From: an uncultured Nitrososphaerota archaeon
GTDB lineage: Archaea; Thermoproteota; Nitrososphaeria; Conexivisphaerales; DTJL01
Direction of reading: 5' to 3'
Assembly: GCA_963842885.1 (NCBI GenBank)
Contig: CAWJIE010000005.1
Coordinates: forward strand, 32,001-96,000
DNA: 64,000 nt
Positions within the stretch are counted from its first letter, which is position 1. Every line of letters begins with the position of its first letter. Positions 1 through 64,000 of this stretch are shown here, piece after piece. A model generated the notes under the pieces. That model was not told the origin of the DNA, did no database searches, and saw only the letters and a program-made list of their open reading frames with translations. The position numbers and the translations under genes were made by a program.

Positions 1-98
1 CCCCGCCGACCGAAGCGTCCTACGCGTTGGAAGTCAACGCTGGCTTTGTCGCCGCCCACAACGTTTCCCTCGGAGACACTTTCTCTCTGACATCATAG
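1..98 (+). CDS. DUF192-family protein, C-terminal fragment (runs off window)
   Basis: Frame from nt 3 reads PPTEASYALEVNAGFVAAHNVSLGDTFSLTS*, matching the DUF192 C-terminal 'YALE.NAG....I..GD' pattern. Confidence 0.75.
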   Translation, partial: PPTEASYALEVNAGFVAAHNVSLGDTFSLTS

Positions 99-109
99 TC
101 CGCGCGCTC

Positions 110-240
110 TGAGGCCCGCCGTCCTCGTCTACCCCCGCCGAACGCGGTACTGTGGGGTGAAGCCGGATGACGTGCCTTCGATCATCGAAGAGCATGCATG
201 CAAGGGAAGGCCTGTCAACACGCTCGCCTGCCCCGACTGA
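110..240 (+). pseudogene. 5'-truncated thioredoxin-like (2Fe-2S) ferredoxin remnant
   Basis: From 121 reads VLVYPRRTRYCGVKPDDVPSIIEEHACKGRPVNTL, matching 'V.VYP...WY..V.P.DV..I..EH...G.PV..L'; no start codon or N-terminal Cys. Confidence 0.6.
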
Positions 241-286
241 CGGCGGTTTAGGCGGCCGGCGCTGCCCATCCCTTGAGAGCTCAGAG

Positions 287-416
287 TGCGAGGGGTGGGG
301 TTTGAACCCACGAAGGCCTACGCCAGCGGATCTTAAGTCTGGGCACCCTCCGAACGGGCACCGCCCCCTATGGTCGCTACGGTGCGCCGGCTTTGGCCAG
401 GCTTGGGTACCCTCGC
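287..416 (-). tRNA. tRNA-Leu(TAA) with two introns (21/22: 370-392; 30/31: 339-360)
   Basis: Removing two BHB-bounded inserts gives a full cloverleaf: GCGAGGG/CCCTCGC acceptor, GCGGA/TCCGC anticodon stem, CT-TAA-GA loop, long variable arm, GTGGG-TTCAAAC-CCCAC T arm. Confidence 0.92.
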
Positions 417-528
417 AGCTTTGCCCAAGGGCAAAGTCGTCTATTAAGCGTTTCAGGGACGGCCGCCTTTCACGGCCACTCTCCGAGGTAATGATTTAAA
501 GGGTGATGCGTAGCCTCCTATTGGAAGC

Positions 529-602
529 GGGCCCGTAGCTCAGCATGGTAGAGCGACCGGCTCATAACCGGTCGGTCAAGGGTTCAAGTCCCTTCGGGCC
601 CA
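529..602 (+). tRNA. tRNA with CAT anticodon, most likely tRNA-Ile2
   Basis: Intron-less cloverleaf with GGGCCCG/CGGGCCC acceptor typical of archaeal Ile2; ACCGG-CTCATAA-CCGGT arm; TTTAAA box at 495-500. Confidence 0.9.
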
Positions 603-718
603 TGAAATCTTTCTACTCTTGACCATATTCTTCCATGTTCTTCGTGATCCATTTCTTATCGTGTTGGATGATGTACACACGCCCTGACGGGCCAATCCTC
701 TGGATCGCTTGCAGTGCA

Positions 719-780
719 GGAATCCGTTCTTGGGCGAGATTGGTATCCATCTGGAGGCGAATCCCCAACGGTGCGGACTC
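719..780. repeat. Repeat family A, copy 1
   Basis: 22-bp core CGAATCCCCAACGGTGCGGACT (758-779) is identical to 2323-2344; GGAATCCG is shared upstream. Confidence 0.85.
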
Positions 781-810
781 GATGGTGTTAAGCTGGTGTG
801 GCAGGAGGGG

Positions 811-1239
811 TCAATCGGACTCTGTCTTGAGGAACGACAGCTTGATCTGCAACACGCCTTTCAAGTTCCTGAGGCTCCTTTCAAGGCTTTTCATTTCATC
901 ATAACGTCCTCTTAGGACCACGATCTTCAAGCAGCGTCTGGTGTCCATATGGATGTGGATGGAGGATGAGATTATCTTCATGCTGTGGTGCTCAAGGTCC
1001 GTCAGGGCGGCGTCTATCCCCCTGGCTTCGTGGTCGTACAATACGAGGAGGGAGCCAGTGATAGGGCTGTCATCTCTTACGGTCTGCGCCTGCTCGGTGA
1101 TGAAATCCCGCATCGTAGCCTGAATTGCCTTTGAGCGGTCTGAGAAACCAGCCCTGTCGGCGGTTTCGTCGAATTTCGTCAGAAGCTCGGGCGGCAGTGA
1201 CAGACTGATCCTCGTCACACCTTCACCTGTATGGGTCAT
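811..1239 (-). CDS. nikR: Nickel-responsive regulator NikR
   Basis: RHH N-terminus (RISLSLP..LL..FD...RSKAI), YDHE, HIHMD..CL nickel ligands. Confidence 0.93.
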   Translation of the reverse strand: MTHTGEGVTRISLSLPPELLTKFDETADRAGFSDRSKAIQATMRDFITEQAQTVRDDSPITGSLLVLYDHEARGIDAALTDLEHHSMKIISSSIHIHMDTRRCLKIVVLRGRYDEMKSLERSLRNLKGVLQIKLSFLKTESD

Positions 1240-1280
1240 TCCGATTCTGGTATTACTCGCACAGGTCGCCCGCTAATAAA

Positions 1281-1308
1281 GTATTACCAACCCACAATAT
1301 TTTAATAC
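1281..1308. promoter_or_regulatory. NikR-type operator GTATTA-N16-TAATAC
   Basis: Perfect 6-16-6 inverted repeat between divergent nikR and nikM; extra GTATTA half-site at 1250-1255. Confidence 0.8.
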
Positions 1309-1330
1309 ACAAAACGTAATCGAGCAGACG

Positions 1331-1999
1331 ATGCACATCCCAGACGGATACCTCGACCCGTCCGTCTGCCTCGTCATGTACGCGGTGTCTGCGGTCTCCC
1401 TTGCTTGGGCTCTCCACAGGATAGGTTCCAGGTCTAGCAGGTCCATGATTCCGACGATCGCTGTCTCGAGCGCGTTCGTCTTCGTCGCCCAGATGTTGAA
1501 CTTCCCCATCGTCAACGGAACCAGCGGCCACCTGGTGGGCGGTACCTTCCTCGCCATGCTCTTGGGTCCCGAAGGCGCGATGGTGGGAATGACGATCGTG
1601 CTCGTAATCGAAGCCTTCCTGTTAGGGGACGGTGGAATCACCACCTTGGGCGCCAACGCGTTCAATATGGCGGTCATCGGCGCCTTTTCGTACTACTTGG
1701 TCTTTCTGCTCGTCGATAGAGGAAGGCTCCGACCTTCTCTCGCCATCTTCATCTCGTCCCTTTCGAGCGTCCTCCTTGGGGCTCTCGCGGCAAGCTTAGA
1801 GCTGGCATCTTCGGCGACTTTCGCCCCATCGGGTAGCTTATGGATCATCCTTTCTTCTATGCTCTTCTACCATGCGATAATAGGCATAGGCGAGGGAGCC
1901 ATAACCACGGCCCTGGTGACCCAGCTCATCAGGACCCATCCTCTCTCGCTTTCGGGTCTGAACGTTATCAGGGGGCTCGTTCATGAAGGGCATACATAA
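1331..1999 (+). CDS. ECF Ni/Co transporter S component NikM/CbiM
   Basis: N-terminal MHIPDGYL metal-binding motif; GTSGHLVGG; DGGITTLGAN. Confidence 0.93.
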   Translation: MHIPDGYLDPSVCLVMYAVSAVSLAWALHRIGSRSSRSMIPTIAVSSAFVFVAQMLNFPIVNGTSGHLVGGTFLAMLLGPEGAMVGMTIVLVIEAFLLGDGGITTLGANAFNMAVIGAFSYYLVFLLVDRGRLRPSLAIFISSLSSVLLGALAASLELASSATFAPSGSLWIILSSMLFYHAIIGIGEGAITTALVTQLIRTHPLSLSGLNVIRGLVHEGHT

Positions 2000-2279
2000 G
2001 GCCCTCCTCCTGACGGCGCTGACGGCGGCCTTCCTCATTCCCGTCGCCTCTTCTAACCCAGACGGCCTCCAAAGGGTCGCCATCATCTTGGGCGCGCAAG
2101 CCCCTGCGCCTCTGTGGGCGGGCCTCATCCCTCAATCTTCCACCGCATCCCAAATCAGCGCCTACGCGGGAAGGGTCCTGGCAGCCGTTGTGGGCATGCT
2201 CCTCGTTTTTGGGATAGCCTGGCTCGTCGGCTCGGTCCTGTTGAGGAGGAGGTCCGAGCCAGGCTCAAGTCGGAGCTAG
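1983..2279 (+). CDS. NikN/PDGLE-domain accessory membrane protein
   Basis: ASSNPDGLQ (PDGLE-like) motif, two TM helices, overlaps nikM. Confidence 0.8.
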   Translation: MKGIHKALLLTALTAAFLIPVASSNPDGLQRVAIILGAQAPAPLWAGLIPQSSTASQISAYAGRVLAAVVGMLLVFGIAWLVGSVLLRRRSEPGSSRS

Positions 2280-2282
2280 ACG

Positions 2283-2345
2283 GGAATCCGATTTCCGGTG
2301 GCTTTGGGTGTCCACGTGACCACGAATCCCCAACGGTGCGGACTT
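2283..2345. repeat. Repeat family A, copy 2
   Basis: Direct repeat of 719-780 with an identical 22-bp core. Confidence 0.85.
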
Positions 2346-2377
2346 GCTGCTGAGATCGCTGAAGCGCCATCCTTGAG

Positions 2378-2418
2378 GATATCACTTTTCTTTTCCAGCA
2401 GCAATAGATATCCAAAAA
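2378..2418 (-). repeat. Repeat family B, copy 1 (inverted)
   Basis: Reverse complement TTTTTGGATATCTATTGCTGCTGGAAAAG...GATATC; related copies at 51368, 57373, 60728. Confidence 0.85.
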
Positions 2419-2423
2419 GGACC

Positions 2424-2494
2424 CATGAAGGCACAATTCCTGTTCATCTAAACTGCAGGTTGGGCAGACTTAACCCTCAATAGGCCGATTTGCA
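2424..2494 (+). repeat. Repeat family C, copy 1, containing 28-bp 11-6-11 site (2442-2469)
   Basis: GTTCATCTAAA-CTGCAG-GTTGGGCAGAC; about 70-bp similarity to 3205-3273. Confidence 0.8.
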
Positions 2495-2547
2495 CTGAGA
2501 AGAGATATAACCACCCTGGGCGGTTTCGACGACTGAGGGAAGGGGAC

Positions 2548-3201
2548 GTGACGAACGAGCAGCTCTTCAGAGTCCTGTTCTCGGCCCTCTGGATCATCTT
2601 CGTTGTCTGCATAATATGGGCAAGGTACTCGTTGAGGGAGCCGAAGGGCGAGCCGTCCGGTCATCAGACGGTTCGACACGAAAGGTGGTCGTACTTCGTA
2701 GCCCGTGCCTCGCTTGCTCCATTATGGTGGGCGGGAATAATCCTCTACACCATGCTTCCCAGTTGGATAGTGTTTCTCTCGATTCCGTTGCCTGATTGGT
2801 TCAGGTTGATAATGGTCAGCGTAACCGCTCTGAGCATTCCACTTACGCTGTGGGGTTTTCTAACGCTTGGCAAGAACTGGGTTCACGTCCTAGACCCATC
2901 GACGTTCCAACGGAGAAAGACGGCGACACTTGTGACGAGCGGCCCATACCACTATGTCAGACATCCGATGTACTTGGGAGCCTTCGCCTTTCTCTTGGCA
3001 CAAGCTCTTGTGGCAGCCAATTGGCTCATCCTTTTGCCTGCACTTGTCACAATCACGTTATTCTACACCCAGATAGGCAAGGAGGAGACGATGCTCATCG
3101 ATAGGTTCGGCGATGAATACCGTGAATACATGAAGAGAACTCCACGAATCATCCCAAGGTTCGGGCATTTGGCCCGAACAGAAGAACCCAGGCTAACTTG
3201 A
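2548..3201 (+). CDS. Isoprenylcysteine carboxyl methyltransferase (ICMT/PEMT) family membrane protein
   Basis: LGKNW, LVTSGPY.YVRHPMY, EE..L..RFG.EY.EY...T motifs. Confidence 0.9.
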   Translation: MTNEQLFRVLFSALWIIFVVCIIWARYSLREPKGEPSGHQTVRHERWSYFVARASLAPLWWAGIILYTMLPSWIVFLSIPLPDWFRLIMVSVTALSIPLTLWGFLTLGKNWVHVLDPSTFQRRKTATLVTSGPYHYVRHPMYLGAFAFLLAQALVAANWLILLPALVTITLFYTQIGKEETMLIDRFGDEYREYMKRTPRIIPRFGHLARTEEPRLT

Positions 3202-3204
3202 ATG

Positions 3205-3273
3205 CATGAAAGAATCCCTTGTTTGCCCAAGCTGCAGGTTGGGCAAACCTAGACCCGAATCAGCCCATTCGCA
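3205..3273 (+). repeat. Repeat family C, copy 2, containing palindromic 28-bp site (3221-3248)
   Basis: GTTTGCCCAAG-CTGCAG-GTTGGGCAAAC; arms 10/11 complementary. Confidence 0.85.
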
Positions 3274-3497
3274 GGTCCAAGCCTACGTCCAGGCAACAAC
3301 TCACTTCTGCCTGTCGTTGCCATCAAATGGGATGACTGGCTCGAAGCGGGCGATGAGAGCTGACATGAGAAGTTCCTCACTCAAGAACTGCAGGAGTTGA
3401 GAAGAGTAAACCCTCGTTCAGATTCGGGCGATGCGGTTACAGAACGTAAGGGACGCTTGAAGAAAAAGAAGAGTTGGGTGAGTCCGCAAAAGGAGAC

Positions 3498-3674
3498 TCA
3501 CTTTTGGGGCTTGTACTTGAGCCTGATCACAGCGATGACCAGCAGCACGACACCTATCACAATTAGGGCGGTGCCCAGACCTGAGCCGCGCAGATGAGTG
3601 CCTTTAATAGTTGCTACTGCCACTCCAGCGATAAATAGGATTATTCCTAACACCGTCAAAATGATGGCATGCAT
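3498..3674 (-). CDS. Small two-TM membrane protein
   Basis: MHAIILTVLGIILFIAGVAVA...GLGTALIVIGVVLLVIAVI followed by a basic tail; upstream TATA-like TTATATA. Confidence 0.6.
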   Translation of the reverse strand: MHAIILTVLGIILFIAGVAVATIKGTHLRGSGLGTALIVIGVVLLVIAVIRLKYKPQK

Positions 3675-3932
3675 GTTGCGGTTGTCGGTAGCCTTTACCG
3701 GTTCTGTCAATTGGAAGTCCTTCCCTATTCCGCACCACTTCTCTTCGTATATAAGCTTGTGGCGAATGAGACTAGTCACTGAACTCTTATACAGTCAGAC
3801 CGCTTTTAGCTTTGTAGCGGTGGGATGTATGTGGGATGGGTTTACCCAGCAGCAAAGTCAGACACGAGCCTAGGAGAGCAACATCCTAATCGAAACCTAG
3901 CGTCGTAGGTGGCACGTCTCGCGTTCACTTTG

Positions 3933-3950
3933 CATATTGATTTCAATATG
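3933..3950. promoter_or_regulatory. Perfect inverted repeat, putative operator
   Basis: CATATTGA-TT-TCAATATG immediately followed by TTAAA. Confidence 0.45.
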
Positions 3951-4496
3951 TTAAAGATGACTAACCTATTGAAGCATCTAGCCCCGCTGCCTGCAGAAGT
4001 CTCTAAATCATTGTGGCAGGCAAAGTAGAATCCAATCTACTAATGGCAAGGTATCCACATGGAGCCGTATCCATCCAGTTCCGTTGTCGGGCTCCAAAAA
4101 GTTCGATTTATGAACCCAAATGGGCACTCGTCCCTTTGGGCCCACCAATCAAATCCAAACCCTCTTCGTCTTGGCGAAATGAGGCTCGTCGGTATCGCAA
4201 GGGACCCGGAGCTGCTCGGCCGTCGCCACGTCATTCATCAAGCAGACAAAGCCGCAACTCTTTGTGGGCAGAAGCTCAACAGAAGGGATTTCTCCACAAT
4301 CGAGCTTCCATGGTTCGGGCAGGCGACCCGTCCGTCTCTTCCGGGATTCAAACGGCGGCAGTCGGCAAGGGGAAACGTTAGTCCTGGGCGTCGGACCATC
4401 TCCCCAGGATGCCCGTGCAGGACGCCGATGTTTAAGACGTCGTAAACAGAAATGCTTATGTAAGCGTTTTCCCTTCATAGCGTTCAAGTGTTAGAA

Positions 4497-5810
4497 TTGG
4501 CGACAGGACAGTATGTAGACATGTGGAAGGGGCTGGGACTGAACCTTGAGAAGCACGACGTACTTCTCAACGCCCTCGGGAAGATCTACGGCGACCTTTT
4601 CCTGACGCAGAAGAACAGGCCAACCGGGATGCAGTACTTCGACTTCGTCATGTCGGAGGTCCACGGCCTGCGAATAAAGGAGCTGGTGGACCGGAAGAAG
4701 GCTGGAAAGAAGATCATAGGCGCCTTCTGCCTCTACGTGCCGGAGGAGCTCGTGTACGCCTCCGATGCGACCATGGTGGGCCTCTGCGGAGGGGCCGACT
4801 TCTCGATCCCGGACGCCGAGGCAGTGCTGCCGAGGAACATCTGCCCCCTCATCAAGTCGTTCTTCGGTTTCAAGGTGGGAGGGACTTGCCCCTACTTCCA
4901 GTCCTGCGACATGGTGGTGGGCGAGACCACCTGCGACGGGAAGAAGAAGGTGTACGAAGTGCTCGAGGACTACACGCCCACCTACGTGATGGAGATACCT
5001 CACAGGGTGGACACGCCCCAGGCGAGGGCGCTCTGGCTGGCCGAGGTGAAGCAGTTCAAGCAGAAGATGGAGGACCTCACGGGCAACGCCATAGAGAAGG
5101 ACGCGCTGAAGGACGCCATCAGGCTGATCAACGCGAAGAGGACGGCCATGAGGCGGGTCAGCGAGACCAGGAGGGCCTCCCCGACGCCGATCAGCGGACT
5201 TGACGGCCTCCTCGTCAACCAGGTGAGCTTCTACGACGACGTGAACAGGTTCACCCAGAAGACCAACGAGCTGGCGGACGAGCTCGAGAAGAGGGTCAAG
5301 GAAGGCGTGGGCGTGGCCGACAAGGACAAGCCAAGGCTGATGTTCTCGGGTTGCCCCATGGCCATCCCCAACTGGAAGCTGCACTCCATCATCGAGTCGA
5401 TGGGCGTGCCCGTGGTGGCGGAGGAGAGCTGCATCGGCTCCAGGTACTTCACGGACCTCGTGGAGCCGAAGGGCGACTCCATGGAGAGCCTCCTCGAGGC
5501 GCTCGTCAACAAGTACTCCAAGATATCGTGCGCCTGCTTCACCCCCAACAAGGAGCGGATCGGCAAGGTGGTCGACATGGCCAAGGAGTTCAACGCCAGC
5601 GGCGTCGTGTACAACGTGCTGCAGTACTGCCACTCCTACAACATCGAAGCCATCAAGGTCGAGAAGGCGCTGAAGGCCGCGGGCGTCCCGATGCTGAAGA
5701 TCGAGACGGACTACGGCTCCGAGGACGTGGAGCAGATCAGGACGAGGGTCGAAGCGTTCACGGAAATGCTGCGCCCCGCAGTGACCGCTCACAAGGGCGC
5801 ATCTCCATGA
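4497..5810 (+). CDS. Double-cubane-cluster protein (DCCP) / HgdAB-fold 2-hydroxyacyl-CoA dehydratase family
   Basis: FCLYVPEE, GLCGG, LPRNICPLIKS, TCPYF, ETTCDGKKK, EESC, CACF, QYCH, IETDY motifs. Confidence 0.85.
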   Translation: MATGQYVDMWKGLGLNLEKHDVLLNALGKIYGDLFLTQKNRPTGMQYFDFVMSEVHGLRIKELVDRKKAGKKIIGAFCLYVPEELVYASDATMVGLCGGADFSIPDAEAVLPRNICPLIKSFFGFKVGGTCPYFQSCDMVVGETTCDGKKKVYEVLEDYTPTYVMEIPHRVDTPQARALWLAEVKQFKQKMEDLTGNAIEKDALKDAIRLINAKRTAMRRVSETRRASPTPISGLDGLLVNQVSFYDDVNRFTQKTNELADELEKRVKEGVGVADKDKPRLMFSGCPMAIPNWKLHSIIESMGVPVVAEESCIGSRYFTDLVEPKGDSMESLLEALVNKYSKISCACFTPNKERIGKVVDMAKEFNASGVVYNVLQYCHSYNIEAIKVEKALKAAGVPMLKIETDYGSEDVEQIRTRVEAFTEMLRPAVTAHKGASP

Positions 5811-6651
5811 CAGTGGCAGGAGTGGACATAGGCGCGGTGGCGACGAAGGTCGCCATCCTCGCCGGAGGCCAGCTGAAGGCCTTCCACATCCTGCCCACCG
5901 GCGTGGACGGCAACAGGGCGGCCAGGCGCGCCCTCAAGCTGGCGCTGGTGGAAGCAGGCTGCACTCGGGAGGACGTGGATTTCATCGTCTCGACGGGGTA
6001 CGGCAGGCGGGTCTTCAGCGAGGCGGACAAGACCGTCACGGAGATCACCGCCCACGCGGAAGGGGCGAAGATGGTCTGCCCCAGAGGCGAGGACGATTAT
6101 AGATATCGGCGGGCCAGGACAGCAAGGTGATCAGCCTCAGCGAGGAGGGTCAGGTGGCCAACTTCATGATGAACGACAAGTGCGCGGCGGGCACGGGGAG
6201 GTTCCTGGAAGTCATGTCCAGGGTGCTCCATGTCAGGGTGCGCGACATGGGGGAGCTGGCGCTCAGAAGCGCATCCCCTGCGAAGATCAACAGCATGTGC
6301 ACGGTCTTCTCCGAATCGGAGGTCATCTCGCTGCTGACCAACGGAAGGAGCCGAGAGGACGTCGCCGCGGGGCTCTGCGAATCCATAGGGAGGAGGGTCT
6401 CCTCGATGGTCAGGTACGTGGGCGTCAAGGAGAGGGTGGTGTTCACGGGAGGTGTGGCGAAGAACGTCGGCATGGTCGCAGCGCTTGAGAAGGAACTGAA
6501 GACGAGGCTGCTCATTCCCCCTGAACCACAAATCGTCGGGGCTCTCGGAGCGGCGGTGTTAGCCCAAAAGTCCGTCTCCGAAGGGGAGAAGCCCGCCTTG
6601 GTGAGGGCGAACCAGGCGACGGTGAACGACGGGGGCCAGCGCAGGACGTAG
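5807..6651 (+). CDS. ATP-dependent activator (HgdC/DCCP-R, ASKHA family), frameshifted near 6080
   Basis: GVDIG, TGYGR, TEITAH, then other frame IDIGGQDSK, MNDKCAAGTGRF, CTVFSESE, TGGVA; ATGA overlap with upstream gene. Confidence 0.9.
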
Positions 6652-6867
6652 ATGGAGATGGACTGCAGAGGGTGCGGAGGCCTCATGAGGGTAAGCGGCA
6701 ACACCTCTTGTAGCGGCGAAATCGAGTACTACTGCCACAGGTGCGCCTTGGTCGTGATCTACGATACGAAGACGATGAAGATTGACGAGAAGAAGAGCGG
6801 CGAGCACACCGACACCCTCCGGAGACTGAGGATTGAAGCCGCCGCCGAAATGAAACGTGGCAATTGA
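6652..6867 (+). CDS. Small Zn-ribbon protein
   Basis: CRGC...CHRC; abuts activator stop codon. Confidence 0.65.
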   Translation: MEMDCRGCGGLMRVSGNTSCSGEIEYYCHRCALVVIYDTKTMKIDEKKSGEHTDTLRRLRIEAAAEMKRGN

Positions 6868-7057
6868 TTTCGCCGGCCCGAATGGAGATTCGCCGTGGAA
6901 CGTGACGAGTGGGCGACGATGACTGGCGCGAAGCTGATCGAAGGTTTCCCCTCTTCATGGGTTGCCGTCCGAGGTAGCCCTATCGTGCAATATACACAAT
7001 AACGCCCCCCAAAGGGGACGGCGTTACCCGTATTCGCAGACCCTTTCCGATGGAGTC

Positions 7058-7303
7058 TTACTTGGAGCGTTTCTTGTAGGCGACCGCGCAGGCCTTGGCA
7101 TGGAACGGCAGCTTGGTCCCGCCAATGGTCTCGAAGTATGGCCCATAGACGATGATGCCTCCGCAGAAGGCGCACTTCTTCTCGCCGAATGCATCGGCGC
7201 AGGCCTTGGCATGGAACGGCAGCTTCTTTCCACCGATTACCTCGTAATAGGGCTCGTACGCGATTATTCCACCGCAGAAAGCGCATTTCAATTCTTTTGC
7301 CAA
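7058..7303 (-). CDS. Tandem TRASH/YHS-like metal-binding protein
   Basis: Two near-identical CAFCGGII..PY.E.IGG.KLPFHAKAC units. Confidence 0.8.
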   Translation of the reverse strand: MAKELKCAFCGGIIAYEPYYEVIGGKKLPFHAKACADAFGEKKCAFCGGIIVYGPYFETIGGTKLPFHAKACAVAYKKRSK

Positions 7304-7419
7304 TTACGTTCGCACCTCTTGAGCGTGCCAGAGCTTAAGAAGTTTTTCATGTTGACGATATCTATTAACGTCCACCGATGCCTTGTCTGATCTCAAGCTA
7401 GAGGAAGAGAAGAGGCCAG

Positions 7420-8115
7420 TCAGTCCTTGCCGATCCTCTGCTTCAACTCGTCGACGATTTGAAAGCCGGATGAAGTGCCAAGCGTATCGGCCCCATCACC
7501 TATGAGGCGCAACGCCGTGTCCAGGTCCTTGATTTCGCCGGTGGCCTTGACCTTGACCCTGGAGCCCACGGTGGTCCTCAGAAAACGGATGCCTTCTTCC
7601 GTCGCGGCCCCCCCTGTTCCCCAGCCGCTGGAATTGGTCACAGAGGCGACTCCTGCCTCTTCGGCCAGCGACGCTGCCCTTATCCGTTCCTCGATGTCCA
7701 GCTGAGGGAGCTCCAGCGCCGCGTTCACAGGTCTCCCACGCGCAGCCTTGACGACTGCGGCCAGCTCGCCCTTGAACCTTGTGAACAGGCCTGACCTGAG
7801 GTACCCGAGATTGGGTAGATACTCGAACATGTCAGCCCCAGCCGCGATCCCACGTTCGACCTCGACCACCTTCGATTCGGTGGATGAGCCGCCCAGAGAA
7901 TACCCAACAAAGACGGACAGGAGGACATCCTCTCCTCGGATTACCTGCTTGACGTCAGTCGCCCAGCAGCCCTGGACCGCGACAGCGCGAAATCGATATT
8001 GGGCAGTCTTGGTCACGAACGCCAGGACCTCCTGCCAGCTGGCCCCCGGAGCAGAGAAGGTGCTGTGAATCATCGAGCGTAGTGCCTCCACGGAAGGCAA
8101 CTCTTCTGTCGACAT
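7420..8115 (-). CDS. Deoxyribose-phosphate aldolase (DeoC) homologue, divergent
   Basis: VGYSLG....ESKV.E, GAD, G.AT.E, VKATG.I, GTSS DeoC pattern; VKTSTG is replaced by VTNSSG. Confidence 0.8.
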   Translation of the reverse strand: MSTEELPSVEALRSMIHSTFSAPGASWQEVLAFVTKTAQYRFRAVAVQGCWATDVKQVIRGEDVLLSVFVGYSLGGSSTESKVVEVERGIAAGADMFEYLPNLGYLRSGLFTRFKGELAAVVKAARGRPVNAALELPQLDIEERIRAASLAEEAGVASVTNSSGWGTGGAATEEGIRFLRTTVGSRVKVKATGEIKDLDTALRLIGDGADTLGTSSGFQIVDELKQRIGKD

Positions 8116-8382
8116 CGATTCTCAGCGGATGGTTAGACCCTGCGCCTTTAAAGTCCATGTCCATGACCCTGTCGACTCCGGTGGGCTCGGGGACCCCTGC
8201 AGCGCGAACCGCATGACTCCCTATTCTTCAATCCCTACGGTTCCTTCGGACCCTTCTCGCGGCGTCCCCTTGGCACCTCGGACAGTGCCAGAGAGGGGCG
8301 GCGGCCGACGAAGCGCGAGGCATCCCCTATATACTCGCCAAGGCTACTATGACTGGCGGAACGCGCATCGGTTGATTGTATA

Positions 8383-9171
8383 ATGTTGAAACTACATGAC
8401 AAGCTGCAGCGCGGGATAGAGAGGGCCTTCTTCGGAGGCAGATCGACCCGGGCGAGCGCCTACGTCACCTACGCGCTAGGAAGCATCGTACTGATGTTGA
8501 TCCTCTTCTACTTCCTGCTCAATACCGTCGGCTACGATTGGACCGGACGGTTGTACGCGCCCGGGACAGGCTTCCACCTCGACGTCCTGACAGGCGGCCT
8601 GGACGATGCGATTCCGTTCGTGCCACAGATGGTCATCTTCTACGTCTACCTCTTCTACCCCATGGTCATATTGACCATGCTCTACTTCGCGTTTGTTGAA
8701 TACAGGGGAGGTTATGCCCTTGGGTGGTCTCTCGTTTCGATCAACGCCATCGCCCTAGCCGTTTACGTTGTCTTCCCCGTTTCGACGTACTGGTGGAGGC
8801 AGGAGCTGTTGGCGCAACCCATCGCCGGCAACTTCTGGGCCACCCAGGTGTACGGCATCTTCGCCAACGACACCTCCTTCAACTGCTTCCCCAGCCTTCA
8901 CGCCGCGGTCTCCACCATCTGTTTCTACACCTGGTACAGGTACGCCAAGGTGCGATCCGGAAAGGTCACTTGGACCCTGGCCCTCCTCTCCCTAGGCGTG
9001 GCGGTGGGCGTCATCCTTTCGACCCTGTTCATCAAGCAGCACTACATCGCCGACGAGGTCTCCGGGATAATATTGGCCTTGGCCGTCGGCAAGCCCCTCT
9101 TCGACAGGCTGTGGATCCCCTCCAGGGCGGCCGAATACCATTCGGAACGGCCGCCGGTGGCGACGGCCTGA
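8383..9171 (+). CDS. PAP2-superfamily membrane protein (Aur1/IPC-synthase-like)
   Basis: NCFPSLHAA and QHYIAD motifs, multiple TM helices. Confidence 0.85.
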   Translation: MLKLHDKLQRGIERAFFGGRSTRASAYVTYALGSIVLMLILFYFLLNTVGYDWTGRLYAPGTGFHLDVLTGGLDDAIPFVPQMVIFYVYLFYPMVILTMLYFAFVEYRGGYALGWSLVSINAIALAVYVVFPVSTYWWRQELLAQPIAGNFWATQVYGIFANDTSFNCFPSLHAAVSTICFYTWYRYAKVRSGKVTWTLALLSLGVAVGVILSTLFIKQHYIADEVSGIILALAVGKPLFDRLWIPSRAAEYHSERPPVATA

Positions 9172-9200
9172 GATCGAGACCGTCGGAGTTGGTGATTCGC

Positions 9201-10202
9201 TTGCATGATGTCGTCGGGCGGCTCCTGCTCTCCCGAGACCCTTCGATCAGGCTGAGGACGAGGGTCGAAGTGCTGGGAGAGGACCTAAGCGGGCATGAAA
9301 GGGAGAGGCTCGACCAAGAGATTGTGTCGTCGGTCAGGGTCCGCTCTCTGCTCTCTGAACGGGAAGCAGACGGCCGGATTCAATCTCATCCCTACGCCAA
9401 ATGGTTCGGAGCCCACTGGGTCTTGGCCTCCCTGGCCGACCTAGGGTATCCTCCCGGGGACCGGTCTCTGGGTCCGCTGATGGAGCAGGTTTACGAATGG
9501 CTCTTCTCCGAGGCGCACTTGAAGCTGCAACCCCATCGCCACGCCTACGCCGCTCCCATCAGGCTGGTCTCGGGAAGGCCGAGGATTCACGCTTCCATGG
9601 AGGGGAACGCCGTCTACTATTCCCTGAAGCTCGGCATCGGCGACAAAAGGACCGACCTCCTAGCAAAGAGACTCGTTGACCTCCAGTGGCCCGACGGTGG
9701 CTGGAACTGCGACCGGAGACCGGGGGCCACGAACTCCTCCTTCCATGAAAGCCTTCTCCCTCTGAGGGGTCTTGCCCTCCATGCACGCACGAAGGGGAAC
9801 GCCGAGTCACTTCATGCAAGCGCGCGGGCGGCGGAGATCTTCCTGAAGAGGAGGCTTCTCTGGAGCTATCGCAGGCCCGAAGAGCTGATCTCTGTGCGGT
9901 TCCAAGAAACGGCCTATCCCTACTACTGGCATTATGGAGTCCTGCCCGGCTTGAAGGTCTTGGCCGAGGCAGGTTTCATCGGTGACAGGCGCTGCGACGA
10001 CGCGATCAGCCTCCTCATGGGCAAGCGCCTGCCTGATGGCGGTTTCCCTTGCGAAAGGACATACTACCGTAGGGGCCGGAGAGCCACCTCCGGTCGTTCT
10101 CTGTGCGACTGGGGTGTAGCGGGCCACACAAGGATGAACGAATTCGTCACGGTGGATGCACTCTGCGTCCTCAAATCCAAGGGCCTCTCCCTCCAGGGTT
10201 GA
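9201..10202 (+). CDS. Prenyltransferase/squalene-cyclase-repeat (alpha/alpha barrel) hypothetical protein
   Basis: QWPDGGWNC and RLPDGGFPC QW-like repeats; YPYYWHY; GGTGAT SD before TTG. Confidence 0.7.
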   Translation: MHDVVGRLLLSRDPSIRLRTRVEVLGEDLSGHERERLDQEIVSSVRVRSLLSEREADGRIQSHPYAKWFGAHWVLASLADLGYPPGDRSLGPLMEQVYEWLFSEAHLKLQPHRHAYAAPIRLVSGRPRIHASMEGNAVYYSLKLGIGDKRTDLLAKRLVDLQWPDGGWNCDRRPGATNSSFHESLLPLRGLALHARTKGNAESLHASARAAEIFLKRRLLWSYRRPEELISVRFQETAYPYYWHYGVLPGLKVLAEAGFIGDRRCDDAISLLMGKRLPDGGFPCERTYYRRGRRATSGRSLCDWGVAGHTRMNEFVTVDALCVLKSKGLSLQG

Positions 10203-10253
10203 ACAAGAGGACCATCGCGTGCGCCGCTGGGCGTGACAATGACGAACGAAAGA

Positions 10254-10691
10254 CTAGGAGCCCTGTAGAGCCATATGCTGACTGATCTTCGCCATGAGCG
10301 TCTCCCTAGGGAGGGCACCGACTATCCTGTCAATCACAGTGCCGTCCCTAGATATCAGGATCGTGGGGATTCCCTGTATGCCGAAGCGATCGGAAGTCCT
10401 CGGGTTCTCGTCGACGTTCATCTTGCCTAGGACGAGCTTACCGGCGTTCTCCTTGGCTATCTCTTCAAGGATGGGCGAAACCCATTGGCACGGGCCGCAC
10501 CACGGTGCCCAGAAATCGACCAGCATCAGTTTCTGGCTACCCAGGACCTCATCGAAGTTGGCGTCCGTGAGCTCCACGACGTTGTTCTCCCCGGCCGCGC
10601 CACCCCTAGCCTCTGCGGCCTTCTCCTTGTCCCACTGCCTCCTCCTCTTCTCAAGGAGGGTCGCGATGTCGTCTTCAGCTTCCAAGCCCAT
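10254..10691 (-). CDS. trxA: Thioredoxin
   Basis: VDFWAPWCGPC, GIPT. Confidence 0.93.
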   Translation of the reverse strand: MGLEAEDDIATLLEKRRRQWDKEKAAEARGGAAGENNVVELTDANFDEVLGSQKLMLVDFWAPWCGPCQWVSPILEEIAKENAGKLVLGKMNVDENPRTSDRFGIQGIPTILISRDGTVIDRIVGALPRETLMAKISQHMALQGS

Positions 10692-10830
10692 GCTCACTCC
10701 GTCACGCGTCCCTGTGAATGAGTCTCTAGTCTTAAAAAGTTGCCCGCCTTCCCGGCTCTGCACGCTCGATTGACGGCCTCTCCATGGCAACCTTTAATCG
10801 GATGTGCCTTGGTGGCAGGCCAGAGAGAGG

Positions 10831-11511
10831 ATGGCGCTCATTTCGAAAGGCCTTTCCCTGCTTCTGGAATGGGGTGCCAGGGCGGTCGCACTCATGGCCT
10901 TGGCCTATTCACTGTTTCTGATCGCCAGCCAGGAATTCTGGATCACCCCATTGGGAGGCACAAGCCCATTCTCCCTCGGTTCTGCCAGCCTCCTATACCT
11001 TCTGTCCCAGTACCAGTTCGCCCGAGATGGGCGAGGCAGGGCTGGCTCGGTCATCCTCGGCGTCCTTTTCGCCAACGCCTTCCTTCAGACGTACGAAATC
11101 ATCTATCATTTCACCTTCCCGGTGTACAGCCTCCGGTATCCCTTCCTGCAGGGGATGGACGTCAAATTCCTGATTGTGGAGCTCACCATGGTGCTGCCCC
11201 TGCTCCTCATGCGCAAGGACCTGTCGGTGAAGAAGGTCAGCGCCTACACCCTGGGTCTCTTCCTCCTGAGCATGCTCGTCTGGGTTCTCTTTGGCTTCCC
11301 CCAGTACTTTTCGAGTGTCTACTACTTTCAGCCTGTCTTGCATACGGGCGACCCGTACCACGTGGCACTCGCTCTCAATTACGGCTCCAAGGTGATCCTG
11401 GCAGCCTTCTTCCTGACCCTGCTCAAGATTCGCAGGCCGGGAAGGGCAGCCCTCTGGGGGAGGAAGGTTAAGGCAGCTCGGCCGGGGGGCGCTCCGGGCT
11501 CCGCTCAGTAA
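10831..11511 (+). CDS. Hypothetical multi-TM membrane protein
   Basis: About 6 hydrophobic segments; start uncertain. Confidence 0.65.
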   Translation: MALISKGLSLLLEWGARAVALMALAYSLFLIASQEFWITPLGGTSPFSLGSASLLYLLSQYQFARDGRGRAGSVILGVLFANAFLQTYEIIYHFTFPVYSLRYPFLQGMDVKFLIVELTMVLPLLLMRKDLSVKKVSAYTLGLFLLSMLVWVLFGFPQYFSSVYYFQPVLHTGDPYHVALALNYGSKVILAAFFLTLLKIRRPGRAALWGRKVKAARPGGAPGSAQ

Positions 11512-11560
11512 CTACTGTAGAGTTTAAAGCTCTCGGAGAGGACCATTGGGCGGATAGGAC

Positions 11561-12013
11561 TTGGTCGTTCAAGTGAAGGAGATCATGGTAACCAAGATAA
11601 CTTCTCTGGCCATTGAACGCAACGTCAGAGAGGCCGCAGAGCTGATGACTAGGGCCGATGTGGGCAGCATTCTGGTTTACGCCGAGGGAAACCCCGTCGG
11701 AATCGTCACCGAGAGGGACATCGTAAGGAAGATCGTCGCCGAAGGGGTCGACGCCTCCAAGGTACTCGTAACGGATGTGATGACCACCCCTCTCATCACC
11801 ATCCCGTCCACCTCCTCCATAGAGGAGGCCTCTGAGCATATGACCACCTACAGGATTCGATACCTTCCTGTAGTCGACGAAGGCGAAGTAGTCGGAATGG
11901 TGGCGGCTAGGGAAATCGCCTTCGCTCTTGCCAAGGAACACAACTTCGAAGACGTAAGGCTCAACGCCATCGCCGGAGTCAGGTCAGGGCAGCTCCCATC
12001 TCCCTACGATTGA
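11561..12013 (+). CDS. CBS-domain pair protein
   Basis: VGIVTERDI, DVMTTPL, IRYLPVVD. Confidence 0.92.
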   Translation: MVVQVKEIMVTKITSLAIERNVREAAELMTRADVGSILVYAEGNPVGIVTERDIVRKIVAEGVDASKVLVTDVMTTPLITIPSTSSIEEASEHMTTYRIRYLPVVDEGEVVGMVAAREIAFALAKEHNFEDVRLNAIAGVRSGQLPSPYD

Positions 12014-12074
12014 ACCGGCACACCTTCGGAAGTAGGCTGACCCTGTGTGTCTCACTCTAGGGTTAAATTGGAGG

Positions 12075-12200
12075 CGCCGCCGGCAGGACTCGAACCTGCG
12101 ACCAGCTGGTCTCTGCGTGGATTAACAGCTTCAGCCTTCTTGGAAGTCAGCTGCTCTACCACGCTGAGCTTTCGTCGACCGCAACGGGGCCAACGGCGGC
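12075..12200 (-). tRNA. tRNA-Asn(GTT) with three introns (8/9: 12171-12192; 30/31: 12130-12147; 37/38: 12111-12122)
   Basis: Splicing gives GCCGCCGTAGCTCAGCGTGGTAGAGCAGCTGGCTGTTAACCAGCTGGTCGCAGGTTCGAGTCCTGCCGGCGGCG, a canonical Asn cloverleaf with G73; each insert is bounded by a BHB/BHL motif. Confidence 0.92.
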
Positions 12201-12554
12201 TCGACGGCAGCGCTCGGAAGGGCTGAAGGGAGGTTTCGTTATAAGCGTTATGGGGACAAGTCTGTCACTGTAGGCACCGCCTTAACTGGAGGTGGAACAC
12301 GACATGGTCGGCGGGCCTTCGAAGACAGAGCCCTTGTGAATAGGACGGAAGCTCTGACGAGGACCGCCGTGACAAAGCACTGCTCCCAGAATCGCTTCAG
12401 CTAGTTTCTGGCCTTCTGCAACTGGACGCGTTCTCGTGTGCTCGCGCAGGGACCGTGGACGGCCGACGACAGGGAGAAGGAATCCTCCTCCCACCGGCGC
12501 GTCCTCTGTGAAGAAACAGGTGCAGGCAGGAATTGAAAGGGGGGAGGCCCAGAT

Positions 12555-13548
12555 CTAGCTTCCGGCGCTCATTGTCGCCCCGAGCTCCCGCCGCCTCTGC
12601 CTGCAGAGGAGGATAGGCCGGTCCGCCTTGTTCAGGAACTCGCCCATATCGAGGGAGGACCTCTTGGGGAGCTGGCTCTCGACGACGGGTTTGTCCTGGT
12701 TGGCGACGATCCTGTTGAACAGCTTCCCTATCATGTCGAAGGCCTGACGGAGGAGGGGAACCCTGACCATCCTCTGGTACTGCCGAATGTACATCATGGT
12801 GTTGCCTTCGTCCACAGGCGCGAACGCGGCAAACACCCTTAGTCCGTCCGAAATCCAGTTCTCCCAGATGTTGGGGAAGATGAATTGGAGATGGGTCTTC
12901 GAGGTTTCGATCCTCGCCTCCTCGGGCATCAGCGGCCTCTGCCCGTTGTCCTTTTGGTTGTCGGGCCAGATAACGAGCGAATCCCCCTCCAGTGTGCAGG
13001 CCGGGCCATTCACGAGGGTCCTTCCTCCGCGCCCTATGGTCGAAGCATGCACGAAGGGAACATGGGCTACGTCCAGCTGGTTCTCTATGGCGCGGGAGTA
13101 GTGAGTGGCCCAGGGGGACCTAAGGGTGGAGCTGGAGAAGGATTCGTCGATGTCATCGAAAAAGGGGATGTGCGGATAGGCGTCGCGGGGCTCGCCCCAC
13201 CATAGCCAGATGAAGCCGTGTTCGTCTCTAACGGGGAATGAGGGGGCAGAATAGCGGTCGGGGATTGGCGATGCCTTGCCGTTTGCCGGTATGAGCTTGC
13301 ATGCCCCCGAGCCTCCGAACTCTCAGCCCGTGGAACGGGCACTGGATGTTGCCTCCTAGGACCTTCCCGGTGCTAAGGGACGCCCCACGGTGGACGCAGG
13401 TGTCGGCCACGCACTGGACGGCACCCTTCTGGTCGCGCCAGAACGCTAGCTTCTTCCCCATTCGTGTGGCGCCCAAGGGCCTCCCTTGCCTGACTTCCTC
13501 GGATTCAAGTATGGCGTACCAGCGGTCGGGAATCAAATCTTGCTTCAT
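12555..13548 (-). CDS. Rieske non-heme iron oxygenase (VanA-like), at least 2 frameshifts
   Basis: CVHRG...CPFHG Rieske motif; ENQLDVAHVPFVH catalytic motif in second frame; QD..VVESQ. Confidence 0.8.
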
Positions 13549-13614
13549 GCGTGGGGCTCCCCTAGTTAAACCCTGCTTGGCCCTGAAGTGCTTGTAAGCG
13601 TCGCTAGGACGAGC

Positions 13615-14590
13615 CTACTTCAGGTAAGCCTTCTCGAAGTCGGCCATGGCCTTCTTGACCTTGACGGCCCTCGGGGGGTTCTTGAACCCGAAGGCAGATA
13701 TGACCTCCTCGACGCCTCCCCTGCCCTTCGCCGCGAACGCCGCCCTGGCGGAGTCTAGGAGGATGTTGACCGCGTTGACGGGGTCGCTGCTCTTGAAGAA
13801 CACGTCCATAACGTACGGCTCGTCCAGCGGCCCCTTCCCCACTATCCACAGATACACCGTCCTCTTAGAGCCCATGAACTCCACGAAGTCCGTCGTCCCC
13901 GCCACCGTGTCCACCTTGTACGGCAGCTCCTCCGCGATGGACCTGCTCTTGATCCCCCTCTTGAACGCCCTTATTTCGTCTTGGAGAGTGTTCAGCGTGT
14001 CGGGCGAGCCGCCAACGTCCAGCTGGTAGCTCTTGACGACCCTTATCCCCCTCTGGTTGAGGAAGTCAAGTATGCCCTTGTGGAGCATGGTCCCGCCCAT
14101 CTGGCTCAGCAGGTCGTCGCCCACCAGGGGTGCCTTCGTCTTCTCGAATACCCGTCACGATGGACCGGTCGTTGGCCACGAGCGCCGGCGTCGCGTTCAC
14201 GAATGCGATCCCCATCCTCCCGCAGATCTCGGCGTACTTCTTCGACGACTTGTCCTGCCCCGAGCTGACGAGGTTGAGCGCCACGTCTATCTTCCCCTTC
14301 CTCAGCTCCGATGCCAGCGAGGATTCCCCCTGCTTCTCGAAGGACCCCTGCGACAGGCGCCTCGGCGGCTCGTCCAGGAGGAGCCCGGGCCTGACCTTCA
14401 CGCCAACCAGGGGGCTGCCCACCTTGTCGCCGTCGACGTCGTAGATGAGCCGGACCGAGAGCTCCTTCACGACGTGGCCGCCGACCTTCTCGTGCCACAG
14501 GCCCGACTTCTGGCCGGCACCGTACCTCTTCACCGATTCAACGAAAGCTCTTGCGCTGTTGCCCGCACCGAACAGGGCCACTCTGATCAA
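13615..14590 (-). CDS. myo-inositol-1-phosphate synthase family protein, frameshift near 14150
   Basis: GAGNSA Rossmann motif, FVNATP, GDDLLSQMGGT..H, YQLDVGG..D. Confidence 0.8.
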
Positions 14591-14596
14591 CTGGGC

Positions 14597-14788
14597 TCAC
14601 TCTTCGTACTTCGAAATCAGGGTCAAGAAGCCGGCCCCGCCCATGACGGCCCCCACTATGGCATAAGAGGCCTGTAGCGGCGGGTAGAGGGGCGGCGACG
14701 TGGTCAGCGCGTAGAACGCCACCAGGAAGCCCATGACCAGAGCTGCGGCGCCTAGAAGCCGCAGTATGACGGCGGCCCTGTCTGTCAT
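14597..14788 (-). CDS. Small two-TM membrane protein
   Basis: Hydrophobic 63-aa ORF co-oriented upstream of the INO1-like gene. Confidence 0.6.
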   Translation of the reverse strand: MTDRAAVILRLLGAAALVMGFLVAFYALTTSPPLYPPLQASYAIVGAVMGGAGFLTLISKYEE

Positions 14789-14832
14789 TCCATCTAAAGC
14801 CCCCTAGCCCGTGAATTTAAACCCTTTTGCTT

Positions 14833-15924
14833 TCAGTGGCTCTTGGCCCACTCCAGCTTGTCGGGGAGGTACTTGTCCACGATGTAGGTGAGCCCGTACC
14901 TGGCGAACGCCTCCAGCTCGGCCTTCTTCCTGTACTTCAGGAAGCAGTCTATCTCGTCACGCCACAGCTTCTCCTCGTACCTGGGATCCTTCTGCAGCTC
15001 GTAGAGGCGCTTGATGTCCAGCTCGTTGAGCTTGTCGTGCGGCAGCTTGTACCTGTTGACGTCCGTCGCCCACACGCCGATCCACTTGGCGTCGGGCGTG
15101 GTCAGCTCCCTCAGGTGCGCGGCGTTCGCGGACCCGCTTATAATGACCATGGCGATGTGAGTGCCCCAGGGATCCGCGTCCGCAAGGACGTACACGGGGA
15201 GGTGGAGCTCCTGGTTGAGCCTCCTGATGATGTACCTGGTGCTCCTGGGCGGCTGCCCCGCCGTGTTGATGAGTATGGCCTTGTGCTTCCTGTGGACGTT
15301 CTCTTCGATGAACCTGGTGAAGAGGCCGCCCTTCTCGATGGCTATCACCATCTCCGCGTCGGTGTCGGCGAACTCGGCCGTCGTCAGGGCCGGCCCGATC
15401 ATGACCCCGTCGGGATGCGACGTCAGGTCCAGCCTCCTCCCCTCGTAGCCCGGAATGGTGTACTCCACGGTAAGGTTGCCGAAGATGGAGCTCCTCTCCT
15501 CCGGGTAGATGTTGAAGTCCTCCCTGGCCTTCATGAGTGCCGTCTCCAGGTCCGTTATGGTCTCGTCGGACTCGTCCTGGTCGGCGAACTCCGTGTTGTA
15601 CGCCTGGGCTGAATAGTACACGTCCCTGAGCGTCGAGGTCTTCTTCTCCCTGACCAACTGCTGCGAGAAGAACGCCAGCCAGAGGAGCTGGGTGTACGGC
15701 CGGATGTGCTTGACGTTGTGGGACGAGCGCTTCACCGACGACGCCCCCAGGATGAACTGCCTGAGCGCCTCGTCGTAGACTATGTTCTTGACGGACCGGC
15801 TGGGAAGCGTGATCTCGGGGAACCTCCCTCCCTCTATGGCCTCGTAGGCCTCCCTGCCCAGCTCCCTGAGCTGCCTGAAGACCTCCTCCTTCCTCTGCTC
15901 GGAGACCTTCCGCGCCTCCCTCAT
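14833..15924 (-). CDS. top6A: DNA topoisomerase VI subunit A
   Basis: TLRDVYY catalytic Tyr, AIEKGG, DADPWG, KAELEA. Confidence 0.97.
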   Translation of the reverse strand: MREARKVSEQRKEEVFRQLRELGREAYEAIEGGRFPEITLPSRSVKNIVYDEALRQFILGASSVKRSSHNVKHIRPYTQLLWLAFFSQQLVREKKTSTLRDVYYSAQAYNTEFADQDESDETITDLETALMKAREDFNIYPEERSSIFGNLTVEYTIPGYEGRRLDLTSHPDGVMIGPALTTAEFADTDAEMVIAIEKGGLFTRFIEENVHRKHKAILINTAGQPPRSTRYIIRRLNQELHLPVYVLADADPWGTHIAMVIISGSANAAHLRELTTPDAKWIGVWATDVNRYKLPHDKLNELDIKRLYELQKDPRYEEKLWRDEIDCFLKYRKKAELEAFARYGLTYIVDKYLPDKLEWAKSH

Positions 15925-17457
15925 TCCTCTCCCTCCTCACCCGCCGCCTCCTGACCCAGGAGCTTCGAATAGCTGGGCGGCCTCTTCTTGCCGTAGAGCG
16001 AGGCGCTGAACCTGGCTATCATGGGGATGTACTTGGCGTAGATGTTCATCCTCTTCACCTGTCTCTCCATCGTCCCCTTCCTGCTGAGGTAGAGCTGAAG
16101 CCTCCTGAGGACCTCCCTTATCCCATTCCTCAGCTCCCTCTCCACTTCGGGCCTGTCGGCGATGTACTCCTTCCCCACCGTCTTGTAGGGGATCCTCGTC
16201 GAGCACAGATGCGTGATGATCACCAGCGAAGAATCCGCGGGGACCCTGTACCTCTTGAGGTCTATCTCCTCGTTGATTACCTTCCACGAAACGTCGCTCC
16301 CCTCGTCGTAGAGAAGCGGTATCCTGTTGGCGAAGCGCAGCAGCCTGAGCCCCGCCGGGAGGGCCCTGCTCCCGTAGGCCAGGCCCACCTCGACGATGAA
16401 GGGGTACCCCGAATACGCGGCCGGGTCCCGCACGGCCACCGCCGAGAACTCCGGCGAGAGCTCCTTCACTATGCCCGCCGTGAATATCTTCTCCCCCATG
16501 GGCGACAGGCACCTAGCGTCGGGCGGCAGGAACTTCTCGTAGGCGTGCAGGGCCTCCGTGAACTTGACCAGCTCCTCGTTGGTGAGCGTCCTCGGGTCGG
16601 CCGCCGGGTCGAACCCCGCCCAGGAGAGGAAGTCCTTCGCGATCTTGTCGCCGACCCTGTGGAAGTTCCTGACCATGAACCTGGCCATGGTCCCGCCCTT
16701 CCATCCCCTGATGAGCCTCTTCACGGCCTCCACGTCCAGGCCGTGGGGGTGCGGAAGGGTCTCCTTGGGGGGATCTGGCATCTCGCTCGTCCCCCTCTCG
16801 AACGCCATCAGCTTCCCTGTGGGATCGACGAAGGTGAGGTCGGCGTAGGGGGTCACCAGGGCGCTCTCCCTGAAGTAATCTTGGATCTTGTTTGCCGACC
16901 TGAAGTAGTCCCCCTCCAGCTCGATCCTGACCTGCGTCCCCCTCCAGCCTTTGGCGTCGACGACTTCATGCTTCAGGATGACGGGGTTGTTCCTCTCGAT
17001 GTCGATGGTTATCAGGAAGTCGTGAGCCTTGACGCCGTCGGTGGAACTGGCGACTTCGAGGGGCTTGTTGGTGGTGATTTGACCGTAGAGGACGGCCATG
17101 GTCCCGCCCATGCCGAACATGCCCCTGGACTGCCTCAGCTTGTACTTCGAGCCGTAGAAGATGCGGCCGAACGCCCGGGGTACGTGCTCGGCTTCCACCC
17201 CCGAGCCGTTGTCCCTTATGAGGAGCACGTATCGCTTGGGGTCGGGCTTGTCCTCCTCGCCAGGTGCGCAGGAGATGCGGACGTAAATCTCAGGCTGAAT
17301 GCTGAACAGCTCACACGAGTCCAGCGAGTTCTCCAGGAGCTCTCTCACGGCGCTGTAGAGGGCCCTCGACGGGTTGCTGAATCCTGCCAAATCCCGGTTT
17401 CTATAGAAAGAAGTCAGAAGGGCTAACTTCGCTGAAAGAAACGTTGCTCTGCGGCAT
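15921..17457 (-). CDS. top6B: DNA topoisomerase VI subunit B; start MPQSNVSFSEVSPSDFF with frameshift near 17408
   Basis: RELLENSLD, DNGSG, QSRGMFGMG GHKL motifs; RFANRIPL; conserved S..DFFYRN is split by an extra base. Confidence 0.97.
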
Positions 17458-17977
17458 CCTCGCTCACCCGCCACAAACCTGTCGATAGATGCTCATAAGA
17501 CTTTCAGCCGTCGACTCTCGTGTCTTGCAGTCGGCGAAGACACCCGCGGAGCGCCTTCCCCAAAGGCTATGTTCTTATTAGGAAACGCACAGAAGCACCC
17601 GCGAAATGATGCTCTAGTCTTTGCCATAACATATCCTTTATCCTGCCTTTTTCACGATGACGTGCGGGCCTGGTGTGAACCCCACCCCTTTGATGAATCG
17701 CGTCACATCTTCCCCCTTATGATTTGAGCGCCGATTCTGCTGACGCTGGAGCTGATGCCGATGGTACGAAAGGTCATCGTCCGCTGTGCGCCAAGGGAGT
17801 ATCTGACGACCCACGCGGCATCCCTTTGTCGGCTCTTGCGTGATGGAGAGCCCGTCACTTGAATGCGCCTCTTTCCACCGTATCCTAATCAGATGTGAAC
17901 CACGCGGTGGAACAAGATGCTGGGCCCTCCATCGGGTATGTTGTCAGGGTCTCCCAAAAGCGACCCTAGCGCCCTGC

Positions 17978-18538
17978 CTAGTCTTCCCAGAGCTTCAGGC
18001 GGTCGAGCTTCTCCTTCGTCCTGGCCTTCTGGAGGATTTCGTAGACGGTCCTGTGCTCGCTCCCGGCTGCCAGCATGGAGATGGCGTCACTGGCGAGCCT
18101 CGCGTGCACTTCATCGCAGATTATGGCGACATAGTGACCGTAGACGGAAATGGAGGCGCCCGTTAGCTCCTCGATGACCCTCCTCGCCTTGCCGCGCTCA
18201 CCGATGATCCTGCCCTTTATCCTCTCCATGGAGGACTTCGACCCCCCCGTCGTCTCCCTGAGATCTATCACCGTGAAAGTCTCCCCCTCCTTGATGAGCC
18301 TCCTCGCCCTCTCAGGCGAGAAGCCCTTCCCGATGGCGTCGATGACTTCGATGGCCTTGAAGGGGTTCACTTCTTCGAGGTCGGCGGCCTCGGCCCTGAC
18401 CATGACCTCACCCGTCTCGCTCTCGACGGTGAGTTTGACCTTCAGGAGCTCCTCCAGCTCCTTCTTCTCCTCGCCGCTCCGTCCGATGATTACGCCCACC
18501 CTTTCCTTGGGGACCCTGACCATCTGCTCGAAGCTCAT
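17978..18538 (-). CDS. KH-domain rRNA-processing protein Dim2/Pno1
   Basis: Two KH GxxG loops (IIGRSG, IIGERG). Confidence 0.92.
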   Translation of the reverse strand: MSFEQMVRVPKERVGVIIGRSGEEKKELEELLKVKLTVESETGEVMVRAEAADLEEVNPFKAIEVIDAIGKGFSPERARRLIKEGETFTVIDLRETTGGSKSSMERIKGRIIGERGKARRVIEELTGASISVYGHYVAIICDEVHARLASDAISMLAAGSEHRTVYEILQKARTKEKLDRLKLWED

Positions 18539-19314
18539 TCGCCTGACACCATCTCGAGTATCTCCTTTGCGGGCTTAATCACTATTCCCCTCTTTGCGAA
18601 GAAAGCGTTGACGTTGTCGACGTCCCGTCTGAGGAACTCGGCGGACATCGGGTGCCTTATGTCGACGGCGGACCCGAAGTCGAAGAGGGTCAACCTCCCG
18701 TGCAGCTTGAAGACATTGTAGGCGGAGAGGTCTGCGTGGACGAGGGAGGCCTCCCTGTAGAGGAGCTCCACCAGCCTCAGCACGCCGGCGTAGTCACGAG
18801 CGGTCACGGTGGTCTCCTCCAGGGTCGGGGCGGGGACCCCCCCTTCGCCTATGAACTCCATCACCAGGACGTTCTTGCTCAAAGAATACGGCTCGGGGAC
18901 CCTGACGCCCGCGTCGAAGGCCCGCCTCAGGTTGGAGTACTCCTTCCTGGCCCACTCGAAGATGAGGCCGTGGCCGTACTTCCTCACCCTGCTGAAGCGC
19001 GGGTCGCCGGTCATGTAGATGAGCCTCTTCTTGAAGTCCGACGTAGTCGTGTAGAAGAGCTTGACGGCGACGTCCTTCCCCTTCCTGACGCCCCAGTACA
19101 CCCTCCCCTCCTTCCCGGCCTGCACCACCCCGTTGAGATAGTCGAGGTCGCCTCTCTTCATCATGTCATAGAGGGCGAAGAGGGTGTCCCTGTCGAAGAC
19201 GGCCTGCCGAGAGTCCCTGTTTTCAGATCGGTTCCTGAGGTACCTGTTCTGCTTGTCTGACCTGAAGAGTTCCCGTACTATCTGGTCTTCCTGTTTAGAA
19301 GTCCCTTCGCTCAA
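18535..19314 (-). CDS. rio1: RIO1-family serine kinase
   Basis: GKE.RVY, AVK, VHADLS.YN, FDFGSAV. Confidence 0.92.
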   Translation of the reverse strand: MSEGTSKQEDQIVRELFRSDKQNRYLRNRSENRDSRQAVFDRDTLFALYDMMKRGDLDYLNGVVQAGKEGRVYWGVRKGKDVAVKLFYTTTSDFKKRLIYMTGDPRFSRVRKYGHGLIFEWARKEYSNLRRAFDAGVRVPEPYSLSKNVLVMEFIGEGGVPAPTLEETTVTARDYAGVLRLVELLYREASLVHADLSAYNVFKLHGRLTLFDFGSAVDIRHPMSAEFLRRDVDNVNAFFAKRGIVIKPAKEILEMVSGE

Positions 19315-19316
19315 GC

Positions 19317-19628
19317 TCAAAGCTCCGGCGCGATTTGGCCCTTCTCTTTGAGCTGGTCCACCTGTCCCACAGTGTAACGCCAGAGTATGTCGCATCTCTC
19401 CGCGGACTTGAAGTCCCAGGGGGCGACGAGGACGATGTCCCCTTCACGGATCCATATCTTCCGCTTCAGCTTCCCCCTGATTCGACCCATCCTAGTCAGG
19501 CCGTCACTGCAGTGGACCATGATGTGGTCGCTGCCGAGGAGCTTGATGACCCTGGCGAACATCTCTCCTTCGGACGGCGACATGAACTCCTTGAGGGCCT
19601 TCTCGCTCAGTACCTTCCTCTTTCCCAA
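19317..19628 (-). CDS. eif1a: Translation initiation factor aIF-1A
   Basis: RIRGKLKRKIWIREGDIVLVAPWDF. Confidence 0.95.
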   Translation of the reverse strand: MGKRKVLSEKALKEFMSPSEGEMFARVIKLLGSDHIMVHCSDGLTRMGRIRGKLKRKIWIREGDIVLVAPWDFKSAERCDILWRYTVGQVDQLKEKGQIAPEL

Positions 19629-19750
19629 AGCTGACCGTTGAGAATCAAATTCGCACAAGTAATAAACTTATTGTAAAGCGCGAATGGCTGTCGTCTGCCA
19701 ATGGAGTTCAGGCTGGAGACCAGTATCTAGACTCGCAGGCGCTCTCAGAC

Positions 19751-20062
19751 CTAGAACTTGTAGATCATCAGAATGGAGACCTCCTCGATCTTCCTCACCG
19801 CCCTGGGGTGACCCAGCTTCTCATTCAGCGCCTTAGCCACTATCCTGTTCCCTACGAGGTTCACGATGTCGGTCTCCTTGATCTGCTTCAATGCCGTCTC
19901 TTCGTCCACCCTGACCCCGGAGAAGTAGTCCGGCGTGATGTCGACCTTGAGCTTCCCCTCCCTGAGGGTCCTGCCCAACAGTTCCTCGTCACATATGTTG
20001 ACCGTCCTGGCGGTCTGGTACCTGAGTTCCCTGCTGATGAAGCCCCTCTTCCTGGCCGGCAC
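19751..20062 (-). CDS. DUF424 family protein
   Basis: CDEELLG...NLVG motifs in conserved context. Confidence 0.88.
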   Translation of the reverse strand: MPARKRGFISRELRYQTARTVNICDEELLGRTLREGKLKVDITPDYFSGVRVDEETALKQIKETDIVNLVGNRIVAKALNEKLGHPRAVRKIEEVSILMIYKF

Positions 20063-20066
20063 TTCC

Positions 20067-20483
20067 CTATCCCTTCGCAGGTGACTTCGCGCCGCACGCT
20101 TCGCAGACCAGAAGAGAGACCTTCTTTAGCTTCTCGATGTGCGTGTCCGGGCTGGCGCAGACCGGGCAGATGACGTTCTCCTTTACATAACGCTCCAGGA
20201 GGACCGCGAAGGAGTCCTTCCCCCTGCGACCGATGAAGATGGCCCTTCCCTCGGCGTCGAGCGAGGCGGCCGTGGCCAGCTCCTTGGCCAGGTACATCAG
20301 TATCTTCGACGGCTCACGGCGGATGGCCGAAGACACCTCCTTGAAGTTCCGGAAGATGGTGCGGCTCCCCACGAAGACGACCACAGGCTGGGGCAGGACA
20401 AAACGGCTCTCACGCTTGGCGCCCTCCGTGGGCAGGTCGGCCTTTATCCTGTCGAGGAGCTCCCCGTAGCTCCGTGTGGACAA
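20067..20483 (-). CDS. eif2b: Translation initiation factor aIF-2 beta
   Basis: RNF.EV...RR, KELATA, CPVC..PDT...CEACGA. Confidence 0.93.
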   Translation of the reverse strand: MSTRSYGELLDRIKADLPTEGAKRESRFVLPQPVVVFVGSRTIFRNFKEVSSAIRREPSKILMYLAKELATAASLDAEGRAIFIGRRGKDSFAVLLERYVKENVICPVCASPDTHIEKLKKVSLLVCEACGAKSPAKG

Positions 20484-20617
20484 CGCAACACCCGACTTGT
20501 TCCATGCCCAATCCGTATCCCCTTAAAGCTTTCCTTTCAAGCCGGGCCCCGCCATGAAGCAGTCTCAGGCTCAGACATCTTTATTACTGACTGTCGGCCC
20601 TTCGTCCTCCACATCGG

Positions 20618-20959
20618 GTGGTCTTGGTGAGCGCCGACAAGGTGAGCTACGAGGAATTCTCGAAGCTGGACATCAGGGTCGGCAGGATCGTGGAGGCGAA
20701 GAAGGTCGAGGGTTCGAGGAAGTTGGTCGAGCTGAAGATAGACATCGGAGGGACGGTCAAGAGGGCCGTCGCCGGCATCGCGTCGTACTATGACTTGGAG
20801 AAACTGCCGGGCGCCCAGGTGGCCGTCGTGACCAACCTGCAGCCCAGGGTGCTCATGGGACTGGTGAGCGAAGTCATGATCCTCGCCGCCTTCGCCAACG
20901 ACAAGCTCTCGGTCTTGAGACCTGATACAGAAATGGAGAACGGCGCCAAGGTATCCTAG
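20618..20959 (+). CDS. tRNA-binding OB-fold protein (MetRS C-terminal/Trbp111-like)
   Basis: FSKLDIRVGRI, NLQPR...G..SE.MIL. Confidence 0.9.
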   Translation: MVLVSADKVSYEEFSKLDIRVGRIVEAKKVEGSRKLVELKIDIGGTVKRAVAGIASYYDLEKLPGAQVAVVTNLQPRVLMGLVSEVMILAAFANDKLSVLRPDTEMENGAKVS

Positions 20960-21930
20960 TCTAGCGTGGGGATGCCCAGGTCTATGGCGAGACCTTGTTC
21001 TGGCTCGTCATCGAGCGACCTTCCGCCCAGCACCTGGGCGACCGGGTCGTAAATCCGCAGCTGCGTCTCCTGCTTCATGACCATCACCATGGCGATGACG
21101 GAGCCTCCCCTGTCCGAGACCTTGCTCCCGTAATGGAGCCTCATCTCGTTGCCCAACAGGTTCTTCAGGCCTTCGGCGGAGAACTTCGCCTGCTCGAAGG
21201 TTATGGGCCGGTTCCCGCTGGTGTATATCATCACTTCATCGACTCCGTTCTGTCCCATCGCATACGCCCTCCTGACCAAGGCAGCCAGGCCCTCGTCGAA
21301 GCCACCGGCGAGATCTCTGATCTCAAGCGAGGCCTTCCCCTTCTCCATCATCTTGATGAGCTTCCTTATCTCGACGGCCGGGGCCCCCCCGTTTTCGTTC
21401 ACGAAGAGCGCCTCCAGGGCGTCCGCCACCCTGCTGTCGATCGTCTCGTAGAGCCTGTTAAGCGGCAGCTCCTCGAGCGTCTCCTCGACGAACTGCTCCC
21501 TGTCGATCACAAGAAGACCACCGCAGTGGTTCTTCATCTTCGCGAGGCCGACGCCGGCCCTGTACTCCATCCACTTCTGGTACCTGAAGGGCAGCAACGT
21601 CACGCCGAAGGTCTTGGCCCCTGCGCCGGTCACAGCCTTTGCGAGCCTCGGGGCGAGGTTGCTTCCAGAAGAGCCTCCTAGGCCAGCGACCACGAAAGCC
21701 ACGTTCCTTCCCGCGATCGCGCGGCTCACGACGCTCTCGATCTCCTCGTCGTCCCAGCCGTTCATGTTCACGCCGTCAGTTCCAGCAAGGTCCTCTTCGT
21801 CTAGGCTGGCGAAAAGATACGCCGCCTGAATTCCGCGTCCCTGAAGGAGGTTTACGATCCTGCAACCTGACGTGCCAACGCCCACGAAAAGTATACGCCC
21901 GCCGCTAGCCTCCAAACTATTCCCTCGCAA
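20956..21930 (-). CDS. Divergent FtsZ/tubulin-superfamily protein
   Basis: GVGTSG.RI and AGLGGSSGS (degenerate GGGTGSG), LPF.. Confidence 0.75.
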   Translation of the reverse strand: MRGNSLEASGGRILFVGVGTSGCRIVNLLQGRGIQAAYLFASLDEEDLAGTDGVNMNGWDDEEIESVVSRAIAGRNVAFVVAGLGGSSGSNLAPRLAKAVTGAGAKTFGVTLLPFRYQKWMEYRAGVGLAKMKNHCGGLLVIDREQFVEETLEELPLNRLYETIDSRVADALEALFVNENGGAPAVEIRKLIKMMEKGKASLEIRDLAGGFDEGLAALVRRAYAMGQNGVDEVMIYTSGNRPITFEQAKFSAEGLKNLLGNEMRLHYGSKVSDRGGSVIAMVMVMKQETQLRIYDPVAQVLGGRSLDDEPEQGLAIDLGIPTLD

Positions 21931-21996
21931 GTGCTACCCATAACGGATGCCGATATAAGATACAATCATCACATTGCATTTACATATGATTAACTA

Positions 21997-22030
21997 TTGT
22001 TGACTAATCCAAGCCTGAAAAGGTCAACAA
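21997..22030. promoter_or_regulatory. Inverted repeat TTGTTGAC-N18-GTCAACAA in AT-rich divergent promoter
   Basis: Seen directly upstream of gapN. Confidence 0.4.
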
Positions 22031-22108
22031 ACGTTCCTTTTGTACATATTGAAGTCGCACTAGTCTTAAATTCATCACCGCTTCGTCTAATTCTTGGTTG
22101 AGTGATTC

Positions 22109-23638
22109 ATGCAGAAGAGCGGGCGAAGTCTGAAGCTGGACGAGTTCTTCGACGGGGTCTACAAGGAGTACGAGGACCAGCAGGTGTTTCAGTTGTTCAT
22201 CGGCGGCGAGTGGAGGGAGAGCGGCGACGGCAAGCTGTTCAGCCTCGTCAGCCCCGTGGACGGGGGCATGTTCGCCAAGGCCTCCGCGGCGACGCAGCTG
22301 GACGTTTCGGACGCCGTCGCCTCGGCCTTCGAGAGGCAGCACCTCATCCGGGACCTTGCAGGTATCGAAAGGGCGGGGATAATCGAGGAGGCCCGCCACA
22401 TCCTCCTGGACCATGAGGAGGACTTCGTCAACGCCCTGATGCTTGAGGGAGGGAAGACGAGGGCCGATGCCCAGGGGGAGCACCGGGGGATAGCCAACAG
22501 GATGGCGCTGGTGCTGGACGAGGCCAGGAGGATCTACGGCGAATACATACCCGGCGACTGGTCGAGGGACACGCTGGCGAAGATAGCCCTGGTCATCAGG
22601 GAGCCCGTCGGGGTCGTCGCAGCGATTTCACCCTTCAACTACCCCCTCTTCATCCCCGCGACCAAGATCATCCCGGCCCTGCTCGCGGGCAACTCGGTCG
22701 TGGCCAAGCCCGCCAGCGCCACGCCCATCGCGACACTGCTCTTCGCGAGGGTGCTCGAGGCGGCAGGCCTGCCGAAGGGTGTCCTCAACGTGGTCACCGG
22801 CAGCGGAGCGGTAGTGGGCGATTCGCTCGTGAGCGATCCTCGTGTCGCCATGGTGAGCCTCACCGGGAGCACCGATGCCGGCAAGAAGATTGTTGAGAAG
22901 GCGGGCATCAAGAAGCTGCATCTGGAGCTGGGAGGGAAGGCCTACGCAGTCGTCCTCTCGGACGCCGACCTGAAGCTGGCCGCCATGAAGACGGTCGAAG
23001 GAAGCCTGAAGAGCGCCGGGCAGCGTTGCGACGCCGTCAGCGCCATCATCGTCGAGGAGTCCGTTGCCGACTCCTTTGTCGAGAAGGCCCTGGAGGCGTT
23101 CGATTCCTTCAAGTTCGGGAACCCCTTCGACGAGGGAGTCCAGGTGGGCCCTCTTATCTCCAAGGAGGCAGCGATACGGGTCAACCTCCTGGTTTCTGAC
23201 GCCGTGCACAAGGGGGCTAAGCTCCTTAGAGGAGGAGACTTCAAGGACGCCTACCACCAGCCCACCTTCCTCGACGGGGTCCCTCTGGATTCGCGCATCG
23301 CCTGGGAGGAGACCTTCGGACCCGTGGTGACGGTGATAAGGGCGAAAGGCGAGGAGGAGGCCCTGGGCATCACTTCGAAGAGTCGGTACGGGCTCGACGG
23401 ATGCGTCTTCTCCAACGACTTCTACAGGATGTGGAGGGTGGCGAAGAGGATCCAGGCCGGCGAGATAGTCGTGAACGATCTGCCGCGCCATGGCACCGGC
23501 TTCTTCCCCTTCGGCGGAGCCAAGGAATCGGGGACTGGAAGGGAGGGGATCGGGTACAGCATAGACGAGATGACCAACCTGAAAACCATCGTTTTCAACC
23601 TGGAACCCGGGAAGATGGGCAAGAAGACGCTCGGCTAG
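22109..23638 (+). CDS. gapN: Non-phosphorylating glyceraldehyde-3-phosphate dehydrogenase GAPN (ALDH family)
   Basis: PFNYP, ELGGK, GQRCDA, EETFGP; YIPGDWS typical of archaeal GAPN. Confidence 0.85.
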   Translation: MQKSGRSLKLDEFFDGVYKEYEDQQVFQLFIGGEWRESGDGKLFSLVSPVDGGMFAKASAATQLDVSDAVASAFERQHLIRDLAGIERAGIIEEARHILLDHEEDFVNALMLEGGKTRADAQGEHRGIANRMALVLDEARRIYGEYIPGDWSRDTLAKIALVIREPVGVVAAISPFNYPLFIPATKIIPALLAGNSVVAKPASATPIATLLFARVLEAAGLPKGVLNVVTGSGAVVGDSLVSDPRVAMVSLTGSTDAGKKIVEKAGIKKLHLELGGKAYAVVLSDADLKLAAMKTVEGSLKSAGQRCDAVSAIIVEESVADSFVEKALEAFDSFKFGNPFDEGVQVGPLISKEAAIRVNLLVSDAVHKGAKLLRGGDFKDAYHQPTFLDGVPLDSRIAWEETFGPVVTVIRAKGEEEALGITSKSRYGLDGCVFSNDFYRMWRVAKRIQAGEIVVNDLPRHGTGFFPFGGAKESGTGREGIGYSIDEMTNLKTIVFNLEPGKMGKKTLG

Positions 23639-23714
23639 ACCAAAGACCAGCCTCCCGGCCGCCCCTGCCCTCTCCTCTTTCCTTATATGCGCGCCGAATC
23701 CAATAGGACGCGAC

Positions 23715-24905
23715 TTGCGTAGCAGGCGACCTTCGGCTCGAGGGAAAACGGACCCTGGCCTTCCCTCGCCCGGCGGAACCCGGTCGAGCCGCAAGGCGCT
23801 GGTCCTCCTGGACGACGTTGAGCTCGGCCACCGTTTCAGGGTCCTGCTGCAAGAGAAGGAACAGAAGGCCCTTAGGAAGGGCGTGTCAGAGCTGGAGTTG
23901 GCCGTATCCAAGCTTGCAAAGGACGGTTTCGCCAAGCCCGTCCGCAAGGTCGAGACCGAAAGCCTGGGGATTCGTTCTGACGTCCTTCTCGGCGAGCTCC
24001 GGCAGGTCCGAGAGGCGCGCACGATGTCCAGGGCCAAGTACTACCTGCGGCGTCTCAGGGCGGGCCTGGAGGAGCCCAGGATTGGCACCATCAACGACAT
24101 CAACTTGCGTCGCTGGAAGGAGTATGACGATGTCTGGACGGACAGCCTGTGGGTCATGGGGAGGAGGGACAGCTCGGGCGCCCACAAGGGCTGGTACTGG
24201 GGGAATTTCGTTCCTCAGATCCCCCGCCAGATGATGCTGAGATACACGAAGGCGAACGACTGGGTCTTGGATGGTTTCGCAGGCAGCGGAACCACACTTA
24301 TCGAGTGCAGGAGACTGGGGAGGAACGGCTTCGGGATTGAGCTGAACCACAAGGTCGTCCAGGCTGCTCGGCGGCTCGTCTCGGAGGAGGCCAACCCTTC
24401 AGGCGTCACTACCGAGATCTTCGAAGCTGACAGCTCCAAGGTCGACCTGAGACCAATCATGGAAAGGTTGGGGGCGAAGAAGGTGCAGATGCTCATCTTG
24501 CATCCACCCTACCATGACATAATCCGCTTCTCGGATGACCCTGGGGACCTAAGTAACGCAGCTGACGTCGACGCCTTCGTCGGAAGGTTCTCAGCCTGCG
24601 TTGACAACCTGGCCCCGTTTCTCGAGGACGGGCGCTATATGGCGTTGGTCATAGGCGACAAGTACTCACGCGGGGAATGGGTTCCCCTTGGCTTCCTCTG
24701 CATGAAGGAAGTGCTTGACAGGGGCGACTTCGTGCTCAAGAGCATCATCGTCAAGAACTTCGACGAGACTAGGGGAAAGAGGAAGCAGACGTCGCTCTGG
24801 CGGTACCGCGCGCTTGCCGGCGGGTTCTACGTGTTCAAGCACGAGTACGTCTTTCTATTCTTGAAGGTCGGCGCCCGTGAAAGCGACGGCCGCAGAGGGC
24901 ACTAG
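23715..24905 (+). CDS. Orphan amino-methyltransferase (N6A/N4C type); start uncertain
   Basis: DGFAGSGTT (motif I) and HPPY (motif IV). Confidence 0.8.
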   Translation: MRSRRPSARGKTDPGLPSPGGTRSSRKALVLLDDVELGHRFRVLLQEKEQKALRKGVSELELAVSKLAKDGFAKPVRKVETESLGIRSDVLLGELRQVREARTMSRAKYYLRRLRAGLEEPRIGTINDINLRRWKEYDDVWTDSLWVMGRRDSSGAHKGWYWGNFVPQIPRQMMLRYTKANDWVLDGFAGSGTTLIECRRLGRNGFGIELNHKVVQAARRLVSEEANPSGVTTEIFEADSSKVDLRPIMERLGAKKVQMLILHPPYHDIIRFSDDPGDLSNAADVDAFVGRFSACVDNLAPFLEDGRYMALVIGDKYSRGEWVPLGFLCMKEVLDRGDFVLKSIIVKNFDETRGKRKQTSLWRYRALAGGFYVFKHEYVFLFLKVGARESDGRRGH

Positions 24906-25064
24906 CCCATTCCCGCCAAGAGGCCCACCGTCATCCCACGCCTCCCAGTGGTGACTTCGGGTGCATGGATGCGGCGCCCCTCTCCATCCGACAAAATTTA
25001 TATGTCAGGTTGGGAACACCTCATTTTATGTTTTCCCGTCAGTTCCAAGCCAGATTAGTTCAGT

Positions 25065-26320
25065 TTGGGGGAAGATACAGCCTTGGCGTTGGTGGCTGCT
25101 GATATCTCCTGGATGCTGACGGCCACCGGGCTCGTCATGATAATGACGCCGGCCCTCGGCTTCTTCTACGGAGGCCTTGTCCGGCGGAAGAACCTCGTCT
25201 CCACCATCGTCCAGTGCTTCATCATCTTCGCCGTGGTCAGCCTGGTCTGGGCGCTTTGGGGATATTCGTTAGCCTTCAGCCCATCGGTCAACGGTGTGAT
25301 CGGGGACCTTTCTGCCGCGGGCCTCAACGGCGTAGGGGCAGCGGCCAATCCCATCTACGCGGCCACCATACCCGCGCTGCTTTACTTCGCCTTCCAGCTC
25401 AAGTTCGCCGCCATAACACCGGCCCTCATCATCGGTGCATTCGCGGAGAGGATCAGGTTCAAGGCTCTCCTCATATTCATCGTCCTCTGGGCGACCTTCA
25501 TCTACGCGCCCATAGCCCACTGGGTCTGGGGGTACGGCGGCTGGCTGCGAGCGCTGGGCGTGATCGATTTTGCGGGTGGCCTGGTCGTTCATATATCCGC
25601 AGGGATGTCCGCCCTTGCGGCGGCCGTCGTCATCGGCAGGAGGAAGGGCATCGAAAAGACCGCCGAGACGCGGCCGAACAACATCCCCTATGTGATTTTG
25701 GGCGCATCCATCCTTTGGTTCGGCTGGTTTGGCTTCAACGGAGGTAGCTCCTTCGCCGCGGACGCGCTTGCCGTGCAAGCTCTTGGTCAACACAAACATG
25801 GCGGCGTCGGCGGCAGCGGTCAGCTGGATGCTGGTTGACTGGTCAAGAAAGGGGAAGCCGTCTGCGGTGGGCATATCGATCGGGCGCGGTGTGCGGCATG
25901 GTCGCCATAACGCCGGCGGCCGGCTTCGTGGGCGTGGGGCCTGCCATCTTCATAGGTCTCGTCGTCGGCGTCCTCTCCAACTTCGTTTCGAATTGGCGTG
26001 CAAGCAGGACTAGGGTGGACGATGCCTTGGACGTCTTCGCCTGCCACGGCGTCGGGGGCATCTGGGGGGTCCTGGCGACGGGCATATTCGCGTCCACCGC
26101 CATCAACGCCGCAGGTCCCAACGGGGCACTGTACGGAAACCCCCATCTCCTTGCGGTGCAGGCGTTCGCCATCGTCGTGGTCGCCGCCTTCGCCTTCTTC
26201 GGCTCCTACTTCCTTCTGAAGGTCATTGACTTCATCACGCCAGTCAGGGTGAGCCCCGAAGAGGAGGAGACGGGGCTGGACATGAGCCAGCACGGCGAAG
26301 AAGCGTATGACGAAAGGTGA
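25065..26320 (+). CDS. amt: Ammonium transporter, frameshifts at about 25785-25885
   Basis: FFYGG, GAFAER, DFAGGLVVH, WFGWFGFNGG, DDALDVFACHG. Confidence 0.95.
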
Positions 26321-26588
26321 GCCCGGAGAACGCGCAGAAGCACCACCTGAAACCGAAGTGGCCGAGCGCAGCCGCTCCCCGCCACCCTGAGGTCCCCCTG
26401 CCTTTCTTCAGACAGATCGCCAAATGTCGTGGAACGTCTTGCTCAGTTCGGGAGCCGACGACCTCAAGGTCACGGAGCCTCCGAAGAAGAAGGACAAGTA
26501 GTTCCATCATCATTCCGTTCTTCTCCCCCTTCATCGACCGCACTCCATCGAAATGGTAATGGCTTATAGGACACCATGGGCTGAAGCA

Positions 26589-27869
26589 ATGTCGATGGCG
26601 AAGAAGCTCATCCTGACGCTGGTCGTGTTGGTGCTGTGCCTGGGCACCCTCTCCAGGGTATCGGCTGCCTCTACCCCTTCGGTCTTGGTGGCCAAGTTCT
26701 CCGTGGCCGTCGACCCAGGCAGCGATCAGTTCATCCAGGGAGTCGTGGCCCAAGCCCAGAACGATGGCGTGAAGGCCATCGTGATAGAGATGAACACTCC
26801 AGGAGGCCTGCTCGCGAACATGCAGGACATCATCAACGATATCACGGCCGCCAGGGACGCCGGAATCAAGGTCTACACTTACGTCGTGCCGGGCGGATGG
26901 GCTGCGTCCGCAGGCAGTTACATCGCCATGGCCACCGATGGGATCTACATGGGGGACGGCTCTGCCATCGGATCATCCACTCCGATCGTGGTTGGCGGGA
27001 CCGATCTCGAGGAGAACCATACGGAGAGCTTCATGCTCGCCTACATGGTGACCCTGGCGGAGAGCCATGATAGGAACACCACGGCAGCTGCGGCCATGGT
27101 CCTCGACGACCAGGCCTATTCGGCTGCGGATGCCATTCAGATCGGCATCGCCGACGGCAGCGCGAACAGCATATCCGGGGTCCTCGCCCAGGTGGGGCTG
27201 GCCAACGCTCAGGTAATCACTACGTCGCCCAGCGCCTATGACAGCTTCATCAGCGCCCTCAGCGACGCCACCGTGGACGGCTTCTTGTTGCTCCTCGGCG
27301 TCATAGCCATCCTCCTTGACCTGTTCCACGGGTCCATCGTCCTTACCGTCGTCGGTGTCATCTCCATAGCCTTGGGTCTGTTCGGCTCCCAGCTCATAGG
27401 AGCGCCGATCCTAGCCCTGGTGGTCTTCGCGGTGGCCGGGGCCCTGATCATACTCGAAGTGAAGGTTTCCCATGGCTTCGCCTTGCTCGCGGGCGTCGTC
27501 TGCGCCGTCTTCGGCATATGGCTCCTGGCGGGCAACGCGGCCGGGTACTCGCCGTCGCCTTTCGGCCTTCTCCAGTACGCCAGCTGGGCGGTGGTGGCTG
27601 CGCTCTCGTTCATCGGCAGCCTATACCTAATCAAGCTCAGGGAGGCGACCATGAGCCGCCCCAAGGCCGTCAGCCCGCAGAGGGTCATCGGCGGAGTCGG
27701 CTACATGCTCAACGATCTGAACCCACCTGACTTCGGCACCGCCAACATTTCTTCAGAGGATTGGAGCGTGAAGTCCGACACCCCGATCAAGTCTGGCGAG
27801 AGGGTCAGGGCGCTGAAGGTCGAGGGAAGCGTCGTGACCGTAGAGAAGGTCGACGCAGATGGCAGGTAG
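26589..27869 (+). CDS. NfeD long form (membrane ClpP-class serine protease)
   Basis: Signal peptide, NTPGG, AASAGSYI, TM block, C-terminal OB fold. Confidence 0.9.
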   Translation: MSMAKKLILTLVVLVLCLGTLSRVSAASTPSVLVAKFSVAVDPGSDQFIQGVVAQAQNDGVKAIVIEMNTPGGLLANMQDIINDITAARDAGIKVYTYVVPGGWAASAGSYIAMATDGIYMGDGSAIGSSTPIVVGGTDLEENHTESFMLAYMVTLAESHDRNTTAAAAMVLDDQAYSAADAIQIGIADGSANSISGVLAQVGLANAQVITTSPSAYDSFISALSDATVDGFLLLLGVIAILLDLFHGSIVLTVVGVISIALGLFGSQLIGAPILALVVFAVAGALIILEVKVSHGFALLAGVVCAVFGIWLLAGNAAGYSPSPFGLLQYASWAVVAALSFIGSLYLIKLREATMSRPKAVSPQRVIGGVGYMLNDLNPPDFGTANISSEDWSVKSDTPIKSGERVRALKVEGSVVTVEKVDADGR

Positions 27870-28273
27870 TAGAAACGTCGGGCGCTTCGGCGTCATAGGC
27901 CTTACATTCATCACGGGCCTGGCCCTTGTGTGCGTGGTTTCGCTCATCATCGGGTACATGAGGGTGATTGACAACGAGGAGGGGGGCGGCACACTTGATC
28001 ATCGCCGGGCTCCTGCTTCTCCTGGTCGACGTAGCGTTGGTCGTCGGCCTGGCCACAACGAGGGCGGAGAGGGTCAAGAAGACCTACCATCGCCTTCAGG
28101 CTATGGTGGGGGAACAGGGGATTGTGAAGGATGCCATACCCGCTCACGGAAAGGGCGTGGTCCTCGTCAGGAACGAACTGTGGTCAGCCACCAGCTCGTC
28201 GGAGCTGCCCTCCGGGTCACTCGTCAACATCGTTAAAATAGAAGGCCTCCTCCTTTATGTTGAGGGGAAGTAG
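27859..28273 (+). CDS. NfeD short form, frameshift in G-run near 27985
   Basis: TM helices then MVGEQG.V...G.V.V.NELW.A OB domain. Confidence 0.75.
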
Positions 28274-28278
28274 TCGGC

Positions 28279-29199
28279 TTGTTTTCCGCTCTTATGCAGA
28301 CCGCCGGCCAGCTCACCAGCTTGGTCGCGGTTCTGATCTTCCTTGCCATCATCGCCTTGTTCCTGTCGATGGCCATCAAGATCGTCAAGGAATACGAAAG
28401 GATAGTGGTGTTCAGGTTTGGCAGGGTCTTGGCGGAGAAGGGTCCTGGCCTCGTGCTGATCATCCCCTTCATCGATCAGCCAAGGAAGGTCGACCTCAGG
28501 GAGCGCTTCATACAGGTCCCGCACCAGACCTGCATCACCAAGGACAACGCCCCCGTCGACGTCGACTTCATAGTATACTACAAGGTGTTCAACGCGGCCG
28601 ACTCCGTCATCCAGGTGCAGAACTTCGAGGGAGCCGCCATGGGCATTGCCACCACGACGCTCAGGGCCGTCATCGGCGACATCGCCTTCGACGAGGTCCT
28701 GGCCAAGAGGGAGTCGGTCAACGCCATCCTCAGGACCAAGCTGGACGAGGTCACTTCCAGGTGGGGCGTCAAGGTCGCCAACGTCGAGATTAGGGAGATC
28801 CTTCCGCCGAAGAACGTCTCCGACGCCATGATCCTGCAGATGTCCGCCGAAAGGAGCAGGAGGGCAGTGGTCACCGAGGCGGAAGGGAAGAAGACGGCCA
28901 CGGTCACCGTGGCCGAGGGCGACAAGCAGTCCCAGATCCTGAGGGCGGAGGGCGACAGGCAGGCAGCGATCCTGAGGGCCGAAGGGTACGCTCAGGCCCT
29001 GGGGACGGTCTTCGGTGCCGCGAAGTCCATCGACTCCAAGACGATGGTGCTGCAGTATCTCGACGCGCTCAAGACCATCGGGTCCAGCCCTGCGACCAAG
29101 TTCATCTTCCCGATGGAGTTCACCGAGCTCATGGCGCCCATACAGAAGTTCCTCAGCTCGAGCTCCCACGACGCGAAGGAATCGAAGGACGACAAGTAG
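28279..29199 (+). CDS. SPFH/stomatin family protein
   Basis: YER.VVFRFG, ITKDN, WGVKV..VE, AER.RRA. Confidence 0.95.
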   Translation: MFSALMQTAGQLTSLVAVLIFLAIIALFLSMAIKIVKEYERIVVFRFGRVLAEKGPGLVLIIPFIDQPRKVDLRERFIQVPHQTCITKDNAPVDVDFIVYYKVFNAADSVIQVQNFEGAAMGIATTTLRAVIGDIAFDEVLAKRESVNAILRTKLDEVTSRWGVKVANVEIREILPPKNVSDAMILQMSAERSRRAVVTEAEGKKTATVTVAEGDKQSQILRAEGDRQAAILRAEGYAQALGTVFGAAKSIDSKTMVLQYLDALKTIGSSPATKFIFPMEFTELMAPIQKFLSSSSHDAKESKDDK

Positions 29200-29339
29200 G
29201 CCGAGGCTTGGCTGCTCGCAGCGCCTTTGCCCAGGGAACCCTCCGAGCCAACCCACGACCGCACCCGCAGATGACGCGTCTCCCGACCCCCTCATTCCCG
29301 CCGCATATCATAATTAGTAGGGAGGGCTCACCAGAGACG

Positions 29340-30947
29340 TTGCCCCTCCTCAACCTGGGCTCGCACGACGGCAGCCCGTTCTTCGCCGACGCCGACCGGA
29401 TCGTCACCGGAAGGACCTGCGTCATCGGCGCAAGCGGCAGCGGGAAGAGCTACCTTGTGGCCGTCCTGTGCGAGGAGCTCTGCAAGGCTGGCATACCCTT
29501 CCTGATCATCGACACAGAGGGCGAATACTACACTCTCAAGGAGAAGTACAACCTGCTGTGGGTCGGAGACGACGAAAGGTGCGACATCAGACTGAATGAG
29601 CTCAGGCTCGACGACCTGGCTGCGGCCGCCCCCGAGAGCCAGCCCATCATCCTCGACCTCTCCGAGACGGGAGACCAGCCGTCGGTGCTGGGGACCTTCC
29701 TGACCGCGTTGTACTCGGAGGTGTCGCGCCGCAGGCTGCCCTACCTGGTCGTCCTCGAAGAGGCCGACCGATTCGTCCCCCAGGCCGGAGAGAGGCTCCC
29801 GGTGCTCGACGAGATAGCCCGCCGCGGGAGGAAGAGGGGACTCGGCCTGGTCATCTGCACTCAGCGCCCTTCCGTGGTGGACAAGAACGTCCTCAGCCAG
29901 TGCAGCAACCAGCTCATAGGGAGGCTGGTCATAAGGAACGATCTGCAGGCCGTTTCGCATTTCTTCCCGGGGCAGCGGCTCCCGAAGCAGCTCACCACGC
30001 TCGCGCCGGGCTCCTTCTACGCCATGGGAGACCTGGCGCCGCAGCCTATCCAGGTCACGGTAAGGGCCAGGGAGACTAGCCACGGAGGGTTCACGCCGCT
30101 TCTATCGTCCAGGCCGCCTGCGCCGCTCCTCCCCTATCCCAGGAGCTCCACTCCTCATGGCATAGGCACATCCGCAGAAGGACGCGAGCGGGCGCAGGCC
30201 GGTGTGGCCCCCTCGGAGGCTACGGGGCCCGGTGGGACCTTCGGCTTCGCGTCGCGCATCAAACCGGCGGAAGTGCCCTCCCTGGTTCGGCTGGCGAGGA
30301 GCTATGTCCTCTTCGGTGGAAGGGAGATGATAGTCGGCGTCCAGAAGGTTCTGGTGCCCATCACCGAGCTGGTCGTGAGGTCCAAAGTGGGGCTGCTCAA
30401 GAAACACTATGAAACGAAGTATCTCCTCATCGACGGCCGAGATGGACGATCGGTGGAGGTGGGCGACGGCATATCCTTCGGCCTGGGCTTCTCACAGGTC
30501 TTGGGTCTGGAACAGAGGGACATCGAGGTACTTCAGGCCTTGGAACCCAACGGCGAACTCACCGTCTTCGATCTAGTAAAGAGCGTCAGGCTCTCCGAAG
30601 ACCTCGTCCGGCAATCGCTCAAGACCCTCGAGGACCGGCGCCTCGCCCTTTCCTACCGTCGGGGGAGGGTCAAGGTCTACCATAGGACGGTGGACGTTCC
30701 TCAGATTAGACTCGGGCCGAGGCAGGCCGTGGTCGAGAAGATCGACGAAGGGGGCACAAGGGAGGCGCCCAGGGCGAAGGACGAGGAGCTTCGCCAGATC
30801 GTCAGAGGCCTGGTCGAAGGGGGAGAGGTGGAAAGGACCTCTCTGATTTACTATCCTCTCTACAGGGTGCGGCTGGAGTTGAACGGGAAGGGGAGGACCG
30901 TGTGGATCGACGCCAGGACAGGCAGACAGGTGGAGACCGCCCAGTAG
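29340..30947 (+). CDS. HerA/DUF87-like ATPase with C-terminal winged-HTH region
   Basis: GASGSGKS, IIDTEGEY, LEEAD, GRKRG, TQRP. Confidence 0.85.
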   Translation: MPLLNLGSHDGSPFFADADRIVTGRTCVIGASGSGKSYLVAVLCEELCKAGIPFLIIDTEGEYYTLKEKYNLLWVGDDERCDIRLNELRLDDLAAAAPESQPIILDLSETGDQPSVLGTFLTALYSEVSRRRLPYLVVLEEADRFVPQAGERLPVLDEIARRGRKRGLGLVICTQRPSVVDKNVLSQCSNQLIGRLVIRNDLQAVSHFFPGQRLPKQLTTLAPGSFYAMGDLAPQPIQVTVRARETSHGGFTPLLSSRPPAPLLPYPRSSTPHGIGTSAEGRERAQAGVAPSEATGPGGTFGFASRIKPAEVPSLVRLARSYVLFGGREMIVGVQKVLVPITELVVRSKVGLLKKHYETKYLLIDGRDGRSVEVGDGISFGLGFSQVLGLEQRDIEVLQALEPNGELTVFDLVKSVRLSEDLVRQSLKTLEDRRLALSYRRGRVKVYHRTVDVPQIRLGPRQAVVEKIDEGGTREAPRAKDEELRQIVRGLVEGGEVERTSLIYYPLYRVRLELNGKGRTVWIDARTGRQVETAQ

Positions 30948-31069
30948 GGCCTTCTTCGTCCTGGTACGACGGTCTAATCCCGTCCAGCAGAAGGCTCGCG
31001 CCCGGGAGTCTTCCGACAAAGACGAAGGAGGGCTCCTCTCATATGGCTGATTAGCTTTGCTCGCTTTTC

Positions 31070-31363
31070 TCAACCGCCAGCGACGGGCGGTATCAGGACG
31101 ACTTCGTCTCCGTCCGAAATCTTCTCCTTGCCCATGGCGGCCGAGGGGCAGACCATGCCGTTGTGGAGCAACCTGTACCTCCTTGGCAGCTTTCCGTTAG
31201 CGTCCAGCACGGTGGGGACGAGCTCATCCGCGTGATGGGTCGCCAGCCACCGCAGCACATCTATGACCTTGCCTCCTTCCACTTGTACCTTCTCTTCGGA
31301 CATCCCCATGGCCTCTCTCACAAGCGCGAAGTACCTCAGCGTAACGGTGACCAACTCCGTCAC
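31070..31363 (-). CDS. MoaD/ThiS/SAMP ubiquitin-like protein
   Basis: YFA.VRE N-terminus, C-terminal PPVAGG; GTGA overlap with gcvPB. Confidence 0.88.
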   Translation of the reverse strand: MTELVTVTLRYFALVREAMGMSEEKVQVEGGKVIDVLRWLATHHADELVPTVLDANGKLPRRYRLLHNGMVCPSAAMGKEKISDGDEVVLIPPVAGG

Positions 31364-32848
31364 TCCTTCACCGGCGTGGCCCACCGCAGCTTGAGGCTCA
31401 GAGGGTGCGAGGCCTTGAAGTCGTCCAGCTGGCCAGACGAGTTGCACAGGGGCCTCTTCATCACGTCCTCGGGATGGTCGCCAGCCTCCCTTCCGATCTC
31501 GTTCAGGTTGTGTGCAAAGCGATCAATCTCCTCGACGGGCTCGGTCTCCGTGGGCTCGATCATCAGCGCCTCGTCCACGATGAGCGGGAAGTAGATGGTG
31601 GGGGCGTGCTGGCCCTCGTCGATGATGGCCTTCGCGACGTTCAGGGCTTTCACGCCCGTCTTGGCCAGCGGCTTGGAGGACACGACGAATTCATGCTTCC
31701 TCGGGACCCCTTCGGCGTAGGGGAGGGAGTAGTACTTCGGGTCGAGCTTCTTCATCAGGTAGTTCGAGGAAAGGACGGAGAGGCCGGAGACCTCCTTCAG
31801 GCCCTCCGGTCCCAACGTAAGAAGGTAGGCGTAGGCCCTGACGAGGACGCCGACGTTGCCCCAGAAGCTCTTCACCCTTCCCACGGAGTGAGGGAGCTCA
31901 TGCTCCCAGTGATAGAGGCTGCCGTCATAGGCGAGGAGCGGCGTGGGGAGGTAGTCGTGGAGGAAGGCCTTCACGCAGAGGGGGCCGGCCCCGGGGCCGC
32001 CGCCCCCATGGGGCGTGGAGAACGTCTTGTGGATGTTCAGGTGGACGACGTCGAAGCCCAGGTCCCCGGGCCTGACCCGGCCGATGATGGCGTTGAGGTT
32101 GGCGCCGTCGTAATACATCAGGCCGCCGGCCTCGTGGACCAGCTTCGAGATGGTGAGGACGTCCTTCTCGAACAGCCCCAGCGTGTTGGGGACGGTCATC
32201 ATCATGCCCGCCGTCCTCTCTCCGAGGAGCTTCTTCAGCTCCTCCAGGTCGACCAGGCCCCTCGAGTCGGTCGACACTTTTACGACCTTGAAGCCGGCCA
32301 TCTGGGCGCTGGCCGGGTTGGTGCCATGGGCGGAGTCCGGTACTATCATTTCGTCTCTCTTGGCGTCTCCCCTGACTGCGTGGTACTTCCTGATCATGAG
32401 CGCGCCGAGGAACTCGGCATGGGCTCCGGCAGCCGGCAGGGTCGTCACAGAGTCGGTGCCGGTTATGCTGGCCAGCATGGTGGAGAGGTCGTAGAGCATG
32501 CTGAGCAGGCCCTGGACCGTCTCGTGGAGCTGGTACGGATGGGCGTTGACGACCTTGGGGTGCGAAGCGATCCTGTCGTTGAGCTTCGGGTTGTACTTCA
32601 TGGTGCAGCTGCCGAGGGGATAGAATCCCGTGTCGACGGAGAAGTTCATCTGGGAAAGGCGCACGAAATGCCGGACCACCTGAAGCTCGCTCAGGCCCGG
32701 GAGTTCGACCTCCTCCCTGAGGAGGTCCTTCAGGCAGGTCGACTTCGACGGTCCCGTCGATTGGGGGCGGCGGAACGAATCCTATCCTCCCCTTGCGACC
32801 CAGCTCCACCAGGAGCTTCTCCTCCCATCTGGCCTGTCTGTAGCCCAT
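31360..32848 (-). CDS. gcvPB: Glycine dehydrogenase subunit 2, frameshift near 32720
   Basis: YPLGSCTMKYNP, HLNIHKTFSTPHGGGGPG. Confidence 0.95.
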
Positions 32849-32852
32849 GCTC

Positions 32853-34236
32853 CTAAAGCACCTTCCCCAGGGCGCCGACGAGGCGATCCACGTCCGGCTT
32901 CATGTGCACCTCCGTGACGGAAATGAGCGCCTCCCTGGACATCTCCGGGTAGAACCATCTGAGAGGCAGGCGCGGCCAGGACTCCCTGCGCGCTGACCCT
33001 CCGGAAGAGGTCGGCTCCCGTCAGGTCCTGAGAGATGTGCGCGATCGCGAACTCGTTGTAGAACTTGGACTCGAAGGCGGGGACCGAGTAGCTCTTCAGC
33101 TCGGCCACCCTCTTCGCCGCATAGTGGGCGTTGGAGTAGATCGTCCTGCTGAGGGCCTTCAGCCCGTCACCTCCCAACAGCGAAAGATACGCCGCGGCCG
33201 CCACCGCCATCAGGGCCTGGTTGGTGCAGATGTTCGACGTGGCCCTCTCCCGGCGGATGTGCTGCTCCCGAGATTGAAGGACGAGCACGTAGCCACGCTT
33301 CCCTCCGTCCTTCTCGGTGGTCTCGCCGACTATCCGCCCCGGCATCTGCCTGATGAAGGCCAGGTCCCCCCTGGCGGCGAAGATGCCGAGGAGAGGCCCG
33401 CCGTAGCTGAGGGGAAGGCCGAGGGGCTGACCCTCGCCGACGACTATGTCGGCGCCGTACTCGCCCGGGGCCTTCAACAGCCCGAGGCTCGTCGGCTCCG
33501 CCCCCACGATGAACAGCGCCTTCTTCCGGTGGGCAAGCTCCGCCATCTCCCGGACGGCCTCCTCGACGCAGCCGAGGAAGTTCGGCTGCTCCACGTACAC
33601 CGCCGCCGTGTCGTCGGCGGATACCTTCAGGGAGCTCAGATTGGTGAGCCCTGAGCGGCGTTCGAAATCGGCCTCCTCTACGTGCCCTCCGGCCGCCTCA
33701 ACGTATGTCCTGATGGCGTTGCGTCGGTCGTAGCCCGACGCCCGGCTGACGACTATGCCCTTCCTACCGGTGACCCGGATGGCCATGAGGGCGGCCTCAG
33801 CAGCCGCTGTCGCCCAATCGTACATGGAGGCGTTGGCGGCGTCCATCTTCGTGAGGTCACAGATCAGGCTCTGGTATTCGAAGAGGGCCTGCAGCATCCC
33901 CTGGCTGGCCTCGGGCTGGTAGGGGGTGTACGAAGTGTAGAACTCTGAGCGGGAGCAGATGAGCTGGACGGCCGGCGGGATATAATGGGGCCAGGCACCT
34001 CCTCCCAGGAAGCAGGAGGAGGGAGGCATCGTCTTGTCGCCAGAGAGCTTCTGCTCCACGATGCGCTCGATCTCCATCTCGGTGTAGGGGCCGGGTATGT
34101 CGATGGGCCGCTTGGCGAAGGCCTCTGCCGGGACGTCCGCGTAGAGCTCGTCGATGCCCTTGACGCCCAGCGCCTTCAGCATCCACTCCCTGTCATTCTC
34201 GTCGGAGTTGGGAAGGAGATGGGAATACGGCTTCAA
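32853..34236 (-). CDS. gcvPA: Glycine dehydrogenase subunit 1, frameshift near 32920
   Basis: YTPYQPEASQG, REQHIRRERATSNICTN. Confidence 0.95.
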
Positions 34237-34459
34237 TTCGTCGCTAGCTGGATTCTGGTTTTCTTTAAACTTACCCCTAGAGGTGGCCTGTCGCCGCCTG
34301 GCCGATGCTCTACCGCTGGGTTCTTCGCCCGGGGATCGCACGCGGTGACGGTCTGCCGGTGACCAGTCGGATGAGGCCGGCCCCTCCCCCTCGAATCTCG
34401 GCCCATCTCGTCCAAAAGGATAAATAACGACCATAGTTGACGATGGTCGAGAATTAGCT

Positions 34460-36604
34460 TTGAATCACAGGCTCCTAGCCCTGTTGCTGGTGCTGTCTCT
34501 TGTGCTCCCCTTCGCGTCGGTGGCCACTCACGCGGACGGGACGCCCACCACGCTCATCTACGTAGCCAACCAAGTCAACATCGACTATTTCGGGGGCGTG
34601 GCGATCTCCACGACCGTGACCGTTGTGAACAACGGCACCTCAGGCACGGGTCCCCTGTCGGTGAACGTGACATACGGAGGCGTTCTCACCCCATATATCA
34701 CGAGCTTGGCATCCAACTACAACGTGACGAACATGGACAGGGGCGGATACCACGTCCTACATGTTCAACTTGGCCAGCCTGGGAGCCGGCAACTACTCAC
34801 AGATAACGCTCAACCTGCAGCTGACGGGGATTGTGCAGGAGACCTCCCCTGGCGTCAGGACCTACAACCTGACCAGCTTTCCCTTCGTTGATGTCACCGG
34901 CGGCGTGCTCACTAACGCCACCGCCTCCCTCGGCCTCCCGGCGGGCGTCAACGTGACCACCGACTTCACCCAGTACGGCTTCACCCAAGCCTTGGCCGGC
35001 ACCCCGTCGTATACCTTGGTGTTCACCAACAACACGGTCCCCCAGGTGAGCTTCGTCCCGGTGAGCTACGTCCAGCCTGACATACTGTTCTCGGTGAACA
35101 ACAAGGTTGCGATCGACAACTTCGGCTGGGTCTACACGGACACCACCGTGACCGTGAACAACACCGGACAGGCGGCTACGGGGAATCTTGACGCCAACCT
35201 GACCTACTTCGGGCTGTACGTCCCCTATACCTGGAACCAGAGCTCCAGCTCCACGCTGATCTCCACTCAGGAGACCAACACCACGACATCCTACATGCTG
35301 AGCCTTCCAAGCATCGCGGCGGGCGGGAGCGCCCAGCTCCTCCTGCACTTGAAGACGTGGGGGATGATCAACGAGTTCACTGCGGGGACATACACGTACA
35401 ACCTGACGAACTTCCCGATCGTGGGTATCCCTGGAGGTGGCCTGTACAACGCCACCTCCCTGATTTCCCTGCCGGTGGCGACCACGGTGAGCTCCGACCT
35501 CACCCAGTACGGCTTCGTCCAGCAGCCGCCGGCCAACCCGACCTATGAGCAGTTCTTTACGGAATACACCGAGCCCGTCCCCACCGTCTACTCCGTGAAC
35601 TTCACTGCGACATCGTCGGACAACTTCGGGCTGTTCCAGATCGACAGCGTCCAGAGGACGGTCGGTATGGCGGGTGACGGATCCGTCCTGGTGACCGACA
35701 CCGTCTCCATAACCAATTTCGATACCCAGGACCTGTCCACCTTCAACCTGACCCTGCCCATCTCGGGCCAGTACAGTCTGAAGATGGGATGGGTCGACGG
35801 CGGATACATCACCTTGAGCGACGGGCTGATCACGCTTCCCGTCCCCATCTCTGCCTCAAGCCTGCAGAACCTGGTGATTCAATACACGCTGCCGAGCAGC
35901 GCCGTGAAGGACAATTCGGGGACGATTACCATTGACCTCGGCGCAGGAGCGCTGAACTATACCAACCTCGTGCAATCCTACTCCGTCATCTTCAGCTTCC
36001 CGTCGGGCACCGTGGCACAGGCCTCTACGCCAACATCATTCGTGAACCAGTCGGTAATGCCGGAGGTCGTGCTTACGGCGAAGGTTCCGCTGGGGTGGAA
36101 CCTCTACCTGGCGGCACCGGCCATCGTGGGGCTTCTCATAGCAGCCGTCTTCATATTCTTCCTGTACAGGCGCGCCAACCTTGAGCCCTTCGAGGAGGAC
36201 GGCGTCTCCATTATCCAGGCGAAGGCCGACGTGATCACCTCCCTGCTGGAGCAGTACAGGCTCCGCGGCGAGGGATTCTCATCGTTCGACGACTACTCGG
36301 CCAAACGCAGGTCTCTGGAAGAGGAGAAGACGAAGGTCGACGCTCGCCTACAGGAGTACAAGGTTAAGGGCGCTGAAGGACAAGGCTCAGAAGTCCCTCT
36401 ACGAGAAGATGGCCGTGGAGGACGCCCGCCTGGAGCAACTTTACAGGGAGGGCAAGGTCTCCCTGGAGGAGTGCCTGGCGACCAGGCTGTCTCAGAAGGA
36501 CTTCGACGCCAAGATTCGAGAAGCTCGAGTTGGCGGCCCAGCCCACGGACCTCTTCAAGAAGGCTGAGCAGAAGCAGGCACAGGCAAAGCCTGCTAAACA
36601 ATAG
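34460..36604 (+). CDS. Large type-I membrane glycoprotein, ribophorin-I-like; several frameshifts
   Basis: Signal peptide, repeated beta-rich domains, many NxS/T sequons, TM helix, charged helical tail. Confidence 0.65.
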
Positions 36605-37379
36605 AGTCCTTGAGAGCTTCGCTGCAGCGGCAGCCCCTAGCCTTGGGCAGGGCGGGGATGAGCGCGGACAGGAGCCGTTGCACCTTCTCCACGTTGTGCT
36701 GAAGGGTCTCCACGACCTCTTGGGCGCTGACGGGCCTGTCGGCCCAGACGTCGTAGTCGGTCACCATGGCCACCGTCATGTAGCACATCCCCTTCTCTCT
36801 GGCCAGGTTCACCTCGGGCACCAAGGTCATCCCTATCACATGGGCACCCCAGGCCTTGAACAGCGCCGACTCCGCCCTGGTGCTGAAACGGGGCCCTTCG
36901 ATGCAGACGTAGGTCCCCCTCCCATGGAAAGCCAGAGAGAGAGCCCTGCACTGGGCATGGGCCACCTCGCTCATCTCCGGGCAGAAGGGGTCCGCGAGCG
37001 AAACGTGGGCGACCTGGCCTCCATCGTAGAAGGTGCTCTCTCGCTTCTTGGTCATGTCTATGAACTGGTCGGGGAAGACGATCTGGCCCGGCTCTATTTC
37101 GGGCTGCAGGCTGCCTACGGCCGAGGGGGCGATGATGCGGGAGACGCCCAGCTCCTTCAGGGCCCAGATGTTTGCCCGGTAGTTGACCCTGTGCGGTGGG
37201 ATCCTGTGGCCCTTCCCGTGCCTGGGTATGAAGGCCACCTTCCTGCCTTTGAAGTCGCCCAGGGTCACCCTGTCCGACGTGTCGCCGAAGGGCGTGTACA
37301 CCTTGATCTCCTCGGCGTCCCTGAGCATGGAGATGTCGTAGACGCCGGAGCCTCCGATGATGCCTATCTCCGCTTCCAA
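36594..37379 (-). CDS. mtnP: Methylthioadenosine/methylthioinosine phosphorylase
   Basis: GIIGGSG, PRHG..H, EGPRFSTRAES, MVTDYD. Confidence 0.93.
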   Translation of the reverse strand: MEAEIGIIGGSGVYDISMLRDAEEIKVYTPFGDTSDRVTLGDFKGRKVAFIPRHGKGHRIPPHRVNYRANIWALKELGVSRIIAPSAVGSLQPEIEPGQIVFPDQFIDMTKKRESTFYDGGQVAHVSLADPFCPEMSEVAHAQCRALSLAFHGRGTYVCIEGPRFSTRAESALFKAWGAHVIGMTLVPEVNLAREKGMCYMTVAMVTDYDVWADRPVSAQEVVETLQHNVEKVQRLLSALIPALPKARGCRCSEALKDSIV

Positions 37380-37479
37380 CCGAAATCCGAAGCCTCTTGC
37401 TCCGCGGCGCTATTTATCCATGACTCGCCCGAGGCCTTCGGGCTAGCCTTTTTAACCCGTCCGTCGAGATAGGACAATC

Positions 37480-38775
37480 GTGGCAGCCCTTCGCTACAGG
37501 TCAAAGTACCTCCTCCCGTCCGCCGGCGAGGGCCTTGTGGAGGGAGGCTGCGTAGTCGTGGACGGCGGGAAGCTTTCGTACGCGGGCCCCTTTGGAGCAT
37601 CGGGCGATTCCGGTCCTTTCGAGGACACGATCGACCTGGGCGATGCGGTAATGATTCCCGGGTTCGTCAACACCCATTGCCACTCCGCGATGAGCATCCT
37701 CAGGGGGGTGGGGAACGGCCTCTCCCTCGATGACTGGCTCCGGAAGAAGGTCTGGCCTCTGGAGGATCACATCCGCGAAGAGGAGATGGTTTCAGGCAAC
37801 CTGCTCTCCATGATCGAGTACGCCAGGAGCGGAATCACCTCCTTCATCGACTTCTACAACGTGAGGCCACTGCTGAAGGCGCTCTCCAAGATTAGGATGA
37901 GGTGCACCCTCTCCCTCGCGTTCATGGACCTCGTGCCGGCCATGAAGGAGGAGAGCTGGAAGCGCCTCGGCCAGGTCGACCGATATCGCCGAGAAGTGGA
38001 GGACGGAAAGGGCATGCGCTCTCTGGCGTTGGCCGTCCACTCCTCCTACGCTTGCTCCGAGGAGATGCTGAGGGGCGTGGCGGACGCCGCCTCGACCAAC
38101 GGCCTGATGGTGACAGGGCACCTCCTGGAGGCGCCCACGGAGGCAGGGCTGGTGAAGGCGAGCTGTGGCGTCTCTCCCGTGACTCTGTTGGAGAGGACGG
38201 GCATCATCGGTCCCAGGTTCCTCGCCGCCCACTGCGTCCATCTTGACCGGCGGGGCATAGGCCGCCTGGCCAAGGCGAAGTCGTCGGTGGCCCACTGCCC
38301 CAGGTCGAACTCACGCCTTGGGGTGGGGGTAGCCCCAGTCAAGGAGATGATGGAGAGCGGGCTCAACGTAGCCCTGGGGACGGACGGCGTGGGAAGCGCT
38401 GACTCGGTGGACTTCTTCGAGGAGATGAGGACGGCGGCATACCTCCAGCGGTCGTTGAACGCCGACGCCACCCTTCTCCAGCCTAGGGAGCTCCTGGCCA
38501 TGGCCACCGGCAACGGCGCCAAGGCCCTCGGCAACTCGGGCATCGGCCGCTTGGAGAGTGGACGGATGGCTGACTTCACCGCGGTGAGGCTGGATCGGGC
38601 GCACCTTAACCCCATGCTGGACCTGGTGGGCAACTTGGTCTTCTGCGCCCGGCCAGAGGACGTGTGTCTGACCGTGTCAGGCGGGAATGTCATTCAGGCC
38701 GAAGGGGAGGTGCCGGGCGTGGACGCCTCTTCGATCGTGCGGAAGGTTAGGGAGATTTCGAGCGGGCTCGGCTAG
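37480..38775 (+). CDS. Amidohydrolase (MTA/SAH deaminase-like)
   Basis: PGFVNTHCH, HLLE, AHCVH, GTDG; context between MTAP and SAHH. Confidence 0.8.
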   Translation: MAALRYRSKYLLPSAGEGLVEGGCVVVDGGKLSYAGPFGASGDSGPFEDTIDLGDAVMIPGFVNTHCHSAMSILRGVGNGLSLDDWLRKKVWPLEDHIREEEMVSGNLLSMIEYARSGITSFIDFYNVRPLLKALSKIRMRCTLSLAFMDLVPAMKEESWKRLGQVDRYRREVEDGKGMRSLALAVHSSYACSEEMLRGVADAASTNGLMVTGHLLEAPTEAGLVKASCGVSPVTLLERTGIIGPRFLAAHCVHLDRRGIGRLAKAKSSVAHCPRSNSRLGVGVAPVKEMMESGLNVALGTDGVGSADSVDFFEEMRTAAYLQRSLNADATLLQPRELLAMATGNGAKALGNSGIGRLESGRMADFTAVRLDRAHLNPMLDLVGNLVFCARPEDVCLTVSGGNVIQAEGEVPGVDASSIVRKVREISSGLG

Positions 38776-38784
38776 CCTGCCTCC

Positions 38785-40018
38785 TCAGCGGTCCAGGTAC
38801 TCCTTCTGAGCCCTGCTGAGGCTGTCGATTGAGACGCCTTCGTCCTTCAGCTTCAGTCGCGCCACTTCGAGGTCGGCGTCGGCGGGGACCGCCAGCACCT
38901 TACTCGGGAGGCGCCCCCTGCTCTTGACCAGATGTAGGACGGACAGCAGCTGAAGCGAGAAGCTCATGTCCATTATCTCGATGGGATGGCCGTCGGCTGC
39001 GGCTATGTTCACCAGGCGCCCTTCGGCCAGAAGGAGGAGCCTCTTTCCGCCCTTCAGGGTGAACTGGGTCACGTTGGGCCTGACCTCATCCTGCCTCAGG
39101 GCGACCTCCTTGAGCGCCTTGACGTTGACCTCGACGTCGAAGTGACCGGCGTTGGCCAGGATTACGCCGTCCTTCATGCAGGCCGAAGTGCCTCTTGCCA
39201 ACGATGTCGTCGCCGCCGGTGCAGCTCACGATTACATCGGCGACGCGCGCCGCCTCCTTCATGGGCATGACATCGTACCCTTCAAAGTGGGCCTCCAGCG
39301 CCCGGAAGGGGTCAACTTCGCACACCGCGACCCGGGCCCCCATCCCTCGCAGCCTCTCGGCGACCCCTCTGCCCACCCAGCCGAAGCCTGCTACGACGCA
39401 ACGGCGGCCTGCCAGGATCATGTTGGTGGACCTCATCAGGCCGTCCACTACGCTCTGGCCGCTGCCGAACCTGTTGTCGAAGAGGTGCTTGCTGTAGGCG
39501 TCGTTGACCGCTATCACCGGGAACTTGAGGGCCTTGTCCCTTTGGAGGTTCTTGAACCGCCTGACACCCGTCGTCGTCTCCTCTGTCACGCCGATGATGC
39601 CCTTGGCCATCCCTCTCTCCATGGCCATGACCGAAAGGTCGGCTCCGTCGTCAACGAGCACCGTGGGCTTCGAATCGAGGACCAGCCCCAGGTTGCGAGA
39701 GTACTCCTCCGCCGTCTCGCCTCTCCAGGCGAAGACATGGCTGACCTTCCTCGTAAGAGCCGCGGCGACGTCATCCTGCGTCGTCAGCGGATTGGAACCG
39801 GTCACGGAGACCTCGGCGCCCAGCTCCTGCATGATGGCACAGAGCACCGCCGTCTTCGCCTCTAGGTGAAGGCAGGCGCCCACCCGAATCCCCTTGAGCG
39901 GCTTCTCTTTCGCAAACCTCGATTCCAAGGCGTTGATGACGGGCATCCTTGCCCTGGCCCACTCCATCTTCTTGGCCCCGGCGGGAGCCAGAGAGACGTC
40001 CTTGACCGAATGCTTCAT
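38785..40018 (-). CDS. ahcY: Adenosylhomocysteinase, frameshift near 39180
   Basis: CLHLEAKT, EETTTG, FDNRFG, NAGHFD, DGHP.EIMD.SF. Confidence 0.96.
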
Positions 40019-40106
40019 GACATGGTGATATCTGGTTCAACCTTCAAAAGCGTTTCTTCAACACTGCGCTTATCTAGACGGGCGCTGCAATTAGAGTGAT
40101 ATTCCC

Positions 40107-40199
40107 ATGTCGGAGGATGACCTCTCCAAGGCTCAGCTGAGAAAGAAGAAGGCCAGGCGGAGGACCCGGGGCCCCTACAGGAAGTCGGCCGTCGCCTAG
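40107..40199 (+). CDS. 30-aa basic microprotein MSEDDLSKAQLRKKKARRRTRGPYRKSAVA
   Basis: ATG with upstream GAGTGAT SD-like sequence, host-like codon use, fills the intergenic gap; below the 60-aa track cutoff. Confidence 0.65.
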   Translation: MSEDDLSKAQLRKKKARRRTRGPYRKSAVA

Positions 40200-40201
40200 C
40201 G

Positions 40202-40528
40202 CTAGAACTTGACGTAGACGTCGTCGCCGCGGACTGACGTTTCATATGAGGGAGCCTGCTCGATGGAGGAGGGGTCGCCATCGTCCGGGCCCAAGAGCAC
40301 CTTTCCGCTCCTCACGTCGAACTCTGCACCGTGCTCGGGACACGTCAGAAGGTACTCTTTCAGGGTGCCCGCGGAGAGGTCTCCCTGCGCATGGGTGCAC
40401 CAGTTGTAGATGGCGTAGAAATTGCCTTCTACGTTGATGAGGACGATCTCCTTTCCATTTACGTTGAAGTACTTCTTCCCGCCCATCGGGACTTCCGCCG
40501 TTGAGCACACCTTCTCATATCCGGCCAA
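40202..40528 (-). CDS. Rieske [2Fe-2S] ferredoxin
   Basis: CTH...CPEHG..FD. Confidence 0.9.
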   Translation of the reverse strand: MAGYEKVCSTAEVPMGGKKYFNVNGKEIVLINVEGNFYAIYNWCTHAQGDLSAGTLKEYLLTCPEHGAEFDVRSGKVLLGPDDGDPSSIEQAPSYETSVRGDDVYVKF

Positions 40529-40638
40529 GCGATTTCGCCTTCGAAGGAACGGACTGGGACCGCTTATACGCATTACCGCTGTCGCCCCCAGCAAATTGGG
40601 GTCCACCTTTATACCGGAAGGCGTCTCGTGATTTGACC

Positions 40639-40935
40639 ATGGAAAGATGGAAGCTCGAATGCCCCAAGTGTGGCGAGAAGGCGATGGTGGAGCTCGGCTC
40701 CTATTCGAGTGACCAGTCCTACAGCGACCTGAACGAAGACTTCGCCCTGTTCAGGGTCTTCACTTGCCCCGTGCACAGGGGATGGGTCCACCGGAACATC
40801 AGCGATAGGGCGTTCGACGGTTCCTGCGGCATGGACGGAGGGAAGTTGCAGGACTTCGATATGAGGTCCGGGAGATGCCCGAGATGTGGCGCTGCGATTT
40901 TAAGCACGAAACTCGAGGACCAGCAGGTGGAGTGA
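40639..40935 (+). CDS. Zn-ribbon hypothetical protein
   Basis: CPKC, CPVH, CPRC; abuts aconitase start. Confidence 0.7.
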   Translation: MERWKLECPKCGEKAMVELGSYSSDQSYSDLNEDFALFRVFTCPVHRGWVHRNISDRAFDGSCGMDGGKLQDFDMRSGRCPRCGAAILSTKLEDQQVE

Positions 40936-42870
40936 ATGGGAAAACCTCTCGCCCGCAAGATAATCGAAAGCCATCTGGCTGACGGCAGGCCAGAGGCCGG
41001 CAGCGAGATTGGGATCAAGGTGGACAGGGCGTTGATGCAGGACGCCACAGGCACCATGGCCTGCCTCCAGTTCGAGGCGCTGGACATACCGAGGGTTCGA
41101 AACGAGCTTTCCATCATCTACGTAGACCACAACACATTGCAGGTGGGCTACGAGAACCCGGACGACCACAAGTTCCTCGAGACCTTCGGGGCGAAGTACG
41201 GCATCTACTTCTCCAAGCCCGGCAACGGCATCTGCCACCAGGTGAACCTGGAGCGGTTCTCGGTGCCAGGGAAGACGCTCCTGGGCTCCGACAGTCACAC
41301 CCCAACATCCGGAGGCGCCGGGATGCTGGCCATCGGCGTAGGCGGCCTGGATGTCGCCGTCGCCATGGGCGGGGCCCCCTTCTACTTCAAGATGCCAAAG
41401 GTCGTCGGCGTCAAGCTGACGGGGAGCCTGAAGCCCTGGGTCTCCACCAAGGACGTCATACTTGAGATGCTGCGTCGCCTCACTGTAAAGGGCGGGCTCG
41501 GAAGGATCTTCGAGTACTACGGGCCCGGGGTGTCCACGATCCCCGTGCCCGCAAGGTCAACCGTCACGAACATGGGAGCGGAGCTGGGAGCCACCACCTC
41601 CATCTTCCCGTCGGACGAGGTGACGCTGGATTACTTCAGGCGTCAAGGGAGGGAGGGAGACTGGGTTCCAATGCTGCCCGACCAGGACGCCGTCTACGAC
41701 GAGAACATCGAGATAGACCTCGGCTCCTTGGAGCCCATGATCGCGTGCCCAGGGGCCCCCGACAACGTCAAGAAGGTTTCAGAGGTGGAGGGCACGAAGG
41801 CGCAGCAGGTGCTCATCGGCTCGTGCACCAACTCCAGCTTCCAAGACCTCATGGTCGTCGCCGCCGCTTTGAAAGGCAGGAAGGTCGACCCCCACGTGAC
41901 CATGGCCGTCAACCCCGGCTCCCGCCAGGTCCTCACCACGGTCGAGGAGCACGGAGGGCTCTCCAGCATAGTGCTCTCCGGCGCCCGACTTCTCGAGAAC
42001 GCCTGCAACGGCTGCATCGGCATGGGCTCTGCGCCGGGCACCGACTGGGTGACCGTCCGGTCGTTCAACAGGAACTGGCCCGGAAGGAGCGGAACGGTCG
42101 ACGACAAGGTCTATCTCACCAGCCCCGAGGTCTGCGTCGCGACGGCGCTCTACGGCGAGATCACGGACCCGAGGAAGCTGGGCGAGTACCCACGCATCGA
42201 ATGGCCCGAGCACTTCGTGATCGATGACTCCATGGTCCTCCCGCCGGCGCCACCGAACTCCGAGGTCTCGGTCATCAGGGGCCCCAACATCAAGCCGCTC
42301 CCCCGAAGGGGACCACTCGAGCATTCACTTCAGGGAGAGGTGCTCATCAAGGTGGGCGACAACATCAGCACCGACGCCATCATGCCTGCCGGCGCCAAGA
42401 TCCTCCCCCTCCGCAGCAACATCCCCGCCATAAGCGAATACGTGTTCGCTTGGATCGACCCGGGCTTCGTCAAGAGGGCGCAGGAGAAGCACGGCGGCTT
42501 CATCGTAGGCGGTGGCAATTACGGTCAGGGCTCCAGCCGGGAGCACGCCGCGCTCGCGCCCATGTATCTCGGCGTCAAGGCGGTCATCGCTAAGTCGTTC
42601 GCGAGGATTCACAGGGCGAACCTGATCAACTTCGGCATCCTCCCGCTCGATTTCGTCGACCAGTCGGACTACGACAATCTGACCATGGGCTCAGTCCTGA
42701 GCATCGAGGGAGTCCCGGAGGCGCTGGCTCGCGGCGACAGGGTCCTGAGCGTCGTGCACCCCGGAGGTCGCTTCGACGTCAAGGCCGACTTCACATCCAG
42801 GGACAGGGAGATCCTCGTCGACGGGGGCCTGCTCAACTACACCAAGGGGAAGTTCTCCGCCGCTCAGTGA
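40936..42870 (+). CDS. Aconitate hydratase (single chain)
   Basis: QDATG, DHN, GICHQ, DSHT, GSCTN, CNGC, NRN, GQGSSREHA. Confidence 0.93.
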   Translation: MGKPLARKIIESHLADGRPEAGSEIGIKVDRALMQDATGTMACLQFEALDIPRVRNELSIIYVDHNTLQVGYENPDDHKFLETFGAKYGIYFSKPGNGICHQVNLERFSVPGKTLLGSDSHTPTSGGAGMLAIGVGGLDVAVAMGGAPFYFKMPKVVGVKLTGSLKPWVSTKDVILEMLRRLTVKGGLGRIFEYYGPGVSTIPVPARSTVTNMGAELGATTSIFPSDEVTLDYFRRQGREGDWVPMLPDQDAVYDENIEIDLGSLEPMIACPGAPDNVKKVSEVEGTKAQQVLIGSCTNSSFQDLMVVAAALKGRKVDPHVTMAVNPGSRQVLTTVEEHGGLSSIVLSGARLLENACNGCIGMGSAPGTDWVTVRSFNRNWPGRSGTVDDKVYLTSPEVCVATALYGEITDPRKLGEYPRIEWPEHFVIDDSMVLPPAPPNSEVSVIRGPNIKPLPRRGPLEHSLQGEVLIKVGDNISTDAIMPAGAKILPLRSNIPAISEYVFAWIDPGFVKRAQEKHGGFIVGGGNYGQGSSREHAALAPMYLGVKAVIAKSFARIHRANLINFGILPLDFVDQSDYDNLTMGSVLSIEGVPEALARGDRVLSVVHPGGRFDVKADFTSRDREILVDGGLLNYTKGKFSAAQ

Positions 42871-43017
42871 GGACCCGTGTGGCGATGACCTGTGAAGCCT
42901 TGAATCTCCCAGGGGTCTCCTTCTTCGTACAGAAGCTGTGGCGAACGCAGCCTTGCAATCGCGGCTCGCCTAGAAACCTTTCGTGAGGCAAGAGCGCTTT
43001 AATACGGGGCGGCCTCC

Positions 43018-44207
43018 ATGGCGGCAGGGTTTAGCTTGAAAGCCGTCGTCCTTGGCGCCGGCAGCATAGGGGGCGTCATAGCGAGAGACTTCGCTTGGGG
43101 GATGCCGTCGTGGGAGGTAGTGTCCGCCGACCTCGACATCGCCAGGGCCAAGTGGGTCGTGTCACGGTACCGAGGCGAGAACCTCTCCCCCGCTCGGTTG
43201 GATGTCGGGCGCAGAGAGGAGTTGGCTTCCTTCGTACGAGGCTTCGACTTGGTCATAGGCGCCCTGCCCGGAAGCGAAGGTTTCGCCGCGGCTCGGGCGT
43301 GCGTCGATGCCGGAAGGGACTTGGTCGACGTCTCCTTCTCCCCTGAGGATCCCTTCCTCCTCAAGGAGGAAGCCGCCAGGAAGGGCGTTATGATAGTCCC
43401 AGACTGCGGCGTGGCGCCCGGGCTGAGCAACATCCTCGTGGGTCACGCCGTCTCCCAGCTCGACGTCGTCGAGAGCGTCCATGTCATGGTGGGGGGACTC
43501 CCCGTCAAGCCCGTCCCGCCGCTGGGCTACGTCATCACATGGTCCGTGGAGGGGCTCATCGACGAGTACACCAGGAAGGCGCGCATCATCGAAGACGGCG
43601 TGAACAAAGAGGTGGACGCCCTGACGGGGGTCGAGAGGATCGACTTCCCCGGTGTCGGCCCGCTCGACGCCTTCTACACCGACGGCGCGAGGACGCTGTT
43701 CCGGACGGTGGGGCCGGTGAAGAGCATGTGGGAGAAGACCCTCCGCTATCCCGGGCATGTGGACGCCGTGAAGATGATGAGAGACATAGGTCTGTTCGAC
43801 TCGGCGCCGCTTGACCTGGAGGGTGTCAACGTCGCCCCTCGCCAGGTCGCCGCCAGGCTTCTCGAAAGCCTTCTCAGGGTGCCCGGAGCCGAAGATCTCG
43901 TCGCCATGAAGGTTATTGTGGAGGGCGTCAAGTCTGGGAAAGGAGTGCGGCTTGCCTATTCGCTTCTTGACTACTACGACAGGAGCACGGGCACGACCGC
44001 GATGGCCAGGACGACGGCCTATACCGCCTCCGTGGTCGCCCAATTGGTGGCGGGCGGGTTCATCACAGGAGAAGGGTCTGGTGACCCCCGAAGAGCTCGG
44101 GCATGAAACCGAGGGTATTCGACCGCCTCCTTCTTGACCTGAAGGCCACGGCTAACAATCGACTGAAACATCGTGACCCGCCAGCCGGCCGTCGGCTCGG
44201 CGTCTGA
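43018..44207 (+). CDS. Saccharopine/lysine 6-dehydrogenase family; C-terminus frameshifted, end uncertain
   Basis: GAGSIG, DCGVAPGLSN, WS.EGLIDEY, KTLRYPGH, AMARTTAY. Confidence 0.85.
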
Positions 44208-44263
44208 GCAGGGCTCGACTCCGCAGACTGGTCCGTGGGGAGGTCGATAGAAGAGGGCTCGCG

Positions 44264-44503
44264 ATGCATCTTGTGGCCTACATCAAGTGCCGTGAATGTG
44301 GAGAATACGTTTCGGTGAGACCGCAGCTCTACAACCCGCACGTCGACAACGACGTCAACACCCTGCTCTTCAGGAGTTTTCATCGCCATTGTATCGACAG
44401 GCGTCATCTCCTGGGCGAGGGGGACTCCTCATATCTCATCGAGTTCGCTGACTACAGGCTGGAAGCCCTGCCGCCTGAGGCGACGATGCTTGACAGAGAC
44501 TGA
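44264..44503 (+). CDS. Small Cys/His hypothetical protein
   Basis: CREC...HRHC; clean ORF. Confidence 0.5.
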   Translation: MHLVAYIKCRECGEYVSVRPQLYNPHVDNDVNTLLFRSFHRHCIDRRHLLGEGDSSYLIEFADYRLEALPPEATMLDRD

Positions 44504-44996
44504 TGCGATCAAGTCGTCGTCGTTCCTTGGGAGGTCGCTTTGCCGGTTGGGGCCTCCAGGCGGACCGCCTCGGCTGAATGCGTAGGCTCCGATCAGGAGG
44601 AGGCCCGCGACGGCGGCCACGTAGAGTCCCGAATCGAAACTGATATCCATGACTGCGGATGGGCTGAGGAACAGGGCCAGCCATATGCCCACGGTCGATC
44701 ATCACAAGGCACCCTGCAATCAAGGAGAGCCAGCGTCGCCACCAGGAGATGATTGACAGGACCATCCCTGAGAGGTAGGTTACGACGGAGAGCAGGCTCC
44801 CGGTGAACAACAGGTAGCTCGTTACGTTCACCGGGGCGTGCGCGAAAGGGAGATTGGCCAGGAGCACCATCCAATAGAGAGGGGAGTTCTCGTAGGTGGC
44901 ACCGCCTGACATGCCTGAGACCCAGTCGAAAACCAACGCTATCTCCATCAGGACGAACCCGAATACCACGAAGGTGTCGCTGAGCTCCTTATTCAA
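44429..44996 (-). CDS. Hypothetical membrane protein, frameshift near 44692
   Basis: Hydrophobic segments continue across two frames. Confidence 0.5.
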
Positions 44997-45166
44997 CGTC
45001 GCAAGATGGAAAGGTCGAAGTTATCAACGCTTGCACAGAAGTGGTCGACGAGCATGTACGTCGTGGCGGCTTCTGAGCATCTGTCAACGGGGACCCAGAA
45101 CCAGGCGAAGTCGAGGGGTTTATATTTTCGCAGAATGGTTGCAACAATCCTCCGAGAGACCATTTC

Positions 45167-46087
45167 TTGAGCCGAGAAGCCTTGCTCGCCATCATCATAG
45201 CAGGGCTCATCCTGCTCAACGGGCTCACCTTCATAATGGCCTATCCTGAGACGTTGGTCGTGGACGGAGGTTGCTGCTCGAGCCGGCCCCTGGCGAAGGA
45301 CTTCTCGGCCTACTACGTCGGGGCCTGGAGGCTGCTCAACGACCCAGCCCAGCTCTACACCAAGGGGGCCGTGAACGACGGCGGCCCCGTGATCCTTCCC
45401 GCCCCAGAATCCTACAAGTACACGCCCTCCTTCCTGTTGCTCGTTTCGCCGCTGCTGCTGGCAGGATACCAGGAGGCGCTCCTGGTCTTCGACCTCCTCC
45501 AGTTCCTCCTTCTCCCCTTGATCGCCCTCCTCCTCTATTGGCTGCTCAAGGGCGAGAGCACCCTGGTGGTCGGGTTCGTCATGGTGCTGGTCCTGTTGCA
45601 GCCGTCGCCGCTTCCCCACTGGGGGCTGTCGGTCAGCTACTACTGGCAGTGGGCCGAGGGTCAGGCCAAGGTCCTGGAGACCTTCCTCCTGCTGCTCTCC
45701 TTCTTCCTAGGCAGAGCCGGGAGGCCGAAGCTCTCCGGCGCCGTCTTAGCCCTCGGGGCATTCGATCCCCGTTTTGCGGCCCTCGGCATCCCGCTCTTCC
45801 TGCTCTTCAACAGGAGCCGCCTCTCGGCGTCGTCTCTGGCTGCCTGTGCTTCCTTTGTGGTGCTGAACGTTCCGCTGCTGTATCCTCCCGTGGGCGCCGG
45901 GTTCGTCGCGATGATATTCACATCTGGCGTCTCCACGCCGCTCTACTACTACTCCCTGATCCCCCTGGCAGCCCTCCTGTCCCTATACGCCGTGAACAGG
46001 AAGGAGCTGGTTTCAGTTGTCAGGTCCTGGCTCAGGGCCAAGCCTAAGGAGCCCGTCACCCCGCATGGAGCATCCGCTCCCCGTTAG
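45167..46087 (+). CDS. GT87/DUF2029-type membrane glycosyltransferase
   Basis: DFSAYY, LY, YKYTP.F, EGQ motifs; multi-TM. Confidence 0.75.
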   Translation: MSREALLAIIIAGLILLNGLTFIMAYPETLVVDGGCCSSRPLAKDFSAYYVGAWRLLNDPAQLYTKGAVNDGGPVILPAPESYKYTPSFLLLVSPLLLAGYQEALLVFDLLQFLLLPLIALLLYWLLKGESTLVVGFVMVLVLLQPSPLPHWGLSVSYYWQWAEGQAKVLETFLLLLSFFLGRAGRPKLSGAVLALGAFDPRFAALGIPLFLLFNRSRLSASSLAACASFVVLNVPLLYPPVGAGFVAMIFTSGVSTPLYYYSLIPLAALLSLYAVNRKELVSVVRSWLRAKPKEPVTPHGASAPR

Positions 46088-46179
46088 TCGACGATCGAGT
46101 TCCTCAGACTCCCTTGGGGGCCAGTCTCCGTTGAAAGGATATTAGCCCCCTCCGGGGTTGCCCATGATGGTGCGTTAGG

Positions 46180-47157
46180 ACGAACTATCGTAGATTGGGC
46201 AGCGCGGGTATCAAGCTGAGCGAGTTGTCACTGGGCGCGTGGGTGACTTATGGAGGTCAGGTCGGAGAGGAGGTCGCCCTGAAGTGCATGTCGGCGGCAC
46301 ACGATGCGGGTGTCAACTTCTTCGACAACGCTGAGGCGTATGCCCACGGCAATGCGGAGGTGGTCATGGGAAAAGTCTTGAAGAAGCTGGGCTGGCCGAG
46401 GGAGAGCTTCGTCGTCTCCAGCAAAGTGTTCTGGGGAGGGGACGGCCCAAACGACAGGGGCCTATCCCACAAGCACATCTTCGAAGCCTGCAACAGGTCT
46501 CTCAAGCGACTTCAGGTGGACTACCTGGACCTGTTCTACTGCCACCGGCCTGACCCGAACACCCCCATCGAGGAGACGGTCAGGGCCATGGACAACCTCG
46601 TTCACCAGGGGAAGATACTCTACTGGGGGACTTCCGAATGGACAGCCCCCGACATCATGCGAGCCTACGGCCTTGCCCGCGAGCTTGGCCTCACACCTCC
46701 TCAGATGGAGCAGCCGCAGTACAACATGGTCCACCGCGACAGGGTGGAGGTGGAGTACCTCCCTCTCTACCGGGAAATCGGGCTGGGAACAACCATCTGG
46801 AGCCCACTGGCGTCGGGGCTGCTCAGCGGGAAGTACAATGAAGGCGTGCCCGCCGGGTCGAGGGCGACGCTAGAAGGGTACGAATGGCTCAAGGAACGCA
46901 TCCTCTCCCCCCAGAGGATCGAGAAGGTCTTGCAGCTGAAGCCGATCGCGGAGGAGCTGGACTGCACTCTCGCCCAGCTGGCCATCGCCTGGTGCCTGAA
47001 GAACCCGAACGTCAGCTCCGTGATCACCGGCGCCAGCAAGCCGGAGCAGGTCGTCGAGAACATGAAGGCCGTGGAGGTCGCGCCCAAGCTCACTGCAGGA
47101 GTGGTGGAGCGCATAGACACGATCCTGGGTAACAAGCCCCAACCCCTCGGCGGCTAG
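46180..47157 (+). CDS. Aldo/keto reductase (Kv-beta-like)
   Basis: [46 protein letters not shown]. Confidence 0.93.
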
Positions 47158-47358
47158 GTGCCGACCGCATCGCTTCCGATGAATCACGAGGGCACTCGTC
47201 AAGAGCCAGTCCTAGGGACGGAAGGTTTCGATTCCGCGTAGATCAACGGAGCGAAGGCCAACGACCGGACATCGACGCAGGATCGCCTTAGCAACTTGGC
47301 CCGCATAGCCGTGAAGAACGTCGACCGAACCGCTCCATCCAGACATCCGCCCGGCAGC

Positions 47359-47732
47359 TCACTGCGGGGCCACGACGCTCCTTTTCAGGTCGGATATGGT
47401 CACGAGTTCCTTCAGGGAGCTGAGGAGAGAGCCGTCGTCGGACTGTTCCCTATCCTCCCATTCAAAGACGACCAAGCCATATACGTAGAACGGCTGCATC
47501 GCGGCCGGAACCGCGCCTCTCGTCCGCTTTATTTCGGCCCTGAAGAGGGAAATCAGCCTGCTCGGATCAATCTTGTCGTCAGCTCTGACGGTAAGCCTGC
47601 AGCCGCCCACAGAGGTGTCCGTGTATTCCGTCTCTTCCTCATCGAGTTCCTCACCCATTGTCTGAGCCTTCAGGTGCTCCAGCTTCAGAAGGACCCAGAG
47701 TCCGTCGCGTGATTGGGCCTCGACCTGATTCA
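47359..47732 (-). CDS. Hypothetical protein
   Basis: Protein-like ORF (DGLWVLLKLEHL...); start uncertain. Confidence 0.5.
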
Positions 47733-47875
47733 TTTGGCCATCCCGTAGGCCTCCAGTGCATTTAAGCGTTAGAAACAGCCTGACCGTTATGGGATACGTT
47801 TTCGGGAACACTACGACACAAGAGGACCCCCCAGTCTGATGACCTGGCCACGCGGCAAGGGAGTAGGGCACGCCA

Positions 47876-48493
47876 ATGCGCTTTATGCGGCCGCAGGAAC
47901 AGTTGACGTTCCAGGGTCAACCTACGCCGACTGCCAGTCTAGCCAGGGAGAAGAAGCCTAGACGCTTGGAGGCCACAGCCAATGTCAGAGATGTGTTCCC
48001 CCACCAGGTTCTTGAGTTCCAAGTGGATGCCGCACGAGTGGAAGTAACCTTTGGCGAGTTCCGGAGGAAGGTCGATTTGAGGATGATGCAGAACAAGCCA
48101 GGCGTGACTTACGATGAGCTGATGAATGTGTTGGGGAGAGCCTTTGCGCTGATAACACAGAAGCACGGCCGGGTGGTCGAGCCGGCGGAGTTCAATGTCG
48201 TCGGCCTCCATCTTAGCATAGACTTCTTGCACCTCAAGCTGGAAGGCCTCAAGGCTGTCACGCTGCAGGATATGGAGCCATGGCTGCTGCGCCTATACAA
48301 TAAAGGAGATACCCTCCGAAGTGAAGTGGTGCTCAAGGGAGGGGCAGCTCCGCTAGACAAGGCCATAGCACTCATGGGCCAAAGCTTCCAGAACCGCAGA
48401 ATTCTAGGGGAAATCCTTGAGCGCGTAAAAAGCATAGGGCCGATGCAAGAGCGACCTGTTCGTGTCGACGAGGTTAAACCCGAACCGCATTAA
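47876..48493 (+). CDS. Putative Rep_trans-like replication initiator of an integrated element
   Basis: LHLSIDF and LRLYNKG..LRSE resemble the Rep_trans 'RLDLAID' and 'RIY.K...R.E' motifs. Confidence 0.45.
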   Translation: MRFMRPQEQLTFQGQPTPTASLAREKKPRRLEATANVRDVFPHQVLEFQVDAARVEVTFGEFRRKVDLRMMQNKPGVTYDELMNVLGRAFALITQKHGRVVEPAEFNVVGLHLSIDFLHLKLEGLKAVTLQDMEPWLLRLYNKGDTLRSEVVLKGGAAPLDKAIALMGQSFQNRRILGEILERVKSIGPMQERPVRVDEVKPEPH

Positions 48494-48765
48494 ACCAGAA
48501 CAGCTGACGTTCAGAAAGCTGTCGCAAAGACCCGATGACACGCCGAACAGTTGCCCGAGAGGCGTCGAGTTGGGTGTCGGTCCTTGGGCAGGCTGGGTGT
48601 CGCCTGGGTGTCGGAGGGTTTCGCTGTGGTTTCCTTGCTTGACTCTTGGGTTGCTGGCGTGGAGGGGGTGTGGAAGGTGTGGAAGGTTGTGTGCGAGACT
48701 GTGCAGGGGGTGTGCGGGGTGTGATTTCCTGTGATTTCTGCACAGGGCCTTGTGTGGGGTTCACC
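48474..48765 (+). repeat. Iteron-like repeats and G/T-skewed tract
   Basis: TTAAACC.GAAC x2, GAACAG(C/T)TG x3 (one at 47898), GTGTGGAAG x2, GTGATTTC x2. Confidence 0.6.
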
Positions 48766-49572
48766 TTGTAGCCACCGAGCATTACCACTTGAAGGGATGA
48801 TATAGGGCCGTCTGTGATGGTCCAGCGTGTCGCACACTTTTTCACTGTGCGCCGCACGTTTTATCACACACAAACAACACTTTGACTCCACATGGTAGGC
48901 TGCTGGCGTGCAAGGGCCGTGCAGAAAACAGGCTAATGACGAGCAGAAGAATTGGTCTGCTGGTGGTCTGGTGGGCCTCCAGCCGTGTCAAAAGTGGTGG
49001 AAGAGCGTGGAAGAACGTGCGAGCTTTGTGGAAGAGCGATCCCACATCTCAGACATAGGGAGCTTCTGCCTCGACAACTACACCACCATCGGCAGAAAAT
49101 TGAGGTCGACGACATTCTTGCGACGAAGAAGGCTGCTGAGGAGGGCCTTTCCGAGGTGATTCACACCAGGAACTTGGTCGACGCAGCGATTATCTCTGGA
49201 ACCGACAGAATGGAAGCTCTAAGCGCCAAGTTGCGAGCCACGGAAGACGCTGCTCGCTGCCACGAACAACACCCTCTGGGTTGTGACGATCAAGTGGCCT
49301 CCTCTGGCCTGCACCTGTCCTGGTATGAGCATAGAAAGCTCGCTATATGACGCCCATGTGAACACGGTCTCACCAGGCTGCCACATCACTGATAGTCCCC
49401 GGGGGTAAGCCAAGCCGTGTGAATTAGCCTCCAAATCAATATTAAACGGTTTGCGTCGGCGTCGTCTGGATACCCCTCCCTGCCTGTCAACGGGCGTTCT
49501 CCCAAAGTGCGCTGGGCGTGCATGTGGCAGTCATCTAAGCCGCTGGCGTTTGGTCCTTGGCTGGTGAACTTG

Positions 49573-49767
49573 ATGGGTAAAGGAGGACGTGGTCACCGAG
49601 GTCATCACCCGAGCCCGAACGATCAGCGTTCAAGTGCGAAGAACCCGACGAGCCATGAACACACAGCTACGGTGGACAACAGAAGCGCCCAGCTCAATCC
49701 GACGAGTCCAGAATACAAAGGACCAGCTCCAAGCAAGGGCAACGACCAAGGAAGCAGCGACGACTGA
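49573..49767 (+). CDS. Small hydrophilic protein with duplicated D.RS...NPTS motif
   Basis: NDQRSSAKNPTS / VDNRSAQLNPTS; GGTGA SD. Confidence 0.6.
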   Translation: MGKGGRGHRGHHPSPNDQRSSAKNPTSHEHTATVDNRSAQLNPTSPEYKGPAPSKGNDQGSSDD

Positions 49768-49935
49768 CTTTGGGATTATCTCCGCTCTATCACGCAAGGT
49801 CTTTTTTGTAATTGCAACTCCCAGTCTGGCCAAGCCGACGTCGTCTTGACCAGTCGGACCAGTCTTTATTGGGTTGTCGTCGTGCCATTCTCCTTATAAT
49901 CGCTCCAATCAGTAGACAAGCTAGGGTAGTCACCC

Positions 49936-50619
49936 ATGGCCGGATACAAACGTGTCTCGGACTACGCAGAGTTCAAAGGGAGGTCAGAGAGGTATCATGA
50001 AATCGTCCCCTTGGAATACACCGAACGGTACTGTTCCGTCTACAGGGCACTCCATCGAAATGGGAGACGGCCCTTGGACATGAAGGAAGTGGTCCTCCTC
50101 TTGGACGATTATCTGATTAGATGGGGTGGAATGACCAGAGTCTTTGGCAGCCACAGCAGCGACGAGTTGCGGTCCAACCTGCTGAGAACGCTTGCAGGAC
50201 AGACTCAAAGAATGACTTCGCTCGAGGAGAAATCCATTGATCGGGTAAGCTTCACCGACCTAGCGAACATCGAGGAGTTGTTCGACATCGTGGCGAATGT
50301 CAGATTCAAGTCGAAATCTGGGCTGCGGACAAGACGGTTGGCAGCTACGGCAACGGGCAAGATGCTTCATATGCTTATTCCCGAATGCTGCGTAATCTGG
50401 GACCAGAAAGTGGTTAGGGATGTCCAGGGCTACGATGACGATGCCAAAGGTTATCGCCAATACATCGAGGACAAGAGGTCGGAGCTTCTGGCAGTTACTA
50501 GGAACAAGAGCATCGCGAAGATTGAGGCGGAACATGCGGGCTACCTCAGGTCGGTGGGGATCACGAAACCCTACGAACCTATAACTAAGATGCTAGATGA
50601 AGTGAACTATCAGGTCTGA
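49936..50619 (+). CDS. Hypothetical protein, HhH/DUF6308-like
   Basis: T.TGK.LH.L.P....IWD..V motif; foreign codon use. Confidence 0.6.
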   Translation: MAGYKRVSDYAEFKGRSERYHEIVPLEYTERYCSVYRALHRNGRRPLDMKEVVLLLDDYLIRWGGMTRVFGSHSSDELRSNLLRTLAGQTQRMTSLEEKSIDRVSFTDLANIEELFDIVANVRFKSKSGLRTRRLAATATGKMLHMLIPECCVIWDQKVVRDVQGYDDDAKGYRQYIEDKRSELLAVTRNKSIAKIEAEHAGYLRSVGITKPYEPITKMLDEVNYQV

Positions 50620-50799
50620 TTCCGGGCGAGCAAGCTGACCGTCTAGCAGCGCCTTGTCCAAGTAGCGTGCACGAGCCGAGTCCTCTTTCAGAATCAGATT
50701 TGGTTCTTATCCTGCTGGCGGTGAGTCAACCTTGTAAGGAGCACAGGACCTGAACCCTACGGGGTATGAACTCCTTCGGGCCCGCCAGCGCAGCCTGTG

Positions 50800-51210
50800 C
50801 TAGACCTTCTCCGACTTTTCTGAGAGAGCGCCCTTGACCTGTCGGGCCGCATCTTCCCTGTCAATGTAGGTGAGGACACTGATAGAAGGCGTGCCGGCGA
50901 TGAGGCCGGACACCCTTGAGTCGGGGCGCCTGAGACAGATGACCTTCTTCCCCTTCATGACGGCGAACTCGAGCTCCATCCCCACGCCGTGGCTGGGGGT
51001 CGATATCTCGGCCACTATGGCGTCAGATGCCTCCAGGGCGTCAAAATCGCGCTTGGCGACCTGCTCAACGGGGAGGCCCCAGCTCGGGTCCCTGTCGAGG
51101 ACCCATTTCGAAGTGATTTGATGGCCTAATTCCTCTATGGCACCGGCCACCGCGCCGGCCAGCGACTGCTCCCTGTTGTACGTAAGCGGGACCGCGAGGT
51201 AGATCAGCAT
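50800..51210 (-). CDS. Nucleoside 2-deoxyribosyltransferase / DNPH1-like N-glycosidase
   Basis: IYLA, RD.....SD..VAE.S.PS.GVG.E, S..I.G. Confidence 0.88.
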   Translation of the reverse strand: MLIYLAVPLTYNREQSLAGAVAGAIEELGHQITSKWVLDRDPSWGLPVEQVAKRDFDALEASDAIVAEISTPSHGVGMELEFAVMKGKKVICLRRPDSRVSGLIAGTPSISVLTYIDREDAARQVKGALSEKSEKV

Positions 51211-51367
51211 CGCCTGTCCTCCGAGAAGCCTATCTCTTCCCGATATAAAGGGGACATGGGGAGCTGCGTTCAGAGCAGGGACTCCCTGCGATAGAACCTC
51301 AATACCCGCTTGGCGAAAGGATGCTCCGTGCGTCGCCGATGGCCTCGCACTTCCCCAGCCAACTGCA

Positions 51368-51407
51368 TTTTTGGATATCTGTGGCTGCTGGAAAAGGAAT
51401 CAATATC
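51368..51407 (+). repeat. Repeat family B, copy 2
   Basis: TTTTTGGATATCTGTGGCTGCTGGAAAAG...AATATC. Confidence 0.85.
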
Positions 51408-51554
51408 ATCAGAACGGCGCAGCAAGTCTCACCCGAATGCGCAGGGATTGCATGGAACGCCCCACATCAGCGAAAGGCGTAGTAAGCTAAGCTATTTACG
51501 CATACTTATTCAACATACGAAGCGTTAATATGTCTCCATAGTTCGTAAGCAGTC

Positions 51555-52229
51555 TTGATTACCTTGAAATCTCGACGTGCCGTTTCAAAAACTGTAATGC
51601 TGGCGGTGTTCCTCATCGTCGGCCTAGCCATCGGGTTCTCAGGAGGCTGGCTGCTCCAGGAGCAGACCATCATCAGCCTGACGAATGCCCGGAATAGCCA
51701 GGCGATATACGTCGACTCCGCTAACCACGAGGTCGTCGTCCAAGCCACGGCCATCCCTGCCGCGTTCGTCAATGCGACTATGCATGGCTTGAACTGGGAG
51801 GGCGGCAGCCTGGCAGCCGAGGCGGCATTCACGACCGTGGCGACTCCTACCGAGCTCTATGACGCGCTGGTGAGCTTGGGCGCCGTGCCGTCCAACAATG
51901 TCCATCTCGATTCGGCGGCTGGCACGCTGACGACCGGAACCCACATCACCATCTACGTGACTTGGACCGGAGCCCCCAAGAAGTACCTGCTGACTGACCT
52001 GCTCAACAACTACAATCTCACTTCAGGGGCTGGCACATTCGGTTTCGGCGGGAACCTGGCCACCAACACCCAGATAGGGACGGGATGCATGGCCTGCTTC
52101 TTCTCCTGTGCCATAGGGATAGTCAGCAGCAACGTCAACGGTTGGGAATCGCCCATGATGTGGACCCTGAACTCGGCCCTAATACAGCCAGGGCAGAACG
52201 TAACCTTCATCTATCAAATAGCGTCTTAG
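51555..52229 (+). CDS. YdjY-domain protein, membrane-anchored
   Basis: N-terminal TM; LY.AL..LGA.P.NN, VTW.GA, FGGN.....TGCMACFFSC.IGIVS resemble YdjY. Confidence 0.75.
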   Translation: MITLKSRRAVSKTVMLAVFLIVGLAIGFSGGWLLQEQTIISLTNARNSQAIYVDSANHEVVVQATAIPAAFVNATMHGLNWEGGSLAAEAAFTTVATPTELYDALVSLGAVPSNNVHLDSAAGTLTTGTHITIYVTWTGAPKKYLLTDLLNNYNLTSGAGTFGFGGNLATNTQIGTGCMACFFSCAIGIVSSNVNGWESPMMWTLNSALIQPGQNVTFIYQIAS

Positions 52230-52244
52230 GTCCTGTGAATCCGA

Positions 52245-52904
52245 TTGGATGCGCTGATTGCGGGGTTGTCGGGGGGACTTTCTTTGGTCGTCCTCCCGAG
52301 CCTACCCCTTCTGATTCTTTTCAACGTCGCAGATGACCTAGGGAGGAAGAGGATCCTATCGAGGCTGGTCCTTTTCCCGGCCGGAGTGGTCTTCATCTTC
52401 GGAGTCAGCATCGTGCTCATTCGCGCCTTTCCTGCGGTCTTCCTCCTGAATGCTCACTATCTGGACATCATTTGGGGCCTTCTCATAGTCTGGCTGGGTT
52501 ATGCAGTGGCCCGAAGGGAGGGTGCTTTCGTGATTCGCGCAGCGAGGGAGAACTTCCTCGCTTGGTGCTACGGGACATTCGTGATGGGCATACTCTTCGG
52601 AGCCCTCTGGATGAACTACCTTTCGACCAGAGACACAGCGGTACTACAGATCTACAGCAATGTCCTTTCCGCCACGCTTCCTTCTCTCACCTACGACGCC
52701 GTTGCCTACGCGTTAGGACTCGGACTGACCGTCTCAGTGGCCGCCCTTTTGTTGTACCTCCTGGCGGTTCCCGCAGCAGGACTCCTCAGACGTCACCGGG
52801 CTCAGGTCAAGTGGGTCGTTGGCCCCGTCCTCGCTCTCATCGGGGCCTATTTTATATTCAACGATGTTTGGGCGCTCCTGAGAGTGGCAGGCCTGGTGTT
52901 GTAG
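52245..52904 (+). CDS. CcdA/DsbD-TM-like membrane protein lacking the PC cysteines
   Basis: 6-TM layout, AGL.GG.SL..LP.LP, F.MG.LFG..W, YALG.G. Confidence 0.55.
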   Translation: MDALIAGLSGGLSLVVLPSLPLLILFNVADDLGRKRILSRLVLFPAGVVFIFGVSIVLIRAFPAVFLLNAHYLDIIWGLLIVWLGYAVARREGAFVIRAARENFLAWCYGTFVMGILFGALWMNYLSTRDTAVLQIYSNVLSATLPSLTYDAVAYALGLGLTVSVAALLLYLLAVPAAGLLRRHRAQVKWVVGPVLALIGAYFIFNDVWALLRVAGLVL

Positions 52905-52905
52905 A

Positions 52906-54045
52906 ATGAATCCCAGCAAGGGGGAAGTGATCAAAGAGTTCGAGAAGTGCACCGACTGTTTCGCTTGCCTCAGGCACTGCCCCTCCTACCAGGGGTTCGA
53001 GAAGGGGTTCCTCAAGGGGCTGTCGAAGTCCCTCAAGGAGGGCACGGTGGACGTGGACGACGCCATCGTGGCCTACAGGTGTACGTTCTGCGGCTTCTGT
53101 GAAACGCAGTGCCCCTACGAAGTCAGCGTCAAGGACCTGATGCTGGCCGTGCGCGAGTCATACGTCGCCAGCGGGCAGGGGCCTCTGGCCGCACACACAC
53201 CACTGTACGTGAACAGGAAGGTGAACTTCTTCAGCCTCCTCGACGGCTCGGCTCATGTGAAAATCGAGCATCCCGAGCACGCCGACAGGGTGTTCTTCCC
53301 TGGGTGCTCCCTGAGGGGATATAGGCCGGAACTGATGGAGAAGGTAGGCCATCTCCTGGGAGACCCATATATCATGAAATACGAGTGCTGCGGGAAGCCC
53401 CTCAAGATAATCGGGGCGAGGAAGGAGTACGAGGAGCACCACAAGTCCGTGGTGAAACTCCTCGAGCGGCTCCAGCCCAGCGAGATCATCACCGCCTGCC
53501 CCAATTGCTATAACAACTTCAAGCCCGACATCGGGTTTGCCAAAGTGACCTTCGCGGCCGAGGCGCTTCTCGACACGTTGACACCTTCCAAACCTGATAG
53601 CCGAACGGACCTGGGAACAGTGGCCATTCACGACTCCTGCCCCTACAGGCAGAACCCGGAGCTCTTCGACATCTCCAGGAAGTTCGTGGATACATTCTAC
53701 GGGGGGAAGCGGGTCGAGATGAAATACTCCCGGGACTCGCTCCTGTGCTGCGGGGCGGGAGGGGCGGTGAGCTATGCCAACGAAGGCCTCGCCAAGGATG
53801 GAGCGAGGGTGAGGACAGCGGACGCCAAGGAGCATGGCGCGGACACCATCGTCACCTTCTGCAACTCGTGCGGCGTCCAGCTCGGCGCCGTCACCAGGGA
53901 ATCAGGAGTCAGGGTCGTTCATGCCTTTGACCTTCTCGAACAGGGGAGTTTGCCCGACTACGAATCCATCTACAGGCGCAGCAAGTCGCAGTTCAGTGGC
54001 CTCTGCCTAGTGGAGAACCTCGTGAGGTTGTCCATCCAGGTATGA
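52906..54045 (+). CDS. Fe-S oxidoreductase with 4Fe-4S dicluster and two CCG domains
   Basis: CTDCFAC...CP, CTFCGFC...CP, FPGC, CCG, TACPNC, HDSC, CCGAGG, TFCNSC. Confidence 0.9.
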   Translation: MNPSKGEVIKEFEKCTDCFACLRHCPSYQGFEKGFLKGLSKSLKEGTVDVDDAIVAYRCTFCGFCETQCPYEVSVKDLMLAVRESYVASGQGPLAAHTPLYVNRKVNFFSLLDGSAHVKIEHPEHADRVFFPGCSLRGYRPELMEKVGHLLGDPYIMKYECCGKPLKIIGARKEYEEHHKSVVKLLERLQPSEIITACPNCYNNFKPDIGFAKVTFAAEALLDTLTPSKPDSRTDLGTVAIHDSCPYRQNPELFDISRKFVDTFYGGKRVEMKYSRDSLLCCGAGGAVSYANEGLAKDGARVRTADAKEHGADTIVTFCNSCGVQLGAVTRESGVRVVHAFDLLEQGSLPDYESIYRRSKSQFSGLCLVENLVRLSIQV

Positions 54046-55394
54046 TCGAAAACCCCGTGCTGAGACCGCACGCACAGGGCAGGACCGAAACCAACAGTGT
54101 TTGCCCCGTCTGCCTGAAGCCGGTATCGGCGACGCTGACCGAGGAGGGCGCCAGGATCTACATGGAGAAGGCCTGCGACGAACACGGGTCCTTCCGGGCT
54201 CTGGTCTGGAGCGACAGCGGGATGTACTCGTCTTACGAAGAGATGTTCCACTTTGACCAAGCGGGAGAGATGAAGGATGCGTGTCCTTTCGAATGCGGCC
54301 TATGTGAGTCGCATGAGCAGGGGACATGCGTGGCCATCGTCGAAGTGACGAACAGGTGCAACCTAAGATGCAAGGTGTGCTTCGCCGCCTCGAATGAAGG
54401 CAGGAGAACGGAGCCTTCGCTGGAATCCCTGGCCGAAGCATTCAAGACCATCATCGAGAACGGCGGGGCGACTCGCCCTGTCCAGCTGTCAGGAGGGGAG
54501 CCGACGACCCGGAGAGACCTCACGGAGATCGTCCGCATGGGCAGGGACATGGGCCTGCGTCACATTGAGATCGACACGAACGGAGTGGCCCTGGGCAACA
54601 ACCCATTGGTGGCCGATAGGCTGGCTGAGGCCGGCGTCAGCGCCATATACCTGCAGTTCGACGGCCTCGACGACAGCGTGTACAGGACGCTGAGAGGCGT
54701 CAACCTCCTCGACGTCAAGATGAAGGCCCTCGAGAATTGCAGGAGGAGCCATCTGGCCGTCGTGCTGGTGCCGGCGGTGGTCAAGGGAGTCAACGATGGC
54801 CAGATCGGCGACCTCATAAGGCTGGCCGCCTCAAGGGAGGAAATCAAGGGAATCAACTTCCAGCCAGCGACATTTCTTGGCAGGTTTCCCAGCGACCTGA
54901 AGAACTCCGAGGACAGGACCACCATCCCCGACGTCGTCCGAGCCATCGAGGCCCAGACAGGAGGTGAGGTGGCAGCCAGGGACTTCTTTCCCATACCATC
55001 GCTACACTATTCCTGCTCGGCCGTGACCCTCGCCCTGGCAGGGGAGGAGGGGCTCATGCCCCTTTCAAGGGTCATCGACGCCGTGGACGTCGTGAACCGC
55101 CTCGAGAATCCGTGCTGCACGGTCACCAAGGCCATCCCCAAGCTCTGGGACGTCTCAAATGAAAGGGAGACGTTCGACAGGCTCCGGAGCTATCTTGCGG
55201 GCTTGGGCCTGGAGATCGAAGGCGCTGAATCGAAGAAGATACTCTCAATCTCCATGATGGCCTTTCAAGACAGCTGGACGCTCGACGTCGAAAGGATGAG
55301 GAGGTGCCGCGTCCACGTTGTGAGGCCCGGGGGACAACTGGTCCCCTTCTGCGCGTATTACCTTGCCGATGCCAACGGCAGACGGATCTACTAG
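54042..55394 (+). CDS. Radical SAM enzyme, Tes/MJ0619/TrsS-like family
   Basis: N-terminal CPVC...C..H, CPFECGLC..H, CNLRCKVC, SGGEPT, YLQFDG, C-terminal MAFQD...D.ER..RC..H....PFC.Y. Confidence 0.9.
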   Translation: MIENPVLRPHAQGRTETNSVCPVCLKPVSATLTEEGARIYMEKACDEHGSFRALVWSDSGMYSSYEEMFHFDQAGEMKDACPFECGLCESHEQGTCVAIVEVTNRCNLRCKVCFAASNEGRRTEPSLESLAEAFKTIIENGGATRPVQLSGGEPTTRRDLTEIVRMGRDMGLRHIEIDTNGVALGNNPLVADRLAEAGVSAIYLQFDGLDDSVYRTLRGVNLLDVKMKALENCRRSHLAVVLVPAVVKGVNDGQIGDLIRLAASREEIKGINFQPATFLGRFPSDLKNSEDRTTIPDVVRAIEAQTGGEVAARDFFPIPSLHYSCSAVTLALAGEEGLMPLSRVIDAVDVVNRLENPCCTVTKAIPKLWDVSNERETFDRLRSYLAGLGLEIEGAESKKILSISMMAFQDSWTLDVERMRRCRVHVVRPGGQLVPFCAYYLADANGRRIY

Positions 55395-55409
55395 GCGGCG
55401 GACGTTGCA

Positions 55410-56150
55410 TTGTCTTCTTCCAATGAGCCTTCGGCTGCTTTAGACAAGGCCGCCGTGAAAGAAGGATACGACACACTGATGAGCCAGGTTTACGACTTCA
55501 TCACATGTTGGTTCCTGGGACCCTTGATAGCCAGGTCCCACACGACCCTGCTGAGGGCTCTGGGGGCGCCGGAGCAGTCTAGGTTGCTCGATGTGGGCTG
55601 CGGCACTGGCACGCTTCTGCGGATGGCTGGTGAAGGTCATCCCGAGTTGGCGGTGGGGCTGGACCTCTCCATCGGGATGCTCACTAGGGCGAAGCGAAAG
55701 CTTGACCGGGCTGGCTTGGAGGTGGTAAGCGGATTCGTGCTGGGCGACGCTGAAGCGATGCCTTTCAGAGATTCGAGCTTCGAGGTCTGCACGTGCACGG
55801 GGACCTTGAGGTTCCTCCCTGACCCGGCCTTGGCTCTTCATGAGACTTGCCGGGTTCTCGAAGCAGGCGGCCTCCTAGGGTTAAGGGAGATGGCGGGCGG
55901 CGATGAACCGAGGAGGATCCGGCACATCCCTCTTCCTTTCAAGAGAAGTTTCGTCGTGTGGAGGCTGCTCCCCGACCGATGGGTGGAGATACTCCTCAGG
56001 GCAGCGGGCTTCGAAGGAGTGAGGTCGTATCAAGGAGGGAGCGTCCCACAGTTCATCATAGCGATGGGGCCGCCGCTCAGGAAGTACGTCTTCTTCTTCG
56101 GAATCAAGGCCGCACTCCAACCGAGTTACGCTGGGGTACATACCTACTGA
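55410..56150 (+). CDS. Class I SAM methyltransferase (UbiE-like)
   Basis: LLDVGCGTG, GLDLS.GML, GDAE.MPF.D.SF. Confidence 0.88.
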   Translation: MSSSNEPSAALDKAAVKEGYDTLMSQVYDFITCWFLGPLIARSHTTLLRALGAPEQSRLLDVGCGTGTLLRMAGEGHPELAVGLDLSIGMLTRAKRKLDRAGLEVVSGFVLGDAEAMPFRDSSFEVCTCTGTLRFLPDPALALHETCRVLEAGGLLGLREMAGGDEPRRIRHIPLPFKRSFVVWRLLPDRWVEILLRAAGFEGVRSYQGGSVPQFIIAMGPPLRKYVFFFGIKAALQPSYAGVHTY

Positions 56151-56454
56151 CATCGTCACCATGCAGGCGTTCAATGGAGGGCAAAGCCTGCCTGCGGAAG
56201 TCAACGCCGACTCTAACCCCTCTGGTTACCGCCAACGATCAAGTCCAACGAGTCAATCTCCTCCTCGCCTAGCTGGTATCTCCCGAGCATTGTGCGGGAC
56301 TCCTGTGTGACACCAATAGGAGGTTGACTTCCCCCACCGGCTCTGGCCGGCTACAGGTCCGGCCTCTGAGTCATGGCGCTGGGATGGAACCTCGTTATCC
56401 TAGCGGTAGTCATATGAACCAGTGCGGCTAGGAGGAAACGGGTCGAAAGAGGAT

Positions 56455-57153
56455 TTGCCCGAGCGGGCGGAGAATGAAATCAAGATAGCCGTCAGGAAGA
56501 GATATGCGGCTGCCAGCCAGGGGACGGCCTGCTGCTGCGGGGACGCTACAACGGGAGGGTCGCAGGGGTCGGGCGTCGTGTCCCTCGGCTGCGGGTCTCC
56601 CGTCAAGTTCGCTGACCTAAAGCCAGGCATGACGGTCCTGGACCTGGGAAGCGGAGGGGGCGTAGACGTCTTCGCAGCGTCTAGGAGGATGTTCGGGGAG
56701 GGGAGGGTTCTGGGCGTCGATTCAACTCCGGAGATGGTGCTTCTGGCGAAGGAGACGGCTTCGAAGCGCGGCATGACGAATGTGGAGTTCCGCCTCGGTG
56801 AGATTGAGAACCTTCCCGTCGAAAGCGAGACCGTGGACGTCATCCTAAGCAACTGCGTCATCAATCTAGTCCCCGACAAGAAGAGGGCTTTCGAGGAGGC
56901 GTATCGCGTGCTTAAACATGGTGGTTCATTGACGATTTCGGACATAGTGGCCGAGAAGCCCCTCCCCGCCCTTGTAAGGGGAGATTTGGAGAAGTGGTGT
57001 GAGTGCGAAGCGGGATGTCTCACGAAGGAGGAGCTCCGCGCCTTCCTCCATGGGGCAGGCTTCGTGGACTTCAAGACCCTTGACGAAAGCCTATGGTCTG
57101 AGGCAGGCGATGTGAAGCTGGCTTCACTCACGTTCTATGCCAAGAAGCAGTAG
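56455..57153 (+). CDS. arsM: Arsenite methyltransferase-like
   Basis: CCCG, SLGCGSP, LDLGSGGG.D, GEIE.LP, SNCVINL, W..C.AG; the conserved As-binding Cys residues are present. Confidence 0.85.
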   Translation: MPERAENEIKIAVRKRYAAASQGTACCCGDATTGGSQGSGVVSLGCGSPVKFADLKPGMTVLDLGSGGGVDVFAASRRMFGEGRVLGVDSTPEMVLLAKETASKRGMTNVEFRLGEIENLPVESETVDVILSNCVINLVPDKKRAFEEAYRVLKHGGSLTISDIVAEKPLPALVRGDLEKWCECEAGCLTKEELRAFLHGAGFVDFKTLDESLWSEAGDVKLASLTFYAKKQ

Positions 57154-57372
57154 CGAGGCTGAAATGCCCACTTGTAGATCATCGAGGCATCTGCGAGGAG
57201 GCTTCTTCCGGGTTGCGTTTGACCGAGGCCGAGTTCAGTTGCCCGCGGACATTTACACAGGAAACTGGTCGTTCATCCAACGCTTGTGCTGGGCTGCTAT
57301 GCGGGGTGCATCTAGGCATGAAGGTGGCATACCCCTAGCTGCGGGTTCGGGATATCATCTCAGACTTGGACG

Positions 57373-57400
57373 CATGATCTTGGATATCTGTTGATGCTGA
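57373..57400 (+). repeat. Repeat family B, copy 3 (truncated)
   Basis: CATGATCTTGGATATCTGTTGATGCTG. Confidence 0.65.
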
Positions 57401-57458
57401 TATTGCTCTCCACTCACATCCAGCTGCTCTGTCGATGGCTTTGACGGTCTGATTTCAT

Positions 57459-58601
57459 CTAGTATGTTGCCGCGGGATTGTAAGGTGCGTATTCCGCGAT
57501 CCAGATATGCCAAAAGCCGGAGGAGTTAGAGCTCAAGGCCAGGAACGTCCCGTTGGTGGGGTCCCAACTGGGCTGCGTCGATTGTGCCTCCGGCGGACCC
57601 ATCCGCATTATAGTGTTGTTGCTCACGCTCCAGACGTAAACCCCCAGACCGGAAGACGAACCGTTGAGCACGCACGCCACGAGGCCGCCAACGGGGCTCC
57701 AACGTAGCGGGTCCGCGGAGATGACCTCCCCCGGACGCTCCTTGGTAGTATGACCGATGAGCAAGTAAAGGTACGACGCATGGTAACTACTCAGGCCTTC
57801 GGTCCAGACGTTAAACTCGGTTATGTTCAGCCGGTTGACCCAGACGTTAACGCCTCCAGGAGGAGGTTGCTGCGGCACCAACCCCGTCCAGTTTGAATAG
57901 TAGGCTATCATGGTGCCGTCTGAGCTTATCGCTCCCGCCCAGTAGTTGGCTCCGCCTTCGCTCAGGATCCCTGTCTCGCCCGAAGTCAGGTTCGTCCACT
58001 TGATCATGTAGAGCCCGCCCTCTGTATCAGTGTAGACCACCCGGTCGTTCCCGGCCCAGATGGGATTGAAGTCGGGGCTGTTCACCGCCGCCACAACGCG
58101 CTCCGAGTGTGTGCTCATGTCCACGCACATGAGCTGCAATGTCGGCGCCTCCACGTAGAAGAGGAGGTGCGAACCGTCCGGGCTCCACCCGGGGGTCATG
58201 TTGACGGCGCTATCGACGCCGCTCACGGTGATAGTGGAGAGGCTCGAAAGGGTGACCACCCTAATCGAAGCGTTGTTTCCCTCCAGGCTCCAGTAGGCGA
58301 TGCGCGACGAGTCGGGGCTCCAAGAGGGATTCATCGCCACCATGCCCGACGGGGTGAGCTGCTTCTCCCCCGTGCCCTGGGGGGTGATGACGTAGATCCC
58401 CCATCCTCCGTTGCGGTCAGAGGAGAACGCTATCCGCGTCCCGTCCGGGCTCCAGGCGGGGGACGTGTCGTTCCATGAGCCGGACGTAAGGACCCCGTAG
58501 TTCAACGGCCTAGTGTTCTTGAACCCAGGAGATGGTAGGCTCACCGTCACCAGAACGGGGACAACGCAAAGGCAGAGCGCCAGAGTGACCGCCCCTGCCA
58601 T
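57459..58601 (-). CDS. Secreted TolB/PD40 beta-propeller protein
   Basis: Repeated P.WSPDG..IAF.S motifs; N-terminal anchor. Confidence 0.88.
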   Translation of the reverse strand: MAGAVTLALCLCVVPVLVTVSLPSPGFKNTRPLNYGVLTSGSWNDTSPAWSPDGTRIAFSSDRNGGWGIYVITPQGTGEKQLTPSGMVAMNPSWSPDSSRIAYWSLEGNNASIRVVTLSSLSTITVSGVDSAVNMTPGWSPDGSHLLFYVEAPTLQLMCVDMSTHSERVVAAVNSPDFNPIWAGNDRVVYTDTEGGLYMIKWTNLTSGETGILSEGGANYWAGAISSDGTMIAYYSNWTGLVPQQPPPGGVNVWVNRLNITEFNVWTEGLSSYHASYLYLLIGHTTKERPGEVISADPLRWSPVGGLVACVLNGSSSGLGVYVWSVSNNTIMRMGPPEAQSTQPSWDPTNGTFLALSSNSSGFWHIWIAEYAPYNPAATY

Positions 58602-58901
58602 CGTTGCACGGGAGGACCGCACGGGACCGTTAATGGTATTCACATACTTAAATCTGTATATACGCGTATGCACAAACCAATATCAGCATACGCCGGAAAC
58701 CTCAGAGGTCGCCCGGTCCACCTCGGGCTTGCAGCCGGGCTGCTGATAGGGTGGCAGAGGTTGCGCTCCCCGGGACCATACGCCAGCGCAGACCGTTCCC
58801 TTCTGATTTCAACCACATAGGCAGCATTCCTTTCCTAGGACAGCGGCATCCCAAATTCCGGGGGGATGAGGCCGGCCGCCACTCATCCACGTGGACTGGA
58901 G

Positions 58902-60261
58902 TCACAGATGAAAGATTTGTCTCCAGCTCGAGGCGAAAATGCCTGCGAGGGCCGCCATGACGCCGACTATAATCAGGGCTATCCCGTCTTCGATGTACGG
59001 AAAGAACGTCTGACCATTGGTCATCAGGTTAAATACGAAGAAGATGTTCGCGGTCGTGCACACGACATAGCCGACGGTCAGCGACAGGCCAGCCAACGCG
59101 CCAATCTTGCCTCTCACCCCGAACATCACGGCCACAAGCATGAAGAGTAAGACCGCGGTCAGAGTCACGAGGGCATGTTCAATTCCCACCTGGAAGGTAT
59201 CGAGGTAGTAGATCGCGAAGGATTGGTTCGTGAAGCCTTTGAGGTGCGCAAACACGTAGACTGCGGGAAGCGTAACGGCGAAGTCTCCCCAGTAGAGTAG
59301 GAAGAGCAATCCGAAAGCGAGGGACTCCTTCATAGCGCCGATCGGTCCCCTTATGTGGAGCCTCTTAACCTCCTCCGCCATCACCGCACACATCACGAAC
59401 AGGGACGCCTGCATCGGGATGCCAGAGACGATAAAGAACTCGCCAGTGATTGTTGTGATGGTGGGCATCGCAGCGAGCGCGAAAAGTGCCACGGCCGGTG
59501 TGCCAATGAGCACCCCGTAAAGACCTATCTTCACAAGGAGGCCAGGCGCCCCAAGATACTGGTCGGCTCTGAACCACTTCACTATGAGTAAGACGATGGC
59601 TGCGTCGATGAATGCCATGATGAGCCCCTCATGCACAGCTTCCAATGAGGGGAGCGCGCCTAACAGCGCCGGGTGGAACCACAGGCTGTCCCCCAACGCC
59701 GCGTAGGAGCCTGCCGCCACGGAGGCCAGGGCCGCAGCGACCACAACCCACATCGCCAGCTGAGTCAGGTCAAACCCCAGTAATCGCATCGAAGCCGAGG
59801 AGGCCCTGCGGGGCCAGAGAGACAAGAAGAGGGCCGCAGCGGCGCCTGCCGCCAGTCCCATTCCAATGACCATGACGGCATATGCCAAGATGCTGTCGCT
59901 AATCAGAGGGATGAAAACCATCGCGCCCGATGACATCAAGCAGCCTGCTGTAATGGCGTGTTTGATGGCGTAACGCCTCCTTTTCGTTAATGTCGAAGAC
60001 ACTAACCGTGACAAGCACAAGCACTCCGGCCAAGGGCAATGCGAGGGAGTGGACGAAGAGGGGATTGAGGGAGACGATCCTGTACAGTAGGGACTGGGGA
60101 AGGCCGATGGCTTCGTACGCATTCCCCCCAGCGGGAGAGAAGATCATCCAGAGGAAAACGAGCAGGACTTCCCAGACGACGAGCGTGAAGACCTCCAGCG
60201 AAGAGGCGAACCTGAAGGGCCTTTCTTCGTAAGATGAATCAGACCCGCCAGAAGCAGTCAT
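58902..60261 (-). CDS. Polytopic membrane protein with intramembrane His, frameshift near 59985
   Basis: About 11-12 TM helices across two frames; VHSL, VHEG, EHAL. Confidence 0.65.
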
Positions 60262-60389
60262 AGGCCGACATATCAAGTGGTCGTATTATCTTATTTAAAT
60301 ATATAGTTCCCTGCTTTCCGGTCAAGGTGGTTCGAAGCGAGCCACTCGCCAATCAAGACCATGACGACTCGTCGAAGTTCGGGGGACGA

Positions 60390-60623
60390 TTAGCCAAGAA
60401 AACGGCTGCAATCGAGTGTGAAGCGAGGAACCAGAATGAGATAGAACTTGGGCGGTATGTCCATTCCACCAAATCCCAAGTAGTAGCAGCTCAGGGAGAC
60501 ATGCCTATGGAAAGATACGTTGTCATAAGGGACGACAGGAACGAATGCCGCCACCATCAACACCGCCACGGCTACGGTTGTTCCGGCGATGAGGGTTTTC
60601 CTTGACCTTTTCGACCCACTCAT
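60390..60623 (-). CDS. Small membrane-anchored hypothetical protein
   Basis: Basic N-terminus, TM helix, SLSCYYLGFGG. Confidence 0.5.
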   Translation of the reverse strand: MSGSKRSRKTLIAGTTVAVAVLMVAAFVPVVPYDNVSFHRHVSLSCYYLGFGGMDIPPKFYLILVPRFTLDCSRFLG

Positions 60624-60727
60624 ATGTTTGAAACAGCGCTTTCTTCCGTTTGCGCCTTGTAAGTAGCCACGGCTTTCCAGTCCTGTGCGGCTCTGAGGCT
60701 TGAAGGTGAGGGGGCCGCTGTTCTCGT

Positions 60728-60771
60728 CATGATTTTGGATATCTATTGCTGCTGGAAAGAATTACGATACC
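60728..60771 (+). repeat. Repeat family B, copy 4
   Basis: CATGATTTTGGATATCTATTGCTGCTGGAAAG...GATACC. Confidence 0.85.
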
Positions 60772-61096
60772 CTCGGTCAGACCGACGACAATGGCTCTCA
60801 TCTAATGCCTTTGTCTCTATAACGCGTGGGCAAAAGCCCCTTGTGGCTCTGAAGTCTGGAGGCGAAGGTACTCATACCCAATTAGGTTCAAGCCCCTTCT
60901 CTTTGAGCTTAAGACATAATATCTGATTCAGCACTCGACCCGGTTCCATGATTGAACGCATTCCCTTGAATACCGTTCCACAAGCGATCTGTAGGCTTAA
61001 CGCGTGCGAAGTTGCAGGCGTGCCTATTGCTTTTTGGGTTCTAGTCCCTACCAGAGTCGGAGCCGACCCTACGGAATCGAAGGCACAAGTGTAGCT

Positions 61097-61561
61097 CTAG
61101 ACAGACAGCTGCTTTGAGAGCGCCAAGACGAGCGACTGAATTTCGCCCGCGATCCTTCTGACTTCAGTTAGGTCCTTTCCCTTCGGGTCGTCTAAGTTCC
61201 AATCTATCAGCTTCTTCTGCATCTTTGCGAGAATCGGTCTTGGACAGACCTTCTCGACGGAACAACCCATGGTCACGACCAGGTCTGCCTTTTCGATCAT
61301 GGCCTTAGTCAGCAGTTTGGGGACAGCGCCGGCCAGGTCCAACCCTTTCTCATGCATTACTTCTGCAACAACAGGGTCCACCTTCGATGCGGGCAGCGTA
61401 CCCGCACTGGCAGCGATGAACCCATTCTGCCTGGCTAGAACTTCAGCCATTTGACTCCTTCCAGCGTTCTCGACGCAGACAAAGAGCAACTTGGGAAGTT
61501 CCCTTTGCGATCGTGATTTCGATTCTCCTTTCCCCTTGTGGATTTCTTCGTCCAGAGCCAT
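61097..61561 (-). CDS. arsC: LMW-PTP-fold arsenate reductase
   Basis: FVCVENAGRSQMAE, SAGT.P, VTMGC....CP, W.L.DP. Confidence 0.88.
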   Translation of the reverse strand: MALDEEIHKGKGESKSRSQRELPKLLFVCVENAGRSQMAEVLARQNGFIAASAGTLPASKVDPVVAEVMHEKGLDLAGAVPKLLTKAMIEKADLVVTMGCSVEKVCPRPILAKMQKKLIDWNLDDPKGKDLTEVRRIAGEIQSLVLALSKQLSV

Positions 61562-61578
61562 GTTGATCTGCGAATACT

Positions 61579-61600
61579 CATATCAAAGTATTTAAATATG
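61579..61600. promoter_or_regulatory. Putative ArsR-type operator overlapping the divergent arsC/acr3 promoter
   Basis: CATAT-N12-ATATG pseudo-palindrome; related 22-mers at 58643-58664 and 60282-60303. Confidence 0.45.
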
Positions 61601-61627
61601 TTTTCATGATTGTTTCGCTGATGGTCC

Positions 61628-62734
61628 TTGAGCGAACCAGTACTCCAAGATGCTCCGAAGCGCCTGTCGTTCCTAACAAGGTTCCTGACCGTCTGGATTT
61701 TTCTGGCGATGGGTGCGGGGATCGGTCTTGGCGCCCTATTCCCAGGTTTCGCCACATTCCTCAAGGGCTTGAGCGTGGGCACAACCTCGATACCTATAGC
61801 TATAGGCCTTCTCTGGATGATGTACCCCCCATTGGCGGGGGTCCGCTACGAAGAGCTTTCGAAACTCAGGAACATGAAGAAGATGTTCTCTGCATCACTC
61901 ATCTTGAACTGGGCGGTGGGCCCTGTCTTGATGTTCGCTCTGGCCTGGGTGTTCCTTCCAGATCTTCCCGAATACAGGATAGGTCTGATCCTGATAGGCC
62001 TCGCACGCTGCATCGCCATGGTCATCGTATGGAACCGATTAGCCGGAGGGGATAATGAGTATGCCGCAATCTTGGTAGCCCTGAACTCCATCTTCCAGGT
62101 AGTCTTCTACTCTGTCTACGCCTACGCCTTCGTGACCGTCCTCTCAACCTGGATCACCCCAGGAGGGGGGGCCATAGTCAACGTCTCCATCATTGAAGTA
62201 GCTGAGACTGTCCTGATTTTCCTCGGGATGCCATTCTTCGGAGGAGTCCTCACGCGACTAATCTTGCTGCCGCGGAAAGGAGCAGACTGGTACAACCATA
62301 GGTTCCTAAGGTACCTAAACCCTGTTTCGTTAATCGGGCTCCTATTCACCATTGTGGTCATGTTTTCGCTGAAGGGCGAATACATCCTCGCTTTGCCCTT
62401 GGACGTCCTCCGAGTTGCCATCCCGCTCGCAGCCTACTTCGTCATCATGTTCACCCTCTCCTTCGCCCTGTCGAAGGCGTTGCATTTCGACTATCCATCT
62501 TCGGCCACGATGTCCTTCACGGCGGCGAGCAACAACTTCGAGCTGGCCATAGCGGTGGCTGTCGGCGTTTTCGGCATAAACTCGGGCGTGGCCTTCGCCA
62601 CGGTCATAGGTCCCCTTATCGAAGTGCCTGTCATGATAGGCTTGGTGAACGTATCACTCTGGGCTAAGAAGAAGTGGTATCGCTCGGAAAGCCTTACTAG
62701 AGAGACTGTCGTGGCGAAGGAACCAGTTGCCTAG
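61628..62734 (+). CDS. acr3: Arsenite efflux pump Acr3
   Basis: [38 protein letters not shown]. Confidence 0.96.
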
Positions 62735-62911
62735 ACGACATAGGACAGGGTTCCTATCAGAACCAGAACAAGGGTCCCCGAGAATTCGGCGAGCATCCTC
62801 CTTCGAAGGGACAGCTGCCTCTTCATCTGACTCCGCCCGGATTTCTCGACGCATGCGAAGAGGAAGTGGTCGTCCCTTCTCACATCAAAGACTCCCCTTT
62901 CCGCATCGCCA

Positions 62912-64000
62912 TTAGAACCCTATCGGCATGGGTTGGATGCCGTTCGTTGTGTCCAATATGAAGATGTGGTAATACCCCCCCACAGTCGCTGCAAATGCGA
63001 GATATATGCTGTCGGGGCTCCAAGACGGCTCGGTCGAATTGGCGTTTATAGGCCCCAACTGGTTGGCGGCCCAGGAGGTGACGTCCCATAGGAAGAGAGA
63101 CGTTCCGACGGCCTGGTTCTGTGCTATGTATGCTACGATGCTGCCGTTGGGGCTCCAGGCCAAGCTTTGGCTAGGGTCTATGGTTCCCGGCGTATATGGC
63201 GCGTCGAAGTAGGTGCGGACGTCGACGGCTATGGGCTCGGGTCCGTACTGGAACGTGGCGTTGGTGCCGTCAAGCCCGCTCACCCACAGATTGAAGTCCC
63301 CCGGGCTGTAGGTGCCGTAGTAATGCCTACCTGGGTGCTGGTTCTCAGGGACCAAGTCAGAGATATAGACAAGTCTCGAAGTGCTGAGCGATACCAAGGG
63401 CGCGGTGTAGTTCGCGTCGCCGCCCAGGACTACGCTCGAAGTTCCACTATTCAGGTCGTAGCTGAGGACTTCGTAGCTGCCCGCCGACTCGGTGGAATAA
63501 TAGATTTCATTCGGAGAGACCCAGGTCGCAGAGGAGTCATTTCCCTCCACCGCAGCGATTACTCTTACAGCCAAGGTCCTGGTGCTCACCGATACCAACT
63601 CAACGTTGCCCGCTGACATGTAGAAGAGCAGCTGCGTCCCGTCAGGGCTCCACTTTGGTTGCGTTTGAAGGACCGAATAGTTCCCCGAAGTCACGGTTGT
63701 GATGCTGGAGTTGGAAACAAAGACTATCCTTATGTCAGTTCGTGAGCCCACCTGGCTCCAGAAGGCCACACGAGATGAATCGGGGCTCCATGAAGGATCT
63801 GTCGCCGCCATGTTCGATGGCGTGAGCGCCTTCTCCCATGAGGCATCGAGCGCCATCGCCCATACCTGCCAGCCTCCGTTACGGTCCGAAACGAAAGCTA
63901 TCGTGCTTCCGTCAGGGCTCCAGACTGGAGACTTGTCGTTCCAAGCGCCGGAGGTGATGGCTACATACGCTACTTCGCCAACCAACGCGGCGGGAGGCGG
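62912..64000 (-). CDS. TolB/PD40 beta-propeller protein, paralogue of 57459-58601 (5' end outside window)
   Basis: TSGAWNDKSPVWSPDG..IAFVSDRNGGW closely matches the paralogue. Confidence 0.88.
   Translation of the reverse strand, partial: PPPAALVGEVAYVAITSGAWNDKSPVWSPDGSTIAFVSDRNGGWQVWAMALDASWEKALTPSNMAATDPSWSPDSSRVAFWSQVGSRTDIRIVFVSNSSITTVTSGNYSVLQTQPKWSPDGTQLLFYMSAGNVELVSVSTRTLAVRVIAAVEGNDSSATWVSPNEIYYSTESAGSYEVLSYDLNSGTSSVVLGGDANYTAPLVSLSTSRLVYISDLVPENQHPGRHYYGTYSPGDFNLWVSGLDGTNATFQYGPEPIAVDVRTYFDAPYTPGTIDPSQSLAWSPNGSIVAYIAQNQAVGTSLFLWDVTSWAANQLGPINANSTEPSWSPDSIYLAFAATVGGYYHIFILDTTNGIQPMPIGF

Follow-up and report, generated by a model that had tools for sequence, protein, structure and literature searches.

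The tRNA genes of Thermoproteales carry up to three BHB introns, with non-canonical sites such as 3/4, 20/21, 30/31, 53/54 and 59/60 (PMC4090602, PMC4033280). The tRNA-Asn(GUU) gene analysed here resembles these multi-intron genes in having several short introns, with BHB motifs that are either strict or relaxed, predicted to be spliced by proteins and including the pair 30/31 and 37/38; its host, like theirs, has two endonuclease genes (PMC4090602, PMC4033280). Unlike the Thermoproteales cases, it belongs to a Nitrososphaerota host and contains an intron at site 8/9 that goes together with a conserved leader element; 8/9 is not named in the site list of a 2014 review. Non-canonical tRNA introns of Thaumarchaeota, the same organism class, are handled by tRNAscan-SE 2.0 (PMC8450103). 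The account in that paper, whose supplementary tables may list 8/9, already includes an ordered removal of introns and gives neither intron positions nor a leader element. The split and permuted tRNAs of Nanoarchaeum, Caldivirga and Thermofilum are related to our locus insofar as base pairing by sequence beyond the mature tRNA serves splicing (PMC3218864, PMC4090602). In those tRNAs, leader and trailer pair mutually and form the BHB that is cut (PMC3218864, PMC4090602), whereas our locus is a contiguous gene whose leader is predicted to pair with the acceptor 3' strand of the mature tRNA, and a scan of its precursor reveals no leader-trailer BHB. For Methanopyrus kandleri the measured order of processing is end trimming followed by intron removal (PMC3695527). 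Both cases concern an archaeal pre-tRNA that contains introns, bears a leader and is processed by RNase P, but the leader model presented below predicts the reverse order for intron 1. A literature search, in which sites written with a slash are unsearchable, returned no description of a leader element paired with the acceptor 3' strand, and a search on tRNA introns of Conexivisphaera returned no paper. Multi-intron tRNA genes and BHB splicing are already well known; what goes beyond them here is the leader element coupled to introns at 8/9 and 10/11, together with the processing order predicted from it.

The gene occupies positions 12200–12075 on the minus strand of the window, i.e. the whole analysed stretch of 64,000 nucleotides, and is composed of four exons and three introns of 22, 18 and 12 nt:

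12239–12245, minus strand: TATA-like box CTTATAA, candidate tRNA promoter, read from the sequence
12201–12215, minus strand: leader element GAGCGCUGCCGUCGA, containing a near-copy of the acceptor 5' strand and complementary to the acceptor 3' strand
12208–12201, minus strand: the near-copy of the acceptor 5' strand, GCCGUCGA, inside the leader element
12193–12200, minus strand: exon 1, GCCGCCGU, tRNA positions 1–8, with a perfect 7-bp complement at 12082–12076
12171–12192, minus strand: intron 1, 22 nt, site 8/9, defined by BHB geometry, an exact deletion in the homologue L005 and covariation
12148–12170, minus strand: exon 2, positions 9–30, D arm and 5' half of the anticodon stem, defined by the Rfam model and the cloverleaf
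12130–12147, minus strand: intron 2, 18 nt, site 30/31, strict BHB, defined by its helices and covariation
12123–12129, minus strand: exon 3, 7 nt GCUGUUA, positions 31–37 with the anticodon GUU, defined by cloverleaf and alignment
12111–12122, minus strand: intron 3, 12 nt, canonical site 37/38, bulge-helix-loop, defined by its helix, covariation and folding
12075–12110, minus strand: exon 4, positions 38–73, 3' half of the anticodon stem, variable loop, T arm, acceptor 3' strand and G73
12063–12074, minus strand: 3' trailer CCUCCAAUUUAA, positions 74–76 (CCA) not encoded, short U run next

Joining exons 1–4 generates a 74-nt cloverleaf, called tRNA-Asn(gtt) by ARAGORN, with acceptor, D, anticodon and T stems of 7, 4, 5 and 5 bp, the GUU anticodon in a 7-nt loop, U8, the T loop UUCGAGU and the discriminator G73, which we take to be an identity element. 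The CTTATAA sequence is presumably an archaeal TATA box; in the family's other genera the same GCTTATAA motif precedes the leader element by 26–30 nt, and in a congener without intron 1 it precedes G1 by 25 nt. The U run of the 3' trailer may serve as a terminator. Default tools miss the tRNA-Asn of this genome entirely. ARAGORN with default settings and Rfam at the gathering score reported solely a tRNA-Met at 529–602 in the window; the Rfam tRNA model reached 28.6 bits at the tRNA-Asn locus versus a cut-off of 29, covering model positions 9–63, and ARAGORN with introns allowed found 42 tRNA genes genome-wide, none of them for Asn, missing the split locus as well. A genome search with the locus yielded no second strong match, and a genome scan for GUU anticodon arms gave four matches at two places, none of which is tRNA-like by eye. 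As judged from these searches, the locus is apparently a working gene and the only one for tRNA-Asn(GUU) in a genome that is 86.96% complete and many of whose tRNA genes escape standard finders; a further tRNA-Asn, which the earlier sequence-only reading would have counted against the locus if combined with a lack of mature tRNA from it, was looked for and not found.

The motif of intron 2 is a strict BHB, built up by the central helix CAGC (12153–12150)/GCUG (12135–12132) with four of four pairs, the 4-bp inner helix CUUC/GAAG, an outer helix of 2 bp and a 3-nt loop. Intron 3 adopts a bulge-helix-loop, the central helix CUGU (12128–12125)/GCAG (12116–12113) of which comprises four pairs including one G·U. 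Intron 1 exhibits the full BHB geometry despite a C·A mismatch, which leaves three of four pairs in the central helix CGCC/GACG (12198–12195 with 12176–12173); its inner helix is GGCC/GGUC (12191–12188 with 12180–12177), and its outer helix GAGC/GCUC (12202–12199 with 12169–12166) recruits the leader bases −2 and −1. For all three introns, cleavage behind the second bulge base of either strand and subsequent ligation would restore a canonical tRNA. The C·A mismatch is found in this genus, in 5 of 18 distinct sequences, and the 8/9 intron of tRNA-Thr has a C·U mismatch at the equivalent site. Of 14 distinct variants, 8 (six from the own genus, L135 and L144) form the GA-GC/GCUC outer helix of intron 1 with 4 bp, and the other six form it with 2 bp and no leader bases. 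From the letters alone, the sequence-only reading had deduced the four exons, the three introns with their lengths and sites, the perfect BHB with its CAGC/GCTG helix at 30/31, the bulge-helix-loop at 37/38 and the 7-nt anticodon exon, all of which agree with the motifs, the cloverleaf, the intron-less homologues and the covariation. Its proposal for the 8/9 motif (GA-GC/GCTC) was correct in the geometry and in the use of leader bases −2/−1, but the C·A mismatch of the central helix had gone unmentioned. The BHB scan was permissive, the whole precursor of 171 nt containing 17 relaxed candidates, so that a lone BHB match proves little; none of the candidates combines a 5' site in the leader with a 3' site in the trailer, and a split or permuted tRNA with such a pairing was rejected. 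A C/D-box small RNA encoded by intron 2 was likewise rejected, as the Rfam sno_ZL63 match at 12119–12160 reaches 24.5 bits where the cut-off demands 50, and no C box is seen in the intron. In the minimum-energy fold, intron 3 and the D loop show the complementarity GCGUGG/CCACGC, a pairing on which covariation is uninformative owing to the near-invariant D loop among carriers of intron 3.

Comparison with homologues corroborates the exon borders. In L005 from the same genus (genome G001), exon 1 is directly joined to exon 2; the gap corresponds exactly to the predicted 22 nt, and a shift by one base would alter the product. Families f2 and f4 possess the 30/31 and 37/38 introns but no other (8 genomes shown); in family f3 the 37/38 intron stands alone, intron 2 being absent (7 genomes); and in many other Nitrososphaerota the tRNA-Asn gene is free of introns. 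All three junctions are confirmed, because the intron-less homologues share them identically. The pairing of intron 1 is kept in register in 129 of 144 cells, compared with 27–46 of 144 after shifting the partner (18 distinct sequences). Among 26 distinct variants each, the central helix is paired in 104 of 104 cells for intron 2, including a double change from A-U to G-C, and in 101 of 104 cells for intron 3. Judged by these alignments, the split-gene pattern is beyond chance. The pair of 30/31 and 37/38 introns enclosing a 7-nt anticodon exon is widespread in Nitrososphaerota. The 8/9 intron recurs in tRNA-Asn of three lineages as well as in tRNA-Arg and tRNA-Thr, and tRNA-Gln carries an intron at 10/11. 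The metagenome search pattern was itself designed to pick genes with an 8/9 intron. In the sequence data of this class, 8/9 is a recurrent rather than a singular site. For L071, motif geometry and exon length lead to a five-intron parse, for which ARAGORN is uninformative since it accepts well over 100 splice combinations.

In the folding calculations, the 37/38 motif is missing from the minimum-energy fold while intron 2 is present; upon removal of intron 2, the minimum-energy fold consists exactly of the outer helix, bulge, 4-bp helix and loop at 37/38. Excision of intron 2 probably precedes that of intron 3, as the sequence-only reading had suggested and as folding indicates; this order is favoured but not forced, because a substitute outer helix for 37/38 can be drawn from the GCUG of intron 2 itself.

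The leader element is strictly associated with introns at 8/9 and 10/11. The near-duplicate of the acceptor strand in the leader, to which the sequence-only reading had drawn attention, indeed lies directly upstream of exon 1, and its relation to the acceptor 3' strand was quantified as the duplex energy between the 25-nt leader and the acceptor 3' strand plus 6 nt. All of 39 distinct genes with an 8/9 or 10/11 intron carry a leader element that can pair with this strand, and in many cases also with positions 73–75, versus 1 of 67 intron-less ones; the sequences are related, and these counts, like those for covariation, overstate independence and reflect roughly seven separate cases of gain or loss. 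Each of 19 distinct tRNA-Asn genes with an 8/9 intron has a duplex energy of −16.2 kcal/mol or lower (−20.1 kcal/mol for the gene studied here), whereas the 60 distinct tRNA-Asn genes without introns average −6.4 kcal/mol, a single one reaching −15. Correspondingly, tRNA-Arg, tRNA-Thr, tRNA-Gln(CUG) and tRNA-Gln(UUG) are at or below −15.2 kcal/mol when bearing the intron (20/20) and at or above −10.8 kcal/mol when intron-less (7/7). Within this genome (G000), the four genes with 8/9 or 10/11 introns possess the four strongest leaders of 41 tRNA candidates, with −17.7 to −21.5 kcal/mol compared to −13.7 for the fifth. Both leader element and intron 1 are absent from the tRNA-Asn of the congener G001, and for tRNA-Arg genus g1 alone, for tRNA-Gln(UUG) genus g4 alone, combines intron and element. 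To judge from these distributions, the 8/9 or 10/11 intron and the leader element are gained and lost jointly. The complementarity extends past exon 1, as in GC+GCCGUCG/CGACGGC+GC, GA+GCCCCGG/CCGGGGC+UC and GGU+AGCCCGG/CCGGGCU+ACC, and by reaching positions 73–75 the element goes beyond a mere copy of that exon; in an AT-rich lineage it is shifted onto positions 68–76 and does not copy exon 1. Exceptions are L078, which combines a strong element (−17.1 kcal/mol) with the lack of an 8/9 intron and which L050 resembles, and one gene without an 8/9 intron at −13.6 kcal/mol. Opposite position 68, the element of L063 and that of L144 show a C·A mismatch.

These data suggest a role of the leader in splicing. 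The motif of intron 1 would need bases of the acceptor stem and thus compete with the G+C-rich 7-bp acceptor stem, for which a leader element acting in cis offers a simple and testable answer. Transcription would start from the TATA-like box ca. 30 nt upstream of the leader element, the archaeal splicing endonuclease would excise the three BHB-type introns, and an RNA ligase would connect the exons. Two open frames with PF01974 matches, at 95.9 and 64.5 bits, represent paralogous endonuclease genes in this genome; they fit the two-subunit type of broad specificity, a heterotetramer being suggested by the gene number. In the postulated sequence of events, the leader element would initially act as a stand-in acceptor strand by pairing with the acceptor 3' strand and, in other genes, with positions 73–75 as well; exon 1 would thereby become free for the splicing motif. 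After excision of intron 1, exon 1 would displace the leader from the 3' strand, and RNase P would then remove the leader. The stand-in model therefore implies that removal of intron 1 precedes 5' maturation, which could be checked by sequencing of precursors. The same order had been proposed by the sequence-only reading; this conclusion is strengthened by the conserved pairing element between leader and acceptor 3' strand, whereas the argument originally given, the GA-GC/GCTC helix, is weak, as it reaches 4 bp in just 8 of 14 variants. Altogether, we consider the explanation as a whole, a three-intron tRNA-Asn gene with BHB-type splicing and a role for the leader, to be quite probable, and for the specific function of the leader element as a stand-in acceptor strand enabling the splicing of intron 1 we see the odds as slightly favourable.

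Folding of precursors is largely compatible with this scenario. In the minimum-energy fold of the tRNA-Asn precursor, the leader segment GCGCUGCCG pairs with CGGCGGCGC (positions 66–74), and in unconstrained folds of four out of four precursors the leader and not exon 1 resides on the 3' strand. The acceptor-stem fold is less stable than the splicing-competent fold by 4.5 kcal/mol for Asn, 2.7 for Arg and 5.6 for Gln; for tRNA-Thr the splicing-competent fold is the less stable one, by 4.2 kcal/mol. When the leader is removed, the splicing-competent fold becomes disfavoured by 2.5 to 12.4 kcal/mol. Native leaders perform better than shuffled ones by only about one standard deviation for Arg and Thr. 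With all introns removed, the nearest-neighbour model gives −47.6 kcal/mol for pairing of the leader with the 3' strand versus −41.9 kcal/mol for that of exon 1; it still prefers the leader after splicing, and secondary structure alone consequently leaves the displacement of the leader unexplained.

Alternatively, exon 1 might have undergone a short tandem duplication, when the intron arose or later, of which the leader element would be a relic without any function at the RNA level. Four genes of this genome indeed have a copy (nearly) identical to positions 1–7 at a distance of 8 or 10 nt before exon 1, in the manner of a tandem repeat, and the restriction of intron plus copy to one genus in tRNA-Arg looks recent. 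We nevertheless regard a relic as improbable, since the tRNA-Asn element is kept over four genera and two distant lineages while the remaining leader is unconserved, and since its additional bases match positions 73–75 outside exon 1. Moreover, the element of the AT-rich lineage remains complementary to 68–76 without being an exon 1 copy, and in G001 the element has been lost along with the intron. Slightly less probable still is that the leader element finds its partner in the 3' end of intron 1, serving as an alternative strand of the central helix or as a competitor timing the formation of the motif. It would account for the perfect match of leader CGUC with intron GACG in this genus, where exon 1 (CGCC) has the C·A mismatch, and the leader is also the better partner in L063. 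The central helix of tRNA-Gln, however, is formed by positions 5–8, which the leader copies do not match, position 8 being absent or different and position 6 a U in this genus; the same copies fit the acceptor 3' strand at six or seven of seven positions. In addition, the L144 leader mismatches the intron, the inner helix is continuous with exon 1 only, and leader:intron pairing combined with pairing of exon 1 to the 3' strand would be a pseudoknot. Covariation between leader copy and intron 3' end was dropped as a candidate signal, being inconsistent in the larger set (the L144 mismatch and the non-fitting tRNA-Gln copies).

The roles of the two copies could also be exchanged, the upstream copy representing the true exon 1 and the downstream copy together with the 22 nt a 30-nt intron, which would result in a mature tRNA with an acceptor G·U and A8. 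In this genus, such an arrangement allows the upstream copy and the intron 3' end to form all 4 bp of the central helix, along with an acceptor stem of 7 bp that contains one G·U, but the intron-less congener contains the downstream sequence with U8, and it is the downstream copy that tracks the acceptor 3' strand (C5-G68 or U5-A68), while the upstream copy would introduce a C·A mismatch in L063 and L144. As the tRNA-Gln upstream copy lacks positions 8–10 and cannot serve as an exon, and as an inner helix with the upstream copy does not form, we deem this exchange very improbable. Even less credit, and practically none, is due to the idea that the locus is a pseudogene in decay or resembles a tRNA by chance. 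The failure of default tRNA finders, the Rfam score slightly under the cut-off and the mismatch in the central helix of intron 1 would point in that direction; opposed to them are the perfect cloverleaf after splicing, the conserved promoter-like box upstream, the conservation with compensatory changes over families and the absence of another tRNA-Asn from the results of the genome searches.

The stand-in function of the leader might be extended from this gene to a general and necessary device. A leader strand would park the 3' strand and positions 73–75, switch the fold so that the endonuclease can remove introns at 8/9 to 10/11, the central helix of which consists of acceptor-stem bases, block premature end maturation and force splicing before RNase P cleavage. 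This generalization is offered tentatively, and we place it a little short of an even balance. If valid, it would reverse the only processing order measured in an archaeon. On the practical side, the strong complementarity between leader and acceptor 3' strand could be exploited by tRNA finders for the detection of introns close to the 5' end.

The tRNA-Asn(GUU) gene on the minus strand of the window is composed of four exons separated by introns at positions 8/9 (intron 1), 30/31 (intron 2) and 37/38 (intron 3), as claimed in the sequence-only reading.

Features of the tRNA-Asn gene (window coordinates)
12245-12239, minus: TATA-like box CTTATAA
12208-12201, minus: GCCGUCGA, within the leader, which ends at 12201
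12200-12193, minus: exon 1, GCCGCCGU, positions 1-8
12192-12171, minus: intron 1, 22 nt
12170-12148, minus: exon 2, positions 9-30
12147-12130, minus: intron 2, 18 nt
12129-12123, minus: exon 3, GCUGUUA, positions 31-37
12122-12111, minus: intron 3, 12 nt
12110-12075, minus: exon 4, positions 38-73
from 12074, minus: trailer, CCA not encoded

The joined exons yield a 74-nt product with U8, G73 and perfect pairing in every stem, which is drawn by ARAGORN as tRNA-Asn(gtt). This cloverleaf, the intron-less homologues and the pairing counts bear out the exon-intron structure; the initial observation is confirmed and its interpretation largely supported. The gene is a further member of an already known class of multi-intron tRNA genes. 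In the window it is seen neither by ARAGORN at default settings nor by Rfam at the gathering score, both reporting only tRNA-Met at 529-602. With permissive settings, the Rfam tRNA model aligns positions 9-63 of the locus at 28.6 bits (cut-off 29) and takes 32 nt of the anticodon region as an insertion. The tRNA-Met(CAU) gene (529-602, plus strand) is ordinary and intron-free (71.5 bits). The C/D-box family sno_ZL63 of Rfam gives a weak match at 12119-12160 (minus strand; 24.5 bits, cut-off 50, E 0.011), which overlaps intron 2 with its flanking exons 2 and 3 and is probably due to chance.

Bulge-helix-bulge (BHB) motifs consist of a 4-bp central helix followed by a 3-nt bulge on each strand and are cut after the second bulge base; the geometry as used here was checked against the canonical 37/38 case. 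Intron 2 lies in a strict BHB with a central helix between C25-C28 (CAGC) and GCUG, an inner helix CUUC/GAAG with a 3-nt loop and a 2-bp outer helix. Intron 3 forms a bulge-helix-loop motif, in which CUGU (positions 32-35) and GCAG form a helix containing one G.U pair and the anticodon stem itself serves as outer helix. In the motif of intron 1, leader bases -2 and -1 together with G1 and C2 pair with positions 10-13 as outer helix (GAGC/GCUC); the central helix is built from C3 G4 C5 C6 with GACG, C5 being mismatched to A, and the inner helix from GGCC/GGUC. When the 171-nt precursor was scanned for BHB motifs without bias, 17 relaxed candidates came up, introns 1 and 2 being two of them; such geometry therefore carries little weight by itself, and the case rests on comparative data. 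As a side observation, CCACGC of intron 3 (12121-12116) can pair perfectly with GCGUGG of the D loop (12164-12159, minus strand), and the precursor's minimum-energy fold contains this pairing. The 12-nt intron is nearly invariant across families, and the D loop is constant in the same sequences.

The window corresponds to C5:32001-96000 of the source genome G000 (2.03 Mb, 11 contigs, 86.96% complete). The homologues of tRNA-Asn were searched in 40 relatives, and the sequences inspected. All three introns are present in three genomes of the same genus (G002, G003, G004) and in three of other genera of the family (G005, G006, G007). In G001, also of the same genus, exon 1 is joined straight to exon 2, the gap corresponding to exactly the predicted 22 nt; a one-base shift of the junction in either direction would alter the product. 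No match to the locus was obtained in G008 (85% complete). Two other families, f2 and f4, contain only the 30/31 and 37/38 introns (G009, G012, G029, G031, G018, G026, G027, G030) and family f3 only the 37/38 intron (seven genomes). An exact-match scan of species-representative genomes with exon 2 gave 96 stretches; the titles, of which 80 were listed, refer to Nitrososphaerota or Thaumarchaeota groups or simply to an 'archaeon', and the majority of the matched tRNA-Asn genes are intron-less. One record labelled Conexivisphaerales (L093) has exon 1 and intron 1 identical to the G002-type locus.

Among 18 distinct sequences, the central and inner helices of intron 1 are paired in 129 of 144 cells, compared with 27-46 when the partner is shifted by 1 or 2 positions. 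The inner helix is built from many differing pairs, and at position 5 the combinations C-G (5), U-A (5), U.G (3) and C.A (5) are found. In 26 distinct sequences the central helix of intron 2 is paired in all 104 cells, with a double change from A-U to G-C, and that of intron 3 in 101/104. Homologue distribution and register counts indicate that the 7-nt anticodon exon (30/31 to 37/38) is old and widespread in the class. Another Nitrososphaerota lineage (loci L071, L146, L147) has a tRNA-Asn gene of 170 nt from G1 to G73, which can be parsed, judging by exon length and the geometry of the motifs (ARAGORN being non-discriminating here), into five introns at 8/9 (13 nt), 30/31 (15), 37/38 (18), 53/54 (30) and 59/60 (20) with an exon sum of 74 nt; the review sections available give three introns per tRNA as maximum.

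The near-duplicate of the acceptor strand noticed in the leader proved to be systematic. It is found in all 14 distinct family-type 8/9-intron tRNA-Asn variants, and also in two further lineages among metagenome matches, obtained with a pattern designed to pick 8/9-intron genes. G001 has neither intron 1 nor the leader element, its TATA-like box being 25 nt from G1. When the region upstream of each T arm in G000 was scanned for words that complement the acceptor 3' strand, three further genes with a tandem upstream copy were revealed, namely tRNA-Arg(CCU), tRNA-Thr(GGU) and tRNA-Gln(CUG). Only these and tRNA-Asn are devoid of a D arm straight after position 8-10; G000 genes with introns deeper in the D arm have no upstream copy. 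Duplex energies between the 25-nt leader and the acceptor 3' strand plus 6 nt rank the four 8/9 or 10/11 genes as the best of 41 G000 tRNA candidates (-17.7 to -21.5 kcal/mol; next -13.7). All 19 distinct tRNA-Asn homologues with an 8/9 intron reach -16.2 kcal/mol or lower, and the 60 distinct ones without it average -6.4 (L078, -17.1; L070, -13.6). Three further searches, in 40 relatives each and with loci L181 and L182 left out, gave -15.2 kcal/mol or lower for 20/20 distinct Arg, Thr, Gln(CUG) and Gln(UUG) homologues with an 8/9 or 10/11 intron and -10.8 or higher for 7/7 without. Intron and leader element were gained or lost jointly in about seven separate cases: for tRNA-Asn in the family (both lost in G001) and two other lineages, for other tRNAs in Arg (genus g1 only), Thr, Gln(CUG) and Gln(UUG) (genus g4 only).

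The leader element is more than a copy of exon 1. In tRNA-Asn of other genera GC+GCCGUCG faces CGACGGC+GC, thus also covering positions 73 and 74; the corresponding strands are GA+GCCCCGG and CCGGGGC+UC in tRNA-Thr, and GGU+AGCCCGG and CCGGGCU+ACC in tRNA-Gln. Pairing of the element with the intron instead of the acceptor 3' strand is less favoured, as the tRNA-Gln copies match positions 1-7 (6 or 7/7 against the 3' strand) and not positions 5-8 needed for the central helix. A neutral relic of duplication is likewise argued against by this pattern and by an AT-rich lineage, whose element, GAGCGUCGU or GAGUGCCGU, is unlike exon 1 in its first bases, yet complementary to positions 68-76, the two versions differing by wobble-to-Watson-Crick changes in this pairing. 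Complementarity past exon 1 and the tRNA-Gln pattern together favour pairing with the acceptor 3' strand. In the same AT-rich lineage, loci L078 and L050 carry a strong element complementary to positions 68-76 without an 8/9 intron, their close relatives L095 and L132 carry both, and a 14-nt 59/60 intron is shared by all four. L078 and L050 would either have lost the 8/9 intron recently or use the element in a second role.

Unconstrained minimum-energy folds place the leader, not exon 1, on the 3' strand in 4/4 G000 precursors, those of Arg and Gln already including the central helix of the splicing motif. The energies with the central helix forced minus those with exon 1:3' strand forced compare as follows.

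Energy differences of forced precursor folds in kcal/mol (shuffled leader: mean of 60)
Asn: native leader -4.5; no leader +12.2; shuffled +7.3
Arg: native leader -2.7; no leader +8.9; shuffled +0.8
Thr: native leader +4.2; no leader +12.4; shuffled +6.9
Gln: native leader -5.6; no leader +2.5; shuffled -0.7

For Asn the predicted gain of the native over the shuffled leader is clear; for Arg, Thr and Gln it is modest. Two findings count against the leader model: the strong L078 element lacking an 8/9 intron, and the nearest-neighbour preference for the leader helix even after removal of all introns (-47.6 vs -41.9 kcal/mol), so that tertiary tRNA contacts or proteins would be required to displace it.

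The leader element would act on intron 1 only while still attached to the precursor, which implies splicing of intron 1 before RNase P cleavage, as the earlier reading had suggested. This modelled order would be opposite to that found by RNA sequencing in Methanopyrus kandleri, as far as described in the portion of PMC3695527 available. Removal of intron 2 before intron 3, also proposed earlier, is supported by local folds: in the unspliced anticodon region the motif of intron 2 is formed and that of intron 3 absent, and after removal of intron 2 the minimum-energy fold consists of a 7-bp outer helix, a 3-nt bulge, a 4-bp helix and a loop. Other helices may form, GCUG occurring three times and CAGC twice in the stretch. 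That one intron may need removal before the next motif forms is mentioned in the accessible text of the tRNAscan-SE 2.0 paper (PMC8450103).

The sister genes are located outside the window. The tRNA-Arg(CCU)-like gene L150 (G000:C4, about 360440-360570, minus) has the upstream copy GCCGGGAG, exon 1 GCCGGGAU, an 18-nt 8/9 intron whose central helix CGGG/CCCG is perfectly paired, and one or more further introns; intron and copy are confined to genus g1 and both absent from G005, G006 and G007. The tRNA-Thr(GGU)-like gene L151 (G000:C4, about 318355-318470, minus) contains the copy GCCCCGGA, 2 nt, exon 1, a 25-nt 8/9 intron and a 37/38 intron; at position 5, where the central helix of tRNA-Asn has its C.A mismatch, that of L151 is mismatched as C.U. 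In the tRNA-Gln(CUG) gene L152 (G000:C5, about 111820-111970, minus; window coordinate ~79800-79970, beyond the window end), a 21-nt 10/11 intron, with a central helix from positions 5-8, comes after the copy AGCCCUGA, and a long insertion of about 52 nt resides in the anticodon region. The tRNA-Gln(UUG) of genus g4 shows the same 10/11 intron and upstream copy.

Textbook knowledge of Crenarchaeota includes BHB introns and their relaxed motifs, tRNAs with several introns, and endonucleases of the two-subunit type; the excerpts available note them for Thaumarchaeota too. The available part of PMC4090602 names the sites 20/21, 22/23, 25/26, 29/30, 30/31, 45/46, 53/54, 56/57, 59/60 "etc." and 3/4; position 8/9, considered uncommon in the initial reading, is unnamed in this open-ended list. 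In the literature excerpts searched, no description was found of a leader element that complements the acceptor 3' strand and is associated with 5'-proximal introns. The nearest idea is that of split and permuted tRNAs, whose leader-trailer pairing forms the splicing motif itself, which according to the BHB scan is not the case in the tRNA-Asn precursor. The link between introns at 8/9 or 10/11 and a stand-in strand in the leader would, as far as sequence comparison can tell, represent a new feature with a testable mechanism.

The locus is likely the only tRNA-Asn copy in the incomplete G000 (86.96%): ARAGORN with introns allowed lists 42 tRNA genes and no Asn in the whole genome, a second strong match to the locus is absent, and a scan for a GUU anticodon arm plus T arm gave 4 matches at 2 places, none tRNA-like by inspection. 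The endonuclease catalytic domain PF01974 occurs in two open frames of G000, which fits the two-subunit enzyme type. Such enzymes cut relaxed motifs and are present in Thaumarchaeota, as stated in the section of PMC4090602 at hand. Several isoacceptors are absent from the 42-gene list and some long-intron ARAGORN calls look unreliable; many G000 tRNA genes are interrupted, several inside the D arm, and the set calls for BHB-aware annotation.

Follow-up and report, generated by a model that had tools for sequence, protein, structure and literature searches.

A movable five-gene cassette with a Tes/TrsS-superfamily radical SAM protein is linked to ArsM in a peat archaeon

Introduction

Radical SAM proteins and ArsM methyltransferases work together in two characterised pairs, and both orders are known, ArsM acting before ArsS and ArsL acting before ArsM. 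Arsenosugars are the products of the ArsS-ArsM pair, whose ArsM is described by the NCBIfam model NF038099. Two reports describe that ArsL makes arsinothricin together with ArsM (10.1101/2024.02.01.577332; PMC8552651). The locus reported here likewise couples an ars-type ArsM genetically to a radical SAM protein, in some relatives even by fusion, but its radical SAM protein comes from another family, four further conserved genes are added and the host is a peat archaeon.

The family in question comprises the tetraether lipid synthase GDGT-MAS (Tes) and the (seleno)protein TrsS, reportedly named by Haft and Tolstoy in 2025, whose gene neighbourhood is of the DVU_1551-DVU_1559 type. The neighbours of the TrsS gene of Clostridium sp. 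OS1-26 (706.5 bits) include a DVU_1556 methyltransferase and an NF045663 protein, a pyridine nucleotide-disulfide oxidoreductase/dicluster whose C-terminal part aligns to the CCG protein of our locus. A DVU_1555 C-GCAxxG-C-C protein, a DVU_1553 AMP-ligase, an XdhC-type maturation factor, a DVU_1551 NTP transferase and a molybdopterin aldehyde oxidoreductase belong to the same neighbourhood. Both loci thus pair the radical SAM with a CCG-dicluster protein and a class I methyltransferase, but ours lacks the aldehyde oxidoreductase, XdhC, NTP transferase, AMP-ligase and C-GCAxxG-C-C protein, its CCG protein is without the NAD(P)-binding half, and it has a YdjY protein, a CcdA-like protein and a true ArsM in addition.

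Results

Layout of the locus

We analysed a stretch of 64,000 nt (the window), for which the original prediction had proposed five tightly coupled genes followed by arsM, with arsC and acr3 4 kb downstream. The ORF coordinates bear this out (Table 1). The core, encoding a YdjY protein, a CcdA-like membrane protein, an HdrD-like CCG protein, the radical SAM and a class I methyltransferase (MT5), is spaced by 15 nt, 1 nt, a 4-nt overlap and 15 nt, while 271 nt separate MT5 from arsM, and arsC and acr3, both matched by family profiles, begin 3.9 kb beyond arsM. A genome-wide profile search found ArsM, arsC and acr3 in single copy each, all at this locus. Two starts are ambiguous: ydjY may begin at TTG 51555 or at an ATG 14 codons downstream, which is the public gene call, and arsM at GTG 56422 or TTG 56455.

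Table 1. Coordinates of the genes and repeat copies at the locus, in positions of the window
Feature	Position	Strand	Remarks
Dispersed intergenic repeat copy	51371..51440	+	about 115-185 nt upstream of ydjY
ydjY (YdjY-domain protein)	51555-52229	+	N-terminal signal-anchor, C-terminal CxxCxxxC
CcdA/DsbD-like membrane protein, predicted six helices	52245-52904	+	no Pfam/NCBIfam match
HdrD-like CCG iron-sulfur protein	52906-54045	+	2x[4Fe-4S] ferredoxin domain and two CCG domains
Radical SAM, Tes/TrsS superfamily, distinct cassette clade	54042-55394	+	Radical_SAM and Zn_ribbon_HMPTM
MT5, class I SAM methyltransferase, distantly DVU_1556-like	55410-56150	+	Methyltransf_11
Short arsM	56422-57153	+	NF008823 below cut-off
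Dispersed repeat, second copy, degenerate	57380..57405	+	227 nt 3' of arsM
Dispersed repeat, third copy	60735..60805	+	flanked by arsC and an uncharacterised gene
arsC, low-molecular-weight phosphatase (LMWP) type	61097-61561	-	PF01451, 73.2 bits
acr3 arsenite efflux permease	61628-62734	+	PF01758 (SBF), 182.7 bits

The locus had also been described as bracketed by repeats ("family-B"). The copies are real: the 20-nt core pattern of the repeat occurs at 4 sites in the window (2396 on the minus strand; 51371, 57380 and 60735 on the plus strand) and 0 times in 100 shuffles. We rejected a pair of long terminal repeats flanking the cassette, as the repeat is short, with good conservation over about 45 nt (similarity of the copy at 57380 fades beyond about 24 nt), and is an element dispersed over the 2.03-Mb genome, with 21 copies at no more than 1 mismatch and 0 for the reversed pattern.

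The radical SAM protein

Pfam recognised the radical SAM and zinc ribbon domains (95.9 and 66 bits), and the top NCBIfam models were TrsS (NF045646, best match, 456.3 bits, cut-off 490) and Tes (NF045702, 381.7 bits, cut-off 450), in agreement with the expected Tes/TrsS family membership. Neither ArsS nor ArsL was among the best 25 NCBIfam matches, the 25th of which scored just 42 bits. The protein has the rubredoxin-like zinc ribbon at its N terminus, auxiliary-cluster cysteines (C81/C85/C88) and the radical SAM motif (C106/C110/C113), and together with its C-terminal cysteines and C96, which is common to TrsS-like proteins and missing from Tes rows, it shares the domain plan of TrsS. Selenocysteine is absent and identity to named TrsS proteins is about 37-41%. 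We rejected a canonical TrsS, considering both the score below cut-off and the tree, in which the cassette proteins form one well-supported branch (SH-aLRT 99), with named TrsS (100) and Tes-like proteins (99) each on a branch of their own. The radical SAM belongs to a new clade within the Tes/TrsS superfamily.

The closest solved structure was GDGT-MAS (7tol, E 2.2e-96), aligned over residues 15-321 and 399-440, roughly the first 320 and the final 40, with the same cluster-binding cysteines except C96. The cassette protein differs from Tes in clade, in its score and in the mid C-terminal region, as residues 322-398 are shorter than their Tes counterpart and do not align to it. An orthologous Tes, which had been named as the result that would overturn the prediction, was rejected, since the genome carries a true Tes, above the curated cut-off, on another contig (G000:C3:231692-233130).

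The other core proteins

The YdjY protein scored 81.5 bits with its NCBIfam domain (NF040466; cut-off 50), and its CxxCxxxC (C178, C181, C185) is invariant in 15/15 aligned orthologues. In the AF2 model (mean pLDDT 81.6), a long helix at the N terminus precedes a beta-rich domain. The protein is probably exported, while any role assigned to it rests on weak similarity.

The same holds for the CcdA-like membrane protein. Its size, number of helices and protein-language-model features (DsbD_TM/DsbD_2 clusters were nearest in the protein atlas, 0.95) are similar to those of CcdA transporters, its orthologues carry the JGI name CcdA, and it gave a weak structural match to CcdA 5vkv (VIA; Z 6.6 over 189 residues). 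It differs from them in having no Pfam match here and in lacking, in this genus, the first of the two defining cysteines (LPSLP in TM1, compared with LPCLP in the peat lineage); the cysteine of W-C-x-G-T-F is retained in at least 90% of rows.

The CCG protein (CCG 76.7 bits in 2 stretches; Fer4_8, a 4Fe-4S dicluster, 36.7 bits) is 49-95% identical among cassette orthologues and its top NCBIfam match was NF045663 (153 bits, profile positions 296-634 of 759). It has the plan of HdrD/GlpC-type proteins, but is without a known HdrE, DsrM or flavoprotein partner. MT5 matched Methyltransf_11 (74.3 bits) and reached 70 bits with NF045667 (DVU_1556; cut-off 155); it is kept in every cassette with enough sequence for judging.

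Distribution and mobility

Three lineages carry the core, namely four Conexivisphaerales genomes, contigs from peat metagenomes and another family of the phylum, with protein identities of 41-95% and changes of gene order. All four members of the genus have it, and its genomic surroundings differ from one genome to the next; therefore, the core moves as a unit. The closest relative (G048) shares just the 4.65-kb block from ydjY to the methyltransferase, and a close CCG homologue was present in 2/401 sampled genomes of the phylum. The shared block and the differing surroundings support the proposed acquisition as a module. The cassette is rare and mobile, not a lineage trait.

Coupling to ArsM

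Two proteins of 724-725 aa (P0016 and P0017) join a cassette-clade radical SAM (64-66% identical to the window's protein) to a complete ArsM domain, whose N-terminal stretch is rich in Cys and which has the motifs G-C-G-S-P and S-N-C-V-I-N-L. Members of the P0016 cluster were found on 11 and 19 contigs. Among 12 evaluable loci, ArsM is fused to the C terminus of the radical SAM in three (L060, L061, L066) and arsM is adjacent in four, on the same strand in this genome (G000), convergent in G065 and G060, and divergent in the G447/L067/L068 lineage, counted as one locus. Four more (L062-L065) keep 50-80 aa of the ArsM N terminus on the radical SAM and have lost the methyltransferase domain; the core may therefore be able to function without an ArsM. 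In total, 11/12 evaluable loci have ArsM fused, adjacent or as a remnant, and in the twelfth, G048, it was not seen. A lack of ars linkage among homologous operons, which would have spoken against the prediction, was not what we found.

The ArsM of the window, aligned to the solved ArsMs 5evj, 8xt7 and 4fr0, has the cysteines of G-C-G-S-P, S-N-C-V-I-N-L and C-E-C. Compared with 56 stand-alone ArsMs (L069-L118 minus L114), the fused domain shows 63-78% identity, and 34/49 loci of these ArsMs contain arsC or acr3, as do 39/71 of all ArsM-only loci (45-78% identical). Because its close stand-alone relatives often occur with arsC or acr3, the fused domain is an ars-type ArsM.

Discussion

The reading that we prefer, and to which we give about even chances, is that the movable five-gene module works with ArsM on arsenic or a chemically similar metalloid, in arsenic-directed radical SAM chemistry. 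The data show the gene set, its conservation and mobility, and its coupling to ArsM by fusion or adjacency; all chemical steps and the direction in which they run are inferred. ArsM and the radical SAM would act successively on the same arsenic species, the radical SAM forming or changing a carbon-arsenic bond by radical chemistry while arsenic is trivalent and thiol-bound, and MT5 would attach one more methyl group. The CCG protein, which is taken to be cytoplasmic, may give electrons to the clusters or re-reduce a disulfide formed in the cycle. At the membrane, arsenic or the product may be handled by the CcdA-like protein and the exported cysteine protein.

Several observations count against arsenic. 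ArsM scored 243.2 bits with NF008823 (cut-off 263), no ArsR-type regulator was present among the scanned ORFs, and none of the RNA runs contained the stretch. At G048, arsM was not seen in 6.3 kb upstream or 1.16 kb downstream of the core. No fetched locus had arsC or acr3 beside the cassette other than G000 and, in part, L086, a short contig with the order MT5 fragment-ArsM-arsC. Moreover, ArsM-family enzymes are able to methylate other metalloids, and canonical TrsS loci are tied to molybdopterin aldehyde oxidoreductase and maturation genes, not to arsenic.

This last point leads to an alternative that we consider unlikely, a trimmed TrsS-type pathway acting on a cofactor or small metabolite, e.g., related to pterin or the molybdenum cofactor, with arsenic not a substrate and ArsM a recruited extra methyltransferase or a variable-region neighbour. 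The canonical TrsS trio (CCG-dicluster reductase, Cys-rich methyltransferase, radical SAM), as in OS1-26, is also that of the cassette, C96 is shared, and fusions occur: among 8 long TrsS-like proteins scanned, the partners were methyltransferases (3/8), a MobA-like NTP transferase (3/8), an AMP-binding enzyme (1/8) and DUF5714 (1/8). However, molybdenum genes were absent beside the cassette in the window and in the relatives' loci, NF045668 had no above-cut-off match in the genome and none near the cassette, the radical SAM lies outside the named-TrsS branch, MT5 falls far below the DVU_1556 cut-off, and the fused and repeatedly adjacent partner is an ars-type ArsM carrying the full set of arsenic-binding cysteines. 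The trio, which echoes a TrsS neighbourhood for which NCBIfam already has models, makes the system less isolated than predicted.

A little less probable again is a booster of arsenic or metalloid detoxification making no new compound, in which the radical SAM and MT5 would extend or speed methylation under anoxia, e.g., to volatile trimethylated species, the CCG protein would re-reduce the disulfide that ArsM forms per cycle, and the membrane and exported proteins would export or scavenge products. The linkage to ArsM fits this as well as it fits arsenic-directed radical chemistry, the module adjoins the only arsC and acr3 of the genome, disulfide reduction in heterodisulfide reductases is the task of CCG domains (HdrB/HdrD), and the habitat of the host is anoxic peat; yet five genes and a three-cluster radical SAM are elaborate for a task that ArsM alone does, arsC and acr3 are missing from the cassette loci other than this one, and some variants have no intact ArsM. 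Lipid modification, included in the original prediction, is disfavoured and in our view very improbable. Here the radical SAM would be a Tes paralogue acting on archaeal lipid tails, the methyltransferases would decorate the lipid and arsM would be functionally unrelated. The proximity to GDGT-MAS and the two membrane-associated proteins of the module suit it, and bacteria have Tes homologues of unknown role, according to two papers (PMC8941075, PMC13159169). On the other side stand the shortened, unaligned region, a clade apart from Tes in a genome that retains its own Tes, and a rare, mobile distribution instead of a lineage trait; the ArsM fusion would be left unexplained.

As for the proposed new organoarsenic or metalloid pathway, the arsM linkage speaks for it. 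The fusion of this radical SAM to ArsM in related microbes points to a putative, as yet undescribed route by which organic arsenic compounds may be made or processed.

Organization of the cassette and its genomic surroundings

ORF calling in the window showed six plus-strand ORFs occupying 51555-57153. The first five, which we call the cassette, are separated by 15 nt, 1 nt, a 4-nt overlap and 15 nt, and the sixth, arsM, follows after 271 nt. This confirms the gene layout claimed by the original prediction, namely five packed genes, then arsM, with arsC and acr3 downstream. By tblastn, arsM, arsC and acr3 are the sole such genes in the 2.03-Mb genome. The source organism is an archaeon, and among public sequences the locus is nearest to a Conexivisphaerales MAG from peat. 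Seven sequencing runs contain the stretch, all of them DNA and mostly peat metagenomes, and no RNA run was found among the runs listed. The only match in an Rfam scan of the window was one tRNA.

We also noticed other ORFs in the window, including two TolB-like genes on either side of the arsC/acr3 pair and an S-adenosylhomocysteine hydrolase-like ORF that may be truncated or wrongly delimited; the module, which begins 12 kb downstream of the latter, would have a high demand for SAM.

Features of the window, with related elements of the same genome (contigs C3 and C4) and of other cassette loci
Feature	Position	Strand	Remarks
YdjY-domain protein	51555-52229	+	First ORF; NF040466, 81.5 bits (cut-off 50)
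Membrane protein, 219 aa, multi-helix	52245-52904	+	Second ORF; no Pfam/NCBIfam family match
CCG protein	52906-54045	+	Third ORF; 4Fe-4S dicluster domain and two CCG domains, HdrD/GlpC plan
Radical SAM enzyme	54042-55394	+	Fourth ORF; N-terminal zinc ribbon of the MJ0619/Tes group
MT5	55410-56150	+	Fifth ORF; class I methyltransferase
ArsM-like methyltransferase, 243 aa	56422-57153	+	Sixth ORF; Pfam/NCBIfam
TolB-like beta-propeller (PD40 repeat)	57459-58673	-	Flanks arsC/acr3
ORF, 406 aa	58902-60122	-	Between arsM and arsC; no Pfam/NCBIfam match
arsC	61097-61561	-	3.9 kb past arsM, together with acr3
acr3	61628-62734	+	3.9 kb past arsM, together with arsC
TolB-like beta-propeller (PD40 repeat)	62912-63985	-	Flanks arsC/acr3
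ORF, 903 aa	34761-37472	+	No Pfam family at E <= 0.001
S-adenosylhomocysteine hydrolase-like ORF, 310 aa	39086-40018	-	Partial cover of Pfam domains
Dispersed repeat	2396	-	
Dispersed repeat	51371	+	
Dispersed repeat	57380	+	
Dispersed repeat	60735	+	
Dispersed repeat	C4:132127	-	
Dispersed repeat	C4:137495	-	
Tes gene	C3:231692-233130		Passes the Tes cut-off
variant_rSAM	L060:12168-13415	+	
variant_rSAM	L061:12340-13575	-	
variant_rSAM	L066		
variant_rSAM	L067:5313-6554	+	
variant_rSAM	L150:188-1426		In G447

The radical SAM enzyme is distinct from Tes and canonical TrsS

The enzyme carries the CxxxCxxC motif and a Radical_SAM domain (PF04055, 95.9 bits), and C106, C110 and C113 are conserved in all four groups of our alignment. 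On the equivalog model of TrsS (NF045646), its best NCBIfam match, it scores 456.3 bits, under the cut-off of 490, and a canonical Clostridium TrsS reaches 706.5 bits. On the Tes model (NF045702) it scores 381.7 bits, under the cut-off of 450, and does not align over the full length, its best stretch covering profile positions 2-317 of 486. The ArsS and ArsL models were absent from the best 25 of its 54 NCBIfam matches, the 25th having 42 bits compared with 456 bits for TrsS. No in-frame stop, as a sign of selenocysteine, was found in TrsS among the 15 matches listed from 200 Clostridia genomes.

The strongest objection to the original prediction was that this enzyme might be the orthologous Tes of the genome. 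This is not the case, because the genome has a separate Tes on contig C3 that scores above the cut-off. We observed that this Tes gene matches the model in two reading frames meeting at about C3:232147-232150 (244.9 and 455 bits, the latter for the C-terminal part alone), which may reflect a frameshift, a gene split in two or a faulty assembly.

We also built a tree from 55 rows (IQ-TREE quick mode, SH-aLRT support only, midpoint drawing). The rows at least 48% identical to the window enzyme, a group defined by identity to the query and not from the tree, form one branch (SH-aLRT 99) of 14 rows, with synteny checked in 8. The rows named TrsS and their unnamed relatives form another branch that excludes the cassette clade (SH-aLRT 100), the Tes-like rows stand apart (support 99), and the nearest neighbor of the cassette clade is an unnamed archaeal group (support 89, unstarred). 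Zinc-ribbon, auxiliary-cluster and radical SAM cysteines are common to all alignment groups; C96 is found in all cassette, sister and TrsS rows but in 0 of 15 Tes rows. With scores under both cut-offs and a separate branch, the enzyme is distinct from Tes and canonical TrsS.

We also noticed that G236, a genome from the same class but a different family, has two Tes/TrsS-superfamily radical SAM copies with 31-32% identity to that of the window (L042 on G236:C261 and L043 on G236:C177). Each copy precedes a gene for a Cys-rich, ArsM-like methyltransferase, which bears an N-terminal C-C and, at the place of the ArsM S-N-C motif, C-E-C.

Accessory proteins of the cassette

At the N-terminus of the YdjY protein, basic residues precede a hydrophobic helix; the protein also has a beta-rich domain (AF2 mean pLDDT 81.6) and an invariant CxxCxxxC motif. 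It scores above the cut-off of the YdjY domain model (NF040466/PF27149), and PF27149 is a precomputed annotation of its homologues. Of 12 complete N-termini, 9 have an R-R pair ahead of the hydrophobic helix, and Tat export is possible judging from the sequence; because the pair is missing in the other 3, we claim no Tat signal. Word-based search returned only 11 relatives, all of the cassette type. Foldseek against the PDB gave no match at E <= 0.001, and a VIA wide search gave a weak match of the YdjY domain to a DUF371 protein (7y7n, Z 6.2, 120 residues). The literature searched for YdjY held no description of the cassette.

The membrane protein has 19 relatives, all of the cassette type and several labelled CcdA by JGI. 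No match to Pfam DsbD_TM or DsbD_2 was found at E <= 0.01; its protein language model features are nearest to DsbD_TM/DsbD_2 clusters (0.95), in which these families occur in 16-54% of members. At the L-P-x-L-P position in TM1, which holds the first cysteine of CcdA, members of the genus have Ser; the peat lineage has Cys there, and G447, which belongs to another family of the phylum, has Tyr. The second membrane cysteine, C108, is nearly invariant (90% or more of 20 rows), and of the two cysteines expected in TM1 and TM4 the window protein lacks the first. VIA-align ranked CcdA (5vkv) third, as a full-length match with a weak Z of 6.6 (rmsd 4.4, 189 residues), too low to be informative for helical bundles, and Foldseek against the PDB returned nothing at E <= 0.001. 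Complex prediction for the YdjY and membrane proteins scored 0.05 against a mark of 0.32.

The CCG protein is the best-conserved member of the module. PF02754 was found in two stretches (76.7 bits) and PF13183 at 36.7 bits, which agrees with the HdrB/D-like protein of the original prediction in domain plan.

The module is rare and mobile

Among 301 sampled genomes of the class (the tallies cover three unpublished ones, from which we draw no claim), full-length matches with at least 71% identity were found only in three other members of the same genus: G048 (89%), G065 (72%) and G060 (71%). The next best full-length match has 41%, and the fifth genus member (G095, 59% complete) gave a Tes-grade match only. 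The five genes lie side by side in all three relatives, with radical SAM and MT5 in swapped order in G065 and G060. A metagenome scan with the radical SAM-ArsM fusion protein as query returned 80 loci, 9 of them with the radical SAM. Loci L060-L066 represent a peat lineage with 62-66% identity for the CCG and radical SAM proteins, and L067 and L068 are the same locus as that of G447, with 41-49% identity. The same five genes were present in every metagenome or G447 cassette locus with enough sequence. A close CCG protein homologue occurs in 2 of 401 sampled phylum genomes, that of the window and G447, and the module is rare.

By blastn, the block shared between G048 and the window genome is limited to C5:83474-88126 (window 51474-56126, 87% identity), from the ydjY promoter region to the end of MT5, and the flanks of the G048 cassette match other contigs of the window genome. 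In G065 and G060 the module is found in yet other contexts, in G060 between regions homologous to C4:137478 and C4:131901 of the window genome, where the latter has two copies of a dispersed repeat. These differing contexts among genus relatives, with the five-gene block shared with G048, bear out the mobility implied by the proposal that the genes were acquired as a module. Composition gives no sign of recent foreign origin, because the GC of the cassette (0.593, 56th percentile of 4.6-kb windows) is close to that of the genome (0.583).

The operon had also been described as bracketed by "family B" repeats. This dispersed intergenic repeat is real, with 21 copies in 2.03 Mb against 0 for a reversed-pattern control, a conserved core of about 45 nt and no Rfam match, and the surroundings of the cassette and ars genes contain three copies within 9.4 kb. 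It is not specific to the module: the nearest copy in G048 is 4 kb away and the fetched G065 and G060 loci have none. The repeat may mark variable regions; a recombination site, a MITE and a regulatory element are all conceivable identities for it. Copies were also observed at synteny breaks with genus relatives, as with the two C4 copies at the G060 cassette flanks.

The module is genetically coupled to ArsM

Two proteins of 724-725 aa, P0016 and P0017, are natural fusions of the cassette radical SAM with a full ArsM domain, cysteine motifs included, and members of the P0016 cluster are on 11 and 19 contigs. We tallied ArsM over 12 evaluable cassette loci. It is fused to the radical SAM in L060, L061 and L066, and adjacent on the same strand in the window genome (G000), convergent in G065 and G060, and divergent in G447/L067/L068, counted as one lineage. 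What is left of ArsM in L062, L063, L064 and L065 is a stretch of 50-80 residues from the Cys-rich N-terminus, which remains attached to the radical SAM. ArsM was not seen in the 6.3 kb upstream and 1.16 kb downstream available for G048. Moreover, a 3.6-kb contig (L086) starts with the end of an MT5 gene, followed by ArsM and arsC. The genetic coupling to arsM that had been predicted is thus found as fusion, repeated adjacency or remnant in the cassette loci, G048 excepted. Because fusion is accompanied by adjacency in three different orientations, which is the main evidence, the module and ArsM probably work together.

The fused ArsM domain has 45-78% identity to 71 stand-alone ArsMs, and 63-78% to 56 of them; arsC or acr3 is also present in 39 of these 71 loci. 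The window ArsM scores 243.2 bits on NF008823, about 20 bits short of the cut-off of 263, over profile positions 6-229 of 272. It aligns to the solved ArsMs 5evj, 8xt7 and 4fr0 (E 1e-26 to 3e-23), shares their SAM fold and matches their cysteines in G-C-G-S-P, S-N-C-V-I-N-L and C-E-C; an N-terminal C-C-C stretch is also present.

We also observed a second radical SAM of about 413 aa (variant_rSAM, NF045502, 171-189 bits) adjoining the cassette in other lineages, with 57-78% identity between them. It is confined to exactly those lineages outside the Conexivisphaerales genus that keep a full ArsM. The genome of the window has no homologue; the 406-aa ORF between arsM and arsC was considered and rejected as not homologous.

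Relation to the TrsS system and possible chemistry

TrsS was named by Haft and Tolstoy (2025, mSystems, PMC12013261), as referenced in PMC13188914. No description of the cassette or of the radical SAM-ArsM fusion was found in the literature searched at abstract level; what PMC12013261 says of TrsS neighborhoods may bear on novelty. In Clostridium sp. OS1-26, the canonical TrsS (706.5 bits) is surrounded by a molybdopterin aldehyde oxidoreductase, the reductase NF045663, a DVU_1556 methyltransferase, a DVU_1555 protein, a DVU_1553 AMP-ligase, an XdhC-type maturation factor and a DVU_1551 NTP transferase. Only two of these have partial counterparts in the window. The CCG protein corresponds to the C-terminal half of NF045663 (153 of 530 bits), without its NAD(P)-binding half, and the counterpart of DVU_1556 is a weakly similar methyltransferase (70 of 155 bits). 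The locus lacks the remaining five. Since the trio of reductase, methyltransferase and radical SAM is kept, the molybdenum genes are absent and NF045668 has no match above cut-off in the window genome, the module is a sister design to the TrsS system, with another accessory set and a true ArsM.

An exhaustive representative search, with the 8 long matches among the best 150 scanned, revealed TrsS-like radical SAM enzymes whose fusion partner is a class I methyltransferase (at either terminus), a MobA-like NTP transferase (some with an HD domain in addition), an AMP-binding enzyme or DUF5714 (P0169, P0175, P0176, P0181, P0184, P0188, P0192 and P0242). These partners mirror the canonical TrsS neighbors and tie the TrsS system to nucleotide-linked (molybdo)pterin-type chemistry.

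The original interpretation stands as far as a real, mobile, distinct and ArsM-coupled module is concerned. All chemistry of the cassette we infer from gene content and context, and for this reason, and because some lineages have lost the ArsM domain, our confidence is moderate: arsenic-directed radical SAM chemistry, suggested by the ties to ArsM, has an even chance of being correct. A cofactor pathway resembling that of TrsS would fit the retained trio, and with the molybdenum genes missing and an ArsM attached we consider it unlikely. The cassette might instead boost methylation and detoxification, next to arsM, arsC and acr3, an explanation that we find rather unlikely. Modification of lipids is suggested by the best solved-structure match of the radical SAM enzyme, the tetraether synthase GDGT-MAS (7tol, E 2.2e-96), to which only residues 15-321 and 399-440 align, the stretch between being shorter and unmatched. 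Considering also the distance from Tes in the tree, it seems very improbable.

Within arsenic-directed chemistry, a specific and quite doubtful proposal is that the radical SAM enzyme joins an alkyl or lipid-tail carbon radical to methylated trivalent arsenic, giving an archaeal arsenolipid or another unprecedented organoarsenical. The carbon radical would be generated on an unactivated alkyl or lipid tail, as by the lipid-coupling relative, and would be joined to methylated As(III) from the fused or adjacent ArsM and not to a second tail. The membrane protein and the exported three-cysteine protein would then handle the product at the cell surface. If true, the Tes/TrsS superfamily would thereby gain its first enzyme that forms carbon-arsenic bonds.

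To our knowledge, only two enzyme pairs build carbon-arsenic bonds beyond simple methylation, and both consist of ArsM and a radical SAM enzyme. The present system links a third and unrelated family of radical SAM enzymes to ArsM through natural fusion and repeated adjacency, with four conserved partner genes. It occurs in uncultured archaea of anoxic peat, an environment in which mobility and toxicity are influenced by the methylation of arsenic and by its organic species. The 724-aa fusion and the four genes are a concrete, clonable candidate for a missing step of anaerobic arsenic chemistry, and they may offer a first functional handle on the large, uncharacterized TrsS-like branch of the Tes superfamily and on the YdjY domain.
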